DNA from: Somniosus microcephalus
Taxonomy: Eukaryota
DNA: 64,000 nt
Direction: 5' to 3'
Assembly (NCBI GenBank): GCA_052327205.1
Contig: CM126202.1
Location: forward strand, 422,592,001 to 422,656,000
Position 1 is the stretch's first letter. Each line of letters opens with the position of its first letter. The notes beneath the pieces were generated by a model. That model did no database searches. It was not told the DNA's origin and saw only the letters and a list, made by a program, of their open reading frames with translations. Position numbers and translations under genes: made by a program. Positions 1 through 64,000 of the stretch are shown in pieces.

Positions 1-660
1 CACAAGGGTCCATGAACGGTTATAATGAGGAAAATATTAACAGATCACAGTTATAAGAATGTTGACCTTTAAATCATAAATCCATTTTACACCTCATTAA
101 CCCCCCCCCCCCCCCACTCCCCACTTTAATTTTGAAATTAAGTAGCCCTTAACTTGTGAGAAACACAAAAAAATGTTGAAGCATCTCCATGTAAACTGTT
201 ACAGCTATGGGCAGTCGCGTATAGAAAACAGAATTCCGATGGTTAAAAATACCTTCAAAGTTAGTAAAGTACAGGACCTAATAAATCACTGAATGTACCC
301 GCAACAGCTGAGATACTCTGCTGCTAACCTGACTCCTTAAGCTGTGCAGCGCTCATTCTGACTCCACTGTAGTTGGAATCCAATAAATATTAAGTACCAA
401 CCTATAATAATACCACTTTTGACCATGATCTGTCATTAGGATCATTGTACGCAACAAGAAGAAGCTCTGTTCAGCTTCTCAGTTGAATACTCGGCCGGAT
501 TCCTCCTCCTTTTTCTCTAATTGCTATGCTTTTAATGCCTTCGAAAAGAGTCGCAGTGATGGGATTTGATTTTAATTATTTCCCCAGCCTTGGCGCAGAT
601 GGTTGCAGCCATTGTGATCTGTGTTTAAGCAGACAACGGTCGGATGGGTTTTTTTTTTAC

Positions 661-940
661 CTGATGCTCTTACTGCTTCATTGATCAGATGGAGATGTGG
701 GGGTGGGTTAAAGCCCAGTACCTGGCGATGAGGGGGCTTTCTCCTCCCAGTATTTTCATCTTTCCCGACGATGCTGGCCGGGAAAACGAACTTGTAGCTG
801 CCGCATCTGGGTCCCGGCGAGAACCAGCTCGCTGCCCGCAGTGGGCAGCGCGCATGCGGCTCCCAGCCTGGACCACCACCCACCCGCGCACCACAAGCTT
901 AAAAGGGCAATGCTCCTCTCCGCCAAGAAAACCCGGTGGT
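661..940 (-). promoter_or_regulatory. Candidate CpG-rich promoter / first exon of a gene running leftwards out of the window
   Basis: Local CpG-rich patch with no obvious repeat termini; NRF1-like GCGCATGCG at 850-858; minus-strand splice donor CAG|GTAAAA at 661/660. No recognisable protein. Confidence 0.3.
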
Positions 941-1600
941 TGCAAACAACTGTATTTTCAATTTGTTGGGGTTATTTTTTGGAAAAAAAGAATAAAGCAG
1001 ATGCATTTAGTTCGGCCAATGATTAGAGAGAACAGACTCAATCCTTACATGCATGGCTGCAAAGATGTTCTGCTCTACAAATACTTTCCCCACGTTTAAC
1101 CCTGTGAGGTTACACTTCATGTTGTCTCGTCATATTTCTCCCTACCACCATACATTGCCTTACTTTGCTAACCATCTAATGCTGATTAGCAGTCACTATC
1201 CAAGTACGCATACTTCAAAGACTCAAGTAACAGTCCCACATTAAGATTAAAATGTAACAGGGTTGCAATGTTTAGTTTGTTCTATCAGTGTTACGACTTA
1301 CGAAATTATCCTTGTTTTTGCATTTTTAATCATTTTATTTGATAACATTTGTTTGTGGCAAATGCATTTCGTAGATGCATGATGGTACATATTCTGCAGC
1401 CTGATTACATCTTGCGGTACTCAAAGGGCACAAAGGCAGCGAAATTCCTCCTGTTGATAATTTTACTGAAAAGTTGGCATGAGGGCAAAAAATAAACCAC
1501 ATATTGTGCTAACACTGATGTTTTCTCTAAAATTCTCAACAGGACTAATTTCACACCCCAACGTCTCTCTAATTTCCTTCATTGCAATTTAGAATATCAA

Positions 1601-1954
1601 ATCACAATCACAGAAACCCCACAGTGCAGATAGAGGCCATTTCGGCCCATCGAGCCTGCACCGACACATATCCCACCGATCCCCGTAACCCCTACACCAA
1701 CACCAACACATATCCCACCCTATCCCCGTAACCCCACGTATTTAATCCCCCCTAACACTAAGGGTCAATTTATCATAGCCAATCAACCTAACCCGCACAT
1801 CTTTGGACTGTGGGAGGAAACCGGAGCGCCCGGAGAAAACCCACGCAAACACGGGAGAATGTGCAAACTCCACACAGACAGTCACCCGAGGCCGGATTCG
1901 AACCCGGGTCCCTGGCGCTGTGAGGCAACAGTGCTAACCACTATGCCACCGTGC
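1601..1954 (-). mobile_element. tRNA-derived SINE (HE1/V-SINE type)
   Basis: Minus strand starts GCACGGTGGCATAGTGGTTAGC (A box) and has GGTTCGAATCC (B box), the V-domain-like GTGGGTTTTCTCCGGG...CCCACAGTCCAAAGATGTG core and a CR1-like tail. Aligns with the copy at 40940-41251. Confidence 0.9.
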
Positions 1955-3402
1955 GCTGTTTAGGCTTAACTCTTTCCTTACCTGTAGTTTTTCAACATGC
2001 ATCTAAAATACAGATCTTTATTACCATTTCCCTTAACCAGCAGAAAACATGATACCTGTATGTAAAAAAAAAACCAGACTTATGACCATGCATTGTCAGA
2101 ATATGACACCCTTATCCTTCTGTAAGACTTGTATCAATGTCTAAATTTCTACTGTTCCCACCTATTTCTAATTGGTAGATAATTAGTCGATTTTTTACAC
2201 AAAGTCAGGTTAGGTGATGTTCGCTATTGTATATGTTAACAGGTGGTGGGAAATACATATTTGTCCTGAGGACCTCTGCAGAGATTACCACTATGCCACT
2301 GGGTGCCATGACAATATGAAACAGAAATTCAGGTGGGTGATTGTAGGTTGGTAGTGACAAAAATAAAGTGCTATCTGCTGCTTGTAAATGTGCTAAGTAA
2401 ATTGAAAATGGCAGCATCAATCCAGTTCACAATGAACAGGAGTTCATAGCGCACAATGGTCCATAATTGGAACTGAATTGTCACCTTCATTCAGGAAGGT
2501 TGGCATGGAAAATGAAAATGTCGCTTTAGCGGGGGAAGGATGTCTTTTTATGACTGGGAACAACATTGGGACGTTGCGCAAGGAGAATTAACTTGTATCC
2601 GCCCCATGTTATACATGTCCTAGAAATGCTTATTGCTGACGCTGAGTGTGAATGTTGGAAAATACTTAATTTGTAAAATCTGTTCTCAGGATGTGGGAGA
2701 TGTTGCCCAGGTTGCATATACTGCCCATCCTTAGTTGGTCTGAGAAGGTGATGGTAGGCCTTTTCCTTGAACTGCTGCAGTCCTTGTGATGATGGTGCTC
2801 CCGCAATGATGTTAGGTGGGAAATCCATGATATTGACCCAACGATAATCAAGGAACAGGAGAGTGCGTGGTTTGGAGGGAAATTTGGAGATGATGATGTT
2901 TCCACAAAATTGTTGCTCATCTTTTTCAGTGGTAGAGATCGCAAGGAAGAGAGGCGCAGTTGCTGCAGTACATCTTGTCAATAGTACATATTGCATCCAC
3001 GGTGCATCGGTAATGGAGAGTTTGGGTACTGAGACAAATGACAGGTGCACCAATCAAGCAAATTGCCCTGCCCTGCATACTGTCAAGTTTCCTGAGTGTT
3101 GTCATGGCTGCACCCATCCAGGTGAGTATTGGTGAATATTCGGTTGTATTCCTGACTGGAAACTTGTTGTTGGTGGAGAGGCTTTGAGGGTTCAGGAGGT
3201 GAGCCACTTGATGCAGAGGATGCAGCCTCTAACCTGCTCGTGTAGTTGTAGTAATGATCTGGTTAGTCCAGTTAAGCCTCTGATCAATAGTGACCCCCAA
3301 GATGTTGACGTTGAAATTCAGCGATGGTGGTACTTTTGAAGGTCATGGGAAAATGGCTGGGCTTTCTCTTGTTCAAGATAGCAATTATCTGGCACTTATG
3401 TT

Positions 3403-6400
3403 GTGCAAATGTTACCTGACACTTGTCACCCCTGGTTGCTAAGGGAATTGGGTGAGGAGATAGCGGAAGGGCTTGCCATAATTTTCCAATCTTCCCTAGA
3501 TGCAGGGGAGGTGCCTGAGGATTGGAAAGTGGCAAATGTGACACCATTGTTCAAGAAAGGGTGTAAGGACAATCCTAGTAACGACAGGCTGGTCAGTTTA
3601 ACATCAGTGGTGGGTAAAATTTTAGAAACAATAATCAAGGAAAAAATTAACGGGCACTTGGAGAGGTTTAAGTTAATTAAGGAGAGACAACATGGATTTG
3701 TAAAAGGCAGATTGAGTTTGACTAATCTAATTGAATTTTTTGATGAAGTAACAGGGAGGTTTGATGAAGGGAATGCAATGGATGTTGTCTACATGGATTT
3801 TCAGAAGGTGTTTGACAAAGTACCACATAGAAGGCTGGTTAACAAAATTGAGGCTCATGCAATAGGTGGGTCGGTGGCAGCTTGGATAAGGAATTGGCTT
3901 AAGGACAGAAAACAGCGAGTTGTGGTAAATGGCTGTTTTTCAAACTGGAGGATGGTAGACAGTGGTGTTCCTCAAGGGTCAATGCTGGGGCCACAGCTTT
4001 TTATTATAATATATATAAATGACCTGGATATTGGAATACAGAGTAGAATTTCTAAATTTGCCGATGACACCAAACTTGGCGGGGGGGGGGGGGGGAGGAG
4101 TGGCAAGCAGTGAGGATGATACCAATCGACTTCAACAAGACATAGAAAGGCTAGTAGAATGGGCAGACAAGTGGCAGATGGAATTTAATACACAGAAGTG
4201 TGAGGTGATGCATTTTGGCAGAAGGAACAGGGTGAGGCAATATACACTTAATGGCACAATTTTAAAGAGTGTGCAGGGACCTGGGAGTTAATGTGCATAG
4301 GTCCCTGAAGGTGGCGGGACATATTGAGAGAGTGGTTAGCAAAGCATATGGGATCTTGGGCTTCATAAATAGAGGTACTGAGTACAAAAGTGGAGAAGCT
4401 ATGCTGAACCTTTATAAAGCGCTGGTTAGGCCACAACTGGAGTATTGCGTCCAGTTCTGGTCACCACACTTTAGGAAAGATGTGAAGGTACTTGAGAGGA
4501 TGCAAAGGAGATTTACCAGAATGGTTCCGGGGATGGGGCATCTTAGCTACAAGGGCAGGTTTGAGTAGCTGGATTTGTTTTTATTAGAACAAAGGAGGTT
4601 GCGGGGTGATTTGATAGAGGTGTTCAAGATTATGACGGGTTTGGATAGGCTAGACGGGGAAAGGCTGTTCCCACTAATTGATGGTACAAGGACATGGGGA
4701 CATAGCTAATGTAACACCCTTATTTAAAAAGGGCAGTAGACAGAAGGCTGGAAACTATAGACCGGTTAGCCTAACATCTGTGGTAGGTAAAATTTTGGAG
4801 TCCATTATTAAGGAGACAGTAACAGGACATTTGGATAATCATAATTTAATAGGACAAAGTCAGCATGGTTTTATGAAGGGGAAGTCATGTTTGACAAATT
4901 TGCTGGAGTTCTTTGAGGAAGTAACATATAGGGTGGATAAAGGGGAACCAGTGGACGGAGTGTATTTAGACTTACAAAAGGCATTTGACAAGGTGCCACA
5001 CAAAAGATTATTGCTTAAGATAAAAAATCACGGGATTGGGGGTAATATTCTGGCATGGATAGAGGATTGGCTATCTAACAGAAGGCAGAGAGTTGGGATA
5101 AATGGTTCATTCTCAGACTGGCAATCAGTAACTAGTGGTGTTCCGCAGGGGTCAGTGCTGGGTCCCCAACTCTTTACAATCTATATTAACGATTTGGAGG
5201 AGGGGACCGAGTGTAACATATCAAAGTTTGCAGATGATACTAAGATGGGGGGGAAAGTAGTGAGTGAGGAGGACATAAAAAACCTGCAAGGGGACATAGA
5301 CAGGCTAAGTAAGTGGGCAGAGATTTGGCAGATGGAATACAATACTGGAAAGTGTGAGGTTATGCACTTTGGCAGGAAAAATCGTAGAGCAAGTTATTAT
5401 CTTAATGGCAAGAAACTTGAAAGTACTGAAGTACAAAGGGATCTGGGGGTCCTGGTGCACGAAACTCAAAAGGTTAGTATACAGGTGCAGCAAGTGATTA
5501 AGAAGGCCAATGGAATGTTGGCTTTCATTGCTAGGGGGATAGAATATAAAAATAGGGAGGTATTGCTTCAGTTGTACAAGGTATTGGTGAGACCGCACCT
5601 GGAATACTGCATACAGTTTTGGTGTCCATACTTAAGAAAAGACATACTTGCTCTCGAGTCAGTACAAAGAAGGTTCACTCGGTTAATCCTGGGGATGAGG
5701 GGATGGACATATGAGGAGAGGTTGAGTAGATTGGGACTCTACTCATTGGAGTTCAGAAGAATGAGAGGCGATCTTATTGAAACATATAAGATTGTGAAGG
5801 GGTTGGATCGGGTGGATGTGGGGAGGATGTTCCCGATGATGGGTGAAACTAGAACTAGGGGGCATAGTCTTAGAATAAGGGGCTGCTCTTTCAAAACTGA
5901 GATGAGGAGGAACTACTTCACTCAGAGGGTGGTAGGTCCATGGAATATGCTGCCCCAAAAAGCTGTAGAAGCTACATCATTACATAAATTTAAAACAGAA
6001 ATAGACTGTTTCCTAGAAGTAAAGGGAATTAAGGGTTACGGGGAGCGGGCAGGAATTTGGACATGAGTCTAGGTTCGGATCGGTCATGGCCCTGTGGGTA
6101 GCGGAGCGGGCCCAGGGGCCGTGTAGCCTGATCCTGCTCCTATTTCATGTGTCTAATTCTGTTAGATTCAGGAGATGGTTCTGTGATAGTAGATTGGCGG
6201 TTAGGATCAGATCAGCCATGATCTTATTGAATGGCAGAGCAGGCTCGAGGGGCCGATTGGCCTACTCCTGCTCCTATTTCTTATGTTCTTATGTTCTTAT
6301 TTAAGGTTTTGGGCAAGAGATACAGGGGGGACATGAGGGGAAACTTTTTTACGCAGCGAGTAGTGAGGACTTGGAACTCACTGCTGACAGAAGTGGTGGA

Positions 6401-6582
6401 AGCGGAGACACTCAATGTTTTCAAGGGGAGACTGGATAGGCACTTGAGGGAAATAAACTTGCAGGGCTACGGGGATAGAGCGGGGGAATGGGACTGACTG
6501 GATTGCTCTACAGAGAGCCAGCACGGACTCGATGGGCCGAATGGCCTCCTTCTGTGCCGTTATGACTCTATGACTCTATGAC
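3403..6582 (+). mobile_element. 5'-truncated CR1 LINE (subfamily A), interrupted at 4705/6299 by another CR1
   Basis: Frameshifted ORF2 RT (QHGF, DFQKVFD, GVPQGS, FADD) and a (CTATGACT)n tail. The junction GGGGACATAG|ATTTAAGG is contiguous in the copy near 41890-41910. Confidence 0.93.
4705..6300 (+). mobile_element. 5'-truncated CR1 LINE (subfamily B) nested in CR1-A; RT C-terminal ORF open to the stop at 6066
   Basis: Uninterrupted RT ([30 protein letters not shown]) and a (TTCTTATG)n tail. Nearly identical to the copy at 61944-64000. Confidence 0.95.
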
Positions 6583-6686
6583 CCCAAGCCTGGATGTTTC
6601 CCAGGTCCTGCTGTAAGCTGTTATGGGCAGCTTCATTATCGGAGGAGTTGTGAATGGACCTGAATACTGTGGAGTCATCAGCCAAT

Positions 6687-6790
6687 AGTTCGGATGAAAG
6701 GTCATTGACCTGAAACATTAACTCTGTTTTTCTCTCCACAGATACTGCCTGACCTGCTGAATGTTTTCCAGCATTTTCTGTTTTTATTTT
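6687..6790 (+). mobile_element. Penelope-like terminal-repeat fragment with a degenerate minimal hammerhead ribozyme (6687-6723)
   Basis: AGTT-CGGATGA-A-AGGTC att GACCT-GAAAC-ATT-AACT. Same family as 54041-54966. Confidence 0.7.
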
Positions 6791-6969
6791 AGCCCTACTC
6801 CTGGCCTTGTTATGGAAGGAAGGTTATTGATGAAGCAGCTGAATATGGTTGGGACAAGAACACTTTCCTAAGGAACTCCTGCAGCAATGTTCTGGGCTGC
6901 GATAATTGGCCTCCAACAACCACAACCATCTTCCTTGGTATCAAGTATGAGTCGCAGCCACTAACCCCC

Positions 6970-8067
6970 TGTAAGCGGTTTTTGATTCTAGCCCAATTGC
7001 TAGACGGACGGTTCGAATTGCCCCCACCTTATGAAACTTCTATACCTGGGAATTATTATTCAAAGTGTAAATGAAATAAGTCATGGACAGGAATGCTTCG
7101 GTGAAAAATCAAACTTATATTTATTTGGTCTAACATACACTGGCTAAAAAACATGCACTACTAAACGAAATCACTGTCTCTGTGGAGAATAAAATCCAGG
7201 TTACAAACAACATACATACAGTACAAAACTGGGGACTATAACAAGCAGTAATTCCCTTGTTGCTATGGTGGACTCTAATTCTACCCCTACCAATTAATTA
7301 CCCAGTCGCATAAACCCCTTCGCCTGGCTGAACCAAACGAAGCTCCCACCCTCGGAATAGCCCAAAAACTTCACTTCTGAGGAAAACCCTGAGCTCCTTA
7401 CACCTCACCCAGCTCGCCTGGGATATCGGGGTACCGGCTTGGGATACTCGAGACTATGCTTACCCCAACACGCGGTCAGTTTCGATCGCTCCGCTCGGCG
7501 GCTTCTCTGGTACTTCTTGTTAAGTAGATCTTGTTGGAGCGGGAGCGAGAGAAAGAGAGAGAGAGAATGGTGGGAAAGGATCTATCTTTATAGCAGTCTG
7601 GCTACCCCTATCTTTACGCGCCAATCTTTAAAATCCTTTTGTTTCTAAGCACTCCAGTGCTTAATCAGTGATGGATCACCATCGGACTCATGAGTATTCC
7701 GTGATTGGATTAATGGCCCTAAGTCTGGGACATATCTTTCGGTCTTTGTGTTGGGAAAACTGACTCCTCTTCGGCTGGCTAGACTAGTGGGTTTATTGTT
7801 CTGCTTCTCTTCTGAGATGGAGGTGAGAAGTGTTTTTGCATATTAGAGTGCCTTTCTAATAAGTTCAAGTTCAATGGCCCCCTTCCTTATTCCAGGACAT
7901 TCTGGATGACTGACAGTTCATTTGTCACAGCCAACTGCCATGCATTCTCTGGAGTTTTAACAAACCAGTCCCCCACGCATCTGCACAGGGTGATCCCACC
8001 ACAGGGAAAACACCCTCAGCCCATAAAGTTCACAAAAATATTCTCGACTGAGTCCATTCTTCAAACA
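6970..8067 (-). mobile_element. Probable ERV-type LTR (~6970-7962) plus short internal remnant
   Basis: Insert inside the old LINE; TG at 6970 and CA at 7962; minus-strand TATAAA (~7590) and AATAAA (~7125); purine tract GGGGGA just outside. TSD not resolved. Confidence 0.5.
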
Positions 8068-8445
8068 GAGACTTTGCGATCTCTTCACCCCATTGACCTC
8101 AGTTTTGCTAAGGCTCCTTTGTGTTTACTCAGTCAAATGCTGTCTTGATGTCAAGGGTAGCTACTGTCACCTCTCCTCTAATATTCAGCTCTTGTGTCCA
8201 TGTCTGGACCAAGGCCATGATGAGATCCGGAGCTAAGTGGTTCTGGCAGAAGCCGAACTGTGCATCCTTGAGCAGGTTATTAGTAAATGAGTGTGACTTG
8301 AAAGCACTATTGATGATTTCTTTCATCACATCACTGATAATTGGGAGGAAGCTGATAGGATGGTAATTAAACAGGTTAGATTTAGCCTCTTTTTGTGGAT
8401 GGGATATACCTGGGCAATCTACCACATTGTTGGGTAGATGCCAGT

Positions 8446-8672
8446 TGACATGAATCAGTCATTCATGAAAGAAAGACTTATGAAATAATACTGAGCAGCC
8501 TATGGGTGGCACTGTCCAGGGAGAGTATAAATACTCAGGCACAGGCCCAGCTTGCGCAGGACATTCTTAACAGGAACTAGTGAAGGACACAACTAGACCT
8601 CCATGTTGTAAAACTGTTGATTAAAGCTTTGTTTAACGCTTAGACTAAGTGCCTAGTAGTTATTTTACGTCA
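8446..8672 (+). mobile_element. Solo LTR, family related to the Gypsy at 43214-47789
   Basis: TG...CA ends, 5-bp TSD CCAGT, TATAAA and ATTAAA. Aligns to the LTRs at 43214 and 47560. Confidence 0.92.
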
Positions 8673-11014
8673 CCAGTATCACAGCTGCTGCAACAACTTG
8701 GCTAGGGGAGTGGCTAGCTCCAGTGCACAGATGTTCAGCACTATAGCTGGGATATTGTCAGGACCCAAAGACTTAGCTGTGCCCAGTGCACTCAGCTGCT
8801 ATTAATGTTATGTGGAGTGTATAAAATTGGCTGGACACTGGTACCTATGATGGTGAGAACCTCGAAAGGAGACCGAGTTTAATCCTCCACTGAGTGCTTT
8901 TGACTGAAGGCACTTGCAACCACTTCAGCCTTTGCTCTTGCACTCACGTGCTGAGCTCCACCACAGTTGAGGATGGAATATTCCTGGAGCCATCTCTTCC
9001 TGGTTCTCCTCTACCATTCTTGATTGGATATGGTAGTGGTAGAGGGCTCTGCTCTGATCCGTTGGCTGTGAGACTGCCTTAACTTGCACAACATTCACCT
9101 TAATTAATTCCGATTGATTAATTGGTGGGATGAGCAGATAAATCCTGCTGCTCTGCTCTGTTTACTTTAAGTAGAAATAAGAAATGAGTCAGCTGAAGAA
9201 CTAATCAAAATGTAATAGCCAAATACTGTAGGAGGCAATCCTTAGTTGTAGAATGCTTAATTACATTCCTGAGAGTCTGAAGTCTATCCTATGACTGGCA
9301 CTTGGAAGAGTTTGCACTGTCTCATAGGATGCTTATTTCAGTTTGCTTTCCAATTGATCTTTCAAATCAGTCAACTGATCCCGGTTGAGTCTCTAGAGTA
9401 TCCTGAACTAGTTTGCTTCTGTAATAGAATGCGAAGTGAATTAACATATTTGAATGTCCTCAGGTTAATGTAATTTACTAATTTGCCAGGATTTTCTGTT
9501 TATTTCAATTTCCAAGATCTCTCTGGAATTGTCTTTTTTAATTTATTGAACTTTTTTTTCATTTTCCAAAATTTTTAGTCTCCTTTAATTTTCAAACTGA
9601 ATTCCATTTTCACTTCAGTAAAATCAAATGCATCAAAGGCAGTATTTCTGCTTTATCCTGATTGATCAATGAGCAAGTTTAGGTAGGTGTATTTTTGTTA
9701 GCATTGTTCTATTAATAATTTCTTTCCTGAAGAGATTACATGTCTCAACCTCTCTATAGGCATTGTGACTGGCTGGTTCGTGCTTCAGTTGCAGTTACGT
9801 AGCATGAAAGAGTTTCACTGTACACTAGTCTTTCTCCAGGTTTCAGTATTTTCATTCTCTAATATCATCAATAGGTTGTCAATGAAATTACAATGAATAA
9901 AAGAAAAAAAATAAATGTTATACATACACTATAGTTACATATTTATGATTCGTGTGGAGAAATGTAAGTGAAATAAAAATCATATTTTGTCTAGTATGAC
10001 ATTATAGTGATAAAATTATGCTATATAGCAGTTCCCACTAAATTATCTGGAGTTAAAATAATTACAAATATATTATAGTGGAGTCTCCATTGTCCACACT
10101 CCACTTATCCACTGGAAATTTTGTGGGACAGAGTCTTATGAAAGATGTTCTCTCATTGCACAGTTTTCTAGCATTAACCTCTTCCCGTCCGATATAAATC
10201 CACCTCACACCGGAAGATAGATTGCATTCAATTTATGTTATTTGTACCACATGTGTAAGAACAACACTTGGGGGCTCAGTTATCTATCAATTCCAGCATG
10301 GAAATTCCCTACATTATAATAGATGATGGAGGCTCCACTTTAATTCATGTGTTTGCTGCAGTTCAAAGATATATTGTCAATTAGGTAGCCATTAAGCTGT
10401 GAGAAACAAAACAAAGTTAAACTTTTTTTTGTATTGTTGCAAATAGAATAGGTCATGTTTTATTTCATTTAGTGTTTGGTTATTGTTCTAATGCCAGAAA
10501 TTGATGTGCAATGTGAGTGCTTCACAATAATGAGGGATCAAATGGAAGTGTGACTGCTGTACCTTATAAACAGAGGATTTGGGTGATGGAAAGGTTGAAC
10601 AATGGCCGTTTACCTTTGGTGCCTGACTTCAAATCTCGCCCAGTATTATACAATGCTATGTGAAATGAGTTTGGGCTCTCTCGATCCAAGTCTCAGTAAT
10701 CATGTGCTCACAGCACTAAATTGGCAGTCTCACTCAGAGAAGCCAAGGGATAGCTGATGTGGGAAATGGAAACATGTCCTATTGAAATAGAAGGAGTAAA
10801 GCTTTACCCTAAGCTGTAGCTTGTCTGATAGTACTTGATGGGGTTGTCAAAAAAAGGTAAAGGACAAGAAAAGGCCACTCATCCGATCAAACTCAAGCTT
10901 CCTGCAACTGCATCTTAAACTCATTTAATTTCTTTGATCGCGATCGTTACCTGTTAGGTCATTCCAATCGTTTATCATACTTTGAGTAAAGAATTCTTCC
11001 AGTAAGTCTTTACA

Positions 11015-12240
11015 GGCCCAACTAAGAATAAATCTGCAAAGTTGCTAAGGCGCTGTTTCTGAAGAAGATAAGAACAGGGTCGATTTTGTAAATATTGATA
11101 GTGAACTTCACCCGCCAGCTGTACATAGCGAAAAATCGATTTTCCATTCGTGGAAATTGAGGGTAGCACACCTGCAATTTTCCAATACGTGCGGCCTCCA
11201 AGCGAGACTTCCTACTGGAAGCATGTGTTCATAAATCAGCTGTCAGGTTTCAAGTCTGACCTGTCATCAACCTATGAGTAATTGTCACCACTTCACTGCT
11301 TCTAAGTAGCTCATTGAGCTGTCAGCCTGAGATGTGCACAGATGTTCAGCACACTGAAAGCATTTAGTAATTTAATTTCCATCATCATTTCCTAATATTT
11401 AAGAATAAGGTTGTTACACATACAGTGCACAGTGGGGAAAAGTAACTGTTTACATTTTATACTATATGGCTTCCATTTATCTCAGTATGAATTTCTGTGT
11501 CCGTACAGTACACACAAGTTAAAAGCTGCCAGTTTATATATATTTGATACTGCATGGTTTCTGTATTACACAAATGAAACCATCAATATATTATGCCACA
11601 TGGTGGAACACTTCCACCAAAGGAACTGCATTAATGGTTATAAAAATAACATCCGCTCCAAACTTTTATGATATGTGATCATTCAACGGTGCCGTAGAGT
11701 GTCAACTCATACATTTTTGCTATAAAATAGAAATGTTGTAAGACCACCTCAATACAGAAATGACACCTGACAGCAATTCAAACCCCATTGGTGAAGAGGA
11801 TGATCTCTTCCAGTGCCCTGTCCTGTTACCACTGGGGAAATGGGTGAAATGGCTTGCTCTTGAAAACAATGCATCTGTGACTTGTTTTATGCAAAAGTGC
11901 ACAATTGAGCAGCTAATGTTATTGATGTCCTCTACGGCACCCTTGAATGATCACATATCATTAAAGTTTGGGGCAGATGTTATCTTTACAACCGCTAATG
12001 CAGTGCCTTTGGTGGAAGTGTTCCACTATGTGGTATTATGTATTAATGGCTGCATTTGTGAAATGCCGCTTCTGTGGACTCAGTTCATGTGTTAAGTGGA
12101 GGTCGGGGAACCTTGGTCTGTATATTTTGTGATGCGGTACCAATGGCCTGTTTCCGTATTGTAACTTCTATGTATTTCTATTTATTTCATAATCAGTTCC
12201 ATATGATTTCTACCTATTTTCAACCCTGTTTCAATTTCCA
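11015..12240 (-). pseudogene. Ancient Harbinger remnant with transposase fragment
   Basis: Minus strand ~11830-11902 reads HFCIKQVTDALFSRASHFTHF, similar to [21 protein letters not shown] in the transposase near 24100. Boundaries approximate. Confidence 0.5.
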
Positions 12241-12324
12241 ATTGGGATTGAGGTAGATGTTGGAAGCTCCTGTCCAAAGCAGGTGAGAGCTTCACTTCAA
12301 TATATAAAAGGGACGTAGACATCC

Positions 12325-12553
12325 TGACGTAAGAAAACTACTAGGCACTTGGTCTAAGTATTAAACAAGGCTTTAATCAACTGTTTTTCAACATGGAGAT
12401 CTAGTTGTGCCCTTTACTAGTTCCTGTTAAAGAATGTCCTGAGCAAGCTGGGCCCATGCCCGAGTATTTATACTCTCCCTGGACAGCGCTACCAGCAGGC
12501 TGCCCAGTATCATTTCATAAGTCATTTCCACATGAATGACAAGATTCATGTCA
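12325..12553 (-). mobile_element. Solo LTR, same family as 8446-8672
   Basis: TG...CA ends, 5-bp TSD CATCC, reverse-complement match to 8446-8672. Confidence 0.92.
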
Positions 12554-12850
12554 CATCCTATGCTCAATTTCCCAGCCAGTTGGTATACTGGACACCAAAG
12601 CCAATGCATGCCCAGGAAATCTGACATTATTGTGGGTGGACCTTTCAGGAAGGAGGTCATTTAATGATCACAGATTTTTAAAATAGGTGTTTTTAGGCAA
12701 TTTCTGGGCTATTTTTGTTCACATTTTTTCCCTGTTGGCACTTAGGCTTTAATAAGCTTTTGTGTCAGTTTTCATTAATTATTACTTTTTATGTCCTCCA
12801 CTCCTTTCAATGGCGTCAATAGGTTTCCCATGAAAAACTCTGACCTGACA

Positions 12851-12974
12851 GGAGTGAAACTCAACTTCGGCTACAGGTGCAAAACGTATGGAAAAGAAAG
12901 TTGTGTGGGGTGTATAACGGACGGCCAATCTGCTACCATGTGCTTTGCACCCCGCCGAAGTTGAATTTCAGCCC
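12851..12974. mobile_element. Small MITE (Harbinger-like TIRs)
   Basis: Imperfect 20-bp TIR GGAGTGAAACTCAACTTCGG / CCGAAGTTGAATTTCAGCCC; TSD not clear. Confidence 0.6.
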
Positions 12975-13667
12975 AGTCATGTCTGAAGAAGAGGAGGACC
13001 TGTGGAGGCATGCCAGGCATGCTCGGCTTCTCGAGAGGTTCTACTGTACATGGCCTCCCACTGTAACCCACATCTGCAGAGAGAGAAGAAATTACCTTAC
13101 TGGCAGACATAATGTTGGTGGAGGCTCCTGACCTAGATGTTCTTGTTCACGCAGCTCAGTTATGTTTTGCATGACTTGATTTTATTTATCAACTATTATA
13201 TTATTTACCAACTATACCAGCAGACCCCTGGCAGCGTCACTATAATATGTGAATACCAAACTAACCATTATGCTATATGGTTCTTCAGAAGTACTCCAAT
13301 CACAGAATGTTATCCTCTAGCTGGTGAGATAGCATGCCAGGGTAATGAACAGTCAGTGTTGGTTATTGGCTGTACCTGTAGGCCATTTAGCCCCTTGAGT
13401 CTGCTCCACCATTCAATTAGAGCATAGCTGATCTGGACCTCAACTCCATTTTCCTGCCTTTGCTCCATATCCTTTGATACCGTTACCATACAAAAATCTG
13501 CCTATCCCAGTCTTGAAAGCTCCAATTGTCCCAGCATCCACAGCCATTTTGAGTAGCGAGTTCCAGATTTCTACTACCCTTTGTGTGAAAAGTTGCTTCC
13601 TGATTTTGCTCCTGAATAGCTTAGCTCTAATTTTAAGATTATTTTCCCTTGTTCTTGATTCTCTCAC

Positions 13668-16056
13668 AAGTTTGCTGACAACATGAAACTAGGTGGGATT
13701 GTGAGCTGTGAGGAGGATGTAAAAAGGCTTCAAGGCAATTAAGACAAGTTGAGTGAGTGGGCAAACACATGGCAGATGCAGTATTACGTGGATAAATGTG
13801 AAGTTATCCACTTTGGTAGGAAAAACAGAAAGGCAGTGTATTATTTAAATGGTGATAGATTGGGAAATGTTGATGTACAGAGGGACCTGGGTGTCCTTGT
13901 ACACCAGTCACTGAAAGCAAACATGCAAGTGCAGCAAGCAGTTAGGAAGGCAAATGGTATGTTGGCCTTCATTGCAGGAGGATTTGAGAACAGGAGCAAG
14001 GATGTCTTACTACAGTTTTACAGGGCCTTGGTGAGACCACACCTGGAGTACTGTGTGCAGTTTTGGTCTCCTTACCTAAGAAAGGACATACTTTCCATAG
14101 AGCGAGTGCAGCGAAGGTTCACCAGACTGATTCCTGAGATGGCAGGACTGTCGTATGAGGAGAGATTGGGTCGACTAGGCCTGTATTCACTAGAGCTTAA
14201 AAGAATGAGAGGGGACCTCATTGAAACGTATAAAATTCTGACAGGGCTAGATAGACTGCATGCAGGGAGGATGTTTCCCCTGGCTTGAAGGGATAATTAC
14301 TAGTCCTAGCCCTTTTCGGGCTACCCCAGATCAGGCATATTCCCCTGATGTTCACCTTCAACTAAAGTTAGAGATAGCCAAATTCTATAAGATGCTTAAT
14401 TGAGTCTAAAGGTCCAGGCTATCTCTCTCTAAAGGAAAGGAATGACTGAAGGTGTTACCATCCTCCAGATAGCACTTTTAATAAGTTTAACTAGACTGTA
14501 ACCTTCCGGATATTATGAGGGTCTGGAAAACCCCCCAGAATTCTGCAACTCCTCACAAAAGAGTATACAGAGATTGAGTTCACGAGTTTGATACAGAAAT
14601 ACTAATTGAGACAATTCTAAAAATATATAAATGTATTAAAGAACCGACATTCAGTTAACAGCTTGTGAGTCAATCGCGACTTTAACAGTTCAAAATACAA
14701 ATAGCTTACATTTCTTATTCTCAGAGATCCTTATTCTCAAATCTTAACTTTGTACATTTTTACATTTCTTATTATTTCTTAATCCAGAATACCCAACAAA
14801 ATCAAATAAGAGTACCTTTGATTCCCGAGACTCAAAGAATTAAAAACTTACAGAGACTGCCTCTGAAGTTGAGAAACGTTTGCCCTTCCAGCGACTTCTG
14901 ACTTTCCATCTGAAAAGCTCTATTTTTATACCTTTTTTTAGTGGTTTATTCTTTGAAGTTTTCTGCTGATGTAAGCTAATTATCTCTAGTCATTCTTTGT
15001 TGAATTCATTTCTATCCTTACTGTCAATTTAGCTGTTAGCTTGCAGACTTCTGTCTGTTGTTTAGATGTTTCAAAACTTATCATAAAATGGCTACAACAG
15101 ATTTATCTCTTTGATGTCATTCTTATTGAAGGTCTTTCATTCAATTTCTAAATAACCTCTGCTGTTTGAAAGCAGATGTCGTGACTCCTATGTGTTCTAA
15201 GTTCAACACAAACACAATGTAATTGCTTGGTGTATCTATTGAAGTCATATCTACAAAGTCTTCTGTAGATATCATATTTACAACATGTAAATTTAAAAAC
15301 ACTTCATCTAGGGTGTTCCATGCATTTCTTAGCTACTTCAATTGGTTGTATATTAATTGTGTTTCCTATTTCATTTGATGTTACTTTTACAAAGGCACAT
15401 GGTATTTTAATGTTCTATGTTTCTGTTTGAAGAGTTAGTTTTTAACACTTTAATTGGGCATTGCTATTGTGTTGGTTCCAAACTGCAGACTTTTTGGAAG
15501 CAAGCCTTTGCTTTTTCAATAGGACCATTGTTTTAGTATTAACAATCAATTCCCATTTCAAAAGCTTGTGTAGTGTTTACAACTTGTGTTAACAACTGAT
15601 CTTCTCAGAAGCCTGTATTGACAGCCTGTGTCGCTGAGGCTTTCTAGACTTTTAAACCCAGTATGTCATGTATTAATAATATCAGAAATCTGTTCATAGG
15701 ATGGTGTATTTCTTGGAATATGGCTTTTTTCTTTACAGGCTGGGGGGTCTAGAACGAGGGGTCACAGTCTCAGGATACTGGGTAGGACATTTAAGACTGA
15801 GCTGAGGAGAAATTTCTTCACTCAGAGGGTGGGGAACCTGTGGAATTCTCTACCACAGAAGGCTGTGGAGGCCAAGTCACTGAATATATTTAAGAAGGAG
15901 ATAGATAGATTTCTAGACACAAAAGGCATCAAGGGGTATGGGGAGAGAGCGTGAATATGGTATTGAGATAGAGGATCAGCCATGATCATATTGAATGGTG
16001 GAGCAGGCTCGAAGGGCCAAATGGCCTACTCCCGCTCCTATTTTTCTATGTTTCTA
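13668..16056 (+). mobile_element. 5'-truncated CR1 LINE interrupted by a solo LTR
   Basis: RT C-terminal ORF at 13749-14288 resumes at 15738; TTTCTATG tail. Confidence 0.92.
14286..15737 (-). mobile_element. 1452-bp solo LTR (ERV-like or other LTR element with a 4-bp TSD)
   Basis: TG...CA termini with a perfect 4-bp TSD GGCT inside CR1 coding sequence; no ORF. Strand inferred from minus-strand TATAAAA (~14925) and ATTAAA (~14480). Confidence 0.8.
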
Positions 16057-16676
16057 CCAGAGGAAACAGTTTCTCTGTATCTACCCTATCAAATCCTTTT
16101 AACATTTTAAACACCTCAATTAAATCACCTTTCAATCTTCTATACTCAAGGGAATACAAACCAAGTTTCTGCAACCTGTCTCATAATTTAACCCTCTTAA
16201 GACCCAGTATCATTCTGGTGAACCTGCGCTGCACCCTCTCCAAGGCCAATATAGCCGCCCTTTGTTTAACGCTTCTAAATATCTGACAGCAGAATCCTCA
16301 TTCCCTTGGGATGTGTTGTGCAATTCCCAAAGCCACTGCAGAAAGTGAGCAGTCAGAACAGGGTTGTGCAATGGTAAAAGATACTTAATATGGAAGCTTC
16401 AAGATGTGCTTATTGAGCCATGAAAGAGAATCAACCATTTAACAGAGCTTTACACATGATCAAACAAAGACTGAACACGCTTCTCGAGTAAAGTGGATTA
16501 GATCAAGCTTTGCCATTCCTATATCTCTTGATAGAGACTTAAGAATATATATACATATATACATCCATATTACAAATCTACTATCAGCATCACAAATCCA
16601 GTTTTTTTTCCTCTACAAATTTTCTTCCAACTTTTGCCCTTCTCCATCTGAAGGTATTCACTTCCTCACTGGCTAT

Positions 16677-18850
16677 TACATAGCATATACAGCACAGTAA
16701 CAGGCCATTTGGCCCAACCAGTCCATGCCGGTGTTTATGCTCCACTCGAGCCTCCTCCCGTCTTTCCTCATCTAAATCTATCATCATAACCCTCTATTCC
16801 CTTCTCCCACATATGCTTATCTAATTGCTCCTTAAATGCATCTATACTATTCGCTTCAACCACTCCCTGTTGTAGCGAGTTCCACTTTCTCACCATTGTC
16901 CGGGTAAAGAAGTTTCTTCTGAATTCCCTATTTGATTTCTTGGTGACTATCTTATATCGATGGCCTCTAGTTTTGTTCTTCCCCACAAGTGGAAACACTC
17001 TCTGTATAGCTACCCTATCAAAACCTTTAACGGTTTTAAAGACCTCTATTAGGTTATCCCTCAGCCTTGTCTTTTGAAGAGAAAAGAGACCCAGCCTGTT
17101 CATCCTTTCCTGATACACTACTTTTCAATTCTATCCCTCTAGAAATAAACCCTAGTTCTTGGTTTGCTTTTTTTATGGACTTGTTAACCTGTGTCAATAC
17201 TTTTAGTGATTTGTGTATTTGTACTCTGAGATCCCTTTGCTCCTCTACCCCATTTAGATTCTTATTTTCCAAGTAATATGTGACCTCCCTATTTTTCCTA
17301 CCAAAATGTAATACCTCACATTTATCTGTGTTGAATTTCATTTGCCAATTATATGCCCACTCTGCAAGTTTATTAATGTCTTCTTGTAATTTGTTGCAGT
17401 CATCCTCAATATTGACTATCCCTCCCCCCCCCCAATTTGGTGTCATCCACAAATTTAGAAATTGTATTTTTGATTCCAAAGTCTAAATCATTAATATAAA
17501 TTGTGAACAACAATGGTCCCAGCACTGATCCTTGTGGAACACCACTACCCACCTTCTGCCACTCTGAATAGCTACCCTTTACACCTACTCTCTGCTTTCT
17601 GTCTTGAAGCCAACTAGCTATCCATTCTGCTACCTGTCCCCTGACTCCACATTCCCTGACCTTATTCATTAGTCTATTATGTGGTACCTTATCGAAGGCT
17701 TTTTGAAAATCTAGATAAATTACATCTACTGAATTACCCTTGTCTACTGTTTCTGTTACCTCTTCAAAAAGTTCAATTAGGTTGATCAAGTAAGACTTTC
17801 CCTTTTGAAATCCATGCTGACTATTTTTTTATTATATTTTTGGTTTCTAGATGTTCTTCCATTTTCTCCTTTAGTAAGGATTACATTATTTTTCCTACCA
17901 CCGATGTTAAGCTGACTGGTCTATCTCCCTTCTTAAATGTAGATATTATGTTAGCTATCCGCCAGTCCTCTGGCACTACACCTTTTTCTAACGAATTACT
18001 TAATATGTGTAGTAATGCCTCTGCTATCTCTTCCCTAGATTCTTTTAAAATGCACGGATGTAATCCATCCGGACAAGGGGTTTTATCCTCCTTGAGTTTC
18101 ATTAGTTTATTTAATATATCTCCTCATTTTATTTTAAATGCAGTTACCTCATTACTAATCGCATCATCCGATGTCATCTCCACCTGTTCTATCTCCCTGG
18201 TAAATACTGAAGCAAAGTAATTATTTAATATCTCTGCCACCTCTCTATCGCTGCCTGTGGTATTATTATATCCATCCCTGAGTGGCCCAATTCCCATCCT
18301 GACCTTCCTCTTTTTATTTACGTGCCTGTAAAATATTTTACTATTTTGTTTTATGTTCCTTGATAATTTAATTTCATAGTTCCTCTTTGCCTTCCTAATT
18401 GTTTTCTTGCCTTCTCTCCTAATCTCTTCATATTCTCCTTTATCATGCTCTCTCCTGCTGTCCATTTACTTAATGTATGCCTCTTTCCTTACCCTCAATT
18501 TTTCCCTTATGGCTTTATTCATCCATGGTGTCTCATTAGTGTTTAGCTTGTTCTTGTTTTTTAGCAGAATATATTTTTCCTGGATTCTGTTGAACACCAT
18601 TTTAAATGTTTCCCATTGCTGTCCCACATCACTGTTTGCCAATATTGTTGTGCATTTTATTTTTCCAAGTTCTATTCTCATCCCCTCAAAATCAGCTTTT
18701 CTCCAATCTATTACCCTGGTCTTTGTCATACTTATGTCTTTCTCAATTATTATCTTAAAGCATATTATATTATGGTCACTATTGCCTAGATGCTCCCCTA
18801 CTTTTACTTCTCTTATCTGCTCTGGTTCATTCCTCATTACTAGATCCAAT
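16677..18850 (-). mobile_element. Decayed CR1 LINE (endonuclease C-terminus plus RT, with internal deletions)
   Basis: ORF fragments with LGNSDHN (APE endonuclease), PWM, DFQKAFD, GVPQGS and FVDD; CR1 3' end near 16680. Confidence 0.92.
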
Positions 18851-20340
18851 AGCGATTTTAGCGGTGCCCACGAAATTAACCTGGCAGTTTGTGGTGGCGC
18901 TAAACACTACCGCCATGATTTCCTGCGCCTGGAGATCATGACATCATCAAAGCGCGCATCGCCCTGGTAGCGCCCTGGATTGGAAATTGATTCTCGTCCC
19001 CTGCCTCAGCGCCAGGCGCTAGGAATGACAGGTAGAGGCGGATGGTTTGCAGTCGGTTAGAAGTTGGGGCAGCGCTATTTAAAGCCATGTGCTTCCTGCT
19101 TTTTCCTGTCGGCAATCAATTCTACATACGCAGGTTAAGAGAGGGAGAGAGACATCTGGAAACATTTAACGCTATCCTACTTGAAGGAGTTTTGTTCGTC
19201 AGTAAGACTTTTCAGGTTCCCATTTCTGTAAGCTTTATTACTACCATATTTAGAAGATTTAATGGGGGCTGTACTAGCACGGGGCCTCGTCCTCCAGCTT
19301 CACCGTCGCAGGCAGCGGAGGCGGAGAGAGAGAGTGAAAACGTGACCAGAGGGAGGAGGGCCAACAGGGCACTGCAGAGGAGAACTTACCCTCCCAGGGT
19401 ATTCCAGGAGCAATTCTCACACATTCATCTGTCTGAGGAGCAGTGCCTTAGAAGGCACCGCTTCAGCAAGGAGGTGGTCACAGAGCTCTTCCACCTCCTG
19501 CAGCCAGAGCTCCAGCCTCAGCTCAGGACCAGGATGTCTGTCGGTGGCAGTGAAGGTGATAGTGGCTCTCAATTTCTACGCTAGCGGCTCCTTCTAAGCT
19601 TCAACAGGCCATCAATGTCTGCAAGGTGCGAGATGTGGACGTGACTTTTAGTAGATGGGCATAATTGTTGGGTGAGTGTTGGGGATTTGGCACTTTATAC
19701 CACCTGTTCACAGAGTGAGGTTGCGATGGTGGCATGTAGAGGTATTTGAAGCATCTACTCACCTGACCACCTAAATGAGGTCGTTCAACTTCTTGCAGCA
19801 CTGCATGTGAGTCCTTTGGACCAGGCTCCTGGACAATATGTAATGGGCAACCTCCCTCCACATCCTTGTGAACTCCCGGGGCAATGTCCTCCTGCCAGTG
19901 TCTGGAAAAATCACTGCCCATCGGCATTCCACAGCCACAACCAGAGCCACCAATGCCTGGTCGCTAAACCGGCGAGCTCTCTCCCTGGGCCTCTGAGTAG
20001 CCATGATAATCTTTGGTGCAGATTTGCACCTCCTTGCAGGCCCAGGTCAAATGCAGCAATGATCAGGCTGTGGCTATGCAGCATGATTGGAAGGCACCAG
20101 TATGTCTGAGGACTAGGTAATTGACAGCGCCGGAACTTGAGTAGCGCCCTGAGGTAGCGCCCAGTTCCCTGACGTTAGCGCCCTAAGAGAAGTGTGTAGC
20201 GCTTGATTTAGCGCTTCAATCACCTCCAGGGGCGCTGGTGATGAATTTCCCGGTCGCCGGTGATAATTTGCGCTGGGCGCTAAATTTTGTGCCCGGCCGA
20301 TATTAGCGCCCCAAAATGGTCGATACTGAATTTTTTCCCC
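18851..20340. mobile_element. Internally deleted Harbinger transposon: transposase N-terminus (+, ~19262-19620) convergent with Myb/SANT exon 1 (-, 19771-20004)
   Basis: LSEEQCLRRHRFSKEVV (Harbinger transposase N-terminus) and RFSDQALVALV...W...RTHMQCCKKLNDL (Myb/SANT-like); right TIR AATTTTTTCCCC; AGCGCC subterminal repeats. Left TIR not found. Confidence 0.85.
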
Positions 20341-20434
20341 ATAGTTCCCCAGCTCTTAGTGTAAATAAAGAAAAAATGTAACACCAACCAATCACCTACC
20401 TGCTGTCCTGTGATGTCCCTCCTTTTTTTGTTTT

Positions 20435-20754
20435 GTGTGTCCTGGGCCTTCTCTGCTCCCGCTCTCTATCTTGCTGCCGCCGCTCCCGCTCAGGTCCAGT
20501 GTGACCTGGGCCTTCTCCGCTCCCGCTCTCTATCTTGCTGCCGCCGCTCCCGCTCAGATCCAGTGTGACCTGGGCCTTCTCCGCTCCCGCTCTCTATCTT
20601 GCTGCCGCCGCTCCCGCTCAGATCCAGTGTGTCCTGGGCCTTCTCCGCTCCCGCTCTCTATCTTGCTGCCGCCGCTCCCGCTCAAATCCAGTGTGTCCTG
20701 GGCTTTCGCCGCTCCCACTCTCTATCTTGCTGCCACCACTCCCGCTCAGATCCG
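20435..20754. repeat. GC-rich minisatellite, 5 x 64 bp
   Basis: Units start at 20435, 20499, 20563, 20627 and 20691 (GTGTGWCCTGGGCCTTCTCCGCTCCCGC...AGATCCA). Confidence 0.95.
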
Positions 20755-21111
20755 CTGTGATTCTACAGACAGCAGTTACCCTCTGGTACCTTGCTCAAGA
20801 GTCCATTATTCATGCGTTTGCATTGACAGTTAGGGCAGGATTTTAACTCCGGTGCGGGATGGTGTCGTGTTATCTGAATTTCATGTTTCCTACACGAATC
20901 TAAATGGATGTGGCAGATTGATGCAATTTTAACTTAAGTGGCCAATTGATTTCCAACGTGTGGGAAGCCTTCACAAATGGGTTTCTCATGACTGAAAGTC
21001 CCCTCCGATGACGTCATCATTGCTGCAGCATTTAAGGTCTACAGCAAGCCTTGCTTCTTCTGCAGGCTTCCAAGCTTTCTCCATTTGGTGTCAGAGGGAC
21101 CTGCAGGAAAG

Positions 21112-23084
21112 ATGACAAGCGAGAGGCCCAGATCAGCTCCTCGTTTCGACGAGGTGGCCCTGCAGGCATTGGTGGATGGGGCTAGGGCCAACAGGGAGGT
21201 GCTCTACCCTTCCTCAGGGAGGAAGAGGCCTCCCAAGCAGACTAAGGCAGTGTGGATGCAGGTGGCTGAGCAGGTCAACTCCTTGGGAGTCACACGGCGA
21301 ACCTGGATTCAGTGCCGGAAAAGATTTCATGACCTTCAGCGCACTGGAAAAGTGAGTATGAATTTCCCATCACCCTCAATCTGACCGCCATTGCCTTTCC
21401 TCACCAGCACTCAGCTTTAGCAATCTCTTCCTCCACATCCCACTTGACACTGACATCCATGCACCCTTACCCATTCCCTCTCTCTCTATGCTCAAATTCA
21501 CATAACTATTTGACTATGCAGCCCTCACACTCCCTATCACTCTGACGCTATGAAAACAACTGACAACACACAGGGAGGGCCCTTGGTCTTGCCACCTCAC
21601 CCATCTTTGTCTCCTTCTAAGTATCTATGCTATGCAATCTCTACACTCACTCCTTCATTCTCACTCAACCTTCACTTGTCTCCCTCATTGCAGGAAAAGA
21701 GAGCTCACAATAAAAGAGAGTGAGCCAGGACAGGAGGAGGGACAGCCTCAATAGCCCACCTGACCCCCTGGGAGGAGGCAGTACTGGAAATAGTGGGACT
21801 GGAGGATGATGCGCATGTGGGGGACGGACAGACGGGTGCAACACAGCAAGCTGGTGACAGAAAAGTTTCCCATCTCTCTCTTTGATATTGCATGAGTCAC
21901 TGATAATGATTGTGAAGCTCTAACAGATGGACTTATGAGCATCTACAAAAAGCAATGTGCATGTAGTCTTGGCATCACATCCCTTTACTCCCCCACAGGA
22001 CCATCACAAGCATCCGTCTCCCCTAGCCAGGAAGAAGAGGCTGAGCAGCCAGACTCCTCAGAGGAAGCTGCAACCTCTGAGGGCACAGCATCACCAGAAA
22101 TCTACGCACCCAGCACCAGTGCAGACACTCACACCTCGGTGGGATCTTCGGGACAGAGTGGTGTTGTCACCTGGTGTATCACAGCTCACAAGTGAGCATC
22201 AGCAGATTGTGGAGACAAGGACAGCAGTGGAGAGTCCTAGTCGGAGGGCGCAGGACTCTGCCAGCTCGGCTCAGCAGCATGTCAACCCTCTGCCTCTGGG
22301 TCCATCCATGAGATCAGCGATGATGGAACTCCAGGAACAGATGCAGGAGTCTCTGGCAGGTTTTGTCTCTAGGGTCACTGCGAGTGTGGAGCGAATGGAG
22401 GAGTCCAAAGCGACCATGACCACAGCCTTTGTGGAGTCATTGGCGCATGAACGCATCACCACAGAAAGGATGGCAACCTCCGTGGAAAGGATGGCTACCG
22501 TAGAGGGGAGGATGGCTACGGTAGAGGAGAGGATGGCTACGGCCATGGAGGAGCTTAGTCGCCAGGGTATGGAAAACATGGTCATTGTTCAGAATAGAAT
22601 GTCATCTCTTGAGGAGCGATGGGCATCTATTGAACAGAGAAACCAAACCTTCATGGAAGTCCTTCTGAGTAGGACTGCCATTGCAGATACGGGTCCCCAT
22701 GGCCCCCCTGATGTGCAGCAAGGTGCTCTCCAGCCACTTGCAGGCGCTGAGGGGGACCTGACCCATGAGAGGGAGGTTGGTGGCAGACCTCAAGGAAGTG
22801 GGGGCTCCTCTCCAAGCGCTCACACTTCCATGCCACTGCAGAGCCCTCAGTCAGAGCCCCACCGGAGTCCACACCCAAGGGAGATAGGCGTCTCAACCCT
22901 TTCACAGCCGCAGGAGTAGCAGACTGTTGACGAGCCCTCACAGGCTTGCCACCCCAGAGAACACCCGCCAAAGGTGTCGAGACAGGAGCAGCAGCAAAGT
23001 GAGCAAGGGGCCTCCACATCTGCTGAAGCCACAGGGGAGGCACCATGTAGGAGCACGCGTAAGAGTAAAATTCTGCACAAATAG
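21112..23084 (+). pseudogene. Harbinger Myb/SANT-like DNA-binding protein, 3 exons (21112-21351, 21694-21853, 21999-23084)
   Basis: APRFDEVALQALV...W...RTWIQCRKRFHDL; GT-AG junctions conserved with the copy at 51061. Disabled by TGA at 21721, a frameshift near 22150 and TAG at 22917. Confidence 0.88.
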
Positions 23085-23341
23085 TCACAAGGGTAGTCAC
23101 TTGGGTGCAATTTTGTGTTTACTGCAAAAATGCCATCACTTCGTTAATGTACATAAAATTTCTGATGGCAAATGTTGCAGTTGTATCGTCTGTCATTTCG
23201 CTAGTGGGACTTCCACATTGAGGGCTTAGGCATACTTGCAACTGTCAGTATGGTGGTCAGAGTACTAGGAATCCTCCGGTTCTTGGTCATTGTCAGTGCT
23301 CTGGTAAGAAGCTGCGAGGCAAAAGTGTTTGTTTGACTAGG

Positions 23342-24580
23342 CTAAGCAAATCTGGCCAGGATGAGTGCGTTCCTTGCATCCTGGGCAGCAATGTTCTCAC
23401 GTAATGCTGCCACTAGTTGATGGGCCTCTGCAGGATGTTCATTTTCGCACTCCTCCTCCTCCTCATCTGAGGAGGGTATGTGAGGAGCCATTTGGTCCTC
23501 AGGAATCTGCAAGCCACGACGCTGTGCCATGATGTGAAGTGCACAGCAAACCACGATGATTCTGGAGACCCTGGCTGCTGAGTACTGCAGGGCTCCAGCT
23601 GATCTATCCAGGCATCTGAAGCTCATCTTCAGCAAACCGATGGTTTGCTCGATTATGGCTCTGGTGGACATGTGGCTGGAGTTGTAGCTCTCCTCAGCTT
23701 CGTTGGATGGTCTCCTCAACGGCGTTATTAGCCACGTCCTCAGGGGATAGCCCTTGTCTCCAAGTAGCCATCTGTTAAGTTGGTCTGGCGGACTGAATAG
23801 CGGAGGCACACTAGACTGGCGCAGTATGAAGGAGTCATGGCAACTGCCAGGGTACATGGCACAAACATGCAAAATTTCCATCTTGTGGTCACACACCAGC
23901 TGAACGTTAAGGGAGTGGAAGTCCTTGCGGTTGATAAAAATACTTGGATTGCGATGGGTTGCCTTAAGGGCCACATGTGTACAGTCAACGATGCCCTGCA
24001 CCCTAGGAAAGCCTGCCAGGTGAGCTAATCCAACTGCTCATGCCGTTACACTTGCTCGATCCTTGGTGAAATGGATGTGATTGTGCGCGAGGGCAAAGAG
24101 GGCATCGGTTACCTGCGTGATGCAAGTGTGTGCGGCCGCCTGGGAGATGCCGCTGATGTCTGCTGCTGATCCCTGGAATGAGCCTGAGGCAAAAAAGTTG
24201 AGTGTGGTGGTGACTTTGACGGCCACTGGTAATGCTTGCCCACCTGGCCCTCTGGGCAGCAGGTCTTGCTGTAGCATTGCGCAGATGTCACTCACTACCT
24301 CTCGTGAAAGTCGGAGCCGCCTTTGGCACTGCTGCTCAGACATGTTGAGATAGCTGACCCTGCGTCTGTAGACCCTGTTTGGGGGGTATCTCCTGCACCG
24401 ACGGGCTTCCAGGCGCTGGCCCCTTCTGGCCTGTGCAGCCTCAGGTAGGTGAGCATCAGCCTGCCGCTCCTGCTGCTGCTGCTGTTGCTGGTGCTGCTGT
24501 TATTCCTGGTTCTGCTGCTGCCGCGCCTGGTGCTCGAGCTCCTCTAATGCCCAGAAGGGAAGGAAATAAATGGCTCCCAT
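23342..24580 (-). pseudogene. Harbinger (HARBI1-like) DDE transposase, disrupted
   Basis: [35 protein letters not shown] and [12 protein letters not shown] motifs; stops and frameshifts in the N-terminal half. Confidence 0.92.
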
Positions 24581-25638
24581 GCTTCTGGTATATGCCTCCA
24601 TTGAGGAAGCGCTGAGTGTAGGTGGCGAGAGGGGTTTCCCAGGAGGTCACACTGGAAATGGGTGTCAGGCTCCAACCTTCCACAGGTGTGGTTAAGCCTT
24701 CTAAAAGTTGCCCCAGACCTGAGACCACTAAGTCCTGCCACCTGCAAATCATGGCTGATCAAATCTTCTCTTTAATGGTTGACCTGCAGTTGATAATCAG
24801 CAATCCATTAGTGATCCCGCCAGGTTTCACATTCGTGTTTCCCACCAGGTGTGTTTTACGTGGGAAAAGGGTTACATTCGCAAGGGCCTTTTAAAATTGG
24901 ATTATAGAGGCCATTTAGTGGTTGTTAAGGGCCTTAACGACCAGTCCCGCCTGTTGGATGCGGGACGGAGTCGGGACCATCAGACACGCCTGAGTTAAAA
25001 TTGCTTGGAGTCTGTGGTGTATGTGCCTTTAAGAGCCCCAGGTGTGCGTAATGCCGGTAATTGCCACTTGGGCTATATAAGCCTGTGTATTATGTATATC
25101 CTTTAGAAACCCCCCCCCAGACTTTGCTTAGTAAATACCTATGAACCAACTCCTGTCTTCAGTGTCTTTATCAACACACGGACACTACAGTGGCGACGAA
25201 GTGGAAACGGACTTACCTGCAATTCGGCAGCACCTCAAGGACATCGATTCCTCCGGCGTCCAGAAGACTCAAGGAAGTGAGAAAAGCTGTGGTTTCACCA
25301 GCTGGCCAAGCTGGTGGCAGGTACTGCGCTAATCCTTCCTGGGCGTCAGGCTGGGGCTCCAGCGGCGGGCTGTACAGCTGAGACAGGCAGCGAAATCGGA
25401 GGCAAGCAATAACGGACTGGGAGGGAGCACTCGGGAGACGGCCAGCGCGGCAAACAGGTCAGCGTTCAGACCTCCGGCGGGAACGAGTCTCCAACAGTAA
25501 ATTAAAAAACATAAAGAGAACGGGAACCGCAGTAAACAGCGTTGTTATCGGCAGCAGTGGTGGGAAAGCGCGGGAAGCGCCATATTTTTGCTACAGAAAA
25601 GAAAAAAAAAGCGCGGGAAGCGCCATATCTTTGCTGAA

Positions 25639-28600
25639 ATGCCTAAATCTGACAATATTGATGCTTTTGATAGCGAAAGAGAGCCTAATTTTGGCAATAT
25701 TGATGCTTTTGATAACGAGATAGAGGATTGGACCACATATGTGGAAAGAGTGGAGGTATATTGCACCACAAATGGAATACAAGATGAAAAAAAAGCTTCA
25801 GTGCTTCTGGATCTAATGGGCGCAAAGACATACAAGCTGTTACGAAACTTAATCACTCCAGCCAAACCGATGGACAAGAATTTTGAGGAGATTGTTGATA
25901 CCATACACTGCCAATTCGAGGCAGGACTGGCAGATTCTCTGCGAGACAAATTCATCTGCGATCCCCTAAGTGTAGAAATACAAAAAAAGGTATCTTCTGA
26001 GAAAGATTTAACACTGGCCAAAGGCTTTCAGTGCAATAGGAGCTGCAAAGATACAGCAAAGGCCACAGGACTTCGGCACCCATGAAATGACACAGGGTTT
26101 CGAGAGATGTTATCGCTGCGGCAGATCCACCCATGACCAGAGGGACTGCTGGTTCAAGGAAAAAGCATGCAGGCGATGCGGAAAGATGGGACACATTCCA
26201 CGTGTGTGCCGATCTGAAAATAAAAAATCCACTAACAGGAAAAGAATCAATAAGGAAAAGCACAGAAAGGTACAAATGATGACGGACAGTAGCTCCGAAG
26301 ACCAGAAGAGCGATAGCGACTCCGGGAACAAGAGACTAAGCTCTCTCAAATTACATAATGTAATTGCCAAAGAAGATTACCAGACCATTTGGGTTACCCT
26401 CACAATAGCAGGGTCCCCAGTTAAAATGGAGCTAGATACAGGATCAGCTCTGACCGTCATAAATCGACGGGATTATGAGCGGCTATTTCCGCATATACCT
26501 TTAAAAGACACATCCATTATCTTGAAAACATATACGGGGCAGAAAGTATACCCCAAAGGAAAAATAAGGGTGCCCGTTGTATACAATGGCAAGGAAATAC
26601 AGAAGTTGTATTTATACATTCTACAAGATGGTGGTCATAGAGCCATAGAGTCATAGAGTTATACAGCACAGAAAGAGGCCCTTCGGCCCATCGTGTCTGC
26701 GCCGTCCATCAATCCCTGTCCAGTCTAATCCCATTTTCCAGCATTTGGTCCATAGCCTTGTATGCAATGGCATTTCAAGTGCTCATCCAAATGCTTCTTG
26801 AATGTTATGAGGGTTCCTGCCTCTACCACCCTTTCAGGCAGTGAGTTCCAGATTCCAACCACCCTCTGGGTGAAAAAGTTCCTCCTCAAATCCCCTCTAA
26901 ACCTCCTGCCCCTTACCTTGAATCTATGCCCCCTTGTCCACCGCTGTTGGGACGTGAATGGATCAGGAAAATACGTTTAGACTGGCACTCCATTCAGGCA
27001 CTGACGGTGACCAGTAAGGAAAAAAATGATGATGACGTCATACCTGGACGATTAAAAGACATCTTGGCCAACGCCAAGGAAGTGTTTCAAGAGAAACTAG
27101 GAACCTTGAAAGGCATCACCGCCTCAATAAAAGTGGAAGATGCAGCAATTCCCAAGTTTTTTAAGGCAAGACCGGTGCCATACGCAATTCGTCCAGCAGT
27201 CGAGGCAGAGCTGGAGAATTTGGAAAAGGCAGGCGTATTATCTAAAATAGATTGGAGCGAGTGGGCAACACCCATCGTCCCAGTCATGAAGAAAGCATTG
27301 AAGGGTGATGGATCTGAAGAACAGAGAAAAATTCGCATCTGTGGAGACTTCAAGGTGACTGTAAACCCGGTCCTTCACACGGTACAGTATCCTCTTCCGA
27401 GGATAGAAGATATTTTCGCCTCACTATCCGGAGGGAAACGTTCCACCAAAATTGACTTGGCACAGGCATACCTACAGATGGAGGTTGAAGAGGCCTCTAA
27501 AAAATATCTCACGATAAATACACACAAAGGTCTGTACCAGTACAATCGACTGGTTTTCGGAGTAGCATCCGCTCCAGCTATCTGGCAAAGAGCTATGGAG
27601 CAAGTCCTCCAAGGGATTCCGGGGACTCAATGCTACCTAGACGACATCCTTGTAACAGGAGAAAACGACAACGAGCACCTTGCCAATTTAGAGCAGGTGC
27701 TCACTAGGCTGAGAGAACGGGGCCTACGAGCAAATCGCCCCAAGTGCGAATTTTTCCGAAATCAAATATCATATTGTGGCCACATAATAAATAAGGAAGG
27801 GTTGCATAAGTCACCTGAAAAAATTGAAGCAGTCATAAAAGCCCCAGCACCTGAAAATGTTTCACAATTAAGGTCATTCCTGGGATTAATAAATTACTAT
27901 CATAAATTTTTACCGAACTTATCAACTCTTCTACACCCTCTTAATGAACTGCTACAAACAGGAGTAATTTGGAAATGGAACGAAGACTGCAAAAATGCCT
28001 TCCATAAATGCAAAGACTTAATCACATCCAAAGAAGTTTTGGCTCATTACAACCCATCACTGCCAATCAGACTGGCGTGCGATGCATCCCCTTACGGCAT
28101 ATTATCGCATAAATTCCCTGATGGCTCGGAACGGCCGATAGTTTTTGTGTCACGCTCATTGAACTCAGCTGAGCGTAACTATGCCCAAATCGACAGGGAA
28201 GCACTCAGCCTGGTATGGGGAGTAAAGAAATTCAACCATTACCTACACGGACAAAAATTTACCTTGTTGACTGACCATCAACCCCTCATCTCCATATTCA
28301 ACCCTAAAAAAGGTGTTCCCATTATGACAGCACAAAGGCTACAGAGGTGGTCCCTTTTTCTAGGGGTACGCCAATACAACATAGAATACAAAGGGTCAAA
28401 ACAGCATGGGAATGCTGACGGTTTATCGCGCCTACCGTTGCCAACGATAGAAGAGGCACCTACAGTAGACCCAGTAGAGATATTCCACTCTACCATAGTG
28501 GAATGTCTACCAGTGACAAATTCTGCCATTGAAAGGGAGACCAGAAATGACCCGACTCTCTCACGGGTCTACGATTTAACAGTGAAGGTATGGCCAGTAC

Positions 28601-29818
28601 ATGGCGAACCACTGTTGCCAGCATTGTCGCAAAGAAGAGAACAGCTGTCAGTGTGCTGAGGAACCTTGATGTGTGGATCCAGAGTGGTGATTCGACCCAA
28701 ACTCCAGGATAAAGTGCTAAAGGAGCTTCATGAAGGGCATCTGGGTGGAGTGAAAATGAAGAACCTAGCCAGGGCGTTTGTATGGTGGCCAGGTATCGAT
28801 GGAGACATCGAAGAAATGACCAAGAGCTGCCTAGGATGCCAGAAGGTCCAAAACGCTCCACCACAAGCCCCTCTACATCCATGGGAGTGGCCCTCATCTC
28901 CCTGGCAAAGGGTACACATCGACTTTGCTGGTCCATTTATGGACTCAATGTTCTTAATCGCGGTTGATGCACACTCCAAGTGGCCGGAGGTAATAAAGAT
29001 GTCCTCCACCACCACGGAAAAAACCATCACAGTATTAAGGACCATATTTGCCAGGAATGGGCTACCAGAACAGATCTGTTCTGATAATGGACCGCAATTT
29101 GTGTCCGAAGAATTCAGAAAGTTCTTAAAAAAACAATGGGGTTAAGCACTACACGTCCGCCCCATACCATCCCGCCACCAATGGATTGGCTGAAAGGTTT
29201 GTCCAGACCTTCAAGAAGGCCATAAAGGCCATGGGTAATAAAGACATAAAACTTCAGCACAAGGTGGATAACTTCTTATTCTCATACAGGAATGCAACAC
29301 ATATGGTTACCAACCAAACTCCCGCCATGATGTTCTTCAATAGAAACCTAAGATGCCGGCTGGATTTGGTCAAGCCCAACATCAGAAGGGACGTGGAGAA
29401 CCGGCAGTTTCAAGGCATGAATGAAAGGCCAACTAGAACCTTCCAGATAGGTCAACAAGTTTTGGCCCGGGACTACCGTACCGAGAAATGGCAGCCTGGA
29501 ACTATCTGCACATGACTAGGACCACTGATGTATACCGTGGACATCGGAGAAAGCATAATAAGGCGCTATGCTGACCAAATCATAAAGTCATCCGAAAAGG
29601 GACAACCTACACCACCACTCTATACATCTAACGATGAAGTAGAGATACCCATATCTACCTCCGATCCGGTGATACTGGAACCCGATGAACCCGACACTGG
29701 CATTCAAACCGAATCAGCCTTGCCAGAAGAACCTACTACACCACCAGAAACTACTACACCCCTGAGGCGTTATCCAGACCGAGTCAGGAAGCCTCCTGAG
29801 AGACTAACTTATAATTAA
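25639..29818 (+). pseudogene. Gypsy gag-pol (Gag, 2 zinc knuckles, PR, RT, RNase H, IN), disrupted
   Basis: LDTGS, YLDD, DAS, HHCC and DNGPQF motifs; gag deletions, a CR1 insertion, stops at 28659 and 29515, and a frameshift near 29135. Confidence 0.93.
26637..26935 (-). mobile_element. CR1 3' fragment inserted in the Gypsy protease region
   Basis: Splits DGG|PPLLGREW; (CATAGAGT)n tail on the plus strand; GTC repeated at both junctions. Confidence 0.9.
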
Positions 29819-30199
29819 TTAATTACAGCAATGTATATTATTTTGCATATAACATGTAATTAATAATTACTTAAAATATGATGTACTGGTTAGCTAAAAG
29901 GGGAGGAATTGTGGTGTATGTGCCTTTAAGAGACCCAGGTGTGCGTAATGCCGGTAATTGCCACTTGGGCTATATAAGCCTGTGTATTGTGTATATTCTT
30001 TAGAAACCCCCCCCCCCCAGACTTTGCTTAGTAAATACCTATGAACCAACTCCTGTCTTCAGTGTCTTTGTCAACACACGGACACTACAGAGTCGGGAAC
30101 CAGGCCGGGGGGGTGGTCCCGCACACCAGTTTTTGCGATTTTAACCCCCCGCACGCCTCCAATCCCGCCTCCATGGCTCAATAAAAATTGAGCCCTAAG

Positions 30200-30500
30200 T
30201 GTTAGCATGCTGCTCATTTGAGGAGAACCTCACAGATGAGCCTGATCCTGTCCTCACCCTGATATCCACACCCATGTGCTTCCATCAGAGGTAACTGAAT
30301 AGCGATCAGGAGCAGGAACCCAAGATAAATTTCACCTTCTCAAGCCATGGGGCAAGGGGACCCTGGGGGAATTGTGGGAGCCCTTCCTCCACTCTGGCAG
30401 GGGTAAGCTAATTCAGCACAGCCTGTGGATTGAATTTGAGATCTTCGTAACTCAGGGACCACAATGTCACTTTTCCAACCGGCTGATCACTACCACTGGT
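30200..30500 (-). mobile_element. Old SINE-like repeat; related degraded copies at ~48290-48520 (+) and ~57760-58070 (+)
   Basis: Shared degraded motifs TGTGCTGAGTTAGCTGATCTCAGCC and GAGGACAGGATCAGGC. Family not assigned. Confidence 0.5.
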
Positions 30501-30517
30501 GAAATGCAGGTGAGTGA

Positions 30518-33500
30518 TGAAATAAAGAATAGATTTGCCTTTCTAATCTAGGCTTTATTAACTTAAAAATCCTGTAGCACATCTTCAACACCCAGTCCCA
30601 ACTAAAGGCTGGAAAGAACTGAATTTAAGATGGCCACCACAAATCACATGACATCAACTACCAATGAGATTACAACATATATCCCAAGGCAGGAAACAAA
30701 CAACCAATCACAATACTTCTTACTAAACATAAAGAATAATCACCACATTCACCCCTCCTTTTAAAATATACTCCAACCTAAATAACCTTTACAATTTATA
30801 ATTAATTATTTACAACTAAAACTATGCACAGACAAAAAAAAACTATTCAACATGACACAATACTAAGTGAGCAACAACAAATAGTAACATTGCACATAAG
30901 TATTAAATATCTCTCAACTAAAACAATATAATATAATATTTCAACAATTTTAAAACATTACTATCAATTTAAAAGTCCATTTTCAATCGGTCGACCGGAT
31001 ATCTTCTCGTGTCGACCTTCTTAACCTTGGTGAAATTTCTTGCCCTCCCACACCAGGAGACACAGAAGTATCTTCTGCAGGAAGGCTATCCATATCCCGA
31101 TTTTCAACGGTTTCCGGATTAGAAATCCCATCAGGAGGTAAACTGGGACGGTCATGAACATCCATCGAGGGCTGACTAATAGAAGTATAATTATCTGCAG
31201 TCGGATTGGAAATATTCGTAGTATCTGTAACAGCATCCACATTATCTGAATCATGACTATTATTAATATCCTCAGAAGAGGGCTGGCCACCACAAGGAGC
31301 CAAGTCTTTAATTGAAACGGTACTTTCTTTCCCATCTTGGAATCGAATATGAGCATATTGGGAATTTGCCTCCAACAGCTCCACCTCCTCCACTAAAGGA
31401 TCATATTTTGACAATCTAACATGGCGTCGAAGCAGCACAGGTCCCTGCATAGTAAGCCATGAAGGTACCGAATATCCCGTAGTAGATCTCCGCGGATAGT
31501 TAAAGAGCCTTTCATGGGGGGTCACATTAGTAGCCGTTGAAAGCAATGATCTAATGGAATGCAGGGCATCAGGCAGTACCATTTCCCACTGTGTATTCTT
31601 AAGGTTCCGGGATGTCAAAGCCAACATAACTGCCTTCCAGATCACCCCATTGTATCATTCGCACTGTCCATTACCCTGGGGATTATACGGGGTAGTTCTG
31701 CTAGTAGAAATTCCCCGACTCTGAAGGTATTCCTTCAACTGGGAAGACATAAAAGAACTTCCCTGATCCGAATGGATATACGCAGGCATCCCAAAGATGA
31801 CAAAAAGTTGAGTCAGACATTTGATAACTGTAGCAGCTGATACATCTGCGCAAGGAAAAGCAAAAGGGAACCTTGAAAATTCATCCACAACAGTAAATAT
31901 ATATCGGTTTTGAGTAGTTGAAGGAAGAGGCCCCTTAAAATCGACGCTCAAACGTTCAAAAGGAGAAGTAGCCTTTATAAGATGAGCTCGTTGAGGCTTA
32001 AAGAAATTCGGTTTACACCGAGCACAGATAGAACATGATGAAGTCATCCGCTTGACGTCTTCAACTGAAAAGGGCAAATTCTTACTGCGTACGAAGTGTA
32101 TCATCCTCGTAACCCCAGGATGGCATAAGGCATTGTGAAAATTAATAAGTGTATCTCCGTGAATCACAGAACAATAAGCCCTCGACAGCGCATCAGCAGC
32201 AACATTATCCTTCCCCGGACGATAAACTATATCAAAATGGTAACATGCCAACTCAATCCTCCACCTCATTATTTTATCATTCTTAATCTTTCCAAAATGT
32301 TTGACATCAAACATAAAGGACACAGACTTTTGATCAGTTACCAGCATAAAATGTCGCCCCAATAAATAATGTCTCCATTTACGCAGTGCTTCTACTATTG
32401 CATATGCCTCTTTCTCTATTGAAGAATGCCTTTTTTCACTATTGTTCAAGGTACGTGAAAAAAAGGCCACAGGTCTTCCATTTTGGTTCAGAGTAGCCCC
32501 AATTGCAAAATCAGAAGCGTCCGTCTCAATCACAAAAGGAACCTGCTCATCAATAGAATGCACAACTGCTCCAAGGATATCCTTTTTAAAATTATCAAAA
32601 CACGTCCTGGCCTCCCATGATAGAGGATATGTCGTAACCCGAATAAGAGGCCAGATCTTCTGTGAAAAATTTGCAATCCAATTAGAATAGTAAGAAAACA
32701 GTCCAACAACTCGTTGCAAAGCCTTAGAATTAGTAGGACAGGGTAAATCAATCAATGGTCGCAGACGTTCTGGGTCTGGTTTAATCTTGTTTCCCGAGAT
32801 AATATACCCCAGTAGATTTACCTCAGCGGTCGAAAAGGTACACTTCTCTTTATTGAAAGTTAAACTAACTTTTTCCGTAGCTTGAAGGAATCTTTCTAAA
32901 TTAGAATCATGCTCCACCCTTGATTTGCCACACACCGTGATGTCATCTAAGTATGAAAAGGTGTCAGAGAGAGAGTTATCACTTATAAAAGCATCCATTG
33001 CCCGTTGAAAACAAGCAACACCATTAGTAACACCAAATGGTATTCGGCAAAACTGATACAGCTTTCCACCAGCCTCAAAGGCCGTATATGGTTGATCCTT
33101 CTTAACAATAGGAATCTGATGATAAGCACTCTTTAGGTCAATAGTGCTAAAAACCTTATACTGAGATACTTTATTGATAAGCTCATCAATTTTAGGCAAA
33201 GGGTACGCATCTAATTGAGTATACCTATTAATAGTTTGGGAATAGTCTATCACCATTCGTTTCTTATGTCTCTCGTTAGTCGTGACAACTACCTGTGCCC
33301 GCCAAGGCGAACAACTAGGTTCAATGATTCCTTCCAATAAGAGACGTTGAACTTCAGAATTAATAAATTCTCTATCCTGACTGCTATACCTTCTTGACTT
33401 GGTAGCAATTGGCTTACAATCCGGCATCAAATTGGAAAAAAGTGATAATGGAGAAATGGATAAAGAGGTTAATCCACAAATAGATAAAGGTGGCTTAGTC

Positions 33501-34923
33501 CCTCCAAATGAAAGATTGAGAGACTCGTGTAACTGAAGCACATCATGACCAATCAAAATATCCACACAGAGATTAGGCAAAACAGATAGGCGTATATCAG
33601 TATACGTATTACCTAGAAGAATCAATTTCACAAGGCAACAGCCAGCTACTTGTGAAGTGAGAGTCGTCTGAGCCATACACACCTGATAGGAAACAGGCGA
33701 AATTTTCAAATGCTTCTCCTTTGCAAACTGAAGACTTATAAAACTCTCGGTACTGCCCGTATCTATAAGGGCCTTCACTTCCAACCCATTAACTTGGGCC
33801 GTAACTATAGCTTTGTTTAGCTCATGAGCAAATGCAGCAGAAATTGATGCAATAAACGCCCTATCTATAGGCTGAATAGTCACAGAGGAGGTAATTGAAC
33901 CTGATGATTTACACACACGTGCGTAATGACCTCTCTTGCCGCATTTACTACACACAGCCTCCCAAGCAGGACACTTCAGACGAGGGTGCTGGACGTTCCC
34001 ACAAAAATAACACTTCTGAATCCTAGAGGCAACAGCCGCTGAAGTAGAAACTGTTTCAGAATCTAGTAAACCACTCCTATTAAGTCCACATAATTCCTTT
34101 TCATCCGGAACTGCCAAAACCACAGTCACAGGCCGATTAAAAAGAGCATAAGAATCCGAACTTCTCTGAGCCACATCCAATGTAGAAGCTTGCTCAAAAG
34201 CACTCTTAAGATCCAAAGTCTTATTTTCTAACAACCGCTGACGAATTGATCTAGACAGTAATCCATTAATAAAAGCATCCCGTACCGATTCTTCCTTATA
34301 TTCTTCAGCCATCACGGCCTTATAATTACAGTTAACACTAAGGCACCGAAGTGCTTGTAAATAAGTATCCAAAGATTCTCCCACCTGCTGCCTATGGGCA
34401 GATAGAAGGTGACGTGCAAATACCTCATTCTTTGGTTTAACAAAAATCTTTTCCAATGTAGAAATAGCCACTTCATAAGTTTTACAGTCCAAAATATACT
34501 TATCCACATCCGGAGCAATGTAGTTGATCAGCATATTCAGCTTATTTAGAGACTCTTGATCCAACACGCCCAAAAAGTTTTTAAATGTACAATACCAGTG
34601 TTTCCATTTATCATCCACTCCTGCAGAATTAGGGTCAGCATTGAATCGTTCTGGTTGAAGATATCGCTCCATTCTGACATAAAGTTAATAAATTGAAATA
34701 AAGAATAGATTTGCCTTTCTAATCTAGGCTTTATTAACTTAAAAATCCTGTAGCACATCTTCAACACCCAGTCCCAACTAAAGGCTGGAAAGAACTGAAT
34801 TTAAGATGGCCACCACAAATCACATGACATCAACTACCAATGAGATTACAACATATATCCCAAGGCAGGAAACAAACAACCAATCACAATACTTCTTACT
34901 AAACATAAAGAATAATCACCACA
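30518..34923 (-). mobile_element. Full-length young Gypsy/Ty3 LTR retrotransposon; LTRs 34694-34923 (5') and 30518-30747 (3')
   Basis: 230-bp LTRs identical by eye; 5-bp TSD AGTGA; PPT AAAAGGAGGGG; no tRNA-type PBS. Confidence 0.97.
30983..34672 (-). pseudogene. Single-frame gag-pol polyprotein with one nonsense codon (31655-31657) in integrase
   Basis: Two CCHC knuckles, LIDTGS, YLDD, TDAS, HHCC and DDE motifs. ORFs 31655-34672 and 30983-31645 are in frame (GQCE*YNG). Confidence 0.93.
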
Positions 34924-35165
34924 AGTGAATAGCAGGAAATTGGAGGGTATGATTTCCTTCCAGTCCCCGATAAAACTTGCCCCACAATTATTTCTGTATA
35001 GGCAGAATGCTTGAATAAATCTGAATGGAAGCCTAATTATTTATGCATCCAGTATGCTAATGAGGGCCTTTAGTAGGAGTTGACATTTCTGCCATTGAGG
35101 CAATTGTTTCAAAGCCTAATTAAAAGGGATAACAGGGACAAAGTTTGTCATTTTTTTAAGACTTT

Positions 35166-35872
35166 GTGGGAGAAATTCATTATAGCCCCGTTTAGGGTGC
35201 TAACTTTTAAAAGTTGAAAAAATTAGCACCAGGCGCTAATGTTTCTCAACTTTAAAAAAATTGGTTTTGTGCTCCAGGAAGGAAGTGGAGCGCTAAATCA
35301 AGCGCTCCACTTCCTTCCTGGAGCACAACAGGCAGCAGGCGGGGCGGTAGGTGTTGGAAGGCTCCTTCCCTCCCTTAAAGGGAAGGGCCATCGCTGCAAG
35401 CTCTGCAAGGGGAAAACTTAGCTGATCCCCGACGGCAGCCGCGATCTGGCCCGATCAACGGCAGCAGAGTGCCGGGCTGATCGAGCACTGGGGAAAAAAG
35501 AAAAAAAAACAGAGGAGCATTTGATTATTTTTTTCCCTACCTCAGCCACCTTGCCTTTAAGTATCGCCCCCGAAGCGCCCGGCCTCCCGATGAACGCCTC
35601 TTGCAGCTGCCAGTGTTTTCGCCCGGCGATGCTGCAGGGGGCGGAACCGAAGTTCGGGTCCGGGGCGCAACCAGGACGATGCGCACGGCGATGACGTCAC
35701 GATCTCCGGGTGAAGGAGATTGGGGCGCAATGCCATACCGCTGCCGCATACCTCCCGCCGAATTTCGGCAGAGGCAATATTCTCGCCGCGCCCATGTGGT
35801 AAGTGGTTAGCGTCTCATTATCGCCCCCCGGAGGCGATAACGGGAGGCACAAAGGTACCCAATTTCTCTCCC
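35166..35872. mobile_element. Harbinger-type MITE
   Basis: Imperfect 12-bp TIR GTGGGAGAAATT / AATTTCTCTCCC flanked by TTT / TTT; related to 40734-41783. Confidence 0.8.
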
Positions 35873-36414
35873 TTTGTATTTTTCAGCTAATGTTTAAGGC
35901 ATCTTTGTTCATTTTTAAACTAATTCTTCAAGTATACATTTTTGCAGCTAATGTTTTGTCCATTAACATAATAATTTATTTACATTTCAGCTAACATTTG
36001 GAATATTGATGTATACTTTCCAGCTAATGCTTAATTTACTTTTTCTGTGCTTTAAAGATCAAACCAGAGGGAGATGTTTATTTAATGTAAGAAACAGAAT
36101 CATTGTTTGAATCAATATCACACAAAAACTGGGCTGGATTCTCCTCTTCAGGGCAGACTTCAGCACGGCAGGACTTCTGCCCATCCCTCAGAAACTGCCC
36201 CAACTGTGACCCATTTCCCTAGGTCGGGGGTCAATTTTGATGCACAGCGGGCTCCTGGCAGGGCTCCCGCCACCAAGAGGAAGCCCACCGTGACCCACCT
36301 CAAAATCTCAGTGGTTCTGGCAAGAGGCAACTGGACATTCAAAGGAACAGAAGACCCCTAATGATCAGGACATTAGCAGCCTTGTGAGCCTCAGCAATGA
36401 CTCCACAGGTTCTG

Positions 36415-36575
36415 GGTCAATAACTTTCAAAAGGGAATTGGATATATACAGGAAAAGGAAAAATTTGAAGGGCTATGGGGAGTGGGACCAATTAGATAGC
36501 TCTTTCAAAGAGCCAGCGCAGGCACAATGGACTGAATATTCTCCTTCTGTACTGTATAATTCTATGATTCTATGA
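36415..36575 (+). mobile_element. CR1 3' end fragment
   Basis: FKRELDIY...KGYGEWD peptide and a TTCTATGA tail. Confidence 0.8.
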
Positions 36576-36760
36576 ATATGGAGCGACTTGTACTGTAGAT
36601 ACAACATAGTCAGCGGCAGGCAAGGTTACTTAACGTTTTAGCCTCTGCTTCTTTCCATTCCAGCATCGGGATCTTCTGCACTATCAGCCAATGTGCTACC
36701 CACAGCTGTAAAGAACAGATGTAAAGGCACTATAATTTAAATGGTACTATTTTGAGGGGG

Positions 36761-36852
36761 CTCACCACCACCTTCTCAAGGGCAATTAGGGAAGGGCAAT
36801 AAATGCTGGCCTTGCCAGCGACGCCCACATCCTATGAATGAATGAAAAAAAA
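36761..36852 (+). mobile_element. Short 3' end of the poly(A)-tailed LINE family
   Basis: CTCACCACCACCTTCTCAAGGGCAATTAGGG...AATAAATGCTGGCC plus an A tail, as at 47878-47969. Confidence 0.8.
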
Positions 36853-37204
36853 TTACCGATGCACGTGTCAGCATAGCCCGCTATTTCATCACATTAGCTA
36901 CTGACTAGCACCAGGAGCACGTCACAGCTGCTCAATGTCACTGCACTGCTGCACTTCCCAAAGTACAGGAGGACAGCAGTAAATGCGCAACAGGCTCCAT
37001 GGCAACATTTTGCGGCATGCATAATTGGGCCATGTATTTGGTAAATGATACCATTTGCTAGGCTTATCATGGCTGATTCCTGTTGGTGTGCCATCTCCTT
37101 CTGCTTTTATTTCCAGGTCTTGTGGATTGTGCACACAATGATGAGCCTTGCCCCTACCTCGTGGTACCTCATGCTGCACTGCAAATTTCCTCATGCCCAT
37201 GTCA

Positions 37205-37542
37205 CTTTTTCAAAATTCAATCTCGGGATGTGGGAGTCGCTGGCAAGGCCAGCATTTATTGCCCTTGAGAAGGTGGTGGTGAACCTTCTTCTTGAACCGC
37301 TGCAGTCCGAGCAGTGAAGGTACCCCCACAGTGCTGTTGGGGAGGGAGTTCCAGGATTTTGACTCAGCAACAATGAAGGAACACCGATATATGTCCATGT
37401 CACGATGGTGTGTGACTTGGAGGTGATGGTGTTTCCATACACCCATCGTCCTTTCCCTTCCAGGTAGTGGCGGTCGTGGGTTTGGGAGGTGCTGCTGAAG
37501 AAGCCTTTGCGAGCTGCATCATGTAGATAGTACATGCTGCAG
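37205..37542 (-). mobile_element. 3' fragment of the poly(A)-tailed LINE family
   Basis: Reverse-complement match to 43020-43213 plus 47795-47960. Confidence 0.85.
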
Positions 37543-37554
37543 TCGCACGTAGGG

Positions 37555-37688
37555 CAATGGTCCCTCTAAGGTGCGCGGCTGCAATCACAATGTCCCGCGC
37601 AGGCCGCTCACAAGCACTGCCGCTGGAAGAGATACGGTGCAGCAAATTTAAAGGGCCCGCACAGGGGAAAAAATTAGAGGGAATATTG
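37555..37688. mobile_element. 134-bp hAT MITE
   Basis: TIR CAATGGTCCCTCTAA / TTAGAGGGAATATTG and a perfect 8-bp TSD ACGTAGGG. Confidence 0.92.
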
Positions 37689-37745
37689 ACGTAGGGCTGC
37701 ATGACTTAGATATGGGCAATAGCTGTTGCATGTTGTTTAGTGGTA

Positions 37746-38285
37746 TAGGAAACTCTTTGGTATCCGGCACCGACAGGACCAGTGTGTTGCCGATTGATCA
37801 AAAATTCCGGATGACGGAGAGGGTTATCTACCGAGGCTATTTTTAACAAAGAAAAATAAAAAAATCAAGAAATGTGCAGTATACGGTAATTGGGTACTCA
37901 CCTACAGAATATTGTGTTAAATGGATGGTGGAAGATGCTTGATTAAGTACAGTACTGCCAATTGAGGGTAATGCAATGCAGTGACTACCAGCAGCGTGGG
38001 AGACACACAGTACCCCTGTAAAATGGCGGATCAGAAGAAACTACCAGCAGTGCGGGAGAGTCAGACTCCTGTTACAGGGGTATTGAGGTGTTCGGATTTC
38101 CGAAAGCACCAAGAAGCCGAGTAGTGGCAGTTTGGAGAACTATCCCCACTGACTAACTCGGCCACCACGGGAGACTCGGACTCTGCAACATTGCCGGTTA
38201 TTGAGGTGTTGTTTTCGGAGTGAGAATTTTGCCGGTTAATAGAGAATTCCAGATATTTAGGTGCCATTTAAACAAGAGTTTCCTG
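37746..38285. mobile_element. Non-autonomous Tc1/mariner (pogo/Tigger-like) element
   Basis: TIR TAGGAAACTCTT / AAGAGTTTCCTG with TA on both sides and subterminal CCGGA-type repeats. Confidence 0.78.
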
Positions 38286-39764
38286 TACATGCAGAAGTTC
38301 AGTAGAAAGAAATACTGTGCTTTCTTTAGCCTATCATTGCAGGTGCACTTGAGTTCCAGCATTTTCTATTTTTATTTCAGATTTACAACATTTATAGTTT
38401 TTCTTTTTATCTTTACCACTATATCCAAGGAGTTGCATTGAACAATGATCATACACATTTTTGCTAAAACTAGTGTTTTTGGCTCAGAATCTGTTAGCGT
38501 CCAATCAAACCGGCATGTAAATCACAGGTTTGTTTAAGTAACGTTTGATTTTTGTTTCAGACGTGCGGTCTATCGACACATTGAAAGGGTCATGAAGGAC
38601 AAAAGAATGTATTTATGTAATCAGCATAATTCTTTGAAGGCAAAATACTTTTTAATTTCACAAAACAATGTACATATACTAAACAGTGCAATGATGATAC
38701 AATGGTGTAAATGGCTGAAAGATAAGCATGTGCATTGCAGAAACACAGCCGGAGAGACATGGAGCAAAAAGGATGAGCCTGTTACCATAACTATGTCTGA
38801 CCAAACTGCAATTCCCTTTGTTCTTGTTGCTTCACCCCAAAGTTCTCTTTTTCCTCTTCTGTCTACCTGAAAATAATTGGAATTCCAGCGCTTGACCATT
38901 TTGTCAGATCATTGCAGCAAGAGGAAACCTACCTATTTTTTTTCCAGTTTAAAATAATTATTTAGGTAAGCAAAATCACCTGCCAGGTTCTGCTTGAATC
39001 TGATTAGTGACGACCGGCATCATTTAATCAGTGATCATTCAAAAAGGTAGCATTGTTTAGAATGTCTCATTTGCAAGCATGCAGTTCCTGAACAAAACAA
39101 ATTAGTCTCTCGTCAGTATTCTGCCTGGCGGAGGCCTGTGAGCAGCTGTTTTCTTGTTAAAAAGGGCTTTTTTTCAAAGATTTTGAACAGTGTAGTCTTC
39201 AAATAGAAGCTCCTTTGAAGATAATACCGTTGCTATTGGCAACAGGGTAATCTTCTCAAGATCTTATCATTTTACTGCTGACACTTCGACCCCTTATAGG
39301 CTGAAGAGTCAGGCAGTTGGGGATCTTCTATGTGGTGCCCTTTTGTGGAGATATTGGAATACATCTAGAATCATTAATGGAGAATTTCTTCCCAATGTGG
39401 GGGTGGGGAGGAAAAACACACAGATTTGGCTTCCAAGGAAGTGCTTGTTCATAGGATGTTGGGTCTGTGATTCGAACAACCCAGCACAAATTTAGCACAA
39501 TAATTAGCCTTAATTGTTTCTTGAGGAGATTTTTTTTTTTACTTTTCACGAAGATCAGTGAGCCCTGAGCATCGAAGTATACAATGCAGTGTCCTTGCAA
39601 CTTGTTATTTTTCATCTATTTTCCATAAATTCCTCCCTCCCCTCTCCTGCTTCCGTTCCTCTCCTAAAGGTCATGACTTCTACATGATTTGTGGTTCCAC
39701 GGATGTCGAATGTCATCTACCACCTCCCCCAGGTGGCTATTCTTCAAGTGTTAGTCTAGACAGT

Positions 39765-40400
39765 GAGGCTGGGATTTTAACCCCCCTCGCCCAGCCAGGA
39801 TGGTGCATGGGCGGGGTTAAAATTTGAAAATTCTATCGCCTGGCTGCAACCGGCCGCTCTTCCTGGATGCCGTGATTTTTATGACGGTCAGTCATGTCAT
39901 GAACAAGGCTCCCACTACAGGCAGGCAGGGGCCTACTTAATATTCAAAAGTTGCGGCCTAATGACGTAATCGGCGCCACAACATAATATTAACCTGAAGG
40001 CAGGGTGAGTCCCCCACTGTCTGCAACCCGGCAGGAGAGCCACGGCGAGAGGAAGCGACTGGCCAGAAGAAGGAAAGACTTTAAAGTAAGACTATTAAAA
40101 ATTACTCTGTTGCAACTCCTTGTGGGCCAGGAAGAGCAGGAGTGCTCCCCCCAGGTCCTGCAAGGAGTCCTTGAGCCTCCCCAGCTCCAGTTACCCGCCC
40201 CCCGCACCACCGATCTCTAATCACCCTCAAAGACCCTAGACCCAGCCTCCCCCATTTCTCCGATTAACCCCAAGATCCCTCGTCCCACTGACTGCTGGGG
40301 ATTGTTTCCACGGGACCAGGGCTGCGGCCTCCTGCCGCCAAATTGCTGCTCCCGCCCGCCGACCAGATAGTGAATCTAGCCAAGTGTCGGGCAGGACTCC
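39765..40400. mobile_element. Partial Harbinger-type MITE
   Basis: Begins GGGATTTTAACCCC with repeated TTTTAAC/GTTAAAA motifs shared with other MITEs in the window; second TIR not found. Confidence 0.55.
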
Positions 40401-40733
40401 GGAAGCTTTTCTTTAAATTACAAAAAGAGGTTATGTTATATAAATTACATACCTTGTGCAAACTCTATTCATACAAGAAAATATAATATAAATGTTTTCA
40501 GATTTTGCTTTCACCTCAGGCATTTAGAAAGATTGATACATTAAAAACTATATAGGTTATTGCTCTGTTGGGCATTGAATCATAACAGCACAGAAGGAGG
40601 TCATTCGGCCTATCGAGTCCGTGCTGGCTCTCTGTAGCGCAATCCAGTCAGTCCCATTCCCCCGCTCTATCCCCGTAGCCCTGCAAGTTTATTTCCCTCA
40701 AGTGTCTATCCAGTCTCCCCTTCAAAACATTGA

Positions 40734-41783
40734 GGGGGACAAATTGTGCCCTGTATCTCCAGTAGTGCCACAGAAAAATTAGCGCCCCCGCGGCCGAAAT
40801 TGAGTGGTAGCGCCCCAAGAGGGAAGCGGACGCTAATGGAAGCACCCCGCCTCCCTCTTGGGGCGCTGCGAGGGAATATCGCGGTACCATGCGCTGCGGC
40901 ATGTCGCGTCGCGGTATTGCAGGCCTTCCTCCCCTTCAGGGGGGGCACGGTGGCATAGTGGTTAGCACTGTTGCCTCACAGCGCCAGGGACCCGGGTTCA
41001 AATCTGGCCTCGGGCGACCGTCTGTGTGGAGTTTGCACATTCTCCCTGTGTCTGTGTGGGTTTCCTCCGGGTGCTCCGGTTTCCTCCCACAGTCCAAAGA
41101 TGTGCAGGTTAGGTTGATTTGGCTATGATAAATTGACCCTTAGTGTTAGGGGATTAAATACGTGGGGTTACGGGGATAGGGTGGGATATGTGTCGGTGCA
41201 GGCTCGATGGGCCGAAATGGCCTCTATCTGCACTGTAGATTCTGTGATTCATAAAGGGGAGGGGCCTTGCGCAGCGTGACCCGGGGCCCAGCTGGGCCAC
41301 CGGGGATCGGAGTGCAGGCAAAAGAGCCCGGCACTCAAGAGAAGTGCCGGGCTCGTGCAGCGCAGCCAGCACTCCGCGGGGGGTGGGGTGCGGGTCAGGA
41401 GGCCAGGGACGGGAGCGGAAGCAGGTGCTGGCAGGCGGCCAGCAACAAAAATGGCCACCCAGCACCTTGCCTTTAAATAGCGCCACCCCGGCCGCAGGTA
41501 GGCCCCCCCGCCCCAACCCCGTCGGACACAGCGTCCGGCGGTAAGTCAGGGGGCGCTACCGAAGATCGTGGCCGGGGCGCCGTGCATGGTGATGACATCA
41601 TCACTGGCGGCGCAGCTCTGCAGGGCGCTAACAGTTAGCGCCGCCGCTAACCTCCCGCTGAATTCCGCGGGAGGCATTGGCGGCGCCATGCCTGGGCGCT
41701 AGTTGTTTTGCGCTCCGTTAGCGCCCTCTTAGGGCCCTCTTAGGGTGCTAACGGGAGGCGCAAAGCAACCAAATTTTTCCTCC
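40734..41783. mobile_element. Harbinger-type MITE
   Basis: TIR GGGGGACAAATT / AATTTTTCCTCC and a 3-bp TSD TGA that restores the CR1 sequence. Confidence 0.9.
40940..41251 (+). mobile_element. tRNA-derived SINE (HE1/V-SINE type) nested in the MITE
   Basis: A box TGGCATAGTGG, B box GGTTCAAATC, V-domain-like core and CR1-like tail. Confidence 0.92.
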
Positions 41784-43213
41784 TGAGTGTCTCCGCTTCC
41801 ATCACTTCCGTCGGCAACGAGTTTCAGGACCGCACCACTCACTGCGTAAAAAAGTTTTTCCTCACGTCCCCCCTGTATATCTTGCCCAAAACCTTAAATC
41901 TGTGTCCCCTAGTCCTTGTACCATCAACTAGTGGGAACAGCCTTTCCCCATCATAATCTTGTACACCTCTATCAAATCACCCCTCAACCTCCTTTGCTCT
42001 AATGAAAACAAATCCAGCTTCTCCAACCTGTCCTTGTAGCTAAGATCCCCCATCCCCGGAACCATTCTGGTAAATCTCCTCTGCACCCTCTCAAGTGCCT
42101 TCACATCCTTCCTAAAGTGTGGTGACCAGAACTGGATGCAATACTCCAGTTGTGGCCTAACCAGCGCTTTATAAAGGTTCAGCATAACTTCTCTACTTTT
42201 GTACTCAATATCTCTATTTATGAAGCCCAAGATCCCATAAGCTTTGCTAACCACTTTCTCAATATGTCCCGCCACCTTCAGGGACCTATGCACATTTACT
42301 CCCAGGTCCCTCTGTCCCTGCACACTCTTTAAAACAGTGCCATTAAGTGTATATTGCCTCTCCCTGTTCCTTCTGCCAAAATGCATCACCTCTAACTTCT
42401 CTGTATTAAATTCCATCTGCCACTTGTCTGCCCATTCTACTAGCCTTTCTATGTCCTGTTGCAGCAGATTGATATCACCCTCGCTGTTTGCCGTCCCCCC
42501 AAGTTTGGTGTCATCGGAAAATTTAGAAATTCTACTCTGTATTCCAATATCCAGGTCATTTATATATATCAAAAAAAGCAGTGGCCCCAGCATTGACCCT
42601 TGGGGAACACCACTGTCTACCATCCTCCAGTCTGAAAAACAGCCATTTATCACAACTCGCTGTTTTCTGTCCTTAAGCCAATTCCTTATCCAAGCTGCCA
42701 CTGACCCACCTATTCCATGAGCCTCAATTTGCAACTCTTATCATTCATGATATTCCAGAATTCAAATTCTTCAGTTACTACAAAGATTTGAATAATTAAT
42801 TTCAGAGAAAGGATCTAGGTGAGATGTTTTCGGGTTCAAAGTGTAGAAGGATAGATCTAGCGCTGAATTTCAGTTATATAAAAACTTACAACATTTGTTC
42901 AAGTTTAGAACAATCACTGGCTGAATAAATGCACCATCCAAGGCAAAGCAGCCCACTTGATTGGCACCCCATCCACCACCTTAAACATTCACTCCCTCCA
43001 CCACCGGCGCACTGTGGCTGCAGTGTGTACCATCTACAAGATGCACTGCAGCAACTCGCCAAGGCTTCTTCGGCAGCACCTCGCAAACCCGCGACTTCTA
43101 CCACCTAGAAGGACAAGGGCAGCAGGTGCATGGGAACACCACCACCTCCAAGTTCCCCTCCAAGTCACACACCATCCTGACTTGGAAGTATATCGCCGGT
43201 CCTTCATCGTCGC

Positions 43214-46200
43214 TGACGTAATAAAACTCACTACGCACTTGGTTTGAGCATAAAGCAAGGCTTTAATCAACTTGTTTCAGAACATGGAGGTCTAGTTGTA
43301 CTTCACTAGTTCCTTGTCTTACAAAATGTCCCTGGCAAGCTGGGCCCACACCCGAGTATTTATACTCCTTGGACGGCGCCACCAGCTGGCCGTCCAGCAT
43401 TATTTCATGAGTAGTTTCTTGATGAATGATGAGATTTATAACATTTTTCCTGTCTAAAAGATTTGGAAGTCTGACAACTTCCTCTTAGCGGATTAGGCGG
43501 ACCACGAATAGCCGCAGTCTTTTAGATTTTTGTTTATGGCTAGAAGGCATGTCTCCCCGGATCGTGTCTTGGTCCCTGGGCTGCTTGATCCATACCGGTG
43601 GATTGACAGGGCCTGTGATGCTCTGATCGACCTGAGGGAGGCTGGGGAATTCGTGACTCGGGGTGCGGGTCCCCACAGGCGCAGAACTGGTTTCATCCTG
43701 TTGGATAGCCGGGGATTGACCGGCGTCCTGGCCTCGGGTGGCCATCCCACGTGGAGCGCTCGGCTCCCAGAGTGGATCTGGTGGGGCAGCTGGCAGATCT
43801 CTCGATGTCCCAGGTAGGGCGTCATCTTTGGGGGAGCGCAGAGTGTCGGCATCATCCCCGAGGGTCCCTCTATCAGTTGGGTCCGTGGAACCGGCCGGAC
43901 AGGGAGCCAGGTCCTGGAGCGAAACGGTGGACTCCCGGCCATCAGGGTACCGCACGTGCGCGTACGTGGGGTTAACGTCCGTGAGTTCTCCCTCGTCAAC
44001 GAGGCGATCATTTTTAGAAGACCGGACGAATCTTTGAAGCAGCACGGGGCTGGGAGCTGCCAACCATGACGGTAGGGACATCCCATGGGTGGAGCGACGC
44101 TGGAAGCTGAAGAATTGCTCATGAGGTGTGACATTGGTAGACGTAGAAAGGAGAGACCTGATGGAATGCAACACGTCAGGGAGCATAGTTTCCCACTGCT
44201 GGTCTGGTAGGTTGCGTGACCTCAGCGCAAGACGAAGAGCGTTCCAAATGATAGCGTTGTATCTCTCAACCTGTCCGTTACCGATGGGATGGTACGGTGT
44301 CGTTTTACTTGTGGCGATTCCCCGTTGGGAGAGATAACTTTTGAGTTCGCTTGACATGAAGGAGGGACCCCGATCAGAGTGGATGAAATTGGCCGTACCA
44401 CAAAGGGAAAAGACTTGATCAAGGCATTTGATCACTGTGGAAGTAAGCATATTGGGACAGGGGAAAGCAAAGGGAAAGCGTGAATATTCGTCCACCATAG
44501 TCAGTAAGTAGGTGTTTCGCGTTGAGGAAGGCAATGACCCTTTAAAGTCAATGCTGAGTCGCTGCATAGGTTGCATAGCGTGTATGAGCGAGCCATCCGA
44601 TGGACGGAAGAATTGCGGTTTTAATTCCACTCAAATTCTACAGGAGCACGCTCTTTTCACAGCTTCCATAGAAAATGGGATATTTTTAGATCGCACAAAG
44701 TGCAACATACGGGTAATGCCAGGATGTCATAAGTCAGTATGAAGATCCGCCAGAGTCGAAGTTGACATAGAAGAGCAGAATGCCCGCGTGAGGGTATCCG
44801 GGACCACATTCTCTTTGCCGGGTCGATAATGTATGGTGTATCCAAAGGCGGCCAATTCCATCCTCCAGAGTTGTATTTTGTTATTCTTGATCTTAGTGCG
44901 TTTCCGGTTATCCAGCATAAAGGCCACGGAGCGCTGATCGGTTATAAGTGTGAAATGGCGACGAGCGAGAAAATGACTCCATTTACGTACCACTTCGATG
45001 ATGGCCGTAGCCTCCTTCTCGACAAGAGGATAATGGAGCTTGCTACCCTGCAAAGTTCTGGACAGAAATGCAACGGGTCGACCACTTTGATTCAAGGTAG
45101 CAGAGATCGCCACATCCGATGCATCGCACTCGACCACGAAAGGAAGATTTTCATCAATTGAACGAAGCGTGGCTTTTTCCAGTTGTCGCTTGAGGAGGTT
45201 GAAAGCTGAAATAGCCGTTGCCTCCAATGGAAATGACTTTGCGTGAAGCAGGGGCTGGATCTTGTCAGAGAAGTGGGGTATCCACTTCGCATAATAGGTG
45301 AACATGCCGAGTGCCCGATGAGGAGAGCTGAGATTCGTAGGGGAGGGAGCTCCTGAAGCAGACGAAGTCGCTCCGGATTCGGTTTGATGACACCGTTGCC
45401 CACCCAATAGCCAAGGATGTTGACTGATGGTACTGATTTCACAGATTTGGACTCATTTAAGGTTAAGTTGCGACAATGGAGAACATCAAAAAATTTCTGG
45501 AGGTTGGCATCATGTTCCTTCTGGTCATGACCAGCAATGGTGATATTATCCAGATATGGAAAAGTGTCTGTTAAGTTCTCCTGTTTGAGTAGGCTATCCA
45601 TTGCCCATTGAAAGACAGCCACCCCATTGGTGACCCCAAATGGAAGGTGACAAAACTGGTAAAGCCGACCATTGGCCTCAAAGGCCGTATACTATTTGTC
45701 AGAGTCCTTTAAAGGTACTTGGTGATATGCGCTCTTTAAATCAAAGGTTGAAAATACCTTGTAGTTAGCAAGGTTATTGACCATGTCATCGATGCGTGGT
45801 AGTGGGTAGGCATCCAGGCCGGTATACTGGTTAATAGTTTGCGAGTAATCGATGCAAAGACATTGCTTGTGTTGCTTCAGAGGATTTTTGACAATAACGA
45901 CTTGAGCCTGCCAGGAAGATGAACATAGCTCAATGATACCGTCAGCTAGAAGGCGAGAGATTTCTGTCTCGATAAAGAATCGATCATCTTGGCGGAAACG
46001 TCGTGATTTAGTGACTATGGGCTTACATCGGGGGGAAAGATTGGCAAACAAGGAGGGCTCGTCGAGCGAAGCCACCGAAAGCGCACAAAACGGTACTTTG
46101 GAAATAGTAAGCTCTGGCTTTGATCCTCCAAACTCGAAAGTGAGTCTTTTGTGTTGTTTCTGGAAATCCTGTCCCAGGAGCACATCACTGCATAGGTTTT

Positions 46201-47789
46201 TGAGCACCCCAAGCCAAGTGGAGAAATAAGTGCGGCCATTGAGAATAAGGTCGACAAAACAAAAGCCGGAAGAATTGGTGGTCAGTGTTGTCAGAGCCAT
46301 TGCAATTTCCCTGTCCGAGAGGTAAATACGCAGTTTTAACTCACTAATGAAGCTGTCAGAGCTGCATGAGTCGATTAGTGCACTCAAAATGTGTCCATTT
46401 ACCAAAACCTTTGTGGCTGCATGGGACAGACTTTGGGGAAAAACAGCTGTGCTTGGAGGAGGGGCAGTTTTACCCTTGACAGCTGTAACCTTAGTAGTGG
46501 TTCTTGGGGGAGGAGCAGTTTTATAGATTGCAGCTGTAACCTTAGTAGTGGCTCTTGGGGGAGGAGCAGTTTTATAGATAGTAGCTGCAAAACTAACAGG
46601 AGCTCTCGACCGGTATACCTTAGAAAAGTGGCCTTTCTTACTAACAGCGGCTCTTGACCTGCATACCTTGGAAAAGTGACCTAATTTGCTGCAACGATTG
46701 CAGGTCGCGTTACGAGCAGGACAAAATTTCCTATAATGGAACGGACCTCCACAGAAGAAACACTTCCTTCCAGATTGCCAAGATGCCGCTAGGGCGGAGT
46801 CATCATCAGTGTATGTTTCTAGGGTAAGGTTGTCATCAGCCGGGTTGGAGTCGTCATCCATGAGGACATCCGCCCGGGGCCTATCGAAAGAGTCACTAAA
46901 AGTGATAGCAGCAGCCCATGCACGTGGTGAAAGATAGGTATCTGCATTCCTCTTTGCTAAGTCCAGAGAACATGCCTGGTCATAGGCAGCCTGTAACTTG
47001 AGGGTTTTATTCTCCAACAGACGCTGACATATGAAGGGAGATGCAATCCCATTAATAAAGGAATCACAAATTAAATCCTCCTGGTACTGCTCAGCTGTAA
47101 CAGCTTTAAGATTACAATCCTTGCTGAGCCTGCGAAGTTTCTGAAGGAATTCGTCAAGTGATTCCCCGGGTTGTTGTCGAGTTGTGGCCAGTAGATGCCG
47201 AGCAAAAATTTCATTTGGGGACTTGACATATAGCTGCTGTAGTATTTGGATAGCGGCGTCATAGTCTACACAGTCTTCGATATAATCAAACACATGAGAG
47301 GATACATAAATAGCAAGCATTCGTAACTTGTTAGGAACATTCTCACCACACTCCTCAAGGAAGTTGCCAAAGGTACGATACCAGTGTTTCCATACCTTAG
47401 CGGCTGTAAGTGAATTTGGGTCCAGGTCGAGACGGGCGGGTCTGAGTAGTTTCTCCATGATGGATCGATTACTTGTCTGAGTTCCCTTCTACGGTTCGAG
47501 TCGTAGCTGGCTGTTCCTGAATCACCCAAAGCGTGGAGTCAATATCAAGTTGATTAAATTGACGTAATAAAATTCACTACGCACTTGGTTTGAGTATAAA
47601 GCAAGGCTTTAATCAACTTGTTTCAGAAGATGGAGGTCTAGTTGTACTTTGCTAGTTCCTTGTCTTACAAAATGTCCCTGGAAAGCTGGGCCCATGCCCG
47701 AGTATTTATACTCCTTGGACGGCGCCACCAGCTGGCCATCCAGTGTTATTTCATGAGTAGTTTCTTGATGAATGATGAGATTTATAACA
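43214..47789 (-). mobile_element. Full-length Gypsy/Ty3 LTR retrotransposon; LTRs 47560-47789 (5') and 43214-43443 (3')
   Basis: 230-bp LTRs with about 11 differences; 5-bp TSD GTCGC; no tRNA-type PBS. Gag resembles that of 30518-34923 (MEKLLRPARLDLDPNS vs MERYLQPERFNADPNS). Confidence 0.97.
43485..47458 (-). pseudogene. Gypsy gag-pol, disrupted
   Basis: CCHC knuckles, LIDSCS, YLDN (mutated YLDD), CDAS and integrase core; several stops and frameshifts. Confidence 0.92.
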
Positions 47790-48934
47790 GTCGCTGTGTC
47801 AAAATCCTGGAACTCCCTCCCTAACTGCAGTATGGGAGTACCTTCACCACATGGACTGCAGTGGTTCAAGAAGGCGGCTCACCACCACCTTCTCAAAGGC
47901 AATTAGGGATGGGCAATAAATGCTGGCCTTGTCAGCGACACCCACATCCCATGAACGAATAAAAAAAAAATTAAGAAATAATCCTATCATTTCTAATAAT
48001 CTTTTCATTTCAAGATCTGACAAAACTCGAACACCTTATATAACAACATTTAGAACAGTTTCATAGGAAAGTTACGTGGTAATTACATCAGAGCATTAAG
48101 AATCCAGGAAAAGGTGGAGGCCATCAATTCTTTAAGGTGTGGCTGCCCAACATCTGAGAATGTGGGATTGAACCATGCAGATAAAGACTGCACTCTAAAA
48201 GTAATTGATTCCGTAAAGTGTTATGAGATGTTCTGATGGGATAAGGTGCATTGTGATTGAAAGTATTTCATCTCTTTTTTACAAACCAGGTAGCTCCCAG
48301 CTTTGATCCCTGATCTGTGCTGAGCTATATGATCTCAGCCAAAGTGGCAGAGAGGATATACAATTGGCCTCAGTGTTCAGGAGTCAGGAGGAGAGAAAAA
48401 AAATCAGCCAACTTTCCTGGCTGCCGGTATCTTTACGCTGTGGCAGGCCTCCAACACCCAGTCCAGGTCGCACTCTCCAGCTAAGCCAGAGAACCTGCCA
48501 AATGATCACAAGGCCAAAAATTCAGACAGGGTCAGGGTGTATCTTTGTGTTGGGCGGAAGTTCCACCATGCCAAAGATGTGTCCCAGTTGCATTAAAGTG
48601 GACAATCTATGCTGTGACGTTCCCCTCACAAGATACTGAAGGGCTCCCAATCCCATAGAGAGAGGACTGAAAAGGAAAGTGGAAGGAGGAATAACAATAA
48701 TGTGCAATAATATCACAGCACTGAAATGGGTTTCCCAAAGGGGAACTTTAGCATGATGTGAGTTCCCCTTTAGAAGAAGTGTTTTTTTTAACTCTTAGGC
48801 AAATGCCAAAGTCAAATTTTAGTGCCACATATGCATAGAGACTTCTTCCTTAACACAGTCACCTCCTCCTTTAATCATCAACAAAATGACCTGTTTCTAT
48901 TTTTCTATGTGTGCATGCGCATGTGTATTTTATT

Positions 48935-49283
48935 CCTGGATTTTAACTGTGACTGGGTTTCTGGTGGAAAACTACACCAGTGAGTTAATTTCCTGCCCGC
49001 CTGTGGCAGAATGAGATCCGGGCGATTTTAACTCACTGCCGCTTCCCGCTCAAGCTACCTAGTTAAAATTGCAGTCAGATCCCTTTGACATCATCAGGGT
49101 CCGTCATGTTTAAAAAGGACCCTATGGCTTTGGGTGGGCATTCTTGCCGCCTGCTCAGTTGAGTAGGTTAAAATTGCAAATCAGTTGGTTCCTGGCGGCT
49201 TCAGGGCGGGTAAGTATCTTGGGTGATTTTAACTGCCCACCTGCCCGGTTACCGCCAGGTAGGTAGGGTTAAAATCATCCCCA
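48935..49283. mobile_element. Harbinger-type MITE
   Basis: GGATTTTAAC ... GTTAAAATCATCCCC termini with internal inverted TTTTAAC motifs. Confidence 0.65.
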
Positions 49284-49284
49284 T

Positions 49285-49562
49285 ATATGTCTGTCTGCCT
49301 CTCACTCTGCCCCTCTGAGTGTATGTTTTCACATGGGCATGCATGCATCTATGTGCGTTTGTGTCTGTCACTGTAAAAGCCGGTTTCTCTCTCTTTCTGT
49401 CCCTCTGTATGTGTCTCTCTCTATCTCTTTAATTGTGTGTATCTGTTTATGTGCACCTCTTTCCTGCTGTATTTCTGGCTCACTGTGTGTCTGTTCCTTT
49501 GTGTGTGCTTCTGTCTCTTTCTGTATGTATGTGTCCTTGTATATGTTTATCCCTTCCCTGTG
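49285..49562. repeat. Degenerate (TG)/(TC) low-complexity tract
   Basis: Alternating TGTG/TCTC runs. Confidence 0.8.
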
Positions 49563-50771
49563 TAGATGAAGTATTTATGGGGCATCTGCCAGTGGTGTTC
49601 AGCTTCCACCAAATGTTGGGAATTTACCCCTCAGCCCAAACCTCCTTTTTGAGGTATATGAAGCAAGATTCTCTCACAAACACAACAGCAAACCACCATA
49701 GGAGAGAGTTACAGGCTAACTTAATAGGGAAGCAGGAGTATATCGCTTTCTTTCCTGAAGTGCTTCAAGAACACCAACCCAATGCAACTCACACCAAGAC
49801 AAGATTGGACAGTCCCTGACCAACTCCCACCCATCCCCACCAGTAGCAACCATCAAAAAACTCCTTGAACCTGAAGCCTGTAACATTACTGTATCAGTAT
49901 GTACAACTATACGACAAGCCATTGGAGTGAAATTCTTCCTGTTGATAATTTTACTGAAAAAGTTAGCACGAGGGCAAATAAGAAATCTTAGCTGAGAAAT
50001 TGCATCACACAGCACCTGTAATGGATGCCTAAGGCCACAAAGTGGCAGGCAGGAAGTGTGCCACCCGCCTTGTTGGGTAAGGACAAACAAGAGGCATCCT
50101 TTGCCCACACCTGAGGCAGGCGTTAGTAATTTTGCATATGGAAATAAGGGGCCTAACACTTGCTTAGAATCATAGAATAGTACAGCACAGAAGGAGGCCA
50201 TTCAGCCCATCGAGTCTGTGCCGGCTCTTTCAAAGAGCAATCCAGTTAGTCCCGTTCCCCCGCTCTTTCCCCAAATCCCTGCAATTTTTTCTCCTTCAAG
50301 TATTTATCCAGTTCCCTTTTGAAGGCTACTATTGAATCTGTATCCACCACCCTATCAGGCAGCGCATTCCAAATCCTAACCACTCGTTGCGGAAAAAAGT
50401 TTTACCTCATGTCACCTCTAGTTCTTTTACCAATCACTTTAAATCTGTGCCCTCTCATTATCGGCCCTTCAGCCATTGGAAAGTTTCTCCTTATTTACTC
50501 TATCTAAACCCCTCATGATTTTAAACACCTCTATCAAATCTCCTCTTAGCCTTCTCTGCTCGAAGGAGAACAATCCCAGCTTCTCCAGTCTATCCATGTA
50601 ACTGCAATCCCTCATCCCTGGAACCATTCTAGTAAATCTCTTCTGTACCCTCTCCAAAGCCTTCACGTCCTTCCTGAAGTGTGGTGCGCAGAATGGGACA
50701 CAATACTCCAGCTGGGGCTGAACTAATGTTTTATAGAGGTTTAGCATAACTTCCTGGCTTTTGTACTCTAT

Positions 50772-53700
50772 GGGCTCGATTTTTATTTCCGAGGCGGGTT
50801 GGAGTCGGGTTGCGTGGTGGACGGGTTCTGGAGCCGTTTCCGGCGGGATCAGCTGTTGATGTCCGATTTTAATTTAATCAGCTTGTTGAGTTCATTGGGA
50901 CGCGCTGGCCGGTCCAATGAGTGCGATCAGGTCGGCTGACCGCATCTGATGACGTCATCATAGCAGCTGGTTTTAAATCTCCCATTCAGCCTCAGCCTTT
51001 CTCTTCTGCATTCTGATAGTCAGTGATGTTGCTCAATCCACATTGAGTTCTTCCAGAGGCATGGCAGCTCCTCGATTTAATGATGAGTCCCTCCATGCTC
51101 TTGTCGATGCTGTAACAGGGTGCCGAGAGATTTTCTTCCCACCGGATGGCTGGAGGAAGCCTCCTCAGCAGACCAGGGTAGCCTGGTTGCACATTGCTGA
51201 GGAGGTCAGCGCAAGGTCCATTTATTCAATAATGAGGGGTTTAGATAGAGTAAATAAGGAGAAACTGTTTCAAAAAGTGAGTATCCCATCACACTTACCT
51301 TCAATCTGCTTCCCTTCTCTTCTCATCACCAGCACTCTGCTTTGTAAGCCTGCTCCTCCACATCCCACCTTACCCTTACTTCTTCCCTTGCACCCTTACC
51401 TATTCATCTCTGTCTCTATACTGGATCACTTTAGCATCCTGCCTATGCACCCCTTAGACTCACTCTCACTGTCATGCAGTGACAACAACTAACAACGCAC
51501 AGGGAGCTAGCTTCCTCTTGGCACCATACCCCATCTTCGTCTCCCTCAAGGCTTCTATGGTAGGGATTCTTCACACTCAATCCATCAGTGTGGTTGAAAT
51601 TCCGCTTGTGTCCCTCCTTGCAGGAAAAGATAGCCCACAATAAGAGGGAGAGAGCACTGACTGGAGGAGGTACACCAACCCTAGCAACATTGACAAGTGC
51701 TGAGGAGGCTGCACACGAAATTGTTGGAGATGGCGACGATCTGGAAGTGGGCGATGGAGAGATGGGCACACTGGAGGAAGCTGGTGACATAATAGAGTTT
51801 CATCCCTCTCCTTGACATTTAGTGATTGACTGCAATGGCATATGATGTGCATAGAGAATCACGTTGTAACATCTGTTCAAAAGGATGTGTCTGCTACATC
51901 AATATCAGATGTCTAAATCATGCCTTTACTCTCCCACAGGACCATCGAGCACCCGCCTCCCCACGATCCAGGACGAAGATGCAGACTACTCCCCAGTGGA
52001 GCCTGAAGCCTCTGAGGGAGCAGCGTCACCAGGACTCAGCGCACCCAGCACCAGCACAGCAACGCACACCTCAGTGGGGCCCTCGCGAGTTAGAGTAGTG
52101 TTGCCACCTGGTCTATCACAGCGCACAAGTGAGCATCAGCAGATGGTGAAGACAGCGACAGCAGTGGAGAGTCCTCGGCGGAGGTCGCAGCAATCTCCTA
52201 GCTCTGCTGAACTGCATGCAGACGCTGTGCCTCTGGGCCCATCCAGAAAATACAGGAACAAGTGCAGGAGTCTCTGGAACGGTTTGCCTCCAGGGTTAGT
52301 GCGAGTGTGGATAGAATGGAGGAGTCCATCTCTAACATCAGCACTGCCATGGTGGAGGCAATGGCGCATGGACAGGACGGCAACCTCCACGGATAGAATG
52401 GCAACCTCTGTGGAAAGGCTGGCTACATCCGTGGAGGAAATAAGTCGCCAGAGTCAGGAAAACATGGTGACTGTTCAAAATAGAATGTCATCTCTGGAGG
52501 AGAGATGGGCAGCTATTGAGCAGAGACCAGAGCTTCATGGATGTCCTTGTGATGAGGACTGCCAGTGCAGATACAAGCCCTCATGGTCCCCCTGAAGTGC
52601 AGCAAGGTGCTCTCCAGCCACTTGCCAGCACTGAGGTGCGGCTGACCCATGAGAGGGATGTTGTTGGCAGGACACAAGGATGTATGGGCTCCTCTCAAAG
52701 CGCTCACACGACCATGCCACTGCGGAGCCCTCGGTCAGAGACCCACTTTGCAGAGACAACTGAGATGGCTGTTTCAGTCCCTGCACAGCCGCAGGAAGAG
52801 CAGACTGTTGAAGAGCCCTCCCAGGCTCCCAAACCCAGAGGACACCCGCCAAAGGCATCTAAGCAGGCGCAGCATCCTAGTCAGCAAGGTGCCTCTACAT
52901 CTGCTGAAGCCACAGGGGAAGCACCACATAGAAGCACACTTAAGAGAAAAATTAAACACATATAGTCATAAGGGGACTCACGTGGGTGTTTCGTCTTTTT
53001 TATCTGTCTGTTCTTGGTTTATGATCCTTTTGTCATGTGTAAAAGAAAAATTATGGCAAACAGTTGATTGTGTGGCCTATGTGTTATGGGAAATGGCAAA
53101 AGCACACTGAGGGCTCAGGGCGACTTGCTTTTGTAATGCTGATGGTGAAAGTGATAGGAAATAACAGGGTACAGCAGAGATTAAGTATGACGTCGGACAA
53201 GTGTCGCCTACAATTACAGAGCCATATGGTGGCCACCTATGGTTGAGGAATAAGCTTATGCAAATGTGGCATGGCAGTGTACATACCCTGCTTGATGGAC
53301 AACAGTGAACTGGAGGGATGCTGCATTGGTCACAACAGGGCATGCAAGGTGCCCCTCAACCTCCTCCTCCTCCTCTTCCCAGGAAGATCTGCGCTGAGCC
53401 ACGCAGCTGCTGCTCCTCCGATTATGAGGACCAGGATGTGAGGACATAAATCTTTTCCATCCCCTTGCTGCAGATTTCATTTGAGGCAACAAGCTTGCAA
53501 GTGCACAGTCGAAGTGGCCTGAAATTATTCCATTCAGGTCACACTGAAGATGGCTGTCATCTTGAACAGTCACAAGGTCAGTAGATGTGTAAAATATTAT
53601 CCCATACCTACAATAGCAAAGCTGTTGCATTTGAATGTCAGCCATGTTTCAGGGGCGCTTTTAAAGTGCTCCACCAATGACTACAAATCATGTCCTCCAG

Positions 53701-53994
53701 CAACTCATCTCCTTGAAGCTGACCTGTTTCTGACAAGTCAGGAAACAGGAGCCAGAAGCACGAAAATGGGAAACGACTATCAAAATAGGATTAGCAAGGC
53801 GGTTAACAGGCTCTTAGCTGCCTTAACTACCTGTCCCACTGGTTCCAGTCAGGTCAGTTTGGGAGCGGCTGAACAGACACTCACAAAAATCAGGTGGGGG
53901 CGGGATGGAGGTGGGTGTCTGAAGCCATTTTTTCTGATTTTCGCTACAGACCGGCCTCCAAACCTGCCTCCTCAGGGCTATTAAAATCGAGGCC
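50772..53994. mobile_element. Non-autonomous Harbinger retaining the Myb/SANT gene; transposase almost fully deleted
   Basis: TIR GGGCTCGATTTT / AAAATCGAGGCC; flanks TAT / TGT (host target TAT); homologous to 20833-30195. Confidence 0.9.
51061..52965 (+). pseudogene. Harbinger Myb/SANT-like protein, 3 exons (51061-51276, 51624-51783, 51940-52965)
   Basis: APRFNDESLHALV...W; same splice sites as the copy at 21112; frameshifts in exon 3. Confidence 0.85.
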
Positions 53995-54040
53995 TGTGCC
54001 TCTATTTATAAAACCTAAGATCCCATATGCTTTATTAACT

Positions 54041-54966
54041 CAGAAGCAAAATAGTGCGGATGCTGGAAATCTGAAATAAAAACAGAAAATGCTGGAAATA
54101 CTCAGCAGGTCAGGCAGCATCTCTGGAGAGAGAAACAGAGTTAATGGGGTTGATTTTCAGTGTGCTGTGAGGCGGGCTTTTAGGCGTGCGGAGGGCAAAA
54201 ATCCCGAATTCAGGGTCCCGACACCATCCCGCCCAAAACCCGCCTCCACGTAAGTTTCAAAGGAGGTGGGTACCCGCCCCGCACTGGGACCCACCGACCC
54301 GAGGCGGGAAGGGATTAGTGCCAATTAACTGCCCGTTAACAGGTAGTTAACAGGCAGTTTTTAGCCTAATCCCTATTTTGAGGGGTGTCGTGTGGGATTC
54401 CCGACGGCTCCAAACCATGCCAGGTTAGAGCAGGCGGGCCGTCGGGTTGAAGGACTTGGAGGGGTCACAATGTCGGTGTTCAGGTGAGTGATGGGTGCAT
54501 GAGTACAAACGTAAGTGTGTTTGGTGTGTCTAAAGTGTGTAAAGAAGTTTAAATTACCTGTACTTACCTTAACAGCCTTTCTTCCTCTAGGTTTTGGGTG
54601 TCCATCACTCAGCTGGCACTGAAAGCAAAATGGCTGCAAGCTGCCAAAAGTGACAGCCTTCAGCTTTCATTGCCGGTGAGAGTTCTAACTGAGTCTGTGT
54701 AGAAGGACTTAGGATAGAAGTCAGACTGTCGGTCAGATGAAATTTCAGTCTGTGACGTCACCTGTTGCCGGGTGGCCCTTAATTGGCCTGCTGAGCCGCT
54801 GGGTGGGCTCAACAAGGTCAATCAAGTTAAAATCGCGTGGATTGGCCGGACGTCGATGTAGGCGGGACTAAAACCCGTAAGTTGTAGTCCCGACTGCTGA
54901 ATGAAAATCGACCCCAATGTTTCAGGTCAATGACCTTTCGTCAGAACTTATTAATTAAGCGATTAT
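54041..54966 (-). mobile_element. Penelope-like terminal-repeat fragment with hammerhead core, split by a MITE
   Basis: 13-bp TSD TGCTTTATTAACT (54028-54040 and 54967-54979); minus strand reads AGTT-CTGACGA-A-AGGTC att GACCT-GAAAC-ATT|AACT. Confidence 0.8.
54146..54915. mobile_element. 770-bp Harbinger-type MITE
   Basis: TIR GGGGTTGATTTTCA / TGAAAATCGACCCC with a perfect 3-bp TSD AAT. Confidence 0.92.
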
Positions 54967-56402
54967 TGCTTTATTAACTGCTTTGTTAACCTGTCCTGCC
55001 ACCTTCAAAGAATTGTGCACAAACACCCCCAGGTCCCTCTCTTCTTGCACCCCCTTTAAAATTATAGCATTTAGCATGTATTGTCTCTCCTCATTCTTCC
55101 TACCAAAATGCATCACCTCACACTTTCCGGCGTTGAATTTCATCTGCCATGTGTCTGCCCATTCCACCAGCCTGTCTATGTCCTCTTTAAGCCCATAACT
55201 ATCTTCCTCACTGTTTACTACACTTCCAAGTTTCGTGTCATCTGCAAATTTCAAAATTGTGCCCTGTACCCCCCCAAGTCCAAGTCATTAATGTATATCA
55301 AAAACAGCAGTGATCCTAGTACTGAACCTTGTGGAACGCCACTGGATACCTCCCTCCAGTCTGGAAAACAGCCATTCACCACAACTCTCTGCTTTCTATC
55401 CCTTAGCCAATTTTGTATCCACGCTGCCACTGCCCCTTTTATCCCAAGGGCTTCAATCTTGCTAACAAGCCTAGTATGTGATACTTGACCAAACGCTTTT
55501 TGAAAGTCTATATACACAACATCAACTGCACTGCCCTCATCCGCCCTCTCTGTTACCTCATCAAAAAACTCAATCAAGTTAGTCAAACATGATTAGCCTT
55601 TAACAAATCCATGCTGGCTCTCCTTTATTAATCCATACTTGTCAAGTGGCTGTTAATTTTCTCCCAGATTATTGTTTCTAAAAGCTTCCCCACTGACATT
55701 AAACTGACCGATTTGTAATTGCCAGGTTTATGCTTCTCCCCTTTTTTCAACAAGAGTGTAACATTTGCAATCCTTGAGGTCCCCTCTCCAAGATTGGTTT
55801 GCCCTGAGGCAGCTGCACTCAGGGAAACCAGCTCCAGGGATCGCCTGCAACAAAGAAGCTAAGTAATTTACCTGATTGTGGAGCTAGGAGGAGCAGGAGT
55901 GCTTTTCCTGACCCGCATTTAAGTCCCTTCTGATCACTAATGCTCCCGGCCTTGATCCTCCTCCGGCCCCCCCACGCCCCATCCAGCCTCCTCTCCTGAC
56001 CCCCGATCAACCCCCGCTCCTGGCACTCAATCACCCTCCCGCGACATCCCATATCCCCAGACCCTCTAATCTCCGGCCTTGCGATTCCAGGCCCTACTGA
56101 CCCGACCCGTGGCCTTGGCCCCTGTGTTGTCTCACCCCTCCCCATCACACACCCGACGCCTGGACCCACTTACCTGAGGACCGTTGCGACACTAGCAGCG
56201 GCTCGCATTTTCTCTACTCTTCTCTAATCCTCACCGGCTGGCTGTTGCACCAAACCAGCTGAATTACAATGAGGTCCGAGGCCCAATATCAGGGGCACCT
56301 CAGACCTCACAGTTCTGGTGCCTGAATTTCTTTTCCCTTGTTTTGGTCCCACAACAATGTTTTTTTGCTATTGACAGATGAGCTTTCAAACACCCCACAC
56401 CT

Positions 56403-57234
56403 GGAAGGGAATTTTAACACCCCCCCCCAAAAAAAACCGGGTGGGTTAGGGTCGGTTAAAGTGTTAAAAATCTGATTCCCAACCTGCACCCACTTCCGGT
56501 TTTAACAGAGGCGGGACAGGGACAGGCAGTCAACCCGTTCCCAGGAGGCGGGTCAGCCATTTAAATATTATAATGAGGCTGGCGTGCCTCAGATTTAACC
56601 ATCATTTTAAATTTAACAGTGGCTGGTCGGATTTTGCAAGCCTCGTGAAACCCACCAGCTATGGAAGGCGAGGACTGCTGGATCCAGGAGGTAAGTGCCA
56701 TTACACTTACACCCTGAATATCCAGCATCCCTGTCTAACCCACCACCCCGCGATCAGAGACTACCCACAGCCGCCTCCCCCCCCCCCACCCCACCACAGA
56801 CCTCTGATTCCCCCCCAGGCCTCCGATTGCATTCCCAGCCTCCCGCCACACTTTCACCAATTCTCCTCCGGCCCCCCGACGTCATCTACCTCTCGCCCCC
56901 ATTATCCTCCGGCCCCCGGATGTCATCTACCTCTCCTCCCTGATGCTCCTCCAACCCCCCGACCCCCCACGCGATGAGTCCCCGGCCCCAGCCCCCGATG
57001 CTCCTCCGGTCCCCATGCGATCAGCCCTCATCCCTCTCTCCCTCCTCTGTGCGGCCAGGTGCTGCAGACCTACCCGCCTGCGGCCAGCCAACCTTTCCAT
57101 CTGGGTGGCTGTAGGCGGGAAACAGAGGTTTCAAATGCAAATCCGGGCCTGTGGGAATCCCATTCTCCCGGGTTTTTCAACCGCATCCAAGCCCTCCCTG
57201 CTCCCAACCCGCCAAAATATTAAAATTCAGGCCC
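56403..57234. mobile_element. Harbinger-type MITE with C-rich interior
   Basis: GGGAATTTTAAC ... TTAAAATTCAGGCCC termini. Confidence 0.7.
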
Positions 57235-59847
57235 TTGTGTCAGTTGGCTCCTTCAAATGCTGTGTAATCAAAATTTATAAGAAACTGCACCAATATAGAA
57301 AAATCTGACCCATCCAATTTGATCATGTGTATTTAATGCAGAAGCTTTACTGCACTCACATAAAGAAAATCCTGTAATTCCCCCTTGTTTCAACAAATCA
57401 TTTATTGCAAATAATTCACTTTCATTTCTTCTGAAGAAAAAATAAATTATGTGGTTACTGCCCTTTTGAGAAACAATTATGATTGTTATTCTTCATGCTT
57501 TCATAGTAAAAAGGAAATTTAATTAAGAATGAAACTGAAAATCTAGGAAGTGAAAACATATTTCTTAAGATTTCAGAAAGCCCAAATTAAAAAATACAAA
57601 ATCTGAGTTTTGAGGAATTAAGGATCAATGGAACATTGAAGTGAAACCACTGTAGCTTTCAAACATCTATCACAGATTCACCCTAATTACTGTGTAGACT
57701 TCCTGATGGATGACTTCGTAAATACGCTGCCCAGTGTAATATTAACCAAATGAATCAGAGAGGTTCTACGCTCAATCCCCAGTATGTGCTGAGTTAACTG
57801 ATCTCAGCCCAGGCAGTAAAGGACTGCTACAAATTGGCCTGAGTACTGGAAAGGGGAAATCAAGCAAGATTCAAATTCCTAAACATTATCCAATTACTCT
57901 TTCTGGAAAGTTAGCATGTGTGGACATCAGGTGAAGAATGGACAGGACAGGATCAGGCACAATCAGAATCAGACTGTGTCCCACAATCAAATTGCCTGCT
58001 GATTGTCACTGGGATGTGGGTGAGAAACTGAATGGCTATAAGAACCTGTAAAACCATACCCAAGCAAAAATCAACTACCCTGAAATTTCAGTGGTTCGAA
58101 AGGGTGTAAATGTAGTGGATGTAACTGGGGGATGGAGTTGGTTGGAATTTAGAAGTTAGATAGGATACACAAGTTTTACGCCGCCTTTAAGTTCTACCCT
58201 AAGTTCTGCTGGAAGTGAAGGAGTGCGTACGATAAATCCGCCTTATCTCAGGTGCAACCAGGCAAAAGGTGGGTTTAAAGCAGGATGACATCATGGGCGG
58301 AACTTTCAACTTTGAAATCAATAGAAAGGAAAATCAGGTGAGGTGTACAATGGACAACAAATCATCTCTTGTCTGTTTACGCTCCTGCCAAGTCTGGTGT
58401 TTACACTTTAGGATCTAAATTACGCCATGAGAAAACAGGGGTAACTTAGAGCAGCAGCTGAGGAAAGCTGATGTTGGGGTCTTAAAGGTGATTTTCTGTG
58501 TTTTCTTGTGGGGATAGATAAAGGCTAATAACTTTATTTTGGATTGTTCTTTTGCTCTTTATGTTGGCAGTGCCTAGATTCATTTGGAAGTATTCCTCAA
58601 GAGTATTTCTTTTTGGAAAATTTCCCTAAAATTAAGGGGATGCTGCAAAATGTTTTCCCCCATGTAGATTCCCAACATTATCATTTACGTGTTAGAAGAC
58701 AAGAAGGAGCAGCAGGCAACCTGAGCAGCAGGCAACCTGGGAAGCCAGGTTTATAAGGCAGCACCACGGATACAGGGCCGCCTACAGATACCCAGCCACC
58801 AGGGTGTATAGCCCCAGAAGATCATTCCTCAACATATTTGTGAAATGATGTGTTAGGAAGGCTCTGTGTTCTGTGGAATATGTGCAAACATTCTGGAGCA
58901 TCAGGATGCTCTTCATTGTAATGAAACCCTCTCTGGCAGTGCCACAAAGGATGGCATTGGACTCTGCCACCATTTCTGTCTGCCACCTGGTGTATTTAGC
59001 CTTTTATTTTTGATCAATGACAGCCTGGAGGTTATTGAAATTGTACTGCAACACTTGGATTCATCTGATTTTTCCTTTAAGTTATGCATATCAGTTTGTT
59101 TGGGGCTTAGCCACATAATAGATTGCTTTACAGGCACAAAAGATTGAGCCTTCCTATTGTCAGATGTTTCATGAATGAGGAGCGATTGCTTCACGTAGTT
59201 TCTTAGAATTCATTTGATTTTATTGCATGGTGCACGTGTATACAGACCTTGAATTGTGTCCCGAAGGCAGCATCATACATTCTGCTGCAGTGTGTCTTTT
59301 TTATAGGTTATGTATTCCCTGTGCTGCACACCATTGCTGACAAAGACAGACTCTGTCACTGCCACTCTGTAACCAGTCATAGACAGTGCATGGCATTAGA
59401 CCCCTCTCAGAGACTGATTCCCTTCTAGTTTTCACTCCATCCTTTAAGGGTACAACATTCTATGGAGTATAGTTTCTTCCTTTAGTAAAAGTGTTGAAAG
59501 TTTGCCCATTTTTATTTATGAGTGACACCTGTCCATCAAACCAGCAGTTTCATCTGAGTTCAGTCAGATTCACACTTCACAAAATGGATAAATCAGCCAA
59601 TCAGCGCATACCTGCTCTGATGATCATTTTCACACTGCTAACAAGCTTCTTGTGCATGGGCCATTAGACAGAGCTGTGCAGTGAGGAAATCAAATTGTTC
59701 AACCAATGGCTGCTTACACTATACACAAATCCTGGTTTTCAACTGTAATTTCTAGTATCTAAAGCTATTGACAGAAAAGTTGTTCTCTTCATTCTTGTGG
59801 ACACGTTACCGAAAGCTTATCTAGTTAAAGCAATCTCAAAAACATGG

Positions 59848-60391
59848 CGGGGTCGATTTTAACCCTACCTGCCCAGTGGAAACTGAGCGGGTGGAAAGTT
59901 ACTTCCCTGCACCTGAGCCGCTGGCAGGTGACAGGCTTGTATTTTAACCTGCTCTCCTGAGCAGGCATCAAGGAACTCACCCAAAGTTGGTGGGGTCCTT
60001 TTTAACATATCCGTGTCAGATCCCGATTACGTCACCAGGACCCGACTGCCATTTTTGTTAGTAGGCCAGAGTGGGAAACGGCAGGTTTCCCAATGTAGAA
60101 GTGGATTGGGGCCAGAAAATGCCCAAAAAGGTAAGTAGGAGTGCGCCTCCGGGCTGCCCATGGAAGTCTTAGGCCTCTCCTGCTGCAATCACGCCTCCCC
60201 CGATCGTGGGAACACGAATGGGATAGCTTGGCAGACAATCCCGCGCGTTCACCTCTCGGTAGGCAGCCTCTGGGCCATGTAAATTTGCACTGCTTCCAGC
60301 CTGGAGTTGGAATATCTGGGGCCTCTCTTTTGCTGCAATGGGTGAGTTTTCTCACCCACTGGAAACTGACCCCAGTTAAAATCGGGTCCAA
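59848..60391. mobile_element. Harbinger-type MITE
   Basis: GGGGTCGATTTTAAC ... GTTAAAATCGGGTCC termini. Confidence 0.75.
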
Positions 60392-61943
60392 AATTCTACC
60401 AACTAAACCAAATGGATACATGTGACAATTTTAGGACAAAAATATATGTATCTCAGGTATTCATATTAGGGATAGCCAGCAAAAATGGCCATATACTGTC
60501 CTTGCTTGGAGGATTTTTACATTCATTAAATTACTTTTGTCTTTATAAGGGGCAAAATGGTTAAATTGGTCAACAGCAGATTTTGAGCCATTTCCACATG
60601 CTGCTCGCTCAAGGGAAAGCACGAGAAAAGTATTTTCCTGATCGTTTAGAATCAAAAGGAATCAAAACATAACTTCCAAAGACATTACAAAAGATATATC
60701 TGCCTTTCACCAAAGTTCTGTGATTGCTTTTAAAAATGTATCTGATTGAAAGCGACTAAACTATGTATGGACGTGTCCAGGTAGGAGAGGCTGTCTGATA
60801 CAAGTACCGGAGCAGGCCTGCTGTCAATTGCACCATTCCAAGTTCTGGTCTCTCTCTCTTTTGTTGTTTTCATTTCTTAAGAATTGCAGCAGTGGCTCCA
60901 CGCTGGAGATTTTTGAATATGCAGTGCATGCTCTTGAACAGGCTGCAAATGATTTTTGCTTCTTTCCAGAACAACTTCAATCAGATACCTATCAAACAGC
61001 AAAAAAACACACAATTAAATAGATACTTTAATATTTTTTAAATGTATATTTTGTTGGGGTTAACCTGGTTGGTGCAGTTGGTGAATGCAAAACAGCACAC
61101 TGAGTCATATTCAAGCTAAAAATTCTGATGTGAACAAATGGTCTTGCTGGTGTGAAGTGAATGAGCAGGAGCTTGGAATTCTACACCTGGTTCTCTCTGC
61201 ATAATGTGCAAGAACTTAATTTAAATGATTACATTTATGCAAATAGCTACATGACGGAGCTGAACACAAAATCTTATTTGTATACAGAGTGTGCAGAGTA
61301 CGCTCAACCTACCCATTCACAATGTGCGTTAAAGGCCAGTCAGAAGCTGCGGCCTTTCGGAAAGTGCTGATTTTAAAGCTGGTCTGGACCATTTATGGTT
61401 GCTGCAATTTAATTAAAGTATTGGATACTGCTTTCAAGACTGCTCTCTCCTTGAGTTTGTTGGAAGAAGACCAAAGAAAGGACGCCAGGAAGATCCGTTT
61501 ACACCAAAGGGAGACTGTCTGCAACTGTCATTATCCAAGCAACTATAAACCCAGTTACAGATACCTGGCAACATCAGAGAGGCACTGCCATCACAGGCTC
61601 AGGTTCAGCTCCTGCCGGCCTTTAAATAGTTGCTTCAGCACAAGAAATCCCACCTCGCAGCGACAGCTCGCTGCATGGGGAGTTTCAAAAGTACCTATTG
61701 AGGGCTGAATGTGGAAGTAACAGTGGGAAAAGCGGTGCTGAAGCAGCAGGGCGAATGGCTTGTTGTACACCATTCCCACCCCAGGAGCACACGCATCAGA
61801 AAATTCACTTTGTACAGCAGGGAATGTCTAGGTTCAACCCTCAGCCTGAGTCTCGGCCAGCAGGAAGTGGAAGACTACAACTGGTTTCAGTATCCCTGGA
61901 CTGGGGGGGGGGGGGGGGCGGGAAATCAGCTATAGTTCCTTAT

Positions 61944-64000
61944 AAGAACATAAGAACATAAGAAATAGGAGCAGGAGTAGGCCAATCGGCCCCTCGAGCC
62001 TGCTCCACCATTCAATAAGATCATGGCTGATCTGATCCTAACCTCAAATCTTCTATCACTCTGCATCCACCCGAACCCATGTGATCTCCCGGGAGAGGCG
62101 AAAAACCAGATAAAGACCCAATGGCCAATTTGGGAGAAAAAAATCTGGGAAATTCCTCTCCGACCCATCTAGGCGATCGAAATTCTTCCAGGAGATCACT
62201 CTGTCCCTATATTTTCTACAGTACTTACCTTCTGTAAAGGCGATCTCCACCCCAGCCAGGAACAGGAATAACCATCTCCTGAAATCTAACAGAATTAGAA
62301 CACAGTAGGAGCAGAACAAGGCTACACGGCCCCTGGGCCCGCTCCACTACCCACAGGGCCATGACCATTCCGAACCCAGGCTCATGTCCAATTTCCTGCC
62401 CGCTCCCCGTAACCCTTTATTCCCTTTACTTCTAGGAAACTATCTATTTCTGTTTTAAATTTATCTAATGATGTAGCTTCCACAGCTTTCTGGGGCAGCA
62501 AATTCCACAAACCTACCACCCTCTGAGTGAAGAAGTTTCTCCTCATCTCAGTTTTGAATGAGCAGCCCCTTATTTTAAGATTATGCCCCCTAGTTCTAGT
62601 TTCACCCATCATTGGGAACATCCTCACCGCATCCACCCGATCAAGCCCCTTCACAATCTTATATGTTTCAATAAGATCGCCTCTCATTCTTCTGAACTCC
62701 AATGAGTAGAGTCCCAATCTACTCAACCTCTCCTCATATGACCACCCCCTCATCCCCGGGATTAACCGAGTGAACCTTCTTTGTACTGACTCGAGAGCAA
62801 GTATGTCTTTTCTTAAGTATGGACACCAAAACTGTATGCAGTATTCCAGGTGCGGCCTCACCAATACCTTGTACAACTGCAGCAATACCTCCCTGTTTTT
62901 ATATTCCAACCCCCTAGCAATAAAAGCCAACATTCCATTGGCCTTCTTGATCACTTGCTGCACCTGCATACTAACTTTTTGAGTTTCGTGCACCAGGACC
63001 CCCAGATCCCTTTGTACTACAGTACTTTCCAGTTTCTTGCCATTAAGATAATAACTTGCTCTATGATTTTTCCTGCCAAAGTGCATAACCTCACACTTTC
63101 CAGTATTGTATTCCATCTGCCAAATCTCTGCCCACTTACTTAGCCTGTCTATGTCCCTTTGCAGGTTTTTTATGTCCTCCTCACTCACTACTTTCCGTCC
63201 CATCTTTGTATCATCTGCAAACTTTGATATGTTACACTCGGTCCCCTCCTCCAAATCGTTAATGTAGATTGTAAAGAGTTGGGGACCCAGCACTGACCCC
63301 TGCGGAACACCACTAGTTACTGGTTGCCAATCTGAGAACGAACCATTTATCCCAACTCTCTGCTTTCTGTTAGAGAGCCAATCCTCCACCCATGCCAGAA
63401 TATTACCCCCAATCCCGTGATTTTTTATCTTGAGCAATAATCTTTTGTGTGGCACCTTGTCAAATGCCTTTTGGAAGTCTAAATACACTACGTCCACTGG
63501 TTCCCCTTTATCCACCCTGTATGTTACTTCCTCAAAAAACTCAAGCAAATTTGTTAAACATGACTTCCCCTTCATGAAACCATGCTGAGTTTGCCCTATT
63601 AAATTATGTTTATCCAAATGTCCCGTTACTGTCTCCTTAATAATGGACTCTAACATTTTACCAACCACAGATGTTAGGCTAACAGGTCTATAGTTTCCAG
63701 CCTTCTGCCTACTACCCTTTTTAAATAATGGTGTTACATTAGCAGTTTTCCAATCTGCCGGGACCTTTGCTGAGTCCAGTGAGTTTTGGAAAATTATTAC
63801 CAATGCATCCACAATCCCTACCGCTACTTCCCTCAAGACCCTGGGATGCAAGCCATCAGGTCCAGGGGATTTATCCGCCTTGAGTCCCATTATTTTACCA
63901 AGTACCACTTCCTTAGTGATTTTAATTGTATTTAGTTCCTCCCCCCCTAGAGCCCCCTGTTTGTCCAGTGTTGGGATATTCTTAGTGTCCTCTACTGTAA
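61944..64000 (-). mobile_element. Young CR1 LINE (subfamily B) continuing beyond the window
   Basis: (TTCTTATG)n tail, long 3' UTR and an uninterrupted ORF2. Confidence 0.96.
62382..64000 (-). CDS. CR1 ORF2 reverse transcriptase (partial; frame open to the window edge)
   Basis: [36 protein letters not shown] and KFADD motifs; 63909-64000 is also stop-free in frame. Confidence 0.9.
   Translation of the reverse strand, partial: TVEDTKNIPTLDKQGALGGEELNTIKITKEVVLGKIMGLKADKSPGPDGLHPRVLREVAVGIVDALVIIFQNSLDSAKVPADWKTANVTPLFKKGSRQKAGNYRPVSLTSVVGKMLESIIKETVTGHLDKHNLIGQTQHGFMKGKSCLTNLLEFFEEVTYRVDKGEPVDVVYLDFQKAFDKVPHKRLLLKIKNHGIGGNILAWVEDWLSNRKQRVGINGSFSDWQPVTSGVPQGSVLGPQLFTIYINDLEEGTECNISKFADDTKMGRKVVSEEDIKNLQRDIDRLSKWAEIWQMEYNTGKCEVMHFGRKNHRASYYLNGKKLESTVVQRDLGVLVHETQKVSMQVQQVIKKANGMLAFIARGLEYKNREVLLQLYKVLVRPHLEYCIQFWCPYLRKDILALESVQRRFTRLIPGMRGWSYEERLSRLGLYSLEFRRMRGDLIETYKIVKGLDRVDAVRMFPMMGETRTRGHNLKIRGCSFKTEMRRNFFTQRVVGLWNLLPQKAVEATSLDKFKTEIDSFLEVKGIKGYGERAGNWT

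Follow-up and report, generated by a model that had tools for sequence, protein, structure and literature searches.

How does an LTR retrotransposon begin reverse transcription when its primer-binding site (PBS) has no TGG for a tRNA end and is instead complementary to a segment of its own LTR? The question is raised by a 4.4-kb element in the 64-kb stretch of DNA analysed here, hereafter called the window. Self-priming is regarded as characteristic of the Tf1/sushi chromoviruses, with a plant Copia lineage predicted to use it too, and to our knowledge self-primed reverse transcription has been proven by experiment only for fission-yeast Tf1. The original prediction, made from the window sequence, placed the element outside that group and proposed a tRNA-independent primer that ends directly past a poly(A) hexamer.

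The element, its family and the rest of the window

The order protease-RT-RNase H-integrase, LTRs bounded by TG...CA, a polypurine tract and a target duplication identify the element at 30518-34923 as Ty3/Gypsy (Table 1), and its RNase H domain scores 107 bits in Pfam. A Pfam scan of both parts of the polyprotein returned no chromodomain, as had been anticipated, and PF00385 is absent from all 120 + 120 listed homologues obtained in the Gag-region and RT-region protein searches. The family is young and large in the 6.4-Gb genome, where 150/150 scored Gag-start matches are 99-100% identical. The stop inside the integrase leaves a frame of 1009 codons; the same frame length was found in 5/150 listed own-genome copies, which suggests that the break is shared or recurrent, and a frame of 1238 codons in 13/150. 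An out-of-frame ATG at 34678-34680 (minus strand), 8 nt ahead of the gag ATG, starts a frame of 44 codons that overlaps the beginning of gag, and could damp translation. Head-to-tail runs with a spacing of about one element (G000:C2:281168581-281190917 and G000:C3:5186516-5200699) are formed by copies of this family and of a sushi-type family in the same genome.

The window holds another LTR element of the clade (43214-47789), older than the first; both elements have target duplications of 5 bp. Upstream in the LTR of this second family is a word that we take to be CTCF-like; a search for poly(A)-tailed retrocopies of the family gave 0 matches. The window further contains the Pol of another Gypsy family (26845-29145, plus strand), 83% identical to L283, an element with a tRNA-type PBS; a Harbinger-type DDE transposase fragment (DDE_Tnp_4; 23342-24037, minus strand); a 21.6-23.1 kb stretch, related to the region of that fragment, which recurs at 51.5-53.0 kb; a tandem array with a 64-nt period (20371-20760); and many non-LTR RT-encoding repeat fragments in both orientations (3.6-6.3, 13.7-17.8, 41.9-42.7, 55-56 and 62-63.8 kb).

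Table 1 Coordinates of the two elements of the clade and of their parts within the window.
Feature	Position	Strand	Remarks
Ty3/Gypsy LTR element	30518-34923	minus	4.4 kb; two 230-nt LTRs, 100% alike
5' LTR	34694..34923	minus	230 nt, TG...CA; same sequence as 3' LTR
3' LTR	30518..30747	minus	second copy of primer segment at 30554-30564
Target-site duplication TCACT, 5 bp	34924..34928, partner 30513-30517	minus	flanks the 30518-34923 element
Polypurine tract	30752..30762	minus	
gag-pol frame	31655..34672	minus	two CCHC knuckles in Gag, protease, RT, RNase H, integrase core
In-frame stop closing the gag-pol frame	31655-31657	minus	inside integrase
Rest of integrase	30983..31654	minus	same frame past stop; without chromodomain
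PBS TTTATTAACTT	34682..34692	minus	no TGG
One-base spacer (A)	34693..34693	minus	between the LTR's CA and the PBS
Predicted self-primer AAGTTAATAAA	34730..34740	minus	exact complement of PBS; final six letters AATAAA
RCC...GGY hairpin (GCCT/AGGC)	34713..34729	minus	begins at first base past primer
Predicted cut site	between 34730 and 34729	minus	junction of AAA and RCC (AAA/RCC)
Second LTR element of the clade	43214-47789	minus	LTRs ~93% alike, duplication GCGAC, frames broken; older
PBS of second family	47546-47558	minus	13-bp duplex; arrangement spans 47546..47620
Partner of second-family PBS	47608-47620	minus	13 bp, ending ATTAAA
TATA box of second family TATAAATA	47703-47710	minus	inside short palindrome

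PBS-LTR pairing at the 5' junction

On the element strand the 5' LTR terminates in TTTCA and is followed by a single A and then by the PBS, TTTATTAACTT, which is the exact 11-nt reverse complement of an LTR segment, AAGTTAATAAA, that stops 36 nt short of the LTR end; the gag ATG (34670-34672) lies 21 nt past the LTR. Re-reading of the sequence reproduced this layout as it had been described, from the TTTCA to the gag start. The 11-mer AAGTTAATAAA has 3 occurrences in the window, two of which are the LTR pair itself and the third the PBS in reverse, and 3 occurrences were reached in 0/100 shuffles. When the LTR was shuffled by dinucleotides, a match of at least 11 within the first 6 offsets after the LTR arose in 7/5000 shuffles. 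The 11 bp are intact in 22 of the 30 copies of the family that were examined, and the other copies carry uncompensated changes. For the hairpin drawn directly past the predicted primer, the energy-minimum fold of this copy favours a different small stem. No tRNA gene was found in the window, and Rfam gave no match at the PBS.

Conservation of the pairing in animal relatives

A protein search with the Gag region returned 242 proteins, whose named sources include corals, crustaceans, a spider and a fluke, and one with the RT region added relatives from a nematode, insects, a sea slug and a ray. Three sources supplied the DNA of relatives: 80 metagenome loci, the element's own genome, and 32 loci in bacterial assemblies that evidently include animal contigs, of which 10 entered the junction test. 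L171-L201 are animal retrotransposon contigs inside bacterial genome bins, a sign of host contamination. Relatives of the clade were not found in scans of IMG/VR.

Among the 94 loci examined, 59 contain the Gag start, and 57 of these have enough upstream DNA and were hence scored. With the register CA + 1 nt + PBS, a PBS-LTR duplex of 10 bp or longer is found in 42/57 scored loci, compared with 2/1140 shuffles. Such pairing occurs in at least one member of 26 of the 33 Gag clusters; of the other 7, 4 pair over 14-16 bp with one mismatch and 3 look truncated, interrupted or decayed. It is visible in L174, the earliest-branching member, and in L072, the row nearest the 30518-34923 element in the tree. 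Variants were also seen (L092:1-140, L089, L124, L101 and L172) in which the primer end is not AAA/RCC or the loop is longer, with 12-15 bp still paired. The pairing is real, lies far beyond chance and is a property of a whole clade of animal Gypsy elements.

Covariation and geometry of the duplex

Geometry was compared in a set of 29 families with distinct LTRs, made up of 25 cluster representatives (one cluster, of the same LTR family, was dropped) and 4 extra members. The duplex is 11-19 bp long with a median of 14, the loop between partner and PBS spans 20-67 nt, and 23 different 11-mers occur. Changes on both sides are found in 17 of the 18 aligned pairs, with a covariation score of 0.597 against 0.169 in shuffles (0/500 as high) and 0.09-0.14 in slid controls; shuffle counts in this set, here and below, are not probabilities, the families having been picked for pairing of at least 10 bp and being related by descent. 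Pairing exceeds the shuffled expectation as far as -16 and drops to chance at -17 and beyond.

These counts bear on the reading in which the 3' end of a tRNA, or half a tRNA, is the primer and the match to the LTR is incidental. Not one PBS in the set begins with TGG (0/29), and tRNA-type sites were readily detected in the control elements L181 and L283. Each PBS tracks its own LTR and not a constant RNA: when partners were swapped between families, pairing fell to a mean of 4.2 bp and 18/812 combinations reached 11, a control that largely refutes tRNA priming, which we therefore regard as highly improbable. The exact 11-bp match and the clade-wide pairing thus sustain the claim of a tRNA-independent, self-complementary site without TGG, and the conservation and covariation in relatives that the original prediction had proposed as its check are both present.

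The LTR-side end of the duplex is equally regular. It is AAA in 27/29 families, the next letters are GCC or ACC in 26/29, and a stem of at least 4 bp starts at the first base past the primer in 19/29, as against 6.6 in shuffles (0/1000 as high). The final hexamer of the partner is ATTAAA in 11 families and AATAAA in 8, and in the remaining 10 it is GTTAAA, TGAAGA, ACAAAT or another word; all 10 are still paired. A fixed primer end right past the hexamer position, as first proposed, is accordingly seen in most families, where AAA is followed by RCC. The proposed tie of the partner to the poly(A) signal stands for the 19/29 families that end in AATAAA or ATTAAA and does not extend to the 10/29 with other hexamers. 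Because these remain paired, the signal itself appears less conserved than the paired AAA/RCC junction, situated where a poly(A) signal usually sits, and it is this junction that the comparison points to as the conserved feature.

Could the duplex be a regulatory hairpin only, one that blocks 5' polyadenylation or gates gag translation while some host RNA primes? The canonical hexamers and the position of the gag ATG, which is at most 9 nt from the duplex end in 13/29 families, speak for such a role. A regulatory hairpin, however, has no need to start exactly one base past the LTR's CA, nor to keep a fixed end at the junction; the host primer would have to track the 23 different 11-mers; and families whose hexamer is no poly(A) signal, for example L077, L101 and L177, keep the pairing. 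We consider this explanation improbable.

Compensation is also visible between close relatives. L076 is 98.3% identical to L111 and differs by one change present in both LTRs together with the matching compensating change in the PBS; L047 carries a compensated change in the pairing as well. The change between L076 and L111 fits a primer that is copied back into the PBS at replication, and selection could explain it too. In single copies compensation is rare, with 1/109 copies of the second family and 0/30 in the 30518-34923 family.

Position of the transcription start

An A occupies position -11 in 24/29 families and a G position -10 in 25/29, and the initiator-like word Y-H-A-G-Y is found at -11 in 17/29 families against a background of 1.5%. 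Y-H-A-G-Y words act as initiators. We tentatively place the transcript start at the conserved A or a few bases ahead of it, 11 bases from the cut, in which case the primer would be the capped 5' end of the RNA, as in Tf1.

A start far upstream, a sub-case of self-priming, is a possible arrangement, the start at the primer being a little likelier. The transcript would then begin tens of bases upstream, a capped leader would supply the primer with its 3' end, and the duplex would also hide the 5' poly(A) signal. This is the version of the original prediction, in which the partner segment seemed internal to R. This reading draws on the lack of a TATA box 30 nt ahead of the primer in the 29 families (0/29, compared with 13/13 sushi controls) and on the second family, whose three subfamilies all keep TATAAATA 99-103 nt upstream of the cut and differ by compensated changes that include positions -12 to -14 (109/120 copies scored). 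Duplexes longer than 11 bp (26/29 families), a hexamer 20-67 nt from the LTR end, the place expected for a poly(A) signal, and an upstream LTR stretch of the 30518-34923 element that can pair with early gag (z -1.9) point the same way. On the other side are the initiator-like AG at -11/-10 in most families and the 10/29 noncanonical hexamers; pairing of the upstream leader is not clade-wide (mean z 0.11; 2/29 families), and if the leader were long, plus-strand copying would have to be halted by some signal. Dispersed starts from a TATA-less initiator would fit most of the data, though not the TATA box of the second family, and both arrangements of the start may exist within the clade.

The family of the 30518-34923 element is transcribed, with 1710 and 4840 reads from both strands on a 1.5-kb stretch in two RNA runs that carry a matching species label. 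The reads are mostly 90-99% alike, many run from the LTR into varied flanks, and no splice joint, poly(A) tail, clear start or cut was seen in the two runs. One strand makes up ~0.1 of the run X8 reads upstream of 34760 and 0.2-0.3 of those further downstream, with 8 molecules that end at 34770, and run X7 differs; the same stretch holds subfamily divergence and the strandedness of the library is not known, and the shift was not used as evidence.

Truncated copies and splice sites were also surveyed. Truncations of the 5' end at most 120 nt from the junction occur in 6/144 scored copies (149 given) and are scattered, one of them at the primer start. L034 (1/144) begins exactly 12 nt ahead of the cut, and its 3' end is interrupted by another element, so it proves nothing. 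Splice-acceptor-like sites upstream of the primer number 8/31 against 6.5 in shuffles, a difference that is not significant. Six invertebrate-type families (L094, L112, L119, L134, L072 and L174) carry a pyrimidine tract with CAG, like a splice acceptor, 18-35 nt upstream of the cut.

Comparison with sushi-type elements and tree placement

A DUF4939 search of the same genome supplied sushi-type controls, of which 16 were fetched and 13 were usable; two of the three left out had no LTR pair, and in the third the LTR pair belonged to a tRNA-primed element. One control, L273, carries Chromo and SH3_Tf2-1 domains. All 13 controls have an exact 11-bp duplex, a one-base spacer, a TATA-like box 30-31 nt ahead of the primer and a loop of 137-161 nt, and several show a hairpin, read by eye, directly past the 11-nt primer. 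The genome holds young sushi-type chromoviruses with textbook self-priming geometry (L273-L287). Since the register CA + 1 base + PBS is the same in 13/13 of these controls, the register of the clade, which has the one-base spacer in common with them, matches that of a primer.

The two groups differ in several respects. The clade has neither a chromodomain nor a Tf2-type SH3 domain and forms a separate RT clade; its loops are far shorter than those of the controls and its duplexes vary in length where theirs are of exactly 11 bp. It has no TATA box at -30 and no general Tf1-type pretzel (pairing of the loop with the sequence past the PBS reaches a z below -1.65 in 4/29 families), and the local hairpin past the primer is found in 19/29 instead. 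Its primer overlaps the position of the poly(A) signal, whereas the primer of Tf1/sushi lies ~70 nt upstream of the signal.

In two quick RT-RNase H trees, built without named reference elements and without fungal Tf1, a long branch (SH-aLRT 100) divides the clade from the sushi-type and the tRNA-primed elements. Holding the clade together with sushi costs 2.08 log-likelihood units, with a p-AU of 0.28; a sister relation is not rejected, and therefore one and two origins of self-priming are indistinguishable from the tree. The long-branch split from the own-genome sushi-type elements in these quick trees agrees with the earlier placement of the element outside Tf1/sushi, and by chromodomain, by tree (quick, and without fungal Tf1) and by geometry the clade falls, on present sequences, outside that group. 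The translation of the 30518-34923 element has two CCHC arrays in Gag, a trait of the Mag lineage in the accessible text of PMC2577118 that is not diagnostic by itself.

Discussion

A self-primer predicts all four features seen here: the register of the site, its fixed end, a hairpin at the junction and covariation. A tRNA site or a merely regulatory hairpin does not, and for this reason self-priming is favoured. We think it quite probable that the clade primes reverse transcription in the manner of Tf1, from a segment of its own LTR that is cut at the AAA/RCC junction. The steps that go beyond the pairing, its fixed geometry and its clade-wide covariation, all of which are read from the sequences, are modelled on Tf1. 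In the accessible text of PMC5341516, PMC4600332 and bioRxiv 10.1101/2022.12.06.519325, the RT of Tf1/Tf2 cuts the self-primer from the mRNA.

The RNA would fold and bring the AAA-ending segment into a duplex with the PBS, with the small hairpin stacked at the junction marking the cut site, and the element's own RNase H would cut at the fixed AAA/RCC junction. The freed 3'-OH would be extended across the spacer base, U5 and the rest of R (~37 nt in the 30518-34923 element), and the resulting very short strong-stop DNA would jump to the 3' R by way of only the stretch from the cut to the poly(A) site. A later copying of the primer back into the PBS by plus-strand synthesis would account for the compensated changes seen between copies that are nearly identical. 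Where the hexamer is canonical, in two thirds of the families, the same segment would act as the poly(A) signal in the 3' LTR.

The primer might alternatively come from the 3' copy of R, in the element's own RNA or in a co-packaged one, cut or trimmed at the same junction. The segment is present in both LTRs, and the 5' R would stay whole for strand transfer; the 5' copy, however, is separated from the PBS by 36 nt and would be the first to pair during RNA synthesis, and the loop is kept short across the clade, at 20-67 nt. We accordingly give this route little credence.

Tf1, Tf2, Tj1 and the Tf1/sushi group share with the clade a PBS complementary to the own 5' LTR and an 11-bp core, as far as the accessible text of bioRxiv 10.1101/2022.12.06.519325, PMC4600332, PMC5341516 and PMC6317226 describes them; in the same accessible accounts a helix begins directly past the primer in the Tf1/sushi group, as it does in the clade, and an RT-mediated cut is presumed for both. 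PMC6317226, in the part available, lists Tcn1 (plant chromoviruses) and TAR/Houba/Osr-1 (plant Ty1/copia) as predicted self-primers, its criterion being PBS-LTR complementarity of at least 10 bp starting 0-5 nt past the LTR. The 30518-34923 element shows complementarity of this kind, its lineage and host differing from those of Tcn1 and TAR, and the TAR case in that account indicates that self-priming arose outside the chromoviruses before, in Copia. We are fairly confident that the clade works like Tf1/sushi self-priming while standing outside that group.

Which named clade this may be was also considered. Cigr-1, from a tunicate, presumably has LTRs of ~245 nt and one ORF of ~3.6 kb, which resembles the 230-nt/3.7-kb layout of the 30518-34923 element. 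By this size and layout the clade may be Gypsy-Cigr, and the MolGy clades are equally possible names. The names Cigr-1 clade and Gypsy-Cigr (a RepeatMasker class) appear in PMC6238403 and the supplement of PMC8556966, whose accessible text gives no primer mechanism, and a motif search of papers and readable supplements, these two included, produced no match that would name the clade. Saci2 and lennie of flatworms are, like the clade, metazoan non-chromoviral Gypsy elements with a fused Gag-Pol, but in the accessible text of PMC12471100 and PMC4558846 they have a tRNA-type PBS (tRNA-Leu for lennie) and 4-bp target duplications; the lack of a tRNA PBS and the 5-bp duplications here rule out Saci2 as the name. 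Neither self-priming in a non-chromoviral animal Gypsy clade nor a primer over the poly(A) signal was found in the accessible full-text literature, which included PMC6934838, PMC3601003, PMC6238403 and PMC8556966; a prior description elsewhere is possible.

Taken to its furthest, the proposal would be of a pan-animal clade in which a primer internal to the RNA covers the poly(A) signal, a co-transcriptional duplex silences the 5' site, a cut at AAA/RCC turns the capped leader into a primer, the strong-stop DNA measures 20-70 nt and self-priming arose separately from Tf1/sushi; that all of this holds together is doubtful.

Tf1-like self-priming would have several consequences. A self-complementary PBS explains why PBS finders report nothing for the clade, and its elements would escape silencing by tRNA 3' fragments. 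The clade provides a very small substrate for studying how RNase H recognizes a self-primer, and it lets one ask how a single stretch of RNA can prime at one terminus of the element's genome and signal polyadenylation at the opposite one. Priming without tRNA is thereby widened in animals, where a large non-chromoviral Gypsy clade appears to be self-primed within an RNA fold of 60-100 nt.
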